DNA from: Sphyrna mokarran
Taxonomy: Eukaryota
Reading direction: 5' to 3'
Length of the DNA stretch: 64,000 nucleotides
NCBI GenBank assembly: GCA_024679065.1
Contig: JAGIQG010000010.1
Coordinates: 18,042,001 to 18,106,000, forward strand
Part shown: positions 1 through 64,000 of the stretch, one piece after another
How the letters are laid out: each line of letters opens with the position of its first letter
Numbering within the stretch: the stretch's first letter is position 1
The notes under the pieces: model-generated
What the model was told of the DNA's origin: nothing
Database searches by the model: none
What the model saw: the letters and a program-made list of their open reading frames with translations, nothing else
Translations under genes and position numbers: made by a program

Positions 1-1129
1 CACCACAAACTTACACTTGCTTTTTTTAAATACCTCCAGATGCCCATGAACTCACACCTTCTTAGGGCATTGGAAGAACAGCAAGAACATATTGATGAAC
101 ATAGTAATGATAAAGATGTACTATCAATCTGATTTCACAGCCAGCAGCTCAGATGCTGGATGTATTTCCTGGAACACATGCTCACTATTATGGAGAGACC
201 AGTGCATTCCAGCTAGTTACTTGTGCATCACCACAGCATGCAGAATGTGTTGGCTGTGGTTGCAGCTTCCACTGCAATCGTTGCAGCTCATTTTGACAGA
301 CAAACGACCAAAATGAAAGCTCAGGTACCTGCCATGATATCTCTGGGCTCTGGAATTTGCAGCGAGTCTCTGATCTCTCGAGATCTACCCTCCACCAGAC
401 CGTGGATGGAGGCTCGTAACAGTTGTGTTGGGATCACGGAGCAGTGACCTCCTGACCTCTTTCAAATGTCAACATTGCCTCTCCCTGCCCTTTCACTGCA
501 CCATTCCTCTTGCTGTTGCCTGAGACTGTGGATGCCTATGCTGACATGGTGCGGTGTAAGGCAGTGCTATCATGACCTGACTGTCTCTCAAGGAAGTCAC
601 AGAAGGACATCTGAACTACCATGCATTCTCAGCAGACATCCACTATGCCTGCTGATGCCATTGGGTTTGCACTTTGTCAAAACATCGGATTACATAAGAG
701 CATTTGTTGTACAGTCACTTAATGTATGCAGGAGGGTGGATAGCTTAACATTTTTGAGTGAAGTTGTTTCCGTTATGTTTATATATTTTGTTTTTATGCA
801 GTGATTATGGTTGTTGACTAAAGGTAGAATTGCTGCTTTTTTTTATTGTGATCTTCACTTGGGAAGATTTGATATGAATGATGGACTGCCTGATGATGCC
901 TTTTTGTGAAAGAGACGAGGCGAGATCTACTATGGAAGCTCAAAAGGCCAAATGTCCTCTTTCTGCATTATGGGAATTCTATGTGACAACAATGCTCCTG
1001 AGTGCAACAAAGCACATGTCTCTCAAAGTGGTCTTCAATTAGATGGAGGGGCAAGTGTGCATCTCAGATACATCTGCCTGTCAACTTCCATGTCCATCTC
1101 CTTCTCTTCTTCCTTCTCTTTCTTTTCCT

Positions 1130-1850
1130 TGGTGTCATCCATTGGTGAATTGGTAGTGCTCTCACTCCTTAGTCACAAAATCCTGGGTTGCTCCAGGGCT
1201 TGAATACAAAAAGAATTAAAGTTCACTCTCAGTACTCAGAGAATAATACATGTTGGGAGGTGTTCTTGGTCTAATGAGACCCCATCTGCCTCCTCCAGTA
1301 GATGCAAAAGATCCTCTGCTTGGAAAAACAAGGAGTTATCCCCACTGCTCTGGCCAACATTCATCCCTAAATCAACATCATAAAAACAGATTATCTAGTC
1401 CTCATCAGACTGAGGTTAGTGGAGGCTTGCTTTCTGCAACTCTGCTGCCACATTTCCTAAGTAAAAGTTTGTTAGTGTCACAAGTAGGCTTACATTAACA
1501 ATGCAATAAAGTTATTGTGAAAACTGCTGACTTGGCATACTTCAATGCCTGTTCTGGTATACAGAGGGAGGATTTATCATGGCCAATGCACCTAACTAAC
1601 ACGTCTTTTAGACTGTAGGAGGAAACTGGCACACCTGGAGGAAATGCATGCAGAAACATCGCACAAATAGTGACTTAAGCCAAGAATCGAACTTGGGCCG
1701 TGGAGCTGTAAAGCAGTAGCGCTAACCACTGTGTCACCATGCCACCCTACATTATTACAACATTGACTTTTCAAACATACTGCATGGGCTATAAAGCACT
1801 TTCAATATCCAGAGGTCAAAAAAAGCTTTATATAAGTGCACAACTTCCAC
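1130..1850 (+). mobile_element. Deu-domain SINE (SacSINE1-like), split by a V-SINE at 1460-1747
   Basis: tRNA-like head (aattggtagtgctctc...), Deu-like core ctggccaacattcatccctaaatcaacatca...cagattatctagtc; sequence resumes after the insert as ctacattattacaac...ctttatataagtgca (L2-like tail). Confidence 0.7.
1460..1747 (-). mobile_element. V-SINE (HE1-related), tail type B
   Basis: reverse tRNA head (gcgctaaccactgtgtcaccatgccaccc), V core (catggccaatgcacctaac, ggaggaaactgg), tail gtcacaagtaggcttacattaac. Confidence 0.9.
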
Positions 1851-2674
1851 TTATTTCTCTTTTTGTGATCCCCAGCAAGGATTTATTTGTTCCTGTTCAG
1901 TGGTTGATGCTGGAAGAAGTAATTAAAAAAATACATCATTCACTCAAATGACATTCAGCTTCTATAACAAGCACCACCAGACAGTTTAATTGTCAACCAG
2001 ATCATTGTCAATACTCTAGACAATACATGTTAATGAAGTAAATAAATCAGTGAAATCATTTTTGAATCAAATCTTATCTCAAAGTTAATTTGAAATGTTT
2101 AAAAAGCATTTCAAAATATAATTAGAAACATATTTTAAAATTTAAACTGGTTTGCTGCAGGAATTAATTGTCATTTGTGTTCACCTTTGATCTGGAAGCA
2201 GAAAAATATGTAACTTATTCAAAATGTCTGTGGAATCTGTTATTGCTTTTAAGAATGTTTGAAAAAGACTTTTGATCAGTTACATCAATTATAAAAGACC
2301 TATTAAAATAATCTTAATTAGTAATGATCATTGGTATCTGGTAACCATGAACTTGGAAGCAATATCAACAGGAAGGTTGGTGACAAATAAGACCGTGTAA
2401 GTTATAGACATAAAGTAGAACTGCTGACAAAGGAAGGCTGCAGCAGGTGAAGAACAGAGAAGACACATATAGAAAGCCATTTGCAATTAAAAAGAAAGGC
2501 AGAAAACTGAAGAGTTGCTTGGAAAAAATTTGTGAATTGGAATTTGTGAATTCTACAGCCATCCATCAATTTTCTCAAGCTTTCAGATTGTTTAATGAGA
2601 TTTATTGAAGGTAAGATGAAGGAGTCTCTTGGGAATGCGTGTCTCTGAGATGTAGTGAACATAGCTGAGGAGGT

Positions 2675-2880
2675 TCAAATCTGTACAGGTTAGATGGATC
2701 AGCCATGCTAAATGGCACCTCAATGACCAAATGTATGTAGATAGAGTAGGCATGTTAAATGCACAGGTTACAAGATAGAGTCAGGGAAAGGGTTTGGAAT
2801 AGGCTTGGGTAAGATGCAGAGAGTCGGTGCAGACTCAGTGACCCAAATGGCCTCTTCTGCACAGTAGGGGGTCTATGGTT
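2675..2880 (+). mobile_element. V-SINE 3' half, CR1-type tail (type A)
   Basis: caggttagatggatcagccatgctaaat ... gcagactcagtgacccaaatggcctcttctgcac. Confidence 0.75.
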
Positions 2881-3119
2881 TTGCAAATTGAGTGCACTTA
2901 TGGTAACAACTGTCACTGAATAGAGTGCTGGTCCCATTGCAGGTAACCCAAGAAGCAAATTTATTGAGTGCAAAGGCTGAGAGATCCTACATTCAGGAGA
3001 CTGAGTTGGAAAGATTTTGAGATTAATTTGTGTGAAATAACACAAATGATTGCAATCTCCTGAGATAATTTTTGTTGTATTTTCATGCTTTTAACAGTTT
3101 TACCAAGACTAAATTGCCG

Positions 3120-3433
3120 GTTAATACACAATGGTTAGCATTGTTGCCTCACAGCCCCACGGATCCAGATTTGATTCCCAGCTTCAGCTATTGTCTATGT
3201 GGAGTTTGCACTTTCTCCACGTCTCTGGGTTTCCTCTGGATGCTTCGGTTTCTTCCCACAGTCCAAAGTCATGCGGATTAGATAGATTGGCCAGGCTAAG
3301 TTGCCCCTTAGTATCAGGAGGATTAGCCAGAGTAATTGCATGGGGTTATGGGGATAGGGCCTGCGTGAAATAGTGATTAGTACAGACTCAATGGGCTCAA
3401 TGGCCTCCTTCTACGCTGTAGCATTCTATGATT
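3120..3433 (+). mobile_element. V-SINE (HE1-like), near full length, tail A
   Basis: tggttagcattgttgcctcacagc head, gtggagtttgcac...ggtttcttcccacagtccaaag core, atggcctccttctacgctgtagcattctatg tail. Confidence 0.9.
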
Positions 3434-5400
3434 TTTAATTTATGTAGATTTGGATTCTTGTCAAAGTAAAAACTACACAAAGGTGGAATCTTTTTGGTAA
3501 TTTCTTCATGTGGGCTCATTTAGTAAATTTGGTTAGTTTGGATTACAGTTCCCCTAGGGCAATTGTAACACATTTATAATTCCTACTACTGTTTTGGCTG
3601 ATGGTTAAGAATTCAGAATTAACTGAAATTTAGAGATTTCAAGGTCACAGAGGAAAGACAGAATACAACATGCCTCTGATAATTAACGGACAGGTCCTTT
3701 GGATGAATAATGCTGCAATCTGACAGATTGGAGTGTGGAACGTAAATTGATACTAATTATGCATTTAACAGCAGTCATCAGAGGTAACCCACGTAGTAAA
3801 TGTGTTGAATACAGTCGAGTGTTCAGACATGAGTATAATTACCTGTCGACAGTATGTGACTGAAACAGCAAAGTTAAAGCTTTGCCAAAATGTCATAATA
3901 ACTTTAACATATGTAGAAAAGAAAAAGCTCATTACAGCTTTGCTGGTCATTAAACAGGAAATATGTTTCTTTTCAGAATATGTGCAGTTAGCAAATGTTA
4001 TCACAAGCACAGCAATTGAACAGTGCCTATACTGTGAGTCAAATAAATGGCCTTTGACAAAAGTGAAGTCATTCGATGAGGCGGTTGAGAAATATAACCT
4101 CTGATTTTCGCAAGTAAAGCTTTTCAGATTTGATTGATTTGAGTTGTGTTAAAAGTAGCCTCTACCTTTGAGGAAATTCCATAAATCACACAAGTGAATA
4201 ACTGTCAAGTCACAGTGTGAGACAAACTGGAATGCATCAGAATCAAGGATATGCAGATTTCTCAAACTATTAGCTAAATGACATGATGCACTACAATCAA
4301 AGTGAGTTTAAGTGTTTTGCATAAAGATCAATAGTTCAAGGAGACACAGCTGTCATATTTTATGGAGATAAAGACACTGATGGTCTTTTCAGTGATTCCT
4401 CCTAACTGCTGCTCTTACGAACACCGGTCAATTAACTCAACATGACAGATACATTCATAATCCAAAAGCTCTAACTAGACATCAGGGTAAAGGTATTTAC
4501 AGTACATTAGGAGGACTTTGTCCATATCACTTACCTATAAGATCAAACTGCTCTTTGTTCTTGTAGCCTGACTTCTTTAGTGACTCATACAAACAGCCCT
4601 TGGAATTCAAGTCATAAGATGCTGATTAGCAGTAAAGTGAAAGGCTTTACACTGAATGATCATCCCATAAAAGCAAACAGAAAAGAAACCCCGTAATGTT
4701 ATCTTCAAATTATTCACCACATCCACTTCAAGGAACTACATCTTCATGAGAACTGCTTTGATTTGTTTTTCTCAGAGAAATTGGGAGACCAAAAGTTCTT
4801 TTTGATACAATGTTACCAATCGCCACCACCACATTTTGGGGTAATTTTCCAGAGCTCCACTGCGATCAAAGTAATGCCAAATGTTGATTGTTGTTCAGCT
4901 GATTTGTTTTTCTGTGAACGTTTTAGGAAAAATCATTCTGCCAAGGTTGCTGTCAAATGAAACAGTTGTATCATTCAAAAAAAATCACTGAAATGTTTGA
5001 TTACTGAAGCAGAGAAATGAAGTAATCGTGTAGTGGGATAAAAAGGTTTGATCTATCTGTGACCCACTCAGAGGGTTAACTCAGGTTAACACTATTGGAA
5101 TGCAGATACTTTTAATTTAAAAACAGATCCCACTCTAGCCTGGAGTGTATTTCATTCTGAATACAAATTAGTGCAGTCTGCAATGCAGATAGTCCAAAGC
5201 CAAGCATGAATTTATACAAGTCACTGAAGAGTAATCTCTAGCAATTGTCTTCCAGAGCAAAATTTCATTTTGCAGCTACGTCAATTTGTAGAATCAAGTG
5301 GAAGGCAGAATCCCATTGATTTGGCTGTTACTTTGAACGATAAATGCCTTGCGCTAAGAATAACTGTGAGTTTATCTGATAAACGATGGATGCTAAACAT

Positions 5401-5549
5401 AGGCCAGAATTTTCCAGCCATTCTCCCCAGAGGGATCTTCTAGTTCCGTTGACAGTAAACCCCCGCCTGGGTTCCCCAGCAGCAGGATTTGCCAAGAATT
5501 GGAAATCCCATTGACAGCAGTGGAAACAGAATATCCTGCTGCTGCCCAA
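5401..5549. mobile_element. Short TIR element (Harbinger-like MITE), partial
   Basis: aggccagaattttcc terminus; internal aaatcccattgacagcagtgg is the reverse complement of the 14348 copy. Confidence 0.55.
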
Positions 5550-6911
5550 TAATGAGTCACTGCTGTTGCTGTGATATATACATGGAAAATCCCACCCAAT
5601 GTTTCATACAGAAGGCTGAATATAATGACAGCACACAGATGTTCAGCCAGCAATTGCACAGATTAACACATGACTCCACATCTGGGCATGCATTCATCTT
5701 GTTGAAGTATTTAACAAACTCGATTCCTGAAATGTGATTAAGTATCCTAAATTGTTCTTACTGTCCAAAACTTTCATAATAAATCTTGAATATCCCCAAG
5801 GTCTAAATATTCTCTTGGAATATGACTTATCTTAATGCCTTTTTACTATGATGCTTTGCAGCAAATGGCTATTGGCCAAAATGAACAATACCTTAAACAA
5901 TGCATGAATATATTCAAAATATCAGCATATGTGTCTTAAAATCATAATCACTTGTTTAAATCTTCAATAGTATTCTCACACATGTAAACTATTCTCTTGT
6001 TAGCTTATAAGCTTATTTTAAAACTCATTAAACTTAATGCTGGTAGTTCTGTCAGTGCCTTAATGTTTAATGGTTTAAAAATCTTACTAAACTATTAGGG
6101 TTCCCATTTACAGGCCAGTCCGCCACTCTCTACTGGGTGGATGGATGGTGTGCTGGTGACACAACCTCTGCCAGAAGTGCGACCTTCAGAATTTATTATT
6201 GAGCTGTATTTGCTCTCCCTCCAGATCAGGCTCTGTAGAGCCTTTAAGTGTGAGGCAATAGTGTTGAATTGGCTTTGTTTCTCTTCTGCATTTGGCAAAA
6301 ATCCTTTTGCTTTGCTCTCATATTTGGTGCACTTGCTGTGTAGTTTTTATTAAAAGGAGAATCTTTCTCTTTTTTTCTCCATACTTTATCAGCTTTCATT
6401 GTATTTATAGTCTCACCGTTCCTTCCTGTGACGTTATCTAGCTGTTTCTTTTAAGCAGTTATCCAGTTCATAGTTGATATATGTTCACTTACCTGATATG
6501 TTTACTTGTACTCGTCCCTTTCTCTCTCTCACTTTACCATCTTAATAATATGCTTCTTTACTTTTCAGATACAATCTAAAATTGTATTCATTCGATACAA
6601 GATCATGTTCCTGAGATATTTTGAACCTCCCTTTACTCTTTGCACATGATGATTAATGGACTGGAAAATATGAATTAACATAAAATAGCAAATATTCTGG
6701 AGGGATACACCCTCTAAGCATTTACTTGGGATGATATGAACAAAGGGCCTTCAAATAAAGATAGCACATGTAAGATCAATGACTCGGTTATAAATGACAT
6801 GGAAACTTGAGTCAAGATAACTGGATGTAAAATATTCAAATCTCCTGACAGATGATATTTAACTCAAAGTTTAGCAAAGCATTAAGGAAGAAGCTTTTGA
6901 ATGACCATGTG

Positions 6912-7230
6912 CAGCAGTTTGCATTGATGTTGCATCTTTTGGTTTAAAGTAGGAAGAAGTTCCAAGATGGTCTACATATTTGTAATCAGATCGAAGTTGG
7001 CAATGAGACAAAGCAGGAAATACTAGAAGAGATAACTCAAAGCTTAAGTCAAGAAAGTGTGTTTGGGGAAGGTTTGAAAGGAGATGGAGAGATAGAAAGA
7101 TTTAGGCTGGAACAAGAGTACATCTATGGAGTCTAGAGTAAAGTATACATTGTTATGAGGCCGTGATGATGTCAATGGTGTAAATGTGACAAAAAAATAT
7201 AGATAAATAAGGGATTCCCAGAGAACATAA
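6912..7230 (-). mobile_element. L2 LINE 3' end, degenerate
   Basis: cagtttgcattgatgttgcatctt terminus; aactcaaagcttaagtcaagaaag parallels the L2 at 14560. Confidence 0.55.
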
Positions 7231-7864
7231 TGCAGAACAATCTGTGTCTCAGAAAACATATAGTTATTCCAAAGTCTTGTAACTTAGATATATTGTTTTT
7301 AGAAAAAAAACTACACACTGGCTATGTCAAGTCACTCATAGACTAAGTTAAACCTCCATGAAACACAGAGGACTCTAAAGGTCATGGTGGATCTCTGCTG
7401 TTGGCTGGCTTGCTGTTAGATGTTATCTTGGTCTTGCAGTGCTGTTGATTGGGCCTTTCAGTCAGATATTTAATTGGCCTGCTTCTGCAGAAATTAATAA
7501 TTATCCCTCAACTCTCTTTGATTCTGCTCACTGCAGAATATCTCTCCTAAACTTCTGATTCTAGAAAATTAGCATCGATATGGCTGCCTGTTCTCTCAGT
7601 CATCTCAATAAACTTTCCTGATGGTGCGGCCATTTACAAATGATCTTTATGTGAATGTCTGTCAATCTCATTACTGGAAAAAGGTTGCATCTCATCAGTC
7701 CCTTTGAATAAGAGTTGCTGCAGATTCTCTCATGTTGCTAGATAGGTTACACCTCATCATAGCCTTTATTAATTCTGAGTTTTGTTTTTATCAGACAACT
7801 TCATGACTGGAACTCACTGCCTGATAGGATGATAGAGATGACAGATGAGCAATTGAAATGCCAC

Positions 7865-7975
7865 AGCATATAAAGATACTGACCAAATGCTGGAAAATGG
7901 GATTGGAATAGAGAGGTGCTAGATGGACATAATTAGCTGAAGGACCTTTTTGTGCTGTAAAATTCTGTGATCCTA
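7865..7975 (+). mobile_element. CR1 3' tail fragment
   Basis: caaatgctggaaaatgggatt...gctgaaggaccttttt gtgctgtaaaattctgtga. Confidence 0.6.
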
Positions 7976-7989
7976 TAAGCTCCAGACAA

Positions 7990-8410
7990 AGCAAGAGAAC
8001 ACTTAGAAAAGAATGGAGTGTCAAAAGTTGCTGAGAGGTCAAGAAATGTGAGAAGGAAAATGTAGAATAATGATAGTCACAAACGTTATGGCAGGAATAG
8101 GACTGTGACAGAATTTAAACATGGAAAAGATGAGCATGAATTTGAAAGGTGACAATACATCAAGGAGCACAGAGATGAAATTAAGATTATAGTGGTTGGT
8201 ATGTTGCAAGGATGAGTTTGAGGATAGGGATTTTGAGAAGGGATGATTAAGACAGCACTTAAAGCAAGAGACACCGAACAATAAAAGATAGAACAGCTAA
8301 TAAGACCAGGAAGGAAAATATGGCGGTCAGTAATTCAGTGGAAATGGGGTCAAAAGAGCCTGAGATAGACATTTTGAACACGATGAGCGAGAAAAAGACA
8401 TGACGATAGG
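7990..8410 (-). mobile_element. Old L2 RT fragment
   Basis: minus-strand translation near 8015-8050 gives FLDLSATFDT (L2 motif LLDLSAAFDT). Confidence 0.6.
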
Positions 8411-8460
8411 TCAAAGCAGCCTCACCCGATTTAGTGCTCCATTAACTTCAATAAAGATGA

Positions 8461-8652
8461 AGTCCAAATGTGTGCAGGTTAGGTAAATTGGCCATGCTAA
8501 ATTGCCCCTTAGCGTCCTGAGATACATAGATTAGAGGGATTAGCAGGGTATATATGTGAGGTTGCAGGAATGGGGCCTGAGTGGGATTGTTGTCGGTGCA
8601 GACTCGATGGGCTGAATGATTTCCTTCTGCACTGTGGGGTTTCTATGATTCT
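8461..8652 (+). mobile_element. V-SINE 3' half, tail A
   Basis: gtgcaggttaggtaaattggccatgctaaattgcccct ... gcagactcgatgggctgaatg...ttctatgattct. Confidence 0.9.
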
Positions 8653-9348
8653 TTAAAGAGCAGACAGTTGAGGCTGTGAGATTAAAAAAGGTTATGTAAC
8701 ACAAAGCTGCCCGATTAACATTGGGTCGGCTAGGTTAAGTTTTTTTACTTTACATACGGCATTAAAGTTCTACTTTGCAGCAACAATTTAAAATTCAAAA
8801 GTAACTGCATTCTCATGGCCTTGATATCTAAACTTAAGTTGCTCAGTCTGTTGCATAGGACCCAGTATCAGAGAGAAACGGTTGATTCATTCTGGTTGGA
8901 AGACAGACAGCTAAGGCAATTGGCTGTGAGTTTTCGAAACTGGTGTGACTCGCGTAGCATTTAAAAAGGTGCTTCTTGGCAAATTTTCTTCATTAATCTG
9001 ACCTCCCTGAATTGCTTTATATTAAACAAAATTGACTGGCAGGGAGGTTAATGGGAGTCAAATGAGAACAGGATCGATTACTCAAGGGATTTCTCTCAGA
9101 AGTTAACACAACTTGGGGCAATTAACAGCTGCTTGCTTTAGCCAGCACAAAGCTTTTAGTGGGAGTGAGGGTACAGGCAGGACTTCAGTATTAATAAGCA
9201 AGATAACAATTGCCGTTAGGCATGGAGGAATATATTAATGATCAATTAAATGTTAAAAAAAAATTGTTTGGGGGTAATTGGGCCAATTTCATCTTCATTC
9301 AAATTTGGAGTGAATCGGGAGATCTAAACAAGGCTGATGATTGACTAT

Positions 9349-9586
9349 TACAGTATCTTGGGAGGAGTGGCAACCACCAAGAGGAGCCATAAACTAATGG
9401 TTTATTAACTGTATAAAACTATGTACAGATAGTGAGATCTGTACAACCATTTACTTTGAATTAGGTTCCTAAACTGCCTGGGACAGCCCGCACTCAGCCC
9501 CAGGATTCGTGTGCTCCAGCACTACAGACCAAATGGGTCACATGATCCTCAGAAAGCCCCACCCATTAAAGGGGCTAGTAACCACA
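9349..9586 (-). mobile_element. Putative solo LTR
   Basis: flanked by actat direct repeats (9344-9348, 9587-9591); right end ...accaca; minus-strand AATAAA near 9401; left TG terminus not intact. Confidence 0.45.
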
Positions 9587-10177
9587 ACTATCATTCCTAT
9601 TCACTATTGCACAGTTGCAAGGTCCAGCCTGCTGTGCGTGGCATTTAATGTCCTTTCACATGGCAAGTTTGGTGGCATAGGGCAATTAATGAGGTGGGAG
9701 GATGGTTTGTGGGGACCTTACTGCCACGTTGTCTCCACTTGATTAAGTGTGTGGTGGGAAGGCCCAGGAAGAATCTTCCTGCTCCAGTGCCAACTGAGGC
9801 CCGAGGGTGGGCAAGTAATACCCACTTAATGGCCTCATCTGGCTACTGCTGGCGTTGACTGAGAGGTGGGCAGGAGGACTTGCCATATGGAGGGCATGAA
9901 AAGCTAAGCTAGGTGGGGTTACTTGCCGGCTGCTTGGAGGGTTTCGGTGGCTGGATGGTGGGTTGAGACAATGCAGAGCCCTCAAACAAAGACATTCAGT
10001 GCCTGATTAAGAGATCTAGAATATTGAAGGGATGTAGAGGGTTGAGAGGACACTGAAGGTCATACCCTGCCTTTGCTGCTGATAACCTATCCCATGGCCC
10101 AATGCTGTAAAAAACCCCTTCCATCATCACTCACCTGAGGCCGGGGATTTAGCTTCTGCTGATGTGACCCCCAGATT

Positions 10178-10420
10178 ATGTGAAGTTACTGTGAAAATCT
10201 CTGAGTCGCCACACTCCGATGTCTGCTTAGATGCACTGAGGGAGAATTTAACATGGCTAATGCAACTAACCAGCACATCTTTCAGATTGTGGCAGGAAAC
10301 CAGAGCACTCAGAGGAAACTCATGCAGATATGGGAAGAACATATAGATTCTGCTCAGACAGTGACCCAAGAAGAAATTGGCACTGTGAGGCAGCAGTGCT
10401 AACTATTGTGCCACTGTGCA
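10178..10420 (-). mobile_element. V-SINE, tail B (3'-truncated)
   Basis: gaagttactgtgaaaatc...gtcgccacactccg tail; ctgtgaggcagcagtgctaac head. Confidence 0.9.
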
Positions 10421-10685
10421 CGCTTAAAGAGAATCAGTTACACCTGGAAATGATATTCTGGTTTTGTTAGTTGAGTTTCCTTTAATGTTTTGATTTAGTT
10501 GCATTGCCCCACCAGGGCCTGTCATCCCTCTCATTTGTGCTTATTTTATTAATTGTTGTGTTTCATTATAAGAGTGTAGAGTCAGCTGTGGCTCTGGCTT
10601 ATTAGTTAAGAGGCAGAGAGCTGTAAAGTTGTATCCTGTGAATAAACATATTAGCAAGGAAAAGATCTGTGTCTGTTTTGTATTT

Positions 10686-11090
10686 CATCATGCGGAGATG
10701 CCAGCGTTGTACTGGAGTAAACACAGTAAGAAGTCTAATAAACCAGGTTAAAGTCCAACCAATTTATTTGATAGTAATCCCACAAGCTTTTGGAAATGGT
10801 GTTCCTTTGTCAGGTATGTGGAAGGTTCTGATCAGAGAAGGGCATATAAAGTCACACTCAGTTTCCAAAACACTGATTAAAATGCAACTCTTTACAGCTA
10901 ACCTGCTATTCAAGTCTTAAAGATGCAGACAATGTGAGTAGAGATAGCATTAGCATAGGTTAAAGAGATGTGTGTTGTCTCCAGACTGGACAATAAGTGA
11001 GATTTTACAAGCTTAAGCAAGTCATGGGGGGTTACAGATAGTGCAACATGAACCCAAGATCCCGATTGAGACTGTTTTCATGTGAGCTGA
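10686..11090 (-). mobile_element. Penelope-like element 3' end (pLTR region)
   Basis: collinear with 12357-12672 and 58935-59220: ggagatgccagcgttg...aagaagtc...ggttaaagtccaac; degenerate hammerhead near 10780-10818. Confidence 0.8.
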
Positions 11091-11919
11091 AGTTCTTACA
11101 GAATGGCAGTTGCACACATTAAGAAAGGTCAACACTAAAGTGTATGGTTTTACCCACCAGATCTGAATGTACACAGAGCAAAATGTTAACAAATCTGCCA
11201 TCTATAATCCACAGATCTAAGTGTAGACAATTTTTTTTTCTTCTGGCCCCACATCAATACCAGCTAATATGTTGCGATATGTACTGGAGAGAACTTACAA
11301 CCCATATGCTAGATTTGCAATGCAATCTTGTAGTTGTACATGTAGGTTACACCTTGACAGTAGAATAACCACCCAAAATGCATGGCTCAGTCAAAAGGAG
11401 ATGTTTTCCTGAAGCATTTTCTGGCATTATACTTCGAGTTACAATATTTTTGAACAATGTATGGCTTGCAACATACTTTGTAGTCTGTGAGGCCCACTTT
11501 TTGCCAACAGAAAATATACTGATTAATCTTTTATATAAAAAAAATTCACTTTCATGGGTTTAAATTTTTTGATAATATCTCAGATGGAAACTGATTTGAA
11601 AGTTGTTCTCACAAGCACATTCTTGTCAGAACATTACTGGATCAAAAATACTCCTTCCACAAGCACTGTGTAATCAAAATCTATACCAGCTTCATAAAAT
11701 ATGAATGTACTTGTGAATGCAATATCTTAAAAATATAACAGTAACCAAAATAAATAAGCTAATTGAGGATATATTCTCTTGGCCAATTCTTTCAGACAGT
11801 AACTTCAGAATGACCAATTATCGAAGCAATAATGGGAAAAGGAGTAACTTGTTAGATTGTGCATAAAGAAATTGTGAGCTTCAGGATAAAATTAGCTTCA
11901 GATTGATCTTTGTGTATCA

Positions 11920-12184
11920 AACACCCAAGGAGAGATGAGGAGAATTATTTTTATTCATTGAGATGCTATGATTTAGAATTTACTGCGTAATTCAATCATA
12001 ACTTTCAAAAGAAAATTTGTTATTTCCCAGACGGATTTTGGGTTTGTTCATATAGAATAGGCCAGTGAGAAATGGTTCTATAGGTGCAGGTCAGTGGAAC
12101 CAGGGAGAAAAATAGTTCAGCAAAGCCAAAAAGGGCCAACAGACCTGTTTCTGTGCTATAATGTTCTATGGTTCTATGATTCTA
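11920..12184 (+). mobile_element. CR1 3' end fragments
   Basis: gagatgaggagaattattttt... and tail gacctgtttctgtgctataatgttctatggttctatgattcta. Confidence 0.6.
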
Positions 12185-12356
12185 AATCAAATACATCATA
12201 AGGACCAAGTACTTACTCTTTAAGCTCATGGGATGTGGGTGGCAAGTGACTGCTGCAGAGCAGGCGGCTTGCATTTTTGTGAGTAATAAAAATGAGGCAA
12301 ACTAAATATTCACATGAAAACAGAGGGTGTGGTGAAAATAGTTGGAGAATACTTTG

Positions 12357-13749
12357 ACATGTGGTGATGCCGGCATTGGATGGGTAAAAACAGAAAGAAG
12401 TCTCAACGCCAGCTTAAAGTCCAACAAGTTTATTTGTAGCAAACGCCACAGGCTTTCGGATCACACTGTTCCTTCATCAGTTGGGTGGGAGTTCTGATCA
12501 CAAACAGGGCACAAAGATGCAAACTGAATTTACATAATGATTGGAATGTGAGTCTTTACAGCTAATCAATTCTTAAAGATACAATGTGAGTGGAGAGAGC
12601 TTTAAGCACAAGTTAAAAGGATATGTATTGTTTCCAGACAGGAAAGTTAGTGAGATTTTGCAAATCCAGGCATTTTCTTCCTTTGGACTCATGCTGAACA
12701 ATCACAGAAACAACTATATGATGACATCAACAAATCCCACCATTAAACTCACCATGAACTACTCCCCGGAATCGATTACATTCTTGGACACACACATCTC
12801 CATGAAGAACAGTCACCTCAGCACCTCACTGTACCACAATCTTACGGATAGCCTCACGATGCTTCATTTCTCCTGCTTCCACTTTAAACATGTTAAAGAA
12901 GCCATCCCCTACAGATAAGCCCTTTGTATACACAGGATCTGTTCAGATGAGGAGGATCACAACAGGGACCTCCAAAAGAACAGGATGTGATGCTCAGCTC
13001 ATTGATCAACAGTTCCAGCACGCCACAGTCAAAAACTGCACTGACCTCATTAGAAGACAAACACAAGCAGAGTACTCTTCGTTTCCAGTAGTTCCCTATA
13101 GAGGAGAGGCTGCAACACTTTCTCCGGAGCCTTCAACATGTCATTGATGAAGTTGAACATCTCGCCAAGGCCATCCCCACTCTCCCAATTCTTGCCTTCA
13201 AACAACCTCAAACAGACCATTGTCAGCAGCAAACTACCTGGCCTTTAGGGGAACAGTGACCATGACACCACACAATCCTGCAACAGCAACCTCTATAAGA
13301 CATGCTGGATCATCGACACAGATGCCATCTCACTTGAGAACATCATCTACCAGGTACACGGTAAAATATTCTTGCAACTCGGCCAACGTTGTCTACCTGA
13401 TACATTGCAGGAAAGGATGTCCTGAGGCATGGTACACTGGGGAGACCATGCAGATGTTACGACAATGGATGAATTAACACTGCTCGACAATCACCAGGCA
13501 AGACTGTTCCCTTCCTGTTGGAGAACACTTCAGCAGTCACAGGTATTTGGCCTCTGATCTTCGGGTAAGTATTCTCATAGGCGGCCTTCACGACACATTT
13601 CAGCGCAGAGTTGCTGAGCAGGGGCTGATAGCCAAGTTCTGCACATGTGAGAATGGCCTCAACTGGGATCTTGGGATCATGTCACACTATCTGTAACTTG
13701 CTTGGACTTGCAAAATCTTACTAACTTTCTTGTCTGGAAACAGTACACA
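12357..13749. mobile_element. Penelope-like retroelement, degraded: reverse 3' end (12357-12672) joined to forward RT C-terminus and GIY-YIG (12673-13749)
   Basis: PTIKLTMNYSPESITFLDTHIS (PLE RT), YSCNSANVVYLIHCRKGCPEAWYTGETMQMLRQWMN (GIY-YIG); 12621-12672 is the inverted copy of about 13698-13749; frameshifts and stops. Confidence 0.9.
13220..13477 (+). pseudogene. GIY-YIG endonuclease remnant of the Penelope-like element
   Basis: VVYLIHC...WYTGET..LRQ.MN matches the PLE GIY-YIG signature; frame disrupted. Confidence 0.85.
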
Positions 13750-13983
13750 ATATACATAACATAAGTTTACTTTGAAAGCAAAAAACAGGAAGGCAGGTTA
13801 CTACCAACATGAATAGCTGTAAATTGGGAGAATGCTTCCATTTTATTTCTGTCAGTAAGCAGTAAAACCCTGGTGTAGTTGTCAGATTCATCTTAAATCA
13901 TGCAGAAGATCAATTTTTTTAATATCGTCGCACTTCATGTATTAGAACATCAACAACATTTTGTCTTGGGTCTTTCACAGAAA

Positions 13984-14280
13984 GAAATCATAGAATTCTA
14001 CAGTGCAGAAGAAAGCCGTTTGGCCCATTGAGTCTGCACTGCCCACAGTTCCACCCAAGCCCTATCCCTGTAACCCCACGCATTTATCTTTTCTAGTCCG
14101 CCTGACACTTAAGGGGAAATTTGGCATGGCCAATCTGCTTAACACGCACATCTTTGGACTGTGGGGGGTAAACCAGAACGCCTAGAGGAAATCCACGCAG
14201 ACATGGGAGAACACAGACAGTGACCCAGTTGAACTCAGGTTCCTGGCGCTGTGAGTCAGCAATGTTAAACACTGTGCCCT
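13984..14280 (-). mobile_element. V-SINE, tail A
   Basis: atcatagaattctacagtgcagaag tail; ggcatggccaatc...cacatctttggactgtggg core. Confidence 0.9.
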
Positions 14281-14347
14281 GAGACTCAGCACAGGAACTT
14301 CATGCAACAAACAAAAACAAACAATAGTTCACATAAAGAGATATTAG

Positions 14348-14554
14348 GCAAAATGCTCCAGCCTCCCAGCCATGTGTTTCTTGGAAATGGGAGGCAGTGT
14401 GCCATTTGCTGGTAGTAGGATTCGCTCATCCCACTGCTGTCAATGGGATTTCCCATTGAACTCACTCCACACAGTCGGGAAATCCATAGGCTGGGGTGTG
14501 TTGCCAGCGGGACCAGAGAATCCCATTGGTGTGAACAGCCGGAGAATCCTGCCC
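14348..14554. mobile_element. PIF/Harbinger-like MITE
   Basis: imperfect TIR aggcaaaatgctccagc / gccggagaatcctgccc; 3-bp TSD att on both sides; removing it restores the L2 sequence. Confidence 0.7.
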
Positions 14555-15410
14555 ATTAAGTCAGATGGCCAAAAGCTTGGTCAAAACTATTGGTTTTAAG
14601 AAATGTATTAAAGCAGAAAAATGTAGCCTGGAAGGAATTCCAAAAATTAGGGTCAAGAGAGGTGAAGGAACAGCCAGCCACGGCACAGTGGTTAAAATCA
14701 GGAATGATAAAGAGTCCAGAATTAGATGAGTACTAATGATGAAGAGTGGTGGGAACCAGAGGAAATTAAAGCACAGAGTTGGACAACACCTTGAAGAGAT
14801 TTAAAAACAAGAATAAGTATTTTCAAATCAAGACCAAAGTCAGTGAGCTGAGTGGGACTTGGTGCGAGTTGAGATACGACCACAGAATTTTGGATGGCTG
14901 CAGGTTTACAGAGGGTAGAATGTGGGAGACCAGCTAAGAATGCATTGGAGTAGTCAAGTCTCAATATAGCAGAGTAATATATACGGGCTGCAGCAGCAGA
15001 TGAGCAAAGATAGGGGCTAAGTTATACAATCGTACAGAATTGGAAATTGGCAGTCTTCCAGCAAGTCTGTGTGGTCAATAGATCATCTCAGAATTAAACA
15101 TGATATCAAGGCTACAAAGGAGACTGGTTTAATCTCAGATTGTCACCAGGGAGAGGGATGGAGTTGGTAGTTAACAAATGGACAGTGGGACAGGAATTGA
15201 AACTGATGGTTACTGTCTATTTAATTGGAGCAAACGTCCTCTGGATTGAAATAGGCAAATCTTAGTGTTGATATGAGTGATGTCACTCAGTGGCTTCAGG
15301 ATCAAATTTGACATCAACATTGCAAACGGATGACTTTAATTTCAAACTATTGGTAGTGAAGAGGATGGAATCAATAGTTCGGAAATTGATTTTGGAGATG
15401 AAAGAACACA

Positions 15411-15720
15411 CAATCATTGAATCCCTTAGTGCCGAAAGAGGCCATTCGGCCCATTGAGTCTGCACTGACCACAATCCCACCCAGGTCGTTTCCCTGTAAT
15501 CCTTCGCATTTAGCCTGCTAGTCTGCCTAGTTAGCATGTCCAATTCACTAACTCGCACATCTTTGGAGTTTGATCACGGACAAAGTGGCAGAGCACCCAG
15601 AGGAAACCCACCAGGGAGGACAGGCAGACTCCACACAGGCAGTGACCCAAGCTGGGAATCAAACCCAGGTCGCTGGCGCTGTGAGGCAGCAGCACTAACC
15701 ACTGTGCCACCTTGCCACCC
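15411..15720 (-). mobile_element. V-SINE, tail A, inside L2
   Basis: gaggccattcggcccattgagtctgcac tail; ggcgctgtgaggcagcagcactaaccactgtgccacc head. Confidence 0.9.
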
Positions 15721-16407
15721 TGATCGTATCAAGTCTTCCTGGGGAATTCTGTGTTCAACCTGTACTAGACGATGAACAAGCAGTCTAATAATTTAGCAAC
15801 GGTTGAGAATATAGGGAGGTGATGGTGAGCTGGAGCTGTGAGTCACCAATGTATATGTAAAAATTAACACAGTGCTTTTGATGATGTTGCTGAGGATATG
15901 CATTTAGATTAGAAAAAGGAAGCACCAAGGAAACAAGGAAGGTGCACAAGTGAGAAGCGAGGTGTTGGCAAATGATACCCTATGATTGGCTTTGATTAGA
16001 TGAACAAGGCTGGAAGGTGAGATTTACCCCTGGATTTTCCCAGCTGGATGACAGTGGAGTGGCAATCTGGGATAATGGAGTGGTGAACCATGTCTAACTC
16101 TGGAGGGGAATATTTTTATTTTGTCACAGGATGTCATTCGATCAAAATCATTTTGTCACTGAGGCAAGGGCTGAAACCTCTTGGTTTCAAACATGTAGTT
16201 CCAGGAAAGATGGGGATAATTTTTTACAAGATAACAATGCACTCAAGGATTTTGGACTGGAAAGGGAGTTTGGGAATGGGGCAATAGTTTTTCAAGGAAA
16301 GTGAGATCAATGTTTTATTTTGAAGAGAAGTAAAGGCACAGCCCATGGAAAGAGAATATTGTTTGACATGGGAATCATGAAGAGATGTTGAGTGATCAGT
16401 GGTTTAG

Positions 16408-17565
16408 TAAGAACCCTCTACAATGCGGAAGGATGTCAATTGGTTCATCGAGTCTACACCAACTCTCTGACAGAGCATCTCACCCAAGCCCTATCTCCAT
16501 AACCCCACTAATGCCCCATTAATTCCCCTGAACTCTACATCTTAGGACACTAAAGGGACAATTTACCACAGCCAATCCACCTAACCTGTATATCTTTGGG
16601 CTATGGGAGGAAACTGGAGGAAACACACACAGATATGGGGAGAATGTGCAAACACCACACTGTAAATCCTATTTTACCATCTTGATTCTAAGTGCTGCGC
16701 GGACTTGAAACTGGGAGTGTTTGAGATCCAACTGTTAGACCTGTTCTGAGGCGCCTCCATATGTACTCTATCTGAAAAACTATCAGCAATTCTGAATTGC
16801 ATTGCAGAAACCTGTGGGTGGGACTTAACATGCCCAAAATCCTGAAGCTCCAAGCGGCGTTTCCAAATGTACATGTGGAGAACAAAACTGATAGAATGTG
16901 GCTCCCCTGCCACATTGTTCCTGGGCCAGATTTTGCCTCCCTCTGGCCCACACAGATATTGCCCCACTCCCACAACATTACTGACCTCCTTATTCCCTCC
17001 ACTGCCCAGACCAACCATGGACTCCTTCTCCCCACATCAATCTCAGACAGAGTGGCAGTGGACCCTCCTTTCCTCTCACTAATCACAGGCAAAGTAACAG
17101 CAGACCCCACTCCCCCTCCCACTACCCCACTGATCTCAAGAAAAATGCTGTTAAATGCTCAGCACTTACCTCCTCACTAACTAGAGTTTTGTAGAACTCT
17201 AATTGGACTTTTGTAGAACAAGTCTGTTTCGTGCTGAATGTGCATGGGCAAAAAAGAGCTGGTAAAGGGGGAAGCGCCGGTAATGTTGGGTATGCAGTCT
17301 GTTAAGTCAATTTACATACATGCAAATGCATTCAAATAGCTATTGCACCAATTCTCAATCACATCCATTTTTGGGCTTTGGTAAAGGGGGCATCAGCGCA
17401 GAGGCAGGTGTGGATCACGCTACTCACCTCACACCCAACTTCACCAAGTTTTCATGCCAGAAACGTAATTTGATTGTAAAATCGGGCCTAGAGAGTTACC
17501 CAAGGCTTGAATTGACCCCTGGTCCCCCAGCGCTATGAGGCAGCACTGCTAACATCGGTGCCCCC
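16408..17565 (-). mobile_element. V-SINE, tail A, split by a TIR element (parts 16408-16663 and 17490-17565)
   Basis: gagaatgtgcaaacaccacac | agagagttacccaaggcttgaattga...ctatgaggcagcactgctaac reads as one continuous SINE. Confidence 0.8.
16664..17489. mobile_element. Non-autonomous Harbinger-like TIR element
   Basis: TIR aaatcctattttaccatc / gattgtaaaatcgggcct; subterminal ttctaagtgctg...gaaactgg related to the 29537, 29123 and 46834 ends. Confidence 0.6.
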
Positions 17566-18574
17566 AAATATGGTCAAGGGAATAAGGATGGGACAAGAAG
17601 AGTTCGGAGAGGGCATGAAATCGAATTGGATTCTGTTTAACTTGTCTTTGGTTTGCATGTTACTGATGAAAGTGAGGGTGTTCCATATTCCATAAGAGCA
17701 ATTACAACATTCATATTTGCCCTGCTGTAACTTTAATGTTCACAATACAAAACCACATGACACCCTAGCAAGTTACAGTTCAGGTGCAGCTCCAATAAAC
17801 AGATAGTTCAAACAAAAAATGCTTTCAACCGAAAATTGCCTCAATTGAATAACAAGAGCAATTAATTGATAACTTTCAACACAGATTGTGCTGAGCAATA
17901 AATAGACCCTAAATGCTGATTAAACATTGAGGCTGCAGACTAAGGTGTTTAATGAGAATACACAAGAGCCACATATTGATGAGATACTCAAGTAAATGAA
18001 AGTAATTGACATAATGATCGCACTGGACTGATACAAAATGTGCTTCTTGACAAAAGAGTGGATTGGTTAGAGTGAGGTGAAATTTGTTGGAGTGCTTAGC
18101 ACAATGAAATTGTTGTAATTAGTGAAGCTTGCCACTTGATCAATGCTTTATTCTTGTTTGCTTGCAAAAAAAAAACAAAATGTTTCAATGTCTAATTCAA
18201 TCTGTCCAAGTTTAAAAGGAATACTAATTGTCAGCTATCTGATTCCACTACCACATTTATGATGCTACTGAAGCCGCAAACAGTTATTATGTGAGAAACA
18301 GACACGCAACTAAGGCTGGGACACGGGGGATTGAATGAGATCAGAACTGGCCAACGAACTCTGGGCTTGATAGAACAGATGATCCTTGCTGGGTTAGTTT
18401 GCTTTTCTGCTTTAGGATTGCAGTCAATTCATTTTAGTACGATGGGTAAAGACGTGATAAGGAGGAAATTTGCAATACCTCTGAGAACATTGCCTCACCA
18501 GGAGCAGAAAAAGGCAGTAAGGTGGGTCATGGAGTCTTGAGCTCAAATCACTACATCCAATTCCTTAAATATTT

Positions 18575-18745
18575 CAGCAAAGATGTGCGGTTAGGTACAT
18601 TGGCCATGTTAAACTGATCCTTAGTGTGTCTAGCTGGGTAGGTTAGAGGAGATCAGGTAAATACAGGGTTTCGCTAATAGAGCTTCTGTTGGAAAATTGG
18701 TCTGGTCTCGATGGGCAGAATGGCCTCCTTCTGCACTATATGCAT
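18575..18745 (+). mobile_element. V-SINE 3' half, tail A
   Basis: caaagatgtgcggttaggtacattggccatg ... ctcgatgggcagaatggcctccttctgcact. Confidence 0.8.
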
Positions 18746-18915
18746 TTTATTCAACAAGTACAAAATGTCAGTCCCCTTAAAACCTTGGACTACCTGCTGC
18801 AATTTGTTTAAATTCTGCACCTCAATACAGCTCAATATTTTAGCTCCTTCCTCTAATTTAAAATAAATTTGATTACCCTTCTTCCTTATACCCTTTGATG
18901 AACACTTCCCTCCTT

Positions 18916-19090
18916 TAGCCAATCAACCTAACACACACATGTTTGGACTGTGAAGGAAACGGGAACACTCGGAGGAAACCCAGACAGATACAGGGAGAAA
19001 GTGCAAACTCTACACAGATAATGACTCAACGCTGGAATTGAACCTGGGTCCTGGCGCTGTGAGGCAGCAGTGCTAATAATGTGCCACCAT
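18916..19090 (-). mobile_element. V-SINE 5' half
   Basis: gccaatcaacctaac...ggaggaaaccc...gaacctgggtcctggcgctgtgaggcagcagtgctaa. Confidence 0.85.
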
Positions 19091-20026
19091 ATATTATTTA
19101 TTACAATAAGGTTCCTAATATTAAATGGCAGGAAACATGACTGGACATTGATTGGGTGATGGGACGATTGCATCATGTATTTACATTGCTGTGAAACATG
19201 ACCAAGACCAAAGACTTCTTGCTATGAAAGAAACACACTCTTCTTGCTTTTCAAAACACACACTGATTAGCAACAGCCAGGGAAGGGTTTTAGTTCTTGC
19301 TCAGCTATGGTCATAATATGTGATTATACAAATGAGTTTGAGTCAAAATCTGAACTGTGGAAACAATTCAGATAACTATTGCAATTTACATGCATATTTC
19401 TAATTGTAGCTAAAGTGGAAACCCTACATACTATAAATGATTATTTGAAGATTAAAGACTACATTTAATTGCAAATAAGATAGTGGAAAGAGTATCCAAC
19501 CATTCGGTCAACATCTCAGATGAGAACTAATTAGTTATAATTCTTGGCCAATTACTCAGTGTGTCTTAAGATTTAAATCAACGGCAAAGCTGTTCAGTGT
19601 TTTTTGTTTCCATTTCAGTGATAGATGACGTATAGCTATTAAGAAAATTGTGTAAAGGCATTGAACCAAACCTCCCATTCAGAATCAGACTTCCTATATA
19701 CATATATACTTGGTCAGACGAGAAATACACACTGACCTTGCTCTGACTTTTCTGTTGAATCCTCCAATGGAAAATCCTCAGACCTAGTCAGCACAGGAAA
19801 CGTTGGAGGGAGCAGTGCAGAGAGCTTGACATACACAATGCTTTTCTCAGGCACTAATTGCCCTATTCTAGTAAGAATTTGAATTTACCAAAGTTTCTTT
19901 TGACAAGGTGTGGAGAGAAGGTAAATGCTATGGGGATGATCCGAGGTCAGACTTGTAGGTTAAGAATTAGTGTGGGTGAGAAGTTAGAGTGTCATGCAGG
20001 TAGTGTGTGATGGAAGGGATTCAGGT

Positions 20027-20360
20027 CGGGTGGTATGGTGGTTAGTACTGCTGCCTCACAGCTCCAGGGACCCAGGTTCAAATCTGACCTCGTAACTGTC
20101 TGTGTGGAATTTGTATGTCCTCACCATGTCTGCATGAGTTTCTTCGAGGTATTCCGGTTTCCTTCCACAACCCAAAAATGTGCAGATTAGGTGGACTGGC
20201 CAGGCTAAGTTATCCCTAAGTGTCAGGGAGATCAATAGAGTAAAAAATATATAGAGTTATAGAATAGGGGCTGGGTGGGATTTTTTATCAGTGTAGACTC
20301 GATGGACTTCATAGCGTCTTTCTGCACTGTAGGGATTCTATGATTCAATGGATTCTATGG
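20027..20360 (+). mobile_element. V-SINE full length, tail A
   Basis: ggtggttagtactgctgcctcacagctccagggacccaggttc ... ctgcactgtagggattctatgattc. Confidence 0.9.
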
Positions 20361-20844
20361 AACTGGCCAGGTGTTTAGGATGACAGTAAGGCTGCTGGGT
20401 GAGGTGGTAGGCTAGTAAGTGGATAGAGCAATAGGTGGGTGAGTGGGTAGGTGGGTGAGGTGTTAGGATAGCAGGATAACAAAGTGGATAGCAAAGTAGG
20501 TGAAGTGGTAAGGTGGTAGAGTAGGTTAACAAGGGTGAGTTGGGAGGGGTTAACAAATCAGGGGTAATCAGGTGTGCTTGGGAAGGGGTAGTCAATGTAG
20601 ACAGAGTCAGATGGTTGGGTCAAGTCGGGTCAAGTCAGGGGTAAGGCAGTTTAGGGAAATAGAGATGATCAGGATCTAGTTGGGTTGTGAAGGTGAAGTA
20701 ACTTAGAGAGGTTTAGGGTGTTGAGTGGAATTGAGGTAATCAGCAGTAAGTCCAAGGGTTGAGTCAGGCATGTCAGTGTGAATGATTCAGGGATCAGTCA
20801 AATAGTTATCTAGAAATTAGGCTAGGTTTCTCCTAATCGGGTAA

Positions 20845-21118
20845 GTAGTTGGCACTGCTGCCTCACAGCACCAGGGACCCAGGTTCAATTCTCAGCTTGG
20901 GTCAGTATCTCTGCAGATTCTACATGTTCTTCCTGTATTTGCGTGGGTTTCCTCTGGGTGCTCCAGTTTCCTCCCAAAAGACAGGCTGGTTAGGTGCATT
21001 GGCCATACTAAAATTCTCCCTCAGCATACCCGAACAGGTGCCAGAGTGTAGGATTTTCACAGTAACTTCATTGCAGCATTAATGTAAGCCTACTTGTAAC
21101 ACTAATAAATAATCCTTT
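20845..21118 (+). mobile_element. V-SINE, tail B
   Basis: ggcactgctgcctcacagcaccagggacc ... ttcacagtaacttcattgcagcattaatgtaagcctacttgtaacactaataaa. Confidence 0.9.
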
Positions 21119-21194
21119 ACTATCCACGTCTAAACTCAGAGTTGAATAGAGAGAGGATTTCAAGAGCAGAGGAATTGGCATTTGGCATCTAATT

Positions 21195-21507
21195 AAGTTA
21201 AAATTAAAGTTTATTTATTAGTCACAAGTACGCTTATATTAACACTGCAATGAAGTTACCATGAAAATCCTCTAGTCATCACACTCTGGCGTCTGCTCAG
21301 GTACAGTGAGGGAGAATTCAGTATGGCCAATGCGCCTAAACAACACATCTTTGGACTGTGGATAGAAACCAAAGCACCTGGAGGAAATCCACACAGACAC
21401 AGGAAAATTGTTCAGACTCTCACAGACAGTAACCAAAGCCAGGATTCAAACCCAGGTCCCTAGAATTGTGAAGCAGCAGTGCTAACCATTGTGCCACTAT
21501 GCCACCC
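21195..21507 (-). mobile_element. V-SINE full length, tail B
   Basis: tttattagtcacaagtacgcttatattaacactgcaatgaagttac ... gcagtgctaaccattgtgccactatgccaccc. Confidence 0.9.
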
Positions 21508-22269
21508 GCACCAGGATGATGGAAGATCTCGTTCATCATTTTTACCCCCTATATAGTGTGGCATGTTAGATTGGTTGATAGCACACTATATTCTTACACA
21601 CATGCCTTTTTGTCTTAAACTTTAGTAAACGTTTGTTGTACAGAAATAAAATAATATTTCTATGAAGGACAACTGTGTAACCGTGTGATCAAATTTTGCA
21701 GAAATACACATATTACCATTAAATTAAATATAATTCAATGATTGATAGTTGTTTCCAGTGGCTGCATGTTTTGACTTGGAAAATACTCCAGGGTATGAAC
21801 TTACATAAAATGTAAAATTATAAAATTTATACAAAAGCAGGCACAGAGGTGATGCTTAAAATTTTAAAACAATGTTGATTTTCTGACGTATGCATCCATA
21901 AAATTACTTACACAAACCATTTATTTAATTTTAAAGTAATTTTATAGAAATATGTTTGCAACAATATACAGTAGGACCTAATCATGCTGAGCCAAGAAAT
22001 GCTTTTGATATCGGGTGACTGTGCAGATTACCATAATTGAAAGTCATTTCTATAGAATAGAAAAAACATGGCCTGTTTTCAACAATAAATTCGCTGGTGA
22101 TAAAAGTGTTTGACATGCAACAGTCTAAAGAGACAAGCAATACAATTCACTGCAAAACTCTAATGTAAACGTGTCAAAACAGAACACCATTATGAGAAGG
22201 AAAACTTCTTAAATACATGATTTTTATCCACAAGAATATGCAAATCTATAAGTATGGTCAAAGGAAACA

Positions 22270-22390
22270 ATCAAGATGTTGCCAGGAACACATCATTTTC
22301 GTAGATCAGGAAAAAATAGATTGGCTGGCATAGTTTTCTCTGGAACTGAAATGGTTGAGGGGTGATTTAACTGAGGTGTTTGAAATTAAA
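22270..22390 (+). mobile_element. Old CR1 ORF2 fragment
   Basis: aagatgttgccagga ... ttctctggaactgaaatggttgaggggtgatttaactgaggtgtttgaa (FSLE..LRGDL.EVF). Confidence 0.55.
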
Positions 22391-24139
22391 TAGGGTGTGG
22401 TTAGAGCTATTGGAAGGAACTATGAGTTGGATTTTTGTGGAGTGAGGAAGATTCCGTAGATCTTTGAAAGTGACAAATGTGACTCGATTCCAGATTTCCA
22501 TTCACCATTTTTGGTATCTCTTATTTGCACTAGCGTGGAAGCAGGAAACAAACTCCGATCCTGCATTCACCACCTGGCTGGCTCCATATGGGAGAATAGA
22601 CATCTCCTAGCCTCCTGCTATTTTTATCAACTCAGATTACCTTCTCTTGTCTCCATCCCAACCCCTAATGGCTCCACGTACCCATCATACCAATACTTAT
22701 CTTTCCATCCGCAATCATTGATCCCTCATTCCCTCTCCAGCAATTCATAGTAAATCCACGCAATTCATTCTGTATGCGTTCCACACAGAACTAGAATAAA
22801 AATGGCATGTGTGGGAAAGCTTTCTTTAAAAACTGCTGTTATGATGATCCTATAAATATGTCAAATCACCCAAATCATTTCAAACAGCAGAAGCATCTAC
22901 TGCTACCGCTTGACATTTTTTTGTGTCAATAAACATTGAGCCATTGACAAAGTAGACCTAAGAAAATAAACTGTCAATCAATCAATGTCAAGCCTTGTTA
23001 TGCATGCTTTGATTAGTCTGTTGAAATAGGTGTACAAAGGGGAAAATATTGCTTGATTGCCAGCTTTTTTTTTGAGATCGATTTTGTTAATTGTTCAATA
23101 TTTGCTGATATAAGATAAAGTGGTCTCAACTGCTTGTAATTTCTGCTGCTGATAATTTGAATATCTAGTTGATTGATACATTTATAGGGTTGTAAGAATA
23201 ATATTATTTTAAAAATATATAATGAATATTGTTTTTTAAATCTTTACTACATATCCCTTCATTACTATTGGATTCATTGGTTCTGTACAGGATTTACATT
23301 GAATGAATGGGAATTGCAATGCTATAAATTGGCATGGAGGAGATGAGAGATCCATAAGGGTGGATGGAGGACATGGATTGCCACATAGGCTACGCAGAGC
23401 CATTGGGGATGGGTAGGGTGCATAGGTTAGCATGGAGGGTATGAGTGGTCATTAGCCATGTTTAAGGGTCTGTATTATGTCTCCAATTCTCTAAAAATCA
23501 GTTGTAATCTCCAGATTTATCTTCCTCCCCCACCCCCCACCTCAAATTGGTCTGGGATTTTTTTTTCATCGGCTCAAAATTTTGCCTTTTGTGGAGATTA
23601 TGGGGCTACTATTATTGAGAGATATTCTGGATCATAATGTTCAGTTGCACTTTGACCGTATAGGACAGGTTTAATGGATTAACTAGTCTATTCATGTCCA
23701 TCATTTTTGTATGGCACAAGTGGATAATTTTCCATAGGTGGCAAGGAATCATAAATGACCCAGCATTAAAATTGTAGCATAATAGATACCCGACCAAAAT
23801 CTAATTGAAGAGGTCAGATAACTGAGAAGATCGAGCAGTTTATAATTGTAATTTGTACTTCACTTTAGATAATAGATTTGATACTACCTAAGGCATCTGC
23901 TATTTATGGTGCATATCGTAAATTAAAGTGTTAATTAAAATTAGTACAGACTCCTTTTGCACTGTCAGTGCTCTTTGATCCACTGTGATTAGTGACACTC
24001 ATTTACTCATTGCAGCTTTACTTAGACTTGCATTTAATTACAGGAAAATTCTATGGACAGTAATTTCACGGCCTTCAAATTGCAGCTCAGATGTTCATTT
24101 GCAAATGCCTAAGAAATTTGTTTGAAACTCCTCTCATGG

Positions 24140-24245
24140 AATTATAGAATCATGCAGTGCAGAAGAGGCCCATTGAGTCTGCAGCTTCACATTATAAATC
24201 CCTGAATTCCCACCAAATCCCATCTACCAGGAGTTGGCCCATAGT
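24140..24245 (-). mobile_element. CR1/SINE 3' tail fragment
   Basis: tagaatcatgcagtgcagaagaggcccattgagtctgca...ttggcccatagtccc. Confidence 0.6.
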
Positions 24246-24945
24246 CCCCTCTCCATGATTTAAACAGAAACATTAACCCACTCTTTCAAATTATTCATCC
24301 GACAGTATAGCTTGGAGGTTAATATGTATTCACACGATAGAGTAAATGGGAGGCCAAATGATAGATTGCAAACTGCGAAACAGTCCGATCTCAATCTTGA
24401 ATAGGTGTTTTCATTAGGATTCACAAAGCTCTTGATATTCTAAGGGTGATGCACTCCCCTGCAAAATAATCCAGCACCTGCAGAATCAATTTTTCTGCTT
24501 GTCTAACCGTTGAAGAGCAACGAGTACATTCAATAAGAAAAGAAACCCGACAAAATTGAGCCGAAGGCAGGTTCAGGTGTGAATTTCACTAACTTCATAT
24601 CATGATTGCCTCCAGAAAGTCAACTAATTTCAAACATTTAATTCAACGTCTCTTTCCAAGCTCAGAAACCTTGAAATCTCTGTCTTTTGACTTTGATTTT
24701 TTTTATTCACTGCAATCAACTATAGAACTTAGAAATAGGATATCCATTGACCAATTCATTTTGACCGAGTTCTTTTCGCAGGGAAGATCTTTGCCCTTGA
24801 TTTCAGAGGATAAATATCATTCATGAGAAAGTGATTTTCAAACTTTGATGGTTCTTGAGAATTTTCTTTTAACTTTTGGTTACATGTGTAAGACGCCATT
24901 TTTCTGGAATCTATCTTATAATGACATCTTGAAAAAGATGTTCCA

Positions 24946-25240
24946 GGCATGGTGGCACAGTGATTAGCACTGCTGCTTCACAGCGCCAGGGACTGGGTTT
25001 AATTCCTGGCTTAGGTTACTGTGTGGAGTCTGCTAGTTTGCCCTCTGTCTGTGTGGGTTTCCTCCTGATGCTCCAGTTTCCTCCCACAGTCTGAAAGATG
25101 TGCTGATTAGGTGCATTGGCTGTTCTAAATTTGCCCTTAGTGTATCTGAACGGGTGCCGGAGTGAGATGACTTGGATGCTTTAACATAACTTAACTGGAG
25201 TGTTAATGTAAGCATACTTGTGACAGTAATAAATAAATTT
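24946..25240 (+). mobile_element. V-SINE full length, tail B
   Basis: ggcatggtggcacagtgattagcactgctgc head; gtgttaatgtaagcatacttgtgacagtaataaa tail. Confidence 0.9.
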
Positions 25241-26600
25241 TAAGTAAGTATTTGAACCCAAGTGATTTCTGACTAGTTGTTTCAATGTATAAACATTGCA
25301 AGTACAGGGGAGGTATCAATAAGAATAAATGTGCTCTTTTATACACATTATTTTTGCTTATGACTTCAAATTAAATAAATCTCAATGAAAATGATGAGTA
25401 GCCTAATTTGCTGCTGATCCATTCACTCAATACAAATTCATTAGCGAAAATGAAAGTCAAACTGCTAATCAGGCGTGCTATAAATCTTGCCCTGTTAAAA
25501 ACATCTAAAGGAGTTCCATTGCAATTTAACTTGAGCAAGTGGCATATATTTCACTCCTTCAGTGCACACCATTTGTCGTTAATATGAGAATGAAGATTTA
25601 GAAAACATTTAGCAAGTCAGGCAGCATTTATGGTGAGAGAAACAGGGATAAATGAGCTGGATTTTCATCCTCAAGTCAAATAGTAGGATTCGGGAAAAAT
25701 CCCGCCTTGGCCTTCCTGCAACAAATGCGAGATCTTCATTGCTGGAGATGGGATTATAGGTATGGGATGTAGATACGTATGACAAACTGGGATAAAGATT
25801 AGAGGTGCCCACAGGCTTTACTAAGCTTTACCTGGTAAAGAGGCAAGTTGTCTAATAGGCCCAACTCAGTCCTGTGGGTATTTTGTCTCAGTTAAAATAA
25901 AAAGACACATAGGCCCTCCAGCTCTTATATCCTCTCACCCCAAAACATCCCAAGCCCCATCATTGCTACCTCATGCTATCCAGTCAGCCCCAATGACTTC
26001 TCATGCTCCCAACGCCAAATACTGCCCTTCCACCCATCCCACTTGGCTCCTTGAGCCCTTCATGCCAAGCTCTGTCTTTTCACTCAATAGAGAAAATCAA
26101 AAGACTCTGGGATTTGAAAACTAATAACATTCTTCAACAGGGGAACTTAACTTAGAATAGGGACCACAATGCACTGAATAATTATTTTATACATAGGTAC
26201 TGCTTGCGTAGACACACACATAATTACTGTTAAAGCAATTAAACATGTATTTTGGATTTAAACAAATACTTTTGAATGCATTGTGCACCTTGGCCAAAAT
26301 GCAAATTGCTCTGGAGCAAAATGGGAAAGGAGTAAAAGGAACAATAAACAACAGAATATAGTTACGTTACCAAGAGAAAGTCATGGACAGCATACATTTC
26401 ATTCTTTAGAAATGAATAAAAGTATTCACAAAGTAAATAAAGTATTCAGCAGAATGAGACAATGGGAATGTAATCTTTTCAACTGAGATTTACGGTGGGA
26501 AAGCAACTTTTGAACTTTATGGATTTACATAAGGTTGCTTAATAACAATGTATAGGAACTTTCAGATCCTTCAGACCAATGAATTCCTATATTTGCTGGT

Positions 26601-26860
26601 TAGAGTTTGCACATTCTCCTCGTATCTGTGTGGGTTTCCTCCGGATGCTCCAGTTTCCTCCCACAGTCCAAAGATGTGCAGATTAGGTTGATTGGTCATG
26701 CTAAGAATTGCCCCTTAGAGTCCTGAGATGCATAAGTTAGAGGGATTAGTGAGTAAATATATAGAGATATGGGGCTGAGGCCTGGATGGGATAGTGGTCA
26801 GTGCAGACTCAATGGGCCAAATGGCCTCTTTCTGCAATGTAGAGTTTCTATAATTCTATG
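26601..26860 (+). mobile_element. V-SINE, 5'-truncated, tail A
   Basis: gagtttgcacattctcc...ccacagtccaaagatgtgc...gcagactcaatgggccaaatggcc. Confidence 0.9.
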
Positions 26861-27212
26861 TTAGAGAATAGGATGTGATTGGCCAATTTAAATAATGTGC
26901 ACTAATATGATTGGAGCATCCAATTAGGATGACAAGGTAGGTGAAATTATTGAAGTTTTGAAAATGCATAACGGTGCATTATAAACTTCAGAAAGGAGTT
27001 GGCGGGTGCAGATGCCTTTCTCTCCAGCACATGTTGGTCAATAAAGAACATTTTAACCAGTATACTGTCTTTCACGAGTCTTTGTATTTAGCTGTTGAGT
27101 TCAATACTTAGTATCTAAGAGAAAACCCCTGCTTCATCTACTCTCTAATGGTACCCGACCACATGCCAATCTCTGCCCTTCCACCTATCCTGCTGCCCCA
27201 ATTCCCCATGTT

Positions 27213-27540
27213 AGGGCAGCATGATGGCATAGTATTTAGCCCTGCTACTTCGCAGCACCAGGGACTCTGGTTCAATTCTGGCCTCAGATCACTCTTTGTA
27301 TGGAGTTCCCATTTTCTGCCCACATCTGCTTAAGTTTCTTCTGGGTGCTCAGGTTTTCTCCCACACTGCAAATATGTGTGGGTTAGGTGGATTGCCCATG
27401 CTAAACTTTCCCTTACAGGGACTCACAAGGTAAATAGGTGGGTTAATGGAGATAGGGTCTGGGTGGGATTGTCCGTGATATAGGCTTATTAGGCCAAATG
27501 AGCTGCATTTGCACTGGGGGGATTCATTAACTCTGTGATT
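27213..27540 (+). mobile_element. V-SINE, diverged, tail A
   Basis: gggcagcatgatggcatagt head; gggttaggtggattgcccatgctaaa core. Confidence 0.8.
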
Positions 27541-27999
27541 CCAGCACATCAATGCCCATTGACCCACTATACAATGTCTAGAATCACTGAACATCATCAT
27601 AATAGTAGGATGTGTAAAAAAAACTTTATGAAAAAATAACTTATTTATAACATTCTGCTATAGTTGAAAAGATATAATTTCACTTCAACCTAATAAAAGT
27701 ATCAATCATTCAGATCGTTTAAAGCATGAATAACAAAAATGACAGACTCTCAAAGCTATTTAACATTGTTAAAAAAAATTCTGAAATTAATCACAGAGAT
27801 TTGAAAAACCTGAATTGTCAATCAAATAATATTTTCTCTGGGGTGCAACTGTTCCAACAAGAGCAATGGATGTCTGGACTTTTGGCAAAGCATGGGGGGA
27901 GGGGGCCTCAAAGATCCATAGAGCGTGGTTGGAAAGACAAACCTTGGCATAGAGACATGAGGGATCTTAATGGGTACATGAAAGAGCAGAGGTCAATGT

Positions 28000-29123
28000 A
28001 GAGATCATGCAGAAAACTTTTTGAACTTTCCTTTTAAAAGATCTCTTCGTGCAGATTGGGATTGATGACTCCACTGAGCGATTGTGAAACATGTCTCTTT
28101 CAAATCTTAGCCTGACTCCGGCAAGTGAATTTTTGACAGGTACCAGGTTACATCCTTTAAGGACACTCCTGACAATCACATTGTCCAGTAATAGGTTTGG
28201 GAATCCTAGGATCGGGTCCCATTTTCAATTTTTAAAGAGCTCCCTGATTCACTAAAGATCCAGGAAAATGTTTCAGACTAATGGTGGGAAGTGATTGTTC
28301 CAACTCACTGAAGTCTCCAGGCCCATCAGCCTCTCCCATACTGCCACGGGTAATCACTCCAGCAGGGTTTACAGCAGTCCCTGCTAACAGAGAGCTGGTG
28401 GCCTGGCCCCATTGAAGTAAGAGCCACCCCAGAAGGTCAGGGCTAAGTGTTGGGTGCACCCGGTCATTGCCAGCCTGGCTGTGCCAGACCAGTCCCATGG
28501 CATTTCCCAAGAGACAAAGTGGTAAAGCCCAAAGGGCATCTTGGCACTGTTCACCAGCCATCATGCTAGACAGTGCCAAAGGGTTGGGGCCAGAAGAGGG
28601 CAGAATCTATTGGTGGTGCAAGGCCTATAAGGGGGGAGTGGGGGGGGGGGGGGGGGGGGGGGGGTCTTGCTGCCACCCTGTATTGGGATCAGTGACAATA
28701 CAGGAGGGAAGGGGTTGATCGGAACTGGCCATTTGGATGTGGGGGGTGGATGTAATTGGGACTGATGCAGTTGGAAGGACTGGCCTATAGACCCTTGGGA
28801 GACCAGTGATAGGGGGATGGGGGCGAGCTCTCCAAGTCAATGATGCAGGGTCGTGGGACTAGCCTGTGATTGGGAGACCAGCCATGCACATACACCAATC
28901 TCTGCTCTGATAGGTCGGCGCACACGCAATAGCCCACTCAGCATTACGCTGCCAGCCTCTCCAGCGGGAATAGGCAGCACTCATGCATGAACCTCCCTGA
29001 AGCACTTTGTGATGCATGGAGTGTGGGAGATACATTTTGAAAATCCAGCTGAAAAAACTAACAGACGTTACCCCAGCTTTTACACAAATTTGGCACTTAG
29101 AATGTTTTGAGGATATCCCGGCC
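28000..29123. mobile_element. GC-rich non-autonomous Harbinger-like element (left end uncertain)
   Basis: right end ttttacacaaatttggcacttagaa...ggatatcccggcc resembles 46775-46834; G-rich core. Confidence 0.5.
28631..28664 (+). repeat. poly-G tract (25 G at 28640-28664)
   Basis: direct reading. Confidence 0.95.
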
Positions 29124-29159
29124 ATGGTTGTTTACCAGAAATAGAATAAAAAAGAATTA

Positions 29160-29480
29160 ATAAGTTTTACAGAAGCAAAGAGAGGGGGGTGGGGAGAAAA
29201 GGGCAATAATAAATTCCGTTATAAGGTGGGAGGTAGAAAAAAATTAACACCAAAATGAATAATAATGCAAGGCAAAATGGGATGGTAATGAAGGAATAAT
29301 GAGATGTAAATGGAATTAGCAGAATCATTACAAAGAAATGCTGTCTGCAAACTGGAAGCAGTGGTTATGATTTGAAATTACAAAATACAACTCAAGTCCA
29401 GAAGGTTATAATGTGCCAAATCCAAAGGTGCAGTTCTGTTCCTCAAAATTTAACTCAGCTTCATTGGAACTATGCAGGAG
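29160..29480 (-). mobile_element. Second Penelope-like family, GIY-YIG C-terminus and 3' UTR remnant
   Basis: minus-strand LLHSSNEAELNFEEQNCTFGFGTL resembles the recalled PLE motif LLQCSSEAQRKLEEQHLIFRLGTL. Confidence 0.55.
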
Positions 29481-29536
29481 ATGAAGAGAATCTGACGATA
29501 AGATTGAGCAATCTGTCCCAAAGAGATATATGGGGG

Positions 29537-30545
29537 GGGGGGAATTGTCCTGAAAGTGCTGAATTAGTGAGAAAACTGTTCTAAATCCCAACTGTTCTGA
29601 CAGTTCAGCTTCTCACCTGAATCTCCGCACTCAATGCATTGAAGAGGTCCCAGTCATGAATCAAATTAATAACCTAGGGGGTGAAGCCTATTTGCTCTAG
29701 ACTTTGATAGTTCTAGAGCTCTGTGCACGTGCAGTAGCCCCAAATTATCAACTCCCATTTGCTGGCCAGTTCGATCATTAGCCAGCCCGGGATGCCTGCG
29801 GTGCCGCTCCTCAGCCCCCACCACAGCCTGATCATGGCCTCCAAAGCAATTCCTTGGCCAGCCCAGAGCAACAACACATCCCCCCCACCCTCCTAATCCA
29901 CAGCCCTGGAGCCCTTCCGGAGGCAGGCACCCCCCTCCGGCAGATCATCGCCTCTCACGCCCGCACCAATCACCACCGTCCTTCCATCCCAGGCTGATCG
30001 CCACGCAGAGTAGCAACGGGACTCCCCACCGATCACCCTTAGGCCCCATCCACAGTAGGCCCCATCCTTTTGGAATTGCCCGATGCCCACTGGACAGTGC
30101 CAATGTGCCCCCTGGCATGGACACCATGTCTCTTGGGCAGTGCCAAGGATCATAAGCTGACACACTGTCAGAGTGCCCATGCAAGAGGTACTACTCCCTC
30201 CACTGTCCAACCCCCTGGGGAGCCCCAGTTGCACCTTTTCATTCTAGTGAGCTCTCCCACTAGTTCCCCTAGTGTGGGGAATAAGTGTAAACCCTGCCAG
30301 AATGAAGTACTCCTGGCAGCATGGGAGTTCAATCGGGACCAAGTATACATAGTTAAAATGCATGCAAAAAAGATTTAAATGACTTACCTGCTTTCCTGTC
30401 AGTTTCCAACATGGTCTGATCGGTGACTGTTCGCAGGCTCTGGAAGATGTGTGTGCATTCTCCGCACATGCGCAAATCCCTGTTCAAGGCTATTGAACCA
30501 CCTTCCCCACTTCAACTCACCAGAAATGTTGGGGAAATCGTGGCC
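29537..30545. mobile_element. Non-autonomous Harbinger-like TIR element
   Basis: left gggggaattgtcc...aagtgctgaatt...gaaaactg; right ggggaaatcgtggcc; C-rich core is inverse-like to the 28400-28900 and 46100-46600 cores. Confidence 0.55.
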
Positions 30546-31035
30546 ATGCTTCCTGATGTATATTTTGTCTTCAGTGCAAATAAAACAATTTTATGCAATG
30601 CACCTGAATCATTTATGTGTAGTGGGAAGCCTTGCCAGTACATAGTAGGCTGAGAAAGAACCCACAAAATACAATTCACCCTCATGCTGTGTAGGTGGTG
30701 TCTATCTCTTCAAGACAATACAGCAGAAATGTCACCTAACTTGAGGGATCAATGGGAACTGAGAGTGGGTGATCACTCCATAGAGTGGAGTACTCTGTTG
30801 GAGAGGGAATCTTCTAGCAGTCATTTCTTAAGCAAATGAGGGTTGGAGCTTTCCTCCAGGTAGTCTTAGTGCTACAAAGTATTATTGTGCCTTAGTTTCT
30901 CATTATTAATAAATACCTACCTTGTTCCTAACAAAGACCAAAATCTCTTGACGGCATCATAACAGCCACAGAATCACATAGAATTGGTGCAGTGCAGAAA
31001 GATGCCATTGGCCCCATTGAGTCTGCAATGACAAC

Positions 31036-31170
31036 AATCTCACATATTTACCCTGTTAATCCCCTTAACCAAGGCCTACCCATATAACCTCACGTATTTA
31101 TCCTGTTAATCCCCTTAACCAGGGCCTACCCATATAACCCCACGTATTTACTCTGTTAATCCCCTTAACC
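31036..31170. repeat. 50-bp tandem repeat, about 2.7 copies
   Basis: cacgtattta.cctgttaatccccttaacc recurs at 31041, 31091 and 31141. Confidence 0.95.
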
Positions 31171-31381
31171 GAAAGAAATCTCATAACACCAGCTTAAAGT
31201 CCAATAAGTTTATTTGTAGCAAACACCCCAAGCTTTCGGAACATGCTGTGGGAGAATCCCAGCCCACCTGACAAAGGGGTGTTTGCTACAATAAACTTGT
31301 TGGACTTTAAGTTGGTATTGTGAAATTTCTTTCTGTTTTACCCCAGTCCAACGCTGGCATCTCCACATTGTGATTACCATC
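31171..31381 (+). mobile_element. Penelope-derived mini fold-back insert
   Basis: inverted arms 31171-31229 / 31276-31333; 13-bp TSD aatccccttaacc (31158-31170, 31382-31394). Confidence 0.9.
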
Positions 31382-31649
31382 AATCCCCTTAACCTACAGA
31401 TCTCGGGATGCCAAAGGTCAATTTATCTTTGGCACTTAACCCAACCTGCACATTTCTGGACCACAGAAGGAAACTGGAGCACCCAGAGGAAACCGGAGCA
31501 CCCAGAGTAAACCCACGCAGAAACAGGGAGAATACACGTGATGATCCTTTTGTAAGTGTTTGTGTATAGTCTGGTGTTTCTATGACATGCAACCTCAGTG
31601 GTAGCAACATGTGACATGGGGAGCTGGTAAGATTCTGATCACGGATAGT

Positions 31650-32335
31650 TAACATGGTTTTAACAGGGTCAAGTCATACAGAACAAATTTGATTTTTTTA
31701 ACAAGATGGCCAGATGTGCAGACAAGGGTTGTGCAGTCAATGTAGTTATATGAATTTCATCAAAATCTTTAACAAAGTTCCACATGGAAGATTTGTAAAG
31801 AAGGTAAATTCATATGCCATACAGGGTAATTTGATAAAGTGAATTCAAAATTGGCTCAGTTGAAGGATACAGAGTACAAAGGCCGCTTCAGTGGCTGGAA
31901 GCTAGTGTCCAATGACATACCACAGAGACCTGCGTTGAGCCCTCTATTATTTGTCACGTATTAAAATGACATTAATGACTATGTAGGGGTATGATTAGTA
32001 AGTTTGCAGATGACACAAAGGTTGTACAGGCAGTTAACAATGATGTGAAGTGTCTTGGGCTACAAGAACATTTAGACAGAATTATCAAATGGCAGATAAT
32101 TGGCAAATGAAATTTAACCCTGAAAGATGTGAGGTAATACACTTTGGAAGGAATAATTTGACAAGAAAGTACTCAGCGAATGGTAGGACCCTACAAAGTT
32201 CGTAGAGTAAAGGGACCTTGGTGTATTTGTCCACAGATCTCTCTCTGAAAGCAGAAGTCATCTAAGTAGGGTGTGAAAAAGTTATATGGGACTCCAGACT
32301 TTATCAATCAAGGCTTAGATTACAAAAGCAGGGAT
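31650..32335 (+). mobile_element. CR1 RT fragment, degenerate
   Basis: aaagttccacatggaag (KVPHG), aagtttgcagatgacacaaag (KFADDTK), gaaatttaaccctgaaagatgtgag (FNPE.CE). Confidence 0.85.
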
Positions 32336-32459
32336 CCCATTAGTTGTTGGATTCCAAGGCTGATTGTGAATTGGGGCTTGAATCTAGAAGATTAACTCCA
32401 TCAGGTGCTGATTTCCTCTTGAAAAATTCTCACTACCCTGCAAGTATTCTGGCATAGAA

Positions 32460-32780
32460 ATAGCCAACTTGTCTTCTTCACCGCCATCAGTCATCTTAAA
32501 CTTTCGCCTGTGCTCCTTTCCACCTTTACTCCAATAATAAATGTGAGAAGCTGATAGACTTCTTTGTCACCAAGGTTGAATAGTCTCAAACTTGGTGACA
32601 TTCATGAGCTGTCAATGCCAACTAATCTACCAAGCTGAAATTTCCTTATCATCACCACTGCTGCCCTTTCCCTATACTCACATCTTTTTTCCATGTTTCC
32701 CTCCATTTTCCCCTCTTTCATTTTTCCTTACTCATCTTGCTTGTCCATGAGATCCACTTGTTTCTCCCTTAGCACCTATC
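32460..32780 (+). mobile_element. L2 ORF2 fragment
   Basis: aaatgtgagaagctgatagacttctttgtcaccaag (KCEKLIDFFVTK). Confidence 0.5.
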
Positions 32781-33034
32781 CAGAAAACACTTCAGATTCT
32801 GAAACTTTCAACAGTGAAAATACAGGAAATATATAGCAGCAAGAACTCCCTCGAGTTTCCCTTTTTAGTGTGCAGTGATTTTTTTTTTGTGCACTGCATT
32901 GTATCTTTGAGATTTCTATACAGTTGTGTCTGTGTGTATCTTTAAGGGAATGTTACTATATGTGATTGTTGTCAGCATGGTCTATGGTGGATTGTTCTTC
33001 AACTGCAGACCCATATTGCATCAAAGAAACTATG

Positions 33035-33195
33035 GCGTATTGGTCTGACAGCATTTTTGGAGAGAGAAACAGAGTTAATGTGTTAGATTGATAATCCTTT
33101 ATCAGATAAAGTAATGTTTTACTTTATCTGATAAAGGATCAGATATGTTTTACAGAAAGTGTCCTGATCTATTTGAAACTTACAGCTTTTGTTTT
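33035..33195. mobile_element. Palindromic remnant of another Penelope-derived family
   Basis: ggtctgacagcattt..ggagagagaaacagagttaa arm (also seen at 25615-25655); central perfect 21-bp hairpin 33094-33139. Confidence 0.5.
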
Positions 33196-34089
33196 AATAT
33201 AGCAAAAATTAATTTATTCATACTTTTTGGTGAGTGATGCACGCCATTATCGTGGTTCAATTGTGTTGGTTAGTCATAGCCCTGTTGCATCAGAGACCAT
33301 TCATTTTATCCTTCTTTAGAGATTAAAGACAATCTAGAATATCATGGAGTGACTGAGTTTTAATTTAATGCAGGAAAATTGGCATCATATAGTCCTTGAC
33401 ATTACATAAAACAAGCACATTCACAGAGAATGTGATTTATGAAGTAAGAGATCTGTGCCTTAGGGCAAGGATTGCAGTGCAGATGCAGTACATCACTCCA
33501 CGCACATGGGAGGAGAAAAAACAACAGCATGAATCATTGCTGAATCTCAATCTGTACTCCTGCCAACTTTGTAAGGTAAATGTATTAAATTCTTTTTGCT
33601 GAGAGTACATCAATCTTCTCATCAATTTGGCTGCTAATGAATGATATTGTATTCAAGTTTTAGAGTGAAACAGAAAGGACAGATTGAACGTCATAAACTT
33701 GGGTCAGGTATCCAGACCAAAGAGTATAATATTATTCATCTCTCAGAATAAATCCCTGATACATCTCTACTTCAAGAAGAATGTTAAATTCTTTATCTGT
33801 ATTCAAGAGGAGATCTTTTCTTTCCAATGCATGATCTCCGTGGACAACCAAATCAACCTATTTGTGGGCTTTCTTCCTATTTTGTACACAAAAATGGAAA
33901 CTATACATTCCATATTTACCCATCTGATTCTTCACAAAATTTTTCAGGCCCAAGTGATGAGAATCCACCTGTTACTTTGGTGATCATCTTTTTAATAGCC
34001 CTCTCCAGCATGAGAGAGGCTATTATTCTTGTTACTGGATTGCTCGGGAACAAGTTGAGAATCTCTTCTTTATGAATATCCCCAACGTT

Positions 34090-34225
34090 CTGGGCAAGAC
34101 TTTCCAATCTTGTTCACTCCATCCCAGCTGCCAGTGAGAATGGAGTTTAGCGCTCAGCCAAAACTCCTCTCACTGCAGTGCCCAGCGCATCCAACCGCTA
34201 GCGAGGTCAGAGGTTTCCTGAGTCT
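34090..34225. mobile_element. Short Harbinger-like MITE
   Basis: tgggcaagactttcc terminus; ccagtgagaatgga...ctcagccaaa shared with 53253-53337. Confidence 0.5.
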
Positions 34226-35060
34226 GTCTTCACCCATATGTTGGCTGATGATTTATAATTACTGAGCATGACAAATGTATTCTAAACCAGGCTGCCAATG
34301 AAGAAAGGTATTTAATTTTGAGACGACAAACATAAGCTAGCAGCTACAACCTGTCCTTATTGTGTAGTGAGGCATGAGTGTTAACTTGGGCATTTAGTGC
34401 TGGCAGATTTTTTCTGAAGCCACGTTTTAGATCCACACTCAGACTCTGATTTAGAACTTTTAAAACGGAAAACCAATTAAACAGAACATGCCGGGAGCAC
34501 GGGTTCCCTGTAGATCCACTGAAAATTGTTGCTTGAACAGATATTAATTATTGCAATGGCAATCTGATGAAGAATCGCAACTTGGGTGGGAATCACTAAC
34601 TTCCATGAAACAGTATTCAGATGTAGGTTGCAATGGAAGCAGGGGGTGAAAAGAGAGTGCTGTTGGGGGATAGTGAGGGGATGGGAAGAGTAGTTGGTGG
34701 ATTGGGAGGGTAGCTGGGTGGTCGTGTGGTAGTGGCAGTGGGTGGGGACATGGAGTGGTTAATTGGTGTGGAGAGCTGGATTTGGAACGTTAGTCAGGAT
34801 GGGTCAGCATGGTAAGCGGGGTGGGATGTAGTGGATGGTGGGTGGTGGAGGGTGGGGGTTGGGCGGAGGTAGGGGAGTGGGTGGGAAGTGGGGGGCATTC
34901 AGTGTGTCATCAGCAGTGATCAATCCTCTTATTACCCAGGCATTAGAAGTGGTTTTATTTCTTCTAATGCTTTGGGTAACTGTTCTGCTTGGAGAGTCAG
35001 AACCATTTGAAGTATCCATTTTTGGAGGATTGAATGGTCCCAAGTTTAAAGGAATTGCCC

Positions 35061-36374
35061 ATTGACTCAATGGAAGTATATATTATGAGTTTAAGAGCGT
35101 TGACTTGCCATGACATTCTATCTATTAATATAATGGATTAGAAATCATAGAAATGCCTAAAATGATCTCCTACCAAATCAGACTGCCTAATGGAAATATG
35201 ATATATTGTGAATGTTGGAAGCATTGTGAAAGAAAGGCAATCTGTGAGTGAGTCATGATCATTTAGAGATCGAAATTCTGCATTGACAAGTTTGGGCTGC
35301 ACTTCTTGGGCATTTCACATATTGTCCTTGCTTGATGACTTCCTCATTACTGTGGCTGTATGGGTACCACCCCAGCCTTTATCCCCCCATTCTGCACAGG
35401 GGATTAGAATTTTTAAATCAACATACTTAAGATTGAAATTGACACACTTTCAACCTCTTAGGGAATTAAAGGATTTGGAGAATGAGTGGGAAAATGGAAT
35501 TAAAGAACAAGTCAACCATGATCATACTGAATGATGAAGTAGGCTCAAGTGGTCTTGTTCTGCTCCTATTACTTATGTTCTTATGCTCCTTGGAGGTAGA
35601 ACTAGAGGTGCTGCAAAGATCTCTGATTCTAACTATATACATTCTCTACCAGTTGAAAAATATGCTTGGCAATGCATTGAGTTTGAATTTGGAACTCAGT
35701 TACCACTTGTTTCGTTCTTCTGTCACATGCTCTATTTTAGTGTGGGAAACTCCTCTTTTATAAGAATTTCAACAACATCTGTTTGCTTTTGCCTAACATC
35801 GACACAGTGAATCATGCCAGGTATATGATTTGGTTGAGTGTTACATTCATCGAAAATTGAGAGGTATTGAACTTAGTGCAGATTGTTCCTTGGTTTTGTT
35901 TCTTCACTACCTCTGAGAACAGCTTCAACACCCTCTTAAATATTTGTTCGTGTAAAGATCCTGGAGAGATTATCATATTCATGTTCAACTGCACAGAAAA
36001 AGGCATCCAAATCCAATGGTCCCGTTACAAAGGATCTCCTTGATGTCATTAGATTGAGTAAATGCTGTTGCAACCTGTATGACAAAGGAATCATACTGAA
36101 GTATAGAGATTTTACAGCACACAAATAGGCTATTCAGCCCCAAACTTGTCCGTGCAGAATTTCGGTCTCTAAATGATTATGACTCACTCACAGATTGTGT
36201 TTCTTTTACAATGCTTGCAACATCCACAATATATCATATTCCCATTAGGCAGTCGGACTTGGCAGGAGCTCATTTTAGCCATTTCTATGATTTCTGATCC
36301 ATTATATTAATAGATAGAACATCATGGCAAATCAACGTTCTCAAACTCAGAAAATATACTTCCATTGAGTCAAT
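35061..36374. repeat. Long inverted repeat, arms 35061-35299 and 36135-36374
   Basis: attgactcaatggaagtata...gaaattctgca is the reverse complement of tgcagaattt...atacttccattgagtcaat, with scattered substitutions. Confidence 0.95.
35428..35585 (+). mobile_element. CR1 3' end
   Basis: agggaattaaaggatttggag...gtcaaccatgatcatactgaatg...ctgctcctattacttatgttcttatg. Confidence 0.7.
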
Positions 36375-37023
36375 CATTGGGACTCCTACATTATTCAAAT
36401 CAGTACTGAAGTTATTACTGTGAGAACAAAACATTCTATAAAAAAACTCGATCACTAACAGCAAACTAGATTTTCCCTAAAGTTTCACACAATGGTAGAT
36501 TATGAAACCAAACGGTATTTGCAAATATTTAGCTCGATGTTCTGTAAATAACATGATTTCAAAGGCATCTGTATTTTCCTACAATGGAATGGTTTCTATT
36601 TGGCCATTATTGGAATCATAGTAATTTAAAAAAGTTGTTTTGCTCTATCAAGTTATGACAGTGTCAGTTTTAATGCTCTAGTTGGAGGGGCCCTTTGGAA
36701 GTGCAAGTGGGAGTATGCTTCCCATGGATTTCAGCTTAAGCTGAATACTGCTGCTGTTCATTACACTTACTGACATAATTATGTATTAAAGTTTGGAAGT
36801 ATAATTTTGAATAATGATAGTAACACTTGAAACACAGCAGCTAGATTTGACTTTGAACCTCTTAGCCCCAGTAGGGCAGATACTCCACTATTGTCACACG
36901 TAGCTTGAATGTTCACCATTTGACACTCATGCTAATGATTGTGACCTCCAGAATGAGAATTGAGTCTACTCACTTGGGAAATTCGGGTGAAAGAGCTGGG
37001 TCGGGAACTGAGAGCCCTAGCCT

Positions 37024-37325
37024 AGCATGGCAGCACAGTGGTTAGCTTTACTGACTCACAGCACCAAGAATGAGTGTTCAATTCCCAGATTGGGTCACTA
37101 TCAGTGTGGAGTCTGCAAGTTCTTCCCGTGTCTGCATGGGTTTCCTCAGCGTGTTCTGGATTCCTCCCTCAGTCCAAAAGATGTGCTGCTGAGATGCACT
37201 GGCCATACTAAATTTTTCCTCTGTGCGCTCAACAGGGGCCAAAATGTGGCCACTAGGGAATTTTCACAGTAAATTCATTGCAATGTTAATGTAAGTCTAC
37301 TTAATAAATCAATAAAATAAATAAT
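37024..37325 (+). mobile_element. V-SINE full length, tail B
   Basis: gcatggcagcacagtggttagc head; ttttcacagtaaattcattgcaatgttaatgtaagtctactt tail. Confidence 0.9.
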
Positions 37326-38169
37326 TCAAATAATATAGTAATCATTAACATTTCATTGAAATTATAAGGATAGACATTTGGATGTTTTATTAATGCCAAC
37401 ATAAGCCTAAGTCATCATTTCTAAGCTCCAAATATTTTAACAAGGGAGTAAGTTTTGATGATAGCTTAATAGAAGTGTGTTTTGTCTCTCTGTAAGCAAA
37501 GAAGCTGAAAAGGTAAATTGTAGATTTGTCAGAATGATACCACAATTTTAGAGGGTTAATTCATGAAGGAGGTTTCATAAATCAGGCTTATATTTCTTTA
37601 AGTTTAAAAGGTTGAGAGATCTTTTAAGCCCAAAAGACAGACGTGAAGGAGAAAGAGATTGAGAAGTTGTGTAAATAGTTCATCCCGAGCTGGTTGCATG
37701 AGATTTGTGGTTTTCCACAAGAATTTGATGAGAATATTAATAAGTAGGAGATAAGAGCAGAGATGAGTTTGTGCAGTTCAAGATAGCCAAATTGTATTAA
37801 TGTAGAGGCTATTCCTTTTGAAAAGTTGGAGCCCTCCCAAAAGAGTTGGAAATGACTGCGTTAAGGCAGTCAATAAAGATCAATTCTGATCATCCTGGAA
37901 ATTGAGAGAAAACAGGATGTATTTTCTGCATGTTATTCAACAAACTATGCACGACAGTTATATAAGAGCAATACAATTATTTGTAACATTTGTTATTTGA
38001 AACCGCTCAGGCCAAAATTGCATGTAAATTATTGTTGCAGGACTAATAATTCTTTATTGTAACAGCGCTGCAAAATTGAATCAGCTTTCACAGACCTATG
38101 CACAACCTGTTGAACTGTAGGTGCCAGTGCAGGAACAATTAAAATGTCCTTGGGATGTGCTCACTGAAC

Positions 38170-38435
38170 ATATTACGTGGACACATCATGGCAGTTAAAT
38201 TGTGAACTGCAAAATCCCACAAACGGCAGGGAAATGAGTGACTAGCTGAACAACTTTGGCAATCTGGAAGAGTTTTGTTCGGGACACAGAGAAACTATGT
38301 AACTCTTCAAATAGTGGCAATGTAACACTATGTGCGCTGCAACAGACAAATTGGACCCTGTCCTAATGTCTCATCAAAGAGATGGTGTATCTACAGATGA
38401 TGTATCTCTCAGTGCTGGATTGAAATATTGATTGG
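38170..38435 (-). mobile_element. Deu-SINE, degenerate
   Basis: ggcagttaaattg...aaatcccacaaacggca...ctcttcaaatagtg...aatgtctcatc..agatgg. Confidence 0.55.
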
Positions 38436-40754
38436 CAGCCCGATGCAGACGAGTTGAGTTTGCTTCAAAAATACATGGGTAGTACCTCAGCTGTGCTTTT
38501 GAAACCACAAGGCATCAATAGTTGCCTGTTCAGATAACTATTGCAGCTACATGCTCCTTTTCTATTCCACTAGATTTTGCTTACACTTAATCAGATCCAC
38601 ATCATAGCATTAGAATACACTCCCAGGACTTAAAACACTCATGTTGTCCTCATCTAAATGAAAAAGATGTTTTTTTAAAGAAAAGGAATTGTTTCCGCGT
38701 TAACTGCAATTAATATTTAGCACCAAGAGCTTTGTTGGGTTGAGCAAAAATAAACAAAAAAATTAGATGACTCTTATCTTCCAGATTTAAGAAATTATGC
38801 TTTAAAAGCTTCACTGCACAATTCAATTTTTTTTTATCTTAGCTTCTTAATCTCCACTCACATCAATTGAGTTCAATCACACATCTTTACTCAATTTGTG
38901 CCTCAAGTGATTGCTGTTTTGGAAGTGTTTGTGTTCAGCTCTGTACCAGGGCTTTGAAATTTTGGCAAATACCATCAAATAAAATTTCAAAAATGAAAGC
39001 ATTTTGGAGAGAGATATATTACCCAGGAATAAATGCGTACTCCTGCAAAGGCAACATTTGTGTACCTCAGGTTCTCTACTATTATTCAATTGGTGTATTA
39101 TTGGGTTTACGCACAGCATAAAGTACAACAAGATCTTACACTTGGATCTCTATGTAGAGTCATTTCCAAATTGGCAGCTTTTTTTTTAGGGGAGTGCGAG
39201 GATTAATGATGCTGGAAAGAGTTGGTCAGTTTTGTAGCGTGGCATGAATGCAGCATAGCAACTTGCTACGAATTGTGAAACATCAATGTTAAGATAACAA
39301 TTTCTGATCATCATTTCTACATCTTCATATTTCAAAGTGAATATCATTTCAATACTGGAAATCTATTCAATGTATAAACAGCATTGGAAAGCTTGCAATG
39401 AATATAGCAAATGCTCACTATTTACCAGATGACTTGATATGAGTGTCAGCATGACCTCAATTTACTTGCATTGTATGCCTATATAAAGGGACATACACAT
39501 GGTATAGAAAATGAGAATGAGATAATATTGCTAAAAAGAGAGACATGTTACTGAAGTTTTTTCTTACACTCATCAGGACAAATGCAAGAATGCCACATTT
39601 CAAATGATCACAACAAATTATACCACAAGAAAAGTGCAGGACAAAAAGCTTCAGCAACATGTCTCTCTTTTCAGCAATGTTCAAGTTCTGTATAAAAAAG
39701 TGGCAATTGGAAATAGGGACTGTTTCCTATGCTGAAATGGATGAATTTGAGGCACACTCAAAATTGTGCCTTAGGCTTTACTTCACCTCTTTCCGATTTT
39801 AGCTGCTTCAACACTGGACAGCTGCACTCGAGAAAGAGAACATGGCCACTTGCTATGGGAAGGAGATGCCCAGGAGTGGTGGAACAGTAATCATAAGTGA
39901 GTGAGGTAGCCAAAAGATGGGTGCCAGGATTCTCCCACCCTACCTGCCATGGAACTGAAGCAAGCAAGGAATGGACTGAAATTCCTGTGACCTCAGGTGT
40001 GAATTTTCAGTCTTGCATAAACGAGGCTATAAGATCCCTCCCAGGTTATGTAATTAGGAGGGAGGGGAAGGTGGTGAGTGGTGTGGCAGGGAGTGGATTG
40101 AGAGACTCAAATAGGTGGACAGGAGAGTGCGAAGGTGGCACAATATTTCAGCATGATGAATGCCAACCATCCCTAAGCAGCATAACAGTGAACAAGACTT
40201 CAACTTTGATCAGCTGCACATGAGGTTCTGACCGGAGATCAGGAAAGGTTGGATAGGTTGAATGGGGAAGTGGCAAAACAGTGGGCAGGAGTCGGGTATC
40301 TATCCAGAAGAGAAGAAAAACAGCAAAATGGGGAAATAATAATATCTATACGAACTGATCTTGTGTACTGCAAAATGGAACACCAATGAAATGGGGAAAC
40401 AAGAATACTGAACTTGTTTCTTTTCCTTTTGAGTAGAGGTAGATGGGGAAGGAAATATGAGGAACAGAGGTGATTGAGAGAGAGGAGGAAATAACTGGGT
40501 GGAAGGGAAGGGACAGAATTTTATTCAGCAATGGTATTCATCACTGGAGATGGAAAGAGTATCTCATTTTCTCCGTTTCAGTCTGGTGGCAACACATTTG
40601 TGACTCAATAGATATATACACACACATGGCTCACCATATTGGATATTTTTCTGCCTATTTTATACCTGAAACAGGTTTGGTGTCATGAAATTTTTTGACC
40701 TCCGTTTATGTGTAATTGGAGACATATGAAAATAACTTGATAATACCTAACTTT

Positions 40755-41880
40755 TTAAAAAAAATTCGTTTGTGGGAAATGAGCATCACTGGCTGACCAG
40801 TGTTTAATGCCCATCCCTAGTTGTCCTTGAGAAGGTGATGGTGAGCTGTCTTCTCGAATCGCTGCAGTCCACATGCTGTAGGTTGATCCACAATGCCATT
40901 CAGAAGGAATTTCGAGAGTTTAAGCCAGCAATAGTGAAGGAACAGCAGTACATTTCCAAGTGGTTTGGATGGGAATTTGCAGGTGGTGGTGTTCCCATGT
41001 ATCTGCTACCCTCTAGATGGAAATGGTCATGGGTTTGAAAGATGCTGTCAAAGAATGTTGGGTGAATTGCTGCACACTGCTGCTACTGAGCGTTAGTGGT
41101 GGAGGGAGTGGGTGTTTATGCTGCGCCAATCAAGCAGGCTGCATTTTCCTGGATGGAGTCAAGCTTTTCGAGCTTGTTGCAGCTGCACCCAAGCGGGCAA
41201 GTGGGGAGTATTCTATTGCAATCCTATCTTGTGCCTTGTAGAGAGAAGACAGGTTTTGGGGAGTCAGGAGCTGTTACTTGCCATAGGATTCCTAGCCTCT
41301 GACCAGCTGTTTTAGAGAATAGAATTATTTTATAGAATCCCTACAGTGCTGAAGGAGGCCATTCTGCTCATCAAGACTGCACTAACCACAATTCCATCCA
41401 GGTCTTATTCCTGTAACTTCTTGCATTAACCCTGCTCATCCTTCTGACACTAGGGTTAATTTAGCGTGGCAAATCAACCTAACCCAAAAATCTTTTTGAC
41501 TGTAGGAGGAAATCGGGACACCCGGAGGAAACCCATGCTGACACTGGCAGAATGTGCAAACTCCACACAGACAGTGATCCCAGGTCGGAATTGAACCTGG
41601 ATCCCTGGCACTGTGAGGCAGAGGTGCTAACCACTGTGCCACTGTACCACCATCTTGCAACCATTATATTTAGATGGCGAGTGCAGTTGAGTTTCTGGTC
41701 AATGGTAATCTCAAGGATGTTAACAGTGGAGGATTCAGTGATGACAACGCCATTGAATGTCAAGAGGCAGTGCTTAGAGGGCCTCTTATTGGTCATGGCC
41801 ATTGCCTAACATTTGTGTGGCATGAGTATTACTGCCACTTGTTTGCCCAAGCCAGGATATTGTCCAGATTGTGTTGCTGG
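40755..41880 (-). mobile_element. CR1/Jockey-group LINE 3' part (distinct from HER1-type CR1), split by a V-SINE
   Basis: LTFNGVVITESSTVNILEITIDQKLN RT C-terminal motif; 41160-41240 gives EYSPLARLGAAATSSKSL on the minus strand; A/T-rich 3' end at 40751-40765. Confidence 0.75.
41318..41652 (-). mobile_element. V-SINE full length, tail A
   Basis: tagaatccctacagtgctgaaggaggccatt ... gaatgtgcaaactccacacagacagtga ... gtgctaaccactgtgccac. Confidence 0.9.
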
Positions 41881-42729
41881 GTCCTCTCACAATTTGAATT
41901 CACTGATGAATGACCACAATCTCTTCACCAATTGTTTGGGGAAACAGAATTCCATCCTTAACATTGATTTTCTTTACAGCCTAATGAGAGGAGAAGCCGT
42001 TTTGTCTGTTGTGCCCAACCAGCTCCCCTCTCAGAGTCAAGCTTTTTGAGCTTCTTGCAGCTGCACCCATCCAGGCTATCGTCATACACTCCCACTGCAC
42101 TTTTTTAACATCGTTAATGTTGCTCTCCTTCCAAGTGTTTATCTAATTCCTTCTTAAATGTATGATTGATTCAGCTTTAGCGGCAATATATGCTAATATA
42201 TTTCATATTCTAATAACACTTAACATGTTATCTACAGTAGGGCAATTCTGATCAGGTCATTAAATTGTCTAATATATCTCTGGTAATGTGCAAAATTTTG
42301 CTCACATCTTACTCCTTCTGCTCAAGCTTATCAATGCCCTGAAGGGTTATGCATTACTGTACGTGATCTATTTAGTATTCATTCGCCCATACAGTTCCTG
42401 GCAGGTGCAGACAAATTACCTGACCTGGCCTCCATTCTCTTATTTGCAGTCAGGTTTCTCCACTGGCTTGCTGAAACAAACACTATCATTATTGTAACAA
42501 AGTTATTCAGATGTCAGGAGTAGCTTTGTATTGTAATATTAACTTTAAATTATGTAAGCAAAATTTAGAAAGCGGTTCTACTTCAAGCTAGTTGTTCTCC
42601 ATTGATACACCAACAGATTTATTTTGATTGAGTGTTTGACATAGTGCTCAAGTTATGGATCAACTAATGATTTATACACTCCCAAACATAACCTCCCTGC
42701 TCTTGCATCATATGCCTCAGCTCATGTTT

Positions 42730-43075
42730 TAAAAATTCCTTTAACATGATGCGAGCATCATTGGCTGGGCTGTCCGCAACCATCCTCCATTTCAGAAGTA
42801 TGTGAGAGTCAATTATATTGCTATCAATCTGGAGTCACACGCAGGACAGACCAGGCAAAGTTGGCAGATTTCTTTCCCGAAAAGACGTTAGTGAACTAGA
42901 TGGGTTTGTACAACAATTGTTTCATGGTTATCATTTAGACTTTTAATTCCAGATTTTTCCTGAATTAAAATTTCTCGACCTGCCATAGTGAGATTTGAAC
43001 CTGGATCCCCAGATCTTGCTTTTGCTCTCTGGATTACTAGTTCAGTGATAATACCACAGTGGTACTGTCCCATCC
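42730..43075 (-). mobile_element. tRNA-derived SINE (third family) with the tail of the 40755 LINE
   Basis: minus-strand head tgtggtattatcactgaactagtaatccagag...ggatccaggttcaaatc (A/B-box like); tail gagcatcattggctg matches gagcatcactggctg at 40781. Confidence 0.7.
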
Positions 43076-43149
43076 AAAAAGGAAGGGATTTCACATGCCT
43101 TTTTAACCATCTGATTGACTTGTTCTACTACCGTCAAGAATCTGTAGGC

Positions 43150-44420
43150 ATTCACTCAAAGCTTCCTCTCTTCCTTTATACCTCTCAGTACTCCCATTCA
43201 TTGTGAATTCCTTTGCCTTGTTTGACCTCCCCAATTGCATCACCTCATATTTATGCAGGTTGAATTTGTTCACCTGATCAGCCCATTGATATCTTCTTGC
43301 AGTCTAGATCTATTCACAGAACCACAGAATCCCTGTAGTGCTAAAGAGTCCATTTGGCCCATCAAGTTTATACTGATGCTCCGAAAGAGCATCCCGTAGG
43401 GGGTCTCCCCTCCACCCCATTCCTGTGACCCAACTCATTTTCCCATGGCTAATCCACATCTTTGGACAACTAAGGAATAATTTGGCATGGCCAATCTACC
43501 TAACCAGTACAACTTTGGACTGTGTGAGGAAACTGGAGCACCCAGAAGAAACTGGAGCACCCCAAGAAAACTCACACGAACACAGGGACAACTTGCAAAC
43601 CTGAACACAGACAGTCACCCAAGGCCAGAATCAAACCCCGGTCCCTAGTGCTGTGAGGCAGCAGTGTTGACGACTGTATCACTATGCCTCCTTGCTATCA
43701 GCAACATGGCCACATTTTGTTTATGCCCAACTTATTAATATAAACAAAAAACAGGATACCCTCTACTGAACCTTGGGGCACCAGCCCTTCTGATGCAAAC
43801 AAAAACACTTGCCGGCAATTACCCTTTGTTCCCTGGCATTAAGTCAGTTTTGTATTCAGTTTGGTAGATTCCCCCCAAGACACCACGGGGAATTTATTTT
43901 TTTTAATGATGCTGAACATCTCACCGTCTGGCTTCCTCTTAACATTTCAAACCCAAAGGAGAACAACCCCAGCTTTTCCGGTGTCTCCACTACACTAAAG
44001 CCCTTCATCCCTGGTACTATTCTAATAATCTGTTCTGCGCTTCTTCCATGGCCTTTGATATCCTTTCCGAAATGTGGTGCTTAGAATTCAACATAATTCA
44101 CCAGCTGAAGCCAAAATTGTATTTTGCATAACTCTCTTGGTTTTGTATCAATATAATTAAATCAGGGATCATATCTGATCTTTAAACAGCATTCTTACCT
44201 TGTCTTGACACTGTCAAAGATTGTTGCACATATACCCCAGATCTCTCAACTGCTCCATATCCTTAAAAATTATATTATTTAGTTGATATTGCTTCTCTCC
44301 ATTTATCCTAAAAGAATAATAATTTTGCAATACTCTTAATAAAATTCATTGTCTGCCCATTTCATAGTCTACGTCTGCCTGATGTCTACCCTCTTCACTA
44401 CATTCCTGAGTTTCAACTCC
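43150..44420 (-). mobile_element. Degenerate CR1 ORF2 fragments
   Basis: tgcatcacctcatattt...ttgaattt; ccaaaggagaacaaccccagc (LGLFSF); gaaatgtggtgc. Confidence 0.6.
43315..43692 (-). mobile_element. V-SINE full length, tail A
   Basis: acagaatccctgtagtgc tail; ggcatggccaatctacctaacc core; ctgtgaggcagcagtg head; gaaactggagcaccc duplicated. Confidence 0.9.
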
Positions 44421-45287
44421 TTCTATCTTTCTTTAATCCCATGGACTATAAAGCCCGAACTTCTGTTCCTTTGTTGGAAAAACTCCACAAACCTGACTCA
44501 GAGCAAAGTGCCCTGGATGGTCTAATATTCATACTGGATGGAGGGATGGTGTGGTGGCAGGTTTTAATAGGAATCAAGTTTGTCCCCTCCAGAAAGAATT
44601 CAGAGATAGCCACAAGCTTGTTGGGTTTTCAGGTAATCTCTGTGAAAGACCCCGACTTGGTGACCACCCCAGCTGCAGTAAAAAATAAAACAACAAAAGC
44701 CTTCATCCTTCACACTCCTTCACATGCAAGCTCCATGACCCATTCATGTCAACCCATGCCACTTCATGGTCCCAACTCACTCCCATGATCTTTTATAGTC
44801 CTTTGCCCAGAGCCCTTTATAGTCCCAATGCTAACCCATGCCAACCGATTCCTCCACACCCACCATCTTTGCCCTTATACCGTGCATGTCTACTCACCCA
44901 GTATCTACCTTATGCAGACCTCAGGACCAATGTTGAGATAAAATAAAATAAATTTCTAAGTGTCTCTTGCAGACTAACTTCCATTCATATAAAAAGATTC
45001 AAATACACTCTTTCCAATTATTCATCCCTTATTTAAACAAATAAACTATTCAAATGCCTCATCCTTATTAAATACAAATATTTTTATTCATAACCCAACA
45101 TCAAAATCTTTATAGCTACTTGGAACTGCCAATAGACTGTGGACTGACAGGCACCCCAGTACAATATTGATAATTTATGAAATCAGTCATGTAGCATAAT
45201 TCTTATAATGTCTGTCCTCAAGCTTATGTCAATGGGAAAAGTGAAATATTAGATCATTTTTTAAAAATATCCAGAGTTCTTAAAAAA

Positions 45288-45500
45288 GTGAATGGAACCG
45301 ACTGCTGTGAATGGAACCGACTGCCGTCGGAGGTTGTTAAGGCAAACTCACTGGGGTCTTTTAAGAGACTTCTGGATGAGTATATGGAAAAGAATAGGAT
45401 AGGGGGTTATAGATAGGTCTGTGGATTGGTAGATGTGATCGGCGCAACTCGTGGGCCGAAGGGCCTGTTTGTGCTGTATTGTTCTATGTTCTATGTTCTA
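45288..45500 (+). mobile_element. 5'-truncated CR1 3' end
   Basis: WNRLPSEVVKANSLGSF..LLDEYM; tail cgtgggccgaagggcctgtttgtgctgtattgttctatgttctatgttcta. Confidence 0.9.
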
Positions 45501-45899
45501 TACATTTAGAGGCCAGAGGATGAAATGCCTTGACAGTTTCAATGAGTTATTGCATTTTTTAGATACATTCATGTCAAATGTTAACAATCCCAAAGGAAGT
45601 TTTACCTCAAGTCCAAAAGACACCTGACCTTTCCCAAAGGACATGATATCTCTCCCAAAGCTGTCCCTGGATCTATCAAAAAGGCTACCCTACAACTGCA
45701 AAGAAGTCTGGCAGGTTTTGACCTTCTTCTGAAAGGTGGAAAGCCCACAAGTCGGGGAAATCTCCCAGCTCCTGATTTGTGGGCTTTCTCTAGGGCTGGG
45801 AAACATAAGCAGAGGTCGTTTAGTGGGCTTCCTGCTTGGTGCCATGACCTCTGCATGTCTCCGGGCCACTGATTTCCAGTAGCACCAACTTTGTGATAA

Positions 45900-46834
45900 A
45901 AATTGGTGCAGAGCTGCTTTAGGTATTATAATAATTATTTCAGTATCATTAATGGGCCCATGTCAGAAGTCTCCATGCCGTTTAGCCTCTTCCTTCCCAC
46001 TCCCCCAACCAGGACTTCTTTACGGCAGTGGGGTTTACAACAACTTCTCACTAATGGCTAGCTGGCGGCAGACTCCACTGGAGCGAAGGGGAGACCATAG
46101 ATGCCTCCTAATCTCCAAGAGGTCATGGTAAGGGGGGTGTCCCCAAGCAGCAAAGTGACAATGCCTAAGGAGTACCTTGGCATTGCTCACCAGGCATCAG
46201 ATGGGGCTTATGAGAGGTAGGGTCTATTGGGCCAGGGTCTGTGGAGGGTAGATCAGTGGGAATGGGGGGTGTCCTGCTGCCACTCTGTATAGGGATCAGT
46301 TGTAGAGGGAGGGAAGACAATAATTAATTAGTCATCAAGGTGAAGGGGTTTGGAGTGGGGTTTGATCTGCTGGGGCTTTTGGGACTGTTGGTTGCGGGAG
46401 GGTGGAAATTGGGAGATCAGAACTGCTGGTGGTGTAAATCAAGCTGGGTCATGGGGGGTGGGGGAGGGAGGGGGCATCCTGGAGGCGTCCAGGAGTCCAG
46501 CCATCAGCGGTAGGGAACCTGGAAAGGCAGTGTTGTAGGGTTTTGAGGCTGGCCAGTGATCAGGAGGCTTGTGTGAAGGGCTAATACACGTGTACTGATC
46601 TCCCTCTGATAGGTCAGTGCATGTGCAGAGTCCCGCTCAGCGCTGTACCGCCGATCACTCCAGTGGGAATAGAGCCCAGCCCCTGATTTTTATCATGATT
46701 CACTCTATGGCACTCTGCAGTGCTCAGCGTGTGGGAGATTCAATTTGGAAGTCCCACTTAAAAAAAAACTGGGGGAGTTACTTCAATTTTTACGTGACTT
46801 CGGCATTTAAAGCTCTTTTGGGAGAACCTCAGCC
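45900..46834. mobile_element. Non-autonomous Harbinger-like element (left end uncertain)
   Basis: right end tttttacgtgacttcggcattta...gggagaacctcagcc resembles 29070-29123; ggccagtgatcaggagg...gggaatag motifs shared with 28860-28975. Confidence 0.5.
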
Positions 46835-47069
46835 ATCATGTTTTGGACCTTCCAGTTACAGAAATTGGATCTGTTTGATGTGCAACTGCTTTTGTGAACT
46901 ATGGGTGTGCAAACTATCACCTTCGCACCCCCCATCTCACCCGACATCCCATGTCCACCCCAACTTTTCTTTCTCCGTGACAAAAATGATGGGTGCTAGC
47001 TTGAGGAGCATGACTTCTGGAATCATGTCTCCATTGCCGTTTGGTGAAGTCTGCGACCTTCTCCACCTT

Positions 47070-47720
47070 TGTATAAATGAGTACCTAAGTTTGCTAACAC
47101 ATTTCTTGTGGCAGTCCAAATATACAACATCAACTGTCCTCATTAACACTGTCTATTACTTCACATAAGAACTCAATCACATTTAACAAATCCACACTGA
47201 CTTGAATTTATTTCCTCTGGTTTTTCCAAATATTAATTAATTTTGTCCTAATCATTCTCACAAGGTTTTCCCATCACCAACACAAGACTGGCTAGCATGC
47301 AATTGCTGGGTTTATCCTCCTCGCCTTATCTAATATGAAATAATACTTGCAATACTCCAGTTCCTCTGGCACCTATCCCATATTCAAGGAGGATTGGAAG
47401 ATAATGGCCAGAGTGTCCACAATTCCAATCCTTATTTCTTATCTATTCACGCCCAGCCTTAAGTTCAGCACTCTTTTATAATTTTTATGTTTAAGACTTT
47501 TGAGTTCCCTTTTATGTTAGCATCTAATCTATTCTCATTTATTTGTTGGTTACATTTTTGTTGATCTCCTCTGTGTTTTCCTTATTTTACTGAGTCCTCA
47601 ACTATCTTATGAGTCAAGTATTTATCATAAGTCTCATTGTTCTGATTTGCTTTGATCTCTGTATCATTAGTCATCCAGGAAGCTCAATTTGGATGCCTTT
47701 GCATTCTTCCCTGGAAATAT
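47070..47720 (-). mobile_element. Degenerate CR1 RT fragment
   Basis: VDVVYLD on the minus strand near 47110-47140; ataaacccagcaattgcatgctagccagtc resembles the D.PGNYRPVSL region. Confidence 0.6.
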
Positions 47721-48065
47721 GTCAACTTCCAACCCATACCATCTCTTTCTTGATGGCCTACTCTTGATCAATTTGTTTTTGATCAACGAGGACCAGATCC
47801 TCAAAGAATTGTGAATGCAGCCCAGCCCATCATGTAAACCAGTCTTCCATGCAATGACTCTCTCTGTACTTCCTACTGCCTTGGAAAAATAACCAGCATA
47901 ATCAATGATTCTCTTGTCGCCTGGGCATATACTCTTCCACCTTCTTCCATTGAGAAAAAGATACAAAACCCTAAATTATACACCAAGCGATTCGAGGGCA
48001 GTGTCTTCCCTGATGCCATCAGACTTCTGAATGGATGTACCTTATATTAAGCTGATCTTTCTCTG

Positions 48066-49843
48066 CTCAAACGGGGAATTAGAAGGGCAAAAAGGGGGCA
48101 TGAAATGATTTTGGCGGATAGGATTAAGAAAAATCCAAAGGCTTTTTACTCCTATGTTAGGAATAAAAGGGTGGTTAGAGGAAAAATCGGACCTCTTAGG
48201 GACAGAGGAGGGGAACTGTGCTTAGAGCCTGAGGGAATGGCAAAGATCCTGAATGAATACTTTGCATTGGTATTCACGAAGGAGAGGGGCTTGTTGACTG
48301 GCCCTGTCTCTGAGGGAGCTGTGGACCAGTTGAGGGAAATATCTATACCGGGGGAGGAAGTGTTAGAGCTTCTAGGTAGCATTAAAACTGATAAATCTCC
48401 GGGACCTGATGGCATTTATCCCAGGCTGCTTAGGGAGGTGCAAGGTGAAATTGCTGGGCCTCTGACACAAATCTTTGTCTCTTCTTTGGACACAGGTGAG
48501 GTCCCAGAGGACTAGAGAATAGTTAATGTTGTACCATTGTTTAAAAAGGGTAGTAGGGATAACCCTGGGAATTATATGCCGGTGAGTTTGACATCAGTGG
48601 TAGGGAAGCTGTTGGAGGGGATTCTTAGAGATAGGATGTATAGGCACTTAGAGCGTTGCGATCTGATTAGGGATACGCAGCATGGATTTGTTAAGGGGAG
48701 GTTGTGCCTTACGAATCTGGTAGAATTTTTTGAGGAGGTGACGAAAACAGTGGACGAAGGGCGAGCCGCTAATGTCGTCTATATGGATTTTAGTAAGGCG
48801 TTTGACAAAGTCCCTCATGGGAGGTTAGTCGACAAGGTCAAGGCTAATGGGATACAAGGACAGGTAGCTAGATGGATAAGTAACTGGCTTAGTAATAGGA
48901 GACAGAGAGTAATAGTGGAAGGGTGTTTTTCTAGCTGGAGGTCGGTCACTAGTGGTGTGCTGCAGGGCTGATACTGGAACCTCTTCTATTTGTAATATAT
49001 ATAAGTGGAGTGACCAGCAAGTTTGCAGATGATACAAAGATGGCTGGACTTGCAGATAGTGAGGACCATTGTCAGGCGATGCAGCAGGACATAGATAGGC
49101 TGGTAGCTTGGGCAGATAGATGGCAGATGGAATTCAATCCTGATAAATGTGAGGTGATGCATTTCAGGAGAAAGAATGTAGCAGGGAGATATATGATAAA
49201 GGGTAGACCTATTAAGAGTATAGAAACGCAGAGGGACCTGATGGTGCAGGTGAACAAGTCTCTGAAGGTGGCAGAGCAAGTGGAGAAGGTTGTGAAGAAA
49301 GCATATAGTATGCTAGCCTTTCTAGGAAGGGGTATAGAGTTCAAGAGCTGGTCTTTAATGTTGCAGTTGTATAAAACATTACCTCATTTGGAATACTGCG
49401 TCCAGTTCTGGTCACCTTACTACCGGAAGGACGTGGAGACTCTGGAGAAAATGCGGAGGAAGTTTACCAGGATGCTGCCTGGTATGGAAGATCTGAGTTA
49501 CGGGGAGAGGTTAGGCAAATTGGGACTGTTTTCCTTAGAAAGACGTAGACTTAGAGGAGATCTAGTAGAGGTGTACAAGATGATGAGGGGTCTAGATAGA
49601 GTAACCAGGCTTAAGCTTTTTCCTAGGATGGACTCGAATAGCATGAGGGGTCACGGGCTTAGGGTGAGGGGGGTAAGGTATAATTTGGATTCTAGAGGGA
49701 GTTTTTTCACACAGAGGGTGGTGGGGGTATGGAATGCGCTGCCAAGTAAAGTGGTGGAGGCAGGTACTCTGGAGTTATTTAAGAAATACTTAGATGGGCA
49801 CATGAACAGAATGGGAATGGAGGGGTATAGAAAACTGATTTAA
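48066..49843 (+). pseudogene. CR1 (HER1-like) LINE ORF2, 5'-truncated reverse transcriptase
   Basis: KSPGPDGIYPRLL, PGNY.PVSLTSVVGKLLE, QHGFVKGR.CLTNL, VYMDFSKAFDKVPH, SKFADDTK, LEYCVQFWSP, FFTQRVV.VWN.LP; stops at 48513 and 48969 and a deletion near 49005. Confidence 0.97.
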
Positions 49844-50372
49844 AATAGGGATCATGAGCCTTGGGAGTCCCTGGGAAGTGTGTAAATAGATGATGATATT
49901 GATGTACTTGTTTTTATCCTACAGGTGCTTTGGTTCACCTTGTTGTCTAACAAGGGGCATACACGCAATGGGTCACGAGAGGGCTGCTCTTGGATTTTTT
50001 TCAAAAGTATCCTAGTGCTTCACGTTGTTAGTGTACGTTGACCTGGACCATTTGATGGGCAAGATGACAGCTCACTGACTATCGCTGTGCTGTGCAGATA
50101 CATGGATTTGAGCCTGTTTCTGTGGGGGTTTGCACATTCTCCCCGTGCTTGCATGGGTTTTCTCCGTATGCTCCGGTTTCCTCCCACATCCCAAAGATGT
50201 GCTCTTAGGCTAATTAGCAAAACAAATTCTCCCTAAATTGTCTCAAATTTGGTTTTTAATCCATAGGTCTATAAACATAGACAGGGGTCACGGGTAGAGG
50301 TGGGAACATCGGGGTGGCGGCGTGGGCTCGTTGGGCCGAAGGACCTGTTTCCCGTGCTGTTTTGTTCTTTGT
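49844..50372 (+). mobile_element. Extended CR1 3' UTR containing a V-SINE core (about 50115-50235) and a CR1-type tail
   Basis: gtttgcacattctccccgtg...ctccggtttcctcccacatcccaaagatgtgc; tail gggctcgttgggccgaaggacctgtttcccgtgctgttttgttctttgt. Confidence 0.75.
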
Positions 50373-50555
50373 ACATCTTACCTGTGGCTGTAACAATGCA
50401 TTCTGCACCCTTTCCTTCTCCCCTATATGCTCTATGAATGGCATGTTTTGCCTGTATCATGCTCAAGAAACAATACGTTTCACTGTATCCCATTATATGC
50501 AACAATAATAAATCAACTTATTGAAGTTAGTCCTCCTCCAGTTAGGTATCGAATG

Positions 50556-50608
50556 CTACAAAAGCAATAATGCTATCAGTCTACAAAAGCAATAATGCTA
50601 TCAGTCTA
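50556..50608. repeat. Perfect 25-bp tandem duplication
   Basis: ctacaaaagcaataatgctatcagt x2. Confidence 0.95.
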
Positions 50609-50642
50609 AATCAGAAGAGATGTTGGCTTGAAGACAACTTGT

Positions 50643-50815
50643 TGGATGAGATCCTCCGGCCTCCCAGCTCCGTGCTTCCCGGCAGTGGAAGGTGGTGTGT
50701 TGTTTGCTAGTGGTGGGATTCTCTGGTCCCGTCACTGTCAATGGGATTTTTCACCGATGTCACCGGGAAAGCCATGGGTGGGGGTGGAATCGGGGAATCC
50801 TGGAGAATTCCGGCC
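50643..50815. mobile_element. Harbinger-like MITE (same family as 14348)
   Basis: tttgctagtggtgggattctc...ctgtcaatgggattt; end ggagaattccggcc. Confidence 0.65.
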
Positions 50816-51202
50816 AGGTATTATGTATTTCTACACATCAAAAGAAGATGAAGCTCCTGGCAAACAAATCAACCATTCACAACTCACCAGGAATGACCGT
50901 ACTAGAAAATCTGAAGTAGATTGCTGCTCAGTAAGGGTTAAACCTTTATATCAGTACAAATCTATGCTCTTTATACATGAATGTTTCTGCAAATGTTGAC
51001 AGAAGCACACACCTTTCACATTGCTTTTCCGCAGGTTCCCTTTTAGTGGATGACCCACAAGGCGCAGCATGTATGTCCAGTTAAAGAGAACTTTGAGTCT
51101 TCTACATCCTCCTACAGGAAATCTCAGCTGCTGTTTCTGTCTCCAGGACTTGCTCCTGCATCCATGTGATGTGCTCCTTACCATCTGCCACCGAATCTAA
51201 AA

Positions 51203-51530
51203 TAAGAAGCATTTGCATTTACATAACATTTCCCCATGAAGGCTGGATGTCACAAAATACTTCACAGCCAATGAAATACTTTTTGAAGTGTAGTCATTGT
51301 TTTAATGTATGAAACACTGTCAAGTTGTTCACAGCAAACTTCCTCAAACGGCAGTATGATCATACCCAGATAATTTGTTTTTTCTTGTGTTGTTGACTGA
51401 GGGATAATTATTGGCCAGAATTGAGATTAACTGAGACACTGGACATAACGGTGTATTCCATAGTGGCAGATGTTTGCAGCATTTGTCTGATGGTGCATCC
51501 TCAGAGTGCTTTGTACTCCATTGAAAAACT
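51203..51530 (-). mobile_element. Deu-SINE (SacSINE1-like)
   Basis: ttgcatttacata...cttcacagccaatgaaatactttttgaagtgtagtca...tgagggataattattggccag. Confidence 0.75.
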
Positions 51531-51839
51531 TATTCAGGTCATTCTCCCATTGTCTGTGCCAGCTTTCAACAATGCACTGTGGGAAATGGAAGGCATGCGC
51601 AAGACTTTTACAATTTTGCCTTTTTCCCATCTGAAGAGTCAGCACAGTAGACACTCCGCTGACCCGCAAAGGTTAAATGGAGGGAGTTGCAATTTCTTCC
51701 ACTCCTTACTCAGGATAGAAGTCCTGGCTCAGCGAGATGCCACCAATCTGATTGACCAACAGCTCTCAAGTCCCTGCAACACCAGATGCTGCTGTGGCCA
51801 GGACTGGGATTATAAGTAGTCACCACAGTCTAAATCCCG

Positions 51840-51968
51840 TGGATGGGATTTTATGGCTGCACTCACCCCAAAACCGGAAACTTCCATCCAAGCTCAACAA
51901 TCCTTTCCATGCTGCGCAGATTGCCCTGTACCATTCCTGTGGTGGGTGTAATGGGAAAATTTGACCCA
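51840..51968. mobile_element. Short TIR MITE
   Basis: tggatgggatttt ... aaaatttgaccca; a related reverse copy at about 39920-40015. Confidence 0.5.
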
Positions 51969-52568
51969 GGTGTCTAAAATAAGGTAAGGTTTGTAGGTCT
52001 CAGGGCAAGGTGGGGAGGATAGGATTGGTTCTGGGCAGAAGATGAGTGGGAGTTTTGGAGAACAGTAGCGAGATAAAAGTGTGACAGCTGCAGTAGAGGG
52101 CCACAGGACACTCACTTTTCCAACACTGCATTCTAACACTCACAAGCTATACTGTAGGCCCTTGAATCCAAACAATTTCATCAAAACTGCACCATGTTCC
52201 ATGAATGGAGTTTGTCTGGGGCTGCATTTACACTCTTTGCCTGTCATAAATCATTTGGTGAACTTTGGAAACTTTCACTTGGAATATTTCAGAGTCAAAT
52301 TGAGGGACAAGACAGGAGTTGACTGAAAATGTTTCAATGGTGACATGTTTCTATGATGCACACTTGCCATTCTGTAGACTCATGGGATATTGATGCGTGA
52401 ATAATATGAAGTAGTTAAAGCATCTTTCATAGTTCAAGAGTTTCTATAAACCTGCAGGAAAACAGCCTCAAAGGAGATGCATTTTTCACCGTGATGACAC
52501 TCATGTATCACAAAATGGAACAAACACGTAAGATCGCAGCCAGAATTATCGAGTCCTTCTGCATCTTC

Positions 52569-53247
52569 ATAAGAACAGAAGAACTAACAGCAGGAGTAGA
52601 CCATTTGGCTCCTCAAATCTGCTCCACCATTCAATAAGATCTTGACTGATTTTTTATGGATTCAGTTCCACTTACCTGCTCGCTCACCAGAGCCCTTAAT
52701 TTCTCTACTATTCAAAAATGTATCTATGCTAGCCTTAAAAACATTCAATGAGGTAGCCTCTATTGCTTCACTGGGCAGGGAATTCCAAGATGCACAAAAT
52801 CTTTGGGTGAAGAAGTTCCTCCTCAATTCAATCCTAAATCTTCTCCCCCTTATTTTGAGGCCATACCCTCTAGTTTTAGTTTCACCTGCCAGTGGAAACA
52901 ACTTCCCTGCTTCTATCTTATCTATTCCTTTCATTATCTTCTATGTTTCTATAAGATCTCCCCTCATTCTTCCAAATTCCAATGAGTATAGCCCCACTCT
53001 ACTCTGTCTTTCCTCTGAAGCCAACCCTTTCAATTCCAGAATCAACCTAGTGAATTTCCTTTGCACCCACTCCAGTGTCAGTGTATCCTTTCGCATGTAA
53101 AGAGACCAAAATTGCACACGTTACACCAAGTGTGGCCTCACCAGCATCTTATATAGCTGCAACACTATCTCCTGGTTTTTAAACTCTGTCCCTCTAGCAA
53201 TGAAAGACAAAATTCCATTTGCCTTCTTAATTACCTACTGCACCTGC
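52569..53247 (-). mobile_element. CR1 3' end (ORF2 C-terminus and UTR)
   Basis: KLFPLAGETKTRGYGLKIRG.RFR.ELRRNFFTQR; tail cataagaacagaagaacta..agcaggagtagaccat. Confidence 0.95.
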
Positions 53248-54699
53248 TCAACCTCCAGCGAGAATGGAAAATTTGGTACTCAGCCAAAGCAGGACTGGAG
53301 AAACTCAGCCACAGGCAAAGTTGGAGAATTCCAGCTCTAATTTCAGAAAGGAAAATTATTGTCTTCTATTTTAGTCCTTAAACTGAATGGCATTTCCATG
53401 CTTTCTGTTTTGCTAGTTCATTTATTCCTTCCTTTAAAAGGAAACGATTGACATATCAAGTCAAACATTGCCTACATGAGGTATTTTCTATAATAGATTT
53501 GCAAGAACAAATTTGGATAACATGGCCAACTAAACTGTGTGACTGGTTAACCCAGCAGTAAACCTGATGAGCTGATGGCTTGATTTACTGATTAGGCCTT
53601 CCATTGTACAGCTCATGTGAGTAATGCTGGGTTCCTAATGATGCTGGCACAATCTGCTGTTAGCTAGAAAAGTCAGCATCTAGGGAAGGATGAATGCAAA
53701 GAAATCTACATTAGATTTCCATGGAACATGGAATAACAGAAATGCGAATATTGCTACGATGGCTTACATTTTTAGAATTTAGAATCTAATGCCTGATTTG
53801 AACTGCGAGTTGATAAGAATGTAATAGATGCAACTCTGTTATCAGTATCTGGGATCATACGGAAGTCGTTCATACCAGGGTCCATAAATGCATATGTCAT
53901 ATGAATATATAATATATGCATAAATATATTTGGCTGCTTATGTATTTTTCTATTAGCTAAAAATTGACAGAAAATGCAATTAAATCAAAAATCATTACAG
54001 CAAGAGGCTATCGTGTTGAAAACTTTAATGTATTTTGTATGCAATTCTTCAGTGATACTGTTGCATTGCAATCATATTGGACCCCAGAGCAAAATGGAGA
54101 AATAATGTTTGGTTAATTATTAAAACATTAAATATGGAAATCATGCATGAGGGAAATCAGGGAATGGCAAAAATAGATTAGGACTGTGCTTCACATTCAC
54201 TGAACCTGTTTCTCTATCCTTTATGCTTGCACTGTAGGTCAGACCCTAAAGCACTGACACGTGTTTGATGCCTGGAGTTTGTATTTGATTGTGATTACAC
54301 AAAGAAAATTAAAATGAAAGCTTAATGTAATCAAGCATTTTGTTGTTTACTAGAGTGTTACTCCAAAGAATTTGCAATATTTACTAACAAAATCAACAAT
54401 TAACCACTTGTTGCTCTATCCAGAAGTTTTAGAGTTGCAGTGAGAGCTTCACCTGGAGCCTCAATAAAGAATCACAAAAGTATCATAGAATTATAGGGTC
54501 ATACAGCGCAGAAGGGGCCCTTCAGCCCATCGGACCTACACTTAATTGTCTCCCCTAAGGCCCCATCCCATTCAGATGCCACCCCGGCACGGTCCCATAC
54601 ATGAAGGGCACTACGTGTGTGAAAAGCTGACAGTGTCACACTGTAAGAAGTCTCACAACACCAGGTTAAAATCCAACAGGTTTATTTGGTAACAAACGC

Positions 54700-54738
54700 C
54701 ACTAGCTTTCGGAGAGCTAGCTGCTCCTTCATCAGTTG
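54700..54738 (-). ncRNA. Minimal hammerhead motif, antisense arm
   Basis: caa-CTGATGA-a-ggag..ctcc-GAAA-gc-TA-gtg; mismatch in stem I. Confidence 0.55.
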
Positions 54739-54960
54739 AGTGGGAGATCTTTTCACAAACAGAGCGTGTAGAGACACAAACTCAATTTACAGAATACTGA
54801 TTGAAAAGTGAGTCTTTACAGCTAAACAAGTCTTAAATGCTCTTTCCACTTACATTGTACCTTTAAGACTTGACTAGCTGTAAAAACTCACCTTTCAATC
54901 ATTATTCTGTAAATTGAGTTTGTGCCTTCATATGTCCTGTTTGTGAAAAGATCTCCCACT

Positions 54961-54995
54961 CACCTGATGAAGGAGCAATGCTCCGAAAGCTAGTG
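54961..54995 (+). ncRNA. Minimal type I hammerhead ribozyme motif
   Basis: cac-CTGATGA-a-ggagc-aat-gctcc-GAAA-gc-TA-gtg: intact core, 5-bp stem II, palindromic AGCT in place of stem III, stem I cac/gtg. Confidence 0.75.
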
Positions 54996-56246
54996 GTGTT
55001 TACTACCAAATAAACCTGTTGGACTTTAAGCTGGTGTTGTGAAACATCTTATTGTGTTTACCCCAGTCCAATGCCGGCATTTCCACATCATGTGTCAGAC
55101 TGCACAGTGGTCAGTGCCAGGGTGCCTTGCTGGTACTGGGAGGTTAACATTGCCCAAGAGGCACTGTTTCCAAACTCCTGAGGAGCCCCCAGTGGTGACC
55201 TGTTGATGGTGACCATACGTAATCCTTTTCAGTGAGGACTTCCACCGACACAGCCACAAAGGCAAGTGAGCCCAGACAATTGCATTCCATACTCACTAAT
55301 AATAGTTAAATCATTGTTTGAATTGATTTAAATATTAATTTCACCAGATATCTGGTCTGGTAAGATTAATAGAGGCAAGCAATTAGGTGCAAAACTGATA
55401 TTTTGCTCTTTCGTGATCTCACTGGATTACCTGTCCATTGACCAATAGGATGAGAAATCACTCCCTGAATTTCTGATAAACCGTTAAAAATGTTCATTAT
55501 TGCAACTGTTTTGAAGATATATAAATTATAAATATTGCAGTGCAATAAGGGACTTAAAGGCGGAGGGATGTAATTGTTGGCCCCCTTAATAGGCATCATT
55601 GGAAGGATCATGTAACCCAGTTGCCCAATGGTGAACGAGAGAGGGGATCTCAGGTCAGAGCATGGTCTTTTGCAGCCAGATTGATCTGAGAGCTGAGAAT
55701 GAACACATTAATTATCGCACCCTGTACATAGCTGTAAATAGTGATAAACCTATCATTGTTTGATAACTATCTGGTGGCTGCTAATTATTGCATTTACTAC
55801 AAAAATAGTTGCCTCACAACATTTTGTGAACTGAGAAACATGCATTATTGCCCACATTACTTCCATAAATTAAAATTTATAAAATGTTGATTTGCTTCAA
55901 TGCAGAATTTCTTATTTTAAAACTAAAGTTGAGATTTTTGTAAAATCTTTGTCGAGACAAAATGCATTACACCCAAAAATAAGCGAGGTATTTCTCAAAG
56001 CTTCTATCAGTTTCCACTGCCATATCCGTGCGCCCGGCGAGAGTCATCACTTTTGCTTTTATCTATGCTGGTACTTTGCCAGGTGATGGTAATGTCCACA
56101 AGCATGTCCTTTTTCACTTGTGCATTCATCTACCCTCTGCATGTCAAATGCTAAACACATTTCCCCAAGTCCAACTGATAGTTGTTTGAGAAATTTAAGT
56201 GGGGCTATTACAGCGTAAAGTTTCCACCGTGCAATTTTACGAGACC

Positions 56247-56261
56247 AATTGTTATGCAAAT
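56247..56261 (+). promoter_or_regulatory. Sox-Oct composite motif, candidate
   Basis: aATTGTtATGCAAAT, 14/15 match to CATTGTTATGCAAAT; function untested. Confidence 0.35.
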
Positions 56262-57199
56262 CCAAGGCTAGATTAAGACAAACAACTGGGTTGAGTGACA
56301 CCAGTGTATGCTAAAACATTTGTCACTAACACACTTGTCGTTAGGCTGATGAAGCAGCAGTTCTGCCTGACTGCATGTTATGGCAGATGAGGAAGGAGTT
56401 ATTGAACCAAAAAGAAGCAGTTAGTAAAATCCAGTCAGGATATATTGGTATCACATATATTATCTGCCTCTAAGGGGAAAACAATGCTTCAGGCACTTCC
56501 TTCTCCATGGGCCGATGATCGCTGACATATGTCAGAAATCACAGGTGTATTTAGAATAAGCATCTGTCCTGGGCACAGCCTTGTCAAGAGCAATGAATGT
56601 GGTGTTAGACATTGATTTTCATGTCACGAGCTTATCTTAGACCTTTTGAAATGATTACACTGATATGTTCAATGGGTTTGCCCAGCAGATTATAGCTGCT
56701 TTTGGCAGTCAGGCATAAGCATACACCTCTCAAACTCTTTAATAACATGAACATGACCGCCTCCTTTGCAGAATTCCTCAGTACGTTAATCACTACCCCA
56801 TTTGGACATGTCTGATGCATTGTGGATCTTTGACGACATGAAAATGGTCACTGCAATCAAAATATGGGGAAAACAAAAGAGATAAAAAAATGTCCAAATA
56901 TCATAACCCATTTGTTTGTGCAACCATTCAGTGTGGTAATATCTGATAAGCCAATATTCAACTCAATATATTAAGAATTAAATGGGCTGGTACTAGCTTC
57001 CCTGAAAAACAAATGTGAGGCCTGTGGTGAGTGATTTACCTGTGGCTTTTCGTTGTTTTGCAGTACATTGATGCTGCTTACTAAATTAAATTGTCTGCAT
57101 GCAGAAAGCATTATCTGGGCGTCGATTGGTTGTATATACAAACAGAGGACCTGATCTCTTGAGTTGCCAGTGCCGCTTAAAGGTAGCCTGCATCTCTTG

Positions 57200-57302
57200 A
57201 AGAGGAAGCGCTTTGTGACTCAAAGAAAGGGCGGGAGTTCTTTGAAAAGTTGGTGCAGGCTCGATGGGCCAAATGGCCTTTTTCTGCTCCATCAGGATTC
57301 TA
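57200..57302 (+). mobile_element. CR1/SINE tail fragment
   Basis: ggtgcaggctcgatgggccaaatggcc...ggattcta. Confidence 0.65.
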
Positions 57303-57914
57303 AACAGGCGGACACTGTCCAGGGGAAGTTAACTCTCTCCACCCAAAGGAAATGGACTAGAACATGAGTTAAAATTCAATTTCTGCCCACTGACTAATGC
57401 TACTGTTTCTTTTAATAGGGTAGGGGGTGGGCGGGAGGGCAGTTGAAGCACCCCCATGCGTTAAATATATGCACATTGAAATCCTATCTAAATGCTATTT
57501 TAACTAGCTATTGAGCACTAAAATGTGAATATGGAAATTTGGACTGAAATTATAATAATAATGCCGAAATGGAAGCTGAATTGCTCTTTGCGTTTGATCA
57601 ATTCACCCAGTGCCTCTTATCCTGCATCATTTGAAGATTACACTTGGTCTTCACTCCCCATGGGAAGTTGACTGGTTTTGTATTCAAATATTTTCATCAA
57701 ACGCTGTTTTAACAGTCCAGATCGCATTAGATTACTTTAACAATGAGAGGCAGCATCATGGCAGATCTTGATAAGATTGCTTTGGAAATGCTGATCAATA
57801 CTGCGGCAGATATTCCACTGTGATCTTGCACTCACTTGGAGCCAGTCTGATTCCGGCAACAGCTTTAACATAAGGAATCTTAACAACCGCCAGAGAGAAG
57901 GAAATACAGAAAAA

Positions 57915-58022
57915 AAGAAATGCAGACTTTTATTTCAGTGGCAACATTCAAGACCTCATGGAATCCCGAAATGCTTTGCGACAATGAAGCACTTTCGAAG
58001 TGTGCTCACTGTTGTAAATGTC
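57915..58022 (-). mobile_element. Deu-SINE 3' fragment
   Basis: caatgaagcactttcgaagtgtgctcactgttgtaa matches 51268-51306. Confidence 0.55.
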
Positions 58023-58311
58023 AAAGAATTGCACGGTGTTTCCCATGAAGTCTCAAATCCCAGAAACATTGTGCATTGTACGATGCAATGCCACTCAAAG
58101 AAAACTGTTCTCCTGAATAATGGTATTTTTAGTGTAAACTTCAGAAGTTGACCAAGATTTGTTCGATCGACTTCAGAGAAATGAAGGAAGGCTGACTCTG
58201 TTCACCATTCATAGATAAATCATAACACACTTGTATATGTGCGTTTGTATGTGTGCGTCTGTGAGACCCTGCTGATATCATTGTTACGTAGACACAATAT
58301 GAAAGGAGCTG

Positions 58312-58642
58312 AGTATTAAAGGGGACGTGGACAGAGTGGATAGTCAGAAGCCTTTTTCCAGGGTGGAAGAGTCAATTAGTAGGTGGCAGAGGTTTAAGAT
58401 GCAGGGAACAAGGTTTAAAGGACATGTATGAGGGTGGTGGTAGCTGGAACCCACTGCTGGGAGATGTAGTGGAAGCAGATATACTAATCACTGTTAGGGG
58501 ACACCTTGACAAATATATGAATAGGATGGGAATAGCGGGATATAGTCCCTGGAAGGGTAGGGGGTTTTAGTTCAGTAGGGCAACATGGTTGCAGGCTTGG
58601 AGGGCCGAAGAGCCTGTTCCTGTGCTGAAATTTTCTTTGTTT
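58312..58642 (+). mobile_element. CR1 3' end
   Basis: gtggacagagtggatagtcagaagcctttttccaggg...gcaggcttggagggccgaagagcctgttcctgtgctg. Confidence 0.85.
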
Positions 58643-58834
58643 AACAAATGGGATCTTTTGATCCTGACACTGTCAACAGGGTTTCCTGTTGTCCGCACTC
58701 TCTGCAGCTGAGGAATTCATGACACACAGGAGTGGCCGCCAGCAGCACCAGCAGATTGAGCCAGCGAGAACGGCAGGAAAATTTGATCCAACATTTACCC
58801 CAGTCACAAAGATCCCCTCATTGGAAGTGGACAT

Positions 58835-58932
58835 CTTCTTAGTCAATCCCTTGGGAACGAAGGTGACTTGTTTTCACTCCGGTTTTAAGGTGGTTGATGA
58901 ATCCATTGTAGAATCTGCAGGTTCTGCCACAC
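58835..58932 (-). mobile_element. RTE-type LINE 3' end fragment
   Basis: tagtcaatcccttgggaacgaaggtgacttg...ttgatgaatcc...tctgcaggttctgccaca; family recalled from memory. Confidence 0.4.
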
Positions 58933-58934
58933 AC

Positions 58935-59645
58935 CTCAAGCTTTCGGAGCACTGCCCCTTCATCAGATGAGTGGGAGTTGTGCCCGCAAACGGGGCATAT
59001 AAAGACACAAATTCAATTTACAAGAGATTTTACAGGTAATCAAGTCTTAAAGGTGCAGACAATGTGAGTGGAGAGAGGGTTAAGCACAAATTAAAGAGAT
59101 GTGTATTGTCTCCCGCCAGGACAGTTAGTGAGATTTTGCAAGCCCAAGCAAATCATTGGGGTTACAGATAGCATGACATGAACCCAAGATCCCAATTGAG
59201 GTCGTCCTCATGTGTCTGGAACTTGGCTCTATCAGTTTCTGCTCTGCGATTCTGCATTGTTGTGTGTTGCGAAGGTCTGTGAAGATCAGAAGCTGAATGC
59301 CCGTTACTGCTGAACCGTTCCCTGACTGGAAGGGAACACTTCTGCCTGATGACTGTTGATCAATGTTAATTCACCTGTTGTTGTAGCATCTGCATGGTTT
59401 CACCAATGTACCATGCCTCGGGACATCCCTTCCTGCAGTGTATCAGGAAGACAACATTGGCCGAGTTGCAAGATTATGTATTGTGTACCTGGTGGATGTT
59501 GTTCTCATGTGAGATGATGGCATCTGTGTCAATGATCTGGCACGTCTTGCAGAGGTTGCTAAGTTAGAGTTGTGTGGTACTGTGGTTGCTGTTCGTTGAA
59601 GGCTGGGTAGTTTGCTGCAGACAATAGTCTGTTTGAGGTTGTGTT
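58935..59645 (-). mobile_element. Penelope-like element fragment (GIY-YIG and 3' UTR up to the hammerhead)
   Basis: reverse complement of about 13200-13749 continuing into the pLTR; hammerhead core ctgatga-a-ggggc-agt-gctcc-gaaa-gc-tt at 58938-58966. Confidence 0.9.
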
Positions 59646-59649
59646 GACC

Positions 59650-59845
59650 CACTTCTTGCAAATTTTGATACACTACACTTGGTCCCCAACTCCAAGCCAT
59701 CTATGTGATTGTAAACAATTGCAGTCCCAACACTGATCCCTGAGGCATACAACTAGTCACTGATTGCCAACCAGAAAAACACCATTTACCTCTACTCTTT
59801 GCTTTCTGTTAGTTAACCAATCCTCTATCCGTGTTAGCATATTGC
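59650..59845 (-). mobile_element. CR1 RT fragment
   Basis: minus strand WLTNRKQRV...VTSCMPQGSVLG and SKFA. Confidence 0.75.
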
Positions 59846-60847
59846 TCATAATACTATTTTCTTTTCCAATGAATTTGGACAATCTTGTGAAGGTGTGACT
59901 GTTGGAAATTCTCTAATGCTTTGAGATGGGTGTTGTAGGCTGTGCAATTCTCTGATGCATATGAAGATGGCTGATCACTGCAATCAGAGTGAAGATTCTG
60001 ATTTTGGTGCACTTTGATGGGCAAAAATCATGCTAAAAGTCTGGAAGAAGTTCCCCTATCACAGGGAGGAAATGGTTGAAAAGGATCCATTTCAGGATAT
60101 CCCATGTGCCAATCAAGGGAGTGAGAATCAGGAAATTACAAAGGTCCTGATTATCCACCTAGCTAGGAACTTAACTAATAAAATTATCTGATTTTTATCT
60201 CTCAACAGACAAGCTTTTCCACAAGAAGTGTCAAAGCAAAACAGTTAGCAGACAGCTAACTGTTCCAGACAGCCTTGATGTCTATATATTGTTTTTTGTT
60301 TCAAGAATCTATGATATTGAGGGATCTTCATTGAGGCAGATGATCTCTCATCCTTCTTATTCTTACCGGCTCATAATCATATTTTTTCATGATCATTTTG
60401 CTCTTCCTATCCTAGCAACTTGCTGCTTGATCATATCCTTGTCTTGCATTTCAAGTGTAATAAGAATCTTTGATGGGAGCTGAAAATAAGTGTGTTATTC
60501 AGTGGGGAATTTGAAAAATAGCTGGATTTTTTTAAGCTTGGTCTTTTCAATGTATTTTTATCCTTGCAATCTTTCAACAATTTAAAGGAGATAATTTGAG
60601 GGGTTGTGAAGATTTAAAATTTTTTGAGTCTTCAATTTTTTACATACATTTACATACATCTACTTCCTTCAACTAGTCAGTTGAAAACTTTTCTTTCCTA
60701 CACAATACCAAATCCCAGTGAGTTTTCTAAAACAATTTTAACATTGCAATATCATGAAGGAAATTAGTTATATGTCTTTTGACGTAAACAATAAGCTTTC
60801 CTTGAACTTCATAACACTGAGATTTTAGAAGTAAATATTAATGTTGA

Positions 60848-61135
60848 AAAGTTTATTTATTAACGTCACAAATAGGCTTACATAAACATTGCAGTGACAT
60901 TATTATGAAAATCACCTAATTGCCACACTTCAGCATCTATTCAGGTACACCGAGGGAGAACTTACGATGACTAACAAACCTAACCAGCATGTCTTTTGGA
61001 CTGTGGGACAAAATACATGCAATACAGGGAGATCATGCAGGGTTTCCACAGACAGTGACCCAAGTTGGGAATTGAACTCAGGTCCCCAGCTCTGTGAGGC
61101 AGCAGTGCTAACCACTGTGCCACTGTGCCACCCCA
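60848..61135 (-). mobile_element. V-SINE, tail B
   Basis: tttattaacgtcacaaataggcttacata ... ctgtgaggcagcagtgctaaccactgtgccactgtgccacc. Confidence 0.9.
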
Positions 61136-61999
61136 GTAATAATATGTCTGATTTTGTTTTAATGACGTGTTCTGAAAATGAATTAAGCAGAAGCAATTAT
61201 TAATACAGCTACTTTAAATCAGCCAAGATACAGCAAACTTAAATATTAATGTTTTTGATTACATTCTATTTCTTCACCATGGTGAGAAATACAACCACAT
61301 GGACAAATAAATTTAAATTGTTGTTTATGGTTCATATTTTAATATTATTTATTTTATATGGTAATGGATCTCAGCTCCTCTGTAAAAATGCATTAAAACA
61401 CACAATTATACTGCATGTTAAAGAAATCAATCAATATTTAAAACATAAGCTCTATTTTTGCTTTGAAAGTTAATATTTAATGCATGAATATCTGTTAGGA
61501 TGAAATTTTGTAAATGCATCACTGCTTAAAATCATTCATGGAGATAGCTTACTGATTTGAGGCAATATTCTGGCACAACATATTTTGTTAACTGAATGTA
61601 AAAAATTCGAAAATTACAGTCAGCTAAATGCAGTAGCTGAGGAACTTGTACAATAGAATTCCTGTTCATGACTTTCAAGTTCAATGTAACATATAATCCA
61701 TGGGCAAAAGAAGCTTGTTAGGCAAAAAATGTGCACCATTTTTGATACAAGTGATTTTTGCGCTTTGTGCAAGCTTTCTATATCTCTCCTTTGTGTCCAC
61801 TGGTTTGAAACAGAATTATGTTTCACAGAATCACTCAGTATAATGCAGCACATGCAAGCAGGTGAAACATGACTTCATAATGTATAGGTAAACAGTGATA
61901 AAGGTGGTAAAGACATGATTATTGGCCGTTCTCTAAAAATAGCCAGTGTGATACTCATCTCAAAAAGGCAAATGAAGAATTAATTACAACTAAATCTAG

Positions 62000-62340
62000 T
62001 TGTATTAGTCCCATCAAAATTCCAATTAGATCACATTTGGTACACTGTGTACAATTTTGGTCACTTTCTATTCAAAAAGATGTTAATGCATTGGAATAGG
62101 ATGAAAGTATCTAGAAGATAATTGCATGATTTAAGATTGAAACTGTTTCACTCTCTGAGGATAAGTTGAGAGCTATAGGTAGAGAGATCATTGACAGTTA
62201 ACATTACCCTTCCCTTTAAATGCTGAAAGGCGTGGATGATACAAATTTCAGCCATTTATTTTAATGTAACTCTTGACAACAGGCCAAAAAAAAAAGTTTA
62301 AATACAAAATTCTCAAAACCTCAAATGAGCTTAGAAATTG
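62000..62340 (+). mobile_element. Old CR1 ORF2 fragment
   Basis: cacatttggtacactgtgtacaattttggtca (H...CVQFWS), aaagatgttaatgcattggaa (KDV.ALE). Confidence 0.55.
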
Positions 62341-62552
62341 GAGCATATTTTCCAGCCTCACCACAGAGTGTTTTCAGCAGTGGAGCTAGCACGCCATTGG
62401 CTGCCAGCTGAGATCTTCCAGTCCCGCCAACGCCAGCGGCACGTTTGGTTCACCTGTTCTAACGCCAAGGAACCCACCAAGGTGAGGTGGGGAAGTCACA
62501 ATTGAGTGAATTTGAAACTTCCGCTGGCAGGAAAGGCGAGAAAAACTCACCT
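62340..62552. mobile_element. Harbinger-like MITE (14348 family), diverged
   Basis: attttccagcc...cgccattggctg..agatcttccagtcccgcc. Confidence 0.55.
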
Positions 62553-62914
62553 TAGATATGTGAAATAGGTCCCTTTGAGGGTAATTGACACAATGTTAAT
62601 CAATTCATTTAACATGTAGCTGGAAAATTAATTGGTTACAAAAGCAATAAAGTTAAAAGATTAAGTTTAGTCACAGATGATAAAATGTTATGGAGCCCTG
62701 ACAATACTAAATCTGACAATGCTTAATTCCACATATTTGAATTCTAATAAATATATATTAAATAATATCAGGTTAATATTTTTCTTATGATCAACTTCAA
62801 GTCAGGAAGATGTTTGGAGCATTTTCTCAGGAGCTTTACAGAAGTTGATTGGTTCCTTATACAAATAAAAAACAAATAAAATACGTTTTCTTAAAGATAG
62901 TAGTGGTAAGCAGA

Positions 62915-63210
62915 AAGTTTAAGTTTAAAGTTCATTAGTCACAAGTAGGCTTACATTCACTTCATTGCAATGAAGTTACTGTGAAAATCCCCTCGTCGCC
63001 ACACTCTGGTACTTGTTCGGGTACACTGAAGGAGAATTTAGCATGGCCAATCCACCTAACCTGCGCATCTATGGAATGTGGGAGGAAACCGGGGCACCCG
63101 GAGGAAACTCGTGTAGTCGCAAGGAGAATGTGCAAACTCCACACGGACAGTGACCTAAGCCAGGAAACGAATCCCTGCGCTATGAGGCATCAGTCTAATC
63201 ACTGTGCATC
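62915..63210 (-). mobile_element. V-SINE, tail B
   Basis: attagtcacaagtaggcttacatt...gaagttactgtgaaaatcccc...ggaggaaaccggggcacccggagg. Confidence 0.9.
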
Positions 63211-63249
63211 TCAAGTTTATTTATCAGTGTTACAAGTAGGCTTACATTA

Positions 63250-63548
63250 AAGTAAAATTTATTTATTAGTCACAAGAAAGGCTTACATTAACACTGCAAT
63301 GAAGTTACTGTGAAAATCCCCTGGTCGCCACATTCCGGCACCAGTGTTTGGGTATCCTGAGCAGGAACTTAGCGTGACCAATGCACCTAACTAGCGTGCC
63401 ATTCAGACTGGAGGAGGAAACTGGAGCACCGGAAGGAATCCACACAGACACAGGGAGAACAATTGTACTTTGTACAAACAGTGACCTGTACCAGGAATTG
63501 AACCCTGGTCCCTAGCACCACGAGGCAGCAGTGCCAACCACCGTGCCA
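63250..63548 (-). mobile_element. V-SINE, tail B (preceded by an isolated tail piece at 63213-63250)
   Basis: tttattagtcacaag...cttacattaacactgcaatgaagttactgtg...gaggcagcagtgccaaccaccgtgcc. Confidence 0.9.
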
Positions 63549-63765
63549 AGAGAACCCAGTTTTTCTCATAAAATACTTTGTTGAATGTTTATATCAGTGA
63601 GGATTCCCATAGGTATCCCCATGTCAGCTATGCTCAAATTGACTCCTTCAAATTACAGTGCGTGCAAAGTCATGCAATAAAATTGCAAAGGGGTGGGCGC
63701 TTAAACACATATCCTGGGCACTACAAAACAAAACTGAGAGGAACGTTGGCCCCAAGTGCCTACAT

Positions 63766-63976
63766 AAAAAATAACTTTACTCAGAGAGTAGTAAGGGCGT
63801 GGAATGCCCTGCCTGCAACAGTAGTGGACCTGTCAACATTAAGGGCATTTAAATGGTCATTGGATAAACATATGGATGATATTGGAATAGTCTTTAGATT
63901 GGTTTCACAGGTCAGCACAACATTGAGGGGCCGAAGGGCCTGTACTATGCTGTAATGTTCTACATTCTATGTTCTT
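63766..63976 (+). mobile_element. 5'-truncated CR1 3' end
   Basis: FTQRVVRAWNALP...FK..LDKHM; tail ggggccgaagggcctgtactatgctgtaatgttct. Confidence 0.9.
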
Positions 63977-64000
63977 TCACTGCCTGCAAGAAGTCATACA

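Follow-up and report, generated by a model that had tools for sequence, protein, structure and literature searches.

Insertions of Penelope-like elements (PLEs) have been described as units with an inverted 5'-truncated copy, a tail of 30-40 bp at one end and a target-site duplication (TSD) of 9-10 bp (PMC8557442, PMC3846280), and the same layout appears in PMC2377424 and PMC8969392. The formation of the inverted copies is presented as an open question in PMC8557442. In vitro, a Penelope-like protein was reported to cleave and extend both strands and to start synthesis at two internal sites bracketing the tail (PMC11167929). That work concerned a different clade (Poseidon), and it did not show two cDNAs being joined. 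Single minimal hammerheads of PLEs are described as inactive and dimers as weak in PMC4209133, which also notes that in Schistosoma minimal hammerheads occur in pairs, separated by 100-700 bp and located on opposite strands, and attributes most such dispersed motifs to truncated PLEs.

The stretch of DNA analyzed here (64 kb, referred to as the window) contains a fold-back insert with hammerhead motifs at 54633-55102. A preliminary description had considered it either a stereotyped product of Penelope integration or a member of a replicating, retrozyme-like hairpin family. The insert is a dead, old, 5'-truncated Penelope-like insertion in an already described arrangement and does not represent a new kind of element.

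Structure and parentage of the insert

The insert comprises 448 bases and forms, as DNA, a hairpin of two head-to-head arms with a hammerhead core in each. An inverted-repeat alignment of 54637/54644-54837 with 54862-55057 showed 173 identical columns out of 196, with 4 gap columns. This agrees with the preliminary description of a 448-bp non-coding insert with inverted arms, and no coding sequence is present, the whole insert being located 3' of the parent's stop codon. The features are as follows (positions in the window; profile positions refer to the profile introduced below):

54633-54643: target-site duplication, left copy, 11 bp (10/11 match to 55092-55102)
54644-54837, minus strand: inverted tail-less copy of the element 3' end (profile 1134 to ~1323-1329)
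54699-54739, minus strand: damaged minimal type I hammerhead motif; the core is intact, A-G replaces C-G as the first pair of stem I, and the loop of stem II has 4 additional nt
54836-54837: microhomology of 2 nt (AA) at the junction, or of as many as 5 nt (CTTAA) allowing for slippage of one A, from comparison with parent copies
54836-55091, plus strand: sense, tail-bearing, 5'-truncated copy of the element 3' end (profile ~1104-1363)
54838-54861, plus strand: spacer of 24 nt, the 5'-most part of the sense arm in the alignment to 16 longer copies
54958, plus strand: position at which many other copies begin (profile 1230), a likely transcript start; the insert runs through it
54960-54996, plus strand: minimal type I hammerhead motif with all features given in the account of PMC4209133
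55058-55091, plus strand: one-sided tail of 34 nt; the tail ends at the ORF start codon in full-length copies
55092-55102: target-site duplication, right copy, matching the left copy

The insert is composed of the last 255 nt of the parent unit (3' UTR and pLTR) plus 195 nt of the same sequence inverted and without the tail. Some details of the preliminary description had to be modified. The loop of about 24 nt has the reported length, but it is not foreign DNA; compared with the 16 longer copies it is 3' UTR of the element carrying a 4-bp deletion. The unpaired 3' extension, estimated at about 40 nt, is present on the sense arm only (~55058-55091) and measures 34 nt. The 11-bp repeats flanking the insert are likewise present, with one mismatch. 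The left TSD copy overlaps the arm start, whose position is ambiguous (54637-54644), and because the last 7 bases of this copy also resemble the arm, the left boundary of the insert is ambiguous. Since the arms have diverged by about 12%, the insert is old and likely to be inert. The 4-nt longer loop of stem II in the left arm (54716-54722) is absent from the right arm (54978-54980) and occurs also in the copies L034, L038, L040 and L041; either a later deletion or two templates would account for this difference.

For the analysis of the parent element 19 copies matching the sense arm only, together with one further fold-back, were taken with their flanks. Upstream of the arm the sequence common to these copies runs 8 to 1,117 nt further, which corresponds to a continuum of 5' truncations. 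The longer copies reach an ORF with RT motifs, DKG, a CX4CxxC linker and then a C-terminal GIY-YIG domain, and the sense arm is 85-88% identical to the 3' ends of copies running on into the GIY-YIG ORF. A Pfam analysis of related, longer and younger copies identified RVT_1 above the cut-off (E 4e-9), and GIY-YIG with E 2e-4 and 21.8 bits, just below the cut-off of 22.6. These longer relatives show 97-99% identity among themselves and about 70-80% to the pLTR of the insert. In this younger subfamily, 11 of 25 copies holding the 5' end of the ORF have a same-strand pLTR directly in front of the ATG, where the tail terminates. The parent shows the features of an EN+ Penelope-like element: a single ORF with RT and C-terminal GIY-YIG, and a pLTR as partial tandem upstream. 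Judged by sequence, the two arms represent the 3' end of a Penelope-like element with RT and GIY-YIG, and the earlier identification as Penelope was correct. By the linker motif alone the parent would be assigned to Neptune or Nematis; in PMC8557442 a CX2-5CxxC motif between RT and endonuclease is given as a criterion for Neptune and is also found in Nematis.

The young subfamily (L111-L130, L211-L235; 97-99% identity) has a different pLTR, arms which are 96-100% identical and open stretches of up to 669 codons. Most of its long copies have an inverted arm, and the tail is located on the 5' inverted arm in some copies and on the 3' end in others. Three young copies, L228, L230 (~position 1360) and L222, start exactly at the ATG junction with no pLTR ahead; these exact unit-length 5' ends could reflect a circular or processed template. 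One Penelope copy with two inverted arms (L119) sits among tandem repeats of about 70 bp.

Further copies of the Penelope family were found in the window. [quoted passage not shown] A larger fold-back at 12358-13749 and beyond reaches the ORF, and two solo 3' fragments are located at 10688-11093 and 58927-59644. The window also contains a 236-nt inverted repeat (35061-35296 / 36139-36374; 90% complementary, 842 nt apart) with no long ORF and no match to the Penelope profile, possibly a non-autonomous DNA transposon.

Breakpoints, tails and arm relationships of the fold-backs

Copies were compared on a profile built from 17 natural copies, with the hammerhead core word at 1236 and the end of the tail at 1363. 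On this profile the junction of the insert connects 1134 and ~1104. A first search of the genome (2.77 Gb) was ranked by score, and about 19 other fold-backs of 370-460 bp were top-ranked among the best 40 of 11,954 candidates. This result speaks for the reading that the insert belongs to a non-autonomous, retrozyme-like hairpin family, copied as a unit via its own RNA and possibly yielding dsRNA or small RNA, which we consider highly improbable. The similar size of the top matches was rejected as a sign of a family because ranking by score selects for size. According to the preliminary description many copies with an identical loop breakpoint would support such a family. None of the 19 closest look-alikes among these best 40 candidates has both breakpoints of the insert, the junction letters and TSDs differ as well, and none of 31 unselected fold-backs (see below) lies within 10 nt of its junction. 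An apparent clustering of BLAST starts of the look-alikes at reference positions 19-25 turned out to be an artefact of the 4-bp deletion in the insert, and mapping to the profile revealed different junctions.

The unselected sample consisted of 140 stretches of 10 kb each, taken at arbitrary round coordinates from large contigs (1.4 Mb). Sample and window together (1.46 Mb) contained 153 profile hits and 42 head-to-head pairs. The 3' region is reached by 135 hits; the end falls at 1325-1329 in 39 of them and at 1361-1363 in 55, and these counts comprise solo copies as well. The outer ends of the inverted arms of the insert and of the insert at 31173 map to profile positions 1329 and 1322, in line with the correspondence noticed in the preliminary description, and this common arm start is a family-wide second 3' end. 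Outside the window 39 pairs were found: 31 have one tailed and one tail-less arm and 8 have an eroded arm, and no fold-back with two tails or two tail-less arms was among these 39. The 8 pairs with an eroded arm were omitted from the counts that follow. Exactly one tail is present in all 31 intact unselected fold-backs, and the description as a stereotyped product of Penelope integration holds in this respect. A TSD of 8-18 bp (score at least 8) was detected for 20 of the 31, versus 2 of 186 mismatched flanks. Both arms agree within 3 nt in only 6 of 465 pairwise comparisons among the 31, all of them involving the 1230 region. The arms in the family measure between about 30 bp and 2,074 bp, and ORF sequence is frequently part of them, which also argues against a replicating hairpin family. 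Scaled from 31 fold-backs per 1.4 Mb, the genome would contain roughly 60,000 similar fold-backs (95% range ~42,000-87,000) if the sampled large contigs are typical.

With such a dense family, two unrelated insertions, or an assembly artefact, might in principle set two copies back to back. This is extremely improbable: both arms are located inside one TSD and abut with microhomology, an assembly mirror is excluded by the 12% divergence of the arms, and the 42 such pairs in 1.46 Mb obey the strict one-tail rule.

The insert, with two head-to-head 3' ends identified as those of the parent, a 34-nt tail on one of them, an 11-bp duplication around them and a junction found in no other examined copy, was probably built once, at integration, most likely by the enzyme priming from both ends of a staggered cut. 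For this process the endonuclease would nick the two strands ~11 bp apart. One DNA end would prime reverse transcription at the end of the tail and the other one at a second site ~35 nt upstream, and both cDNAs would terminate early, after ~255 and ~195 nt. Joining of the cDNA 3' ends via 2-5 nt of microhomology, followed by fill-in, would then produce the palindrome together with the duplicated target. Two-ended priming with one cDNA per site agrees with the strict one-tail rule.

A one-off event with the same parent is also conceivable by self-priming: one cDNA (or an antisense template) would have folded back and copied its own end, and the second target end would have been joined 35 nt short of the tail. 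The version with an antisense template was proposed by Arkhipova and colleagues, and self-priming is the reading of junction palindromes published in PMC3846280. The tailed arm of the insert includes all of its tail-less arm, so that a fold-back copy of a single cDNA may also account for it, and the microhomology at the junction is in line with self-priming, too. The unselected fold-backs point in the other direction. In 22 of the 31 the inner end of the tail-less arm lies 7 nt or more 5' of that of the tailed arm; the tailed arm is the longer one in 6, and the remaining 3 show no difference or one of up to 2 nt in the opposite direction. Each arm of those 22 holds sequence missing from its partner, so that both must derive from a longer template; self-copying could leave at least 7 nt unique to each arm only with a later deletion. 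Furthermore, the tail-less site also ends solo copies. Self-priming is therefore regarded as unlikely, although a possible deletion of palindrome centres after insertion, which would secondarily create both unique junctions and asymmetry, counts against two-ended priming.

The relationship of the arms was analyzed with 23 fold-backs that have long enough arms, all of them selected loci from the score-ranked search. The closest sequence was the partner arm of the same locus in 14 of these 23, and the mean identity reached 0.878 for the two arms of one locus, compared with 0.829 for pairs of tail-less arms and 0.838 for a tail-less arm and a tailed arm of another locus. Partner arms have 129 minor alleles in common, versus 50 expected, as self-priming would also predict. 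The arms group by locus, which argues against a hairpin copied as a unit, since this predicts the opposite; the tail-less arms are no closer to each other than to tailed arms. For the insert itself two observations are at odds with the preferred origin by priming from both ends of the cut: its own partner arm ranks only 6th of 45 (0.870 versus 0.895 for an L002 arm), and its arms differ by the loop variant that marks other copies. A third one is that a search among the fetched loci revealed no match across the junction that would represent an empty target site lacking the insertion.

Hammerhead motifs and the recurrent start at profile position 1230

Rfam gave no match at the gathering score anywhere in the 64-kb window, and minimal hammerheads were then examined by hand. 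The core words CTGATGA / GAAA are located at 54964-54970 / 54985-54988 on the plus strand and at 54735-54729 / 54710-54707 on the minus strand, so that the preliminary assignment of a hammerhead core to each arm is right for the core words, but the minus-strand ribozyme has lost its first stem I pair. For the left motif in isolation no hammerhead fold was predicted. The right motif has a stem I of 4 bp, a stem II of 5 bp and an extra A before G10.1, a palindromic AGCU stands where stem III would be, and the predicted cut lies between 54992 and 54993. Both motifs are inherited from the pLTR of the parent.

Folded as RNA, the insert reached -268 kcal/mol (z = -29), and 0 of 100 shuffles were as good. 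The predicted cost of forming either ribozyme is 28-30 kcal/mol in the full hairpin versus 1.6-4.0 kcal/mol in a lone arm, and in the predicted fold the hairpin buries both of them. As there is one motif per strand, any transcript carries only one motif in sense. The opposite strands, which leave no transcript with two ribozymes in the same sense, and the modelled cost within the hairpin both argue against a retrozyme-like family.

Among the 31 fold-backs the tail-less arm has its inner end at 1228-1237, just before the hammerhead, in 16 cases and the tailed arm in 6. Of 127 5' ends, 37 map to 1220-1239 and 3 to 1260-1269, the interval with the predicted ribozyme cut. Ribozyme cleavage was rejected as cause of the truncations because there is no pile-up at the cut site (3 of 127 ends versus 23 in 1230-1239). 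The base preceding position 1230 was analyzed by exact genome-wide counts of a 19-base word starting at the A of 1230, with the normal upstream bases absent; the intact upstream context of this word occurs 1,315 times. A G preceded the word in 454 of 712 cases and A or T in 258, whereas the same test one base further upstream gave 162 G and 368 A or T out of 530 (odds ratio 4.0, p 2e-31). Part of the G might stem from palindromic joints, and the matches with a GT prefix (192) were therefore removed from the G class as a bound, which leaves at least 262 of 520 (50%). A TATA-like word is located ~29 nt upstream of 1230.

An untemplated G at the 5' end is presented as an accepted mark of a copied cap in L1 and SVA in PMC4859970. 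By analogy, the G before the inner ends that pile up six bases ahead of the hammerhead core is likely to be a copied RNA cap. A splice junction at 1230 was rejected since the element has CCC and not AG before this position, and a G-bearing subfamily was rejected since the two bases further upstream vary among the matches listed. The younger subfamily runs counter to the cap: of 11 upstream pLTRs only 1 starts no more than 3 nt from the corresponding position, and 5 reach far beyond it in the upstream direction. Our literature search, limited largely to openly accessible papers and including PMC8557442 and PMC2377424, found no report on a cap-derived G in Penelope or on inverted structures of shark Neptune.

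When both arms stop at 1230 a recurring junction arises, and one 22-base junction word is present in 81 exact copies. This shorter class with a recurring junction is what a hairpin family copied as a unit would be expected to contain, and within it the identity within a locus (0.832) is not above that between tail-less arms (0.831); overall the short set showed 0.82-0.83 within loci, 0.82-0.83 for tail-less pairs and 0.80 for tailed pairs, values that do not discriminate between the readings. Orientation and variants were scored instead, in the first 24 of the 81 copies. The recurring short junction was formed repeatedly, because it occurs in either orientation relative to the tail (10 and 10 of 20 scorable) and because in 9 of 10 scorable loci (3.5 expected, p 0.001) the two arms show the same one of its three variants. 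The interpretation of the insert as a retrozyme or as part of a replicating hairpin family is not supported. In 1 of 10 scorable short fold-backs the two arms carry different variants, which speaks against self-priming. The short fold-backs L248 and L242 (centre ~1500) have arms of different subfamily variants; this would mean two RNA templates in one insertion.

Taking the fold-backs as a whole, the chances appear evenly balanced that the family represents a population-scale record of integration. Each fold-back would use two initiation sites once, and about half of the tail-less arms would stop at one base, six before the hammerhead core, after an untemplated G that corresponds to the 5' end of a capped transcript. 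Such arms would be 'strong-stop'-like cDNAs from the 5' pLTR, each linked to another cDNA whose priming took place at the opposite side of the cut, and the ribozyme cut site would define no end. The insert at 54633-55102 passes 1230 by ~100-125 nt on both arms and lies outside this class.

Comparison with known systems

Hairpins of this kind resemble ribozyme RNA genes or MITEs, which calls for caution in their annotation. The junctions of the family give countable predictions for the existing in vitro system, namely two-sided priming, one tail per insertion and a capped start just before the hammerhead.

The insert shares head-to-head arms, a tail on one arm that overlaps the ORF start, variable arm size and a TSD (11 bp here, 9-10 bp in A. 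vaga, PMC3846280) with the EN+ Penelope insertion unit described for Adineta vaga Pen2a_Av (PMC3846280), in the scheme of PMC8557442 and for the Penelope element of D. virilis (PMC2377424). The inverted 5'-truncated copy is located at the 5' end, the 34-nt tail at one end only, and the TSD is short. Unlike the examples presented in these accounts, which are full-length or long and come without population counts of breakpoints, the insert has no ORF between its arms, and both arms are truncated within the 3' UTR. The parent resembles Neptune (or Nematis) in its RT, DKG, CX4CxxC linker and C-terminal GIY-YIG, the clade being placed by motifs only.

The hammerheads correspond to the minimal hammerheads described for metazoan PLE pLTRs in PMC4209133 with respect to the core, the short stem I, the extra base before G10.1-C11.1 and the palindromic remnant of stem III. 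In contrast to that description, the left copy of the insert lacks the first stem I pair, and the hairpin is predicted to mask both copies. Non-LTR retrozymes (bioRxiv 10.64898/2026.07.22.740005; see also PMC7229834) are likewise described as short and non-coding, with a type I hammerhead, and derived from PLE pLTR sequence, but those of bioRxiv 10.64898/2026.07.22.740005 are reported as head-to-tail tandems with at least two ribozymes on the same strand. The arms of the insert stand head-to-head, each strand has a single ribozyme and the junction is unique; the insert has neither tandem hammerheads on the same strand nor a fixed unit present at many loci.

In L1 twin priming the inverted part is upstream sequence, and the 3' part is not duplicated. 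The two arms of the insert, in contrast, represent one and the same 195-nt segment, and their starts are at fixed sites. The insert nevertheless has in common with L1 5' inversion by twin priming, as outlined in PMC4859970, an inverted 5' part, short homology at the junction, a single TSD and the likely use of both target ends as primers.
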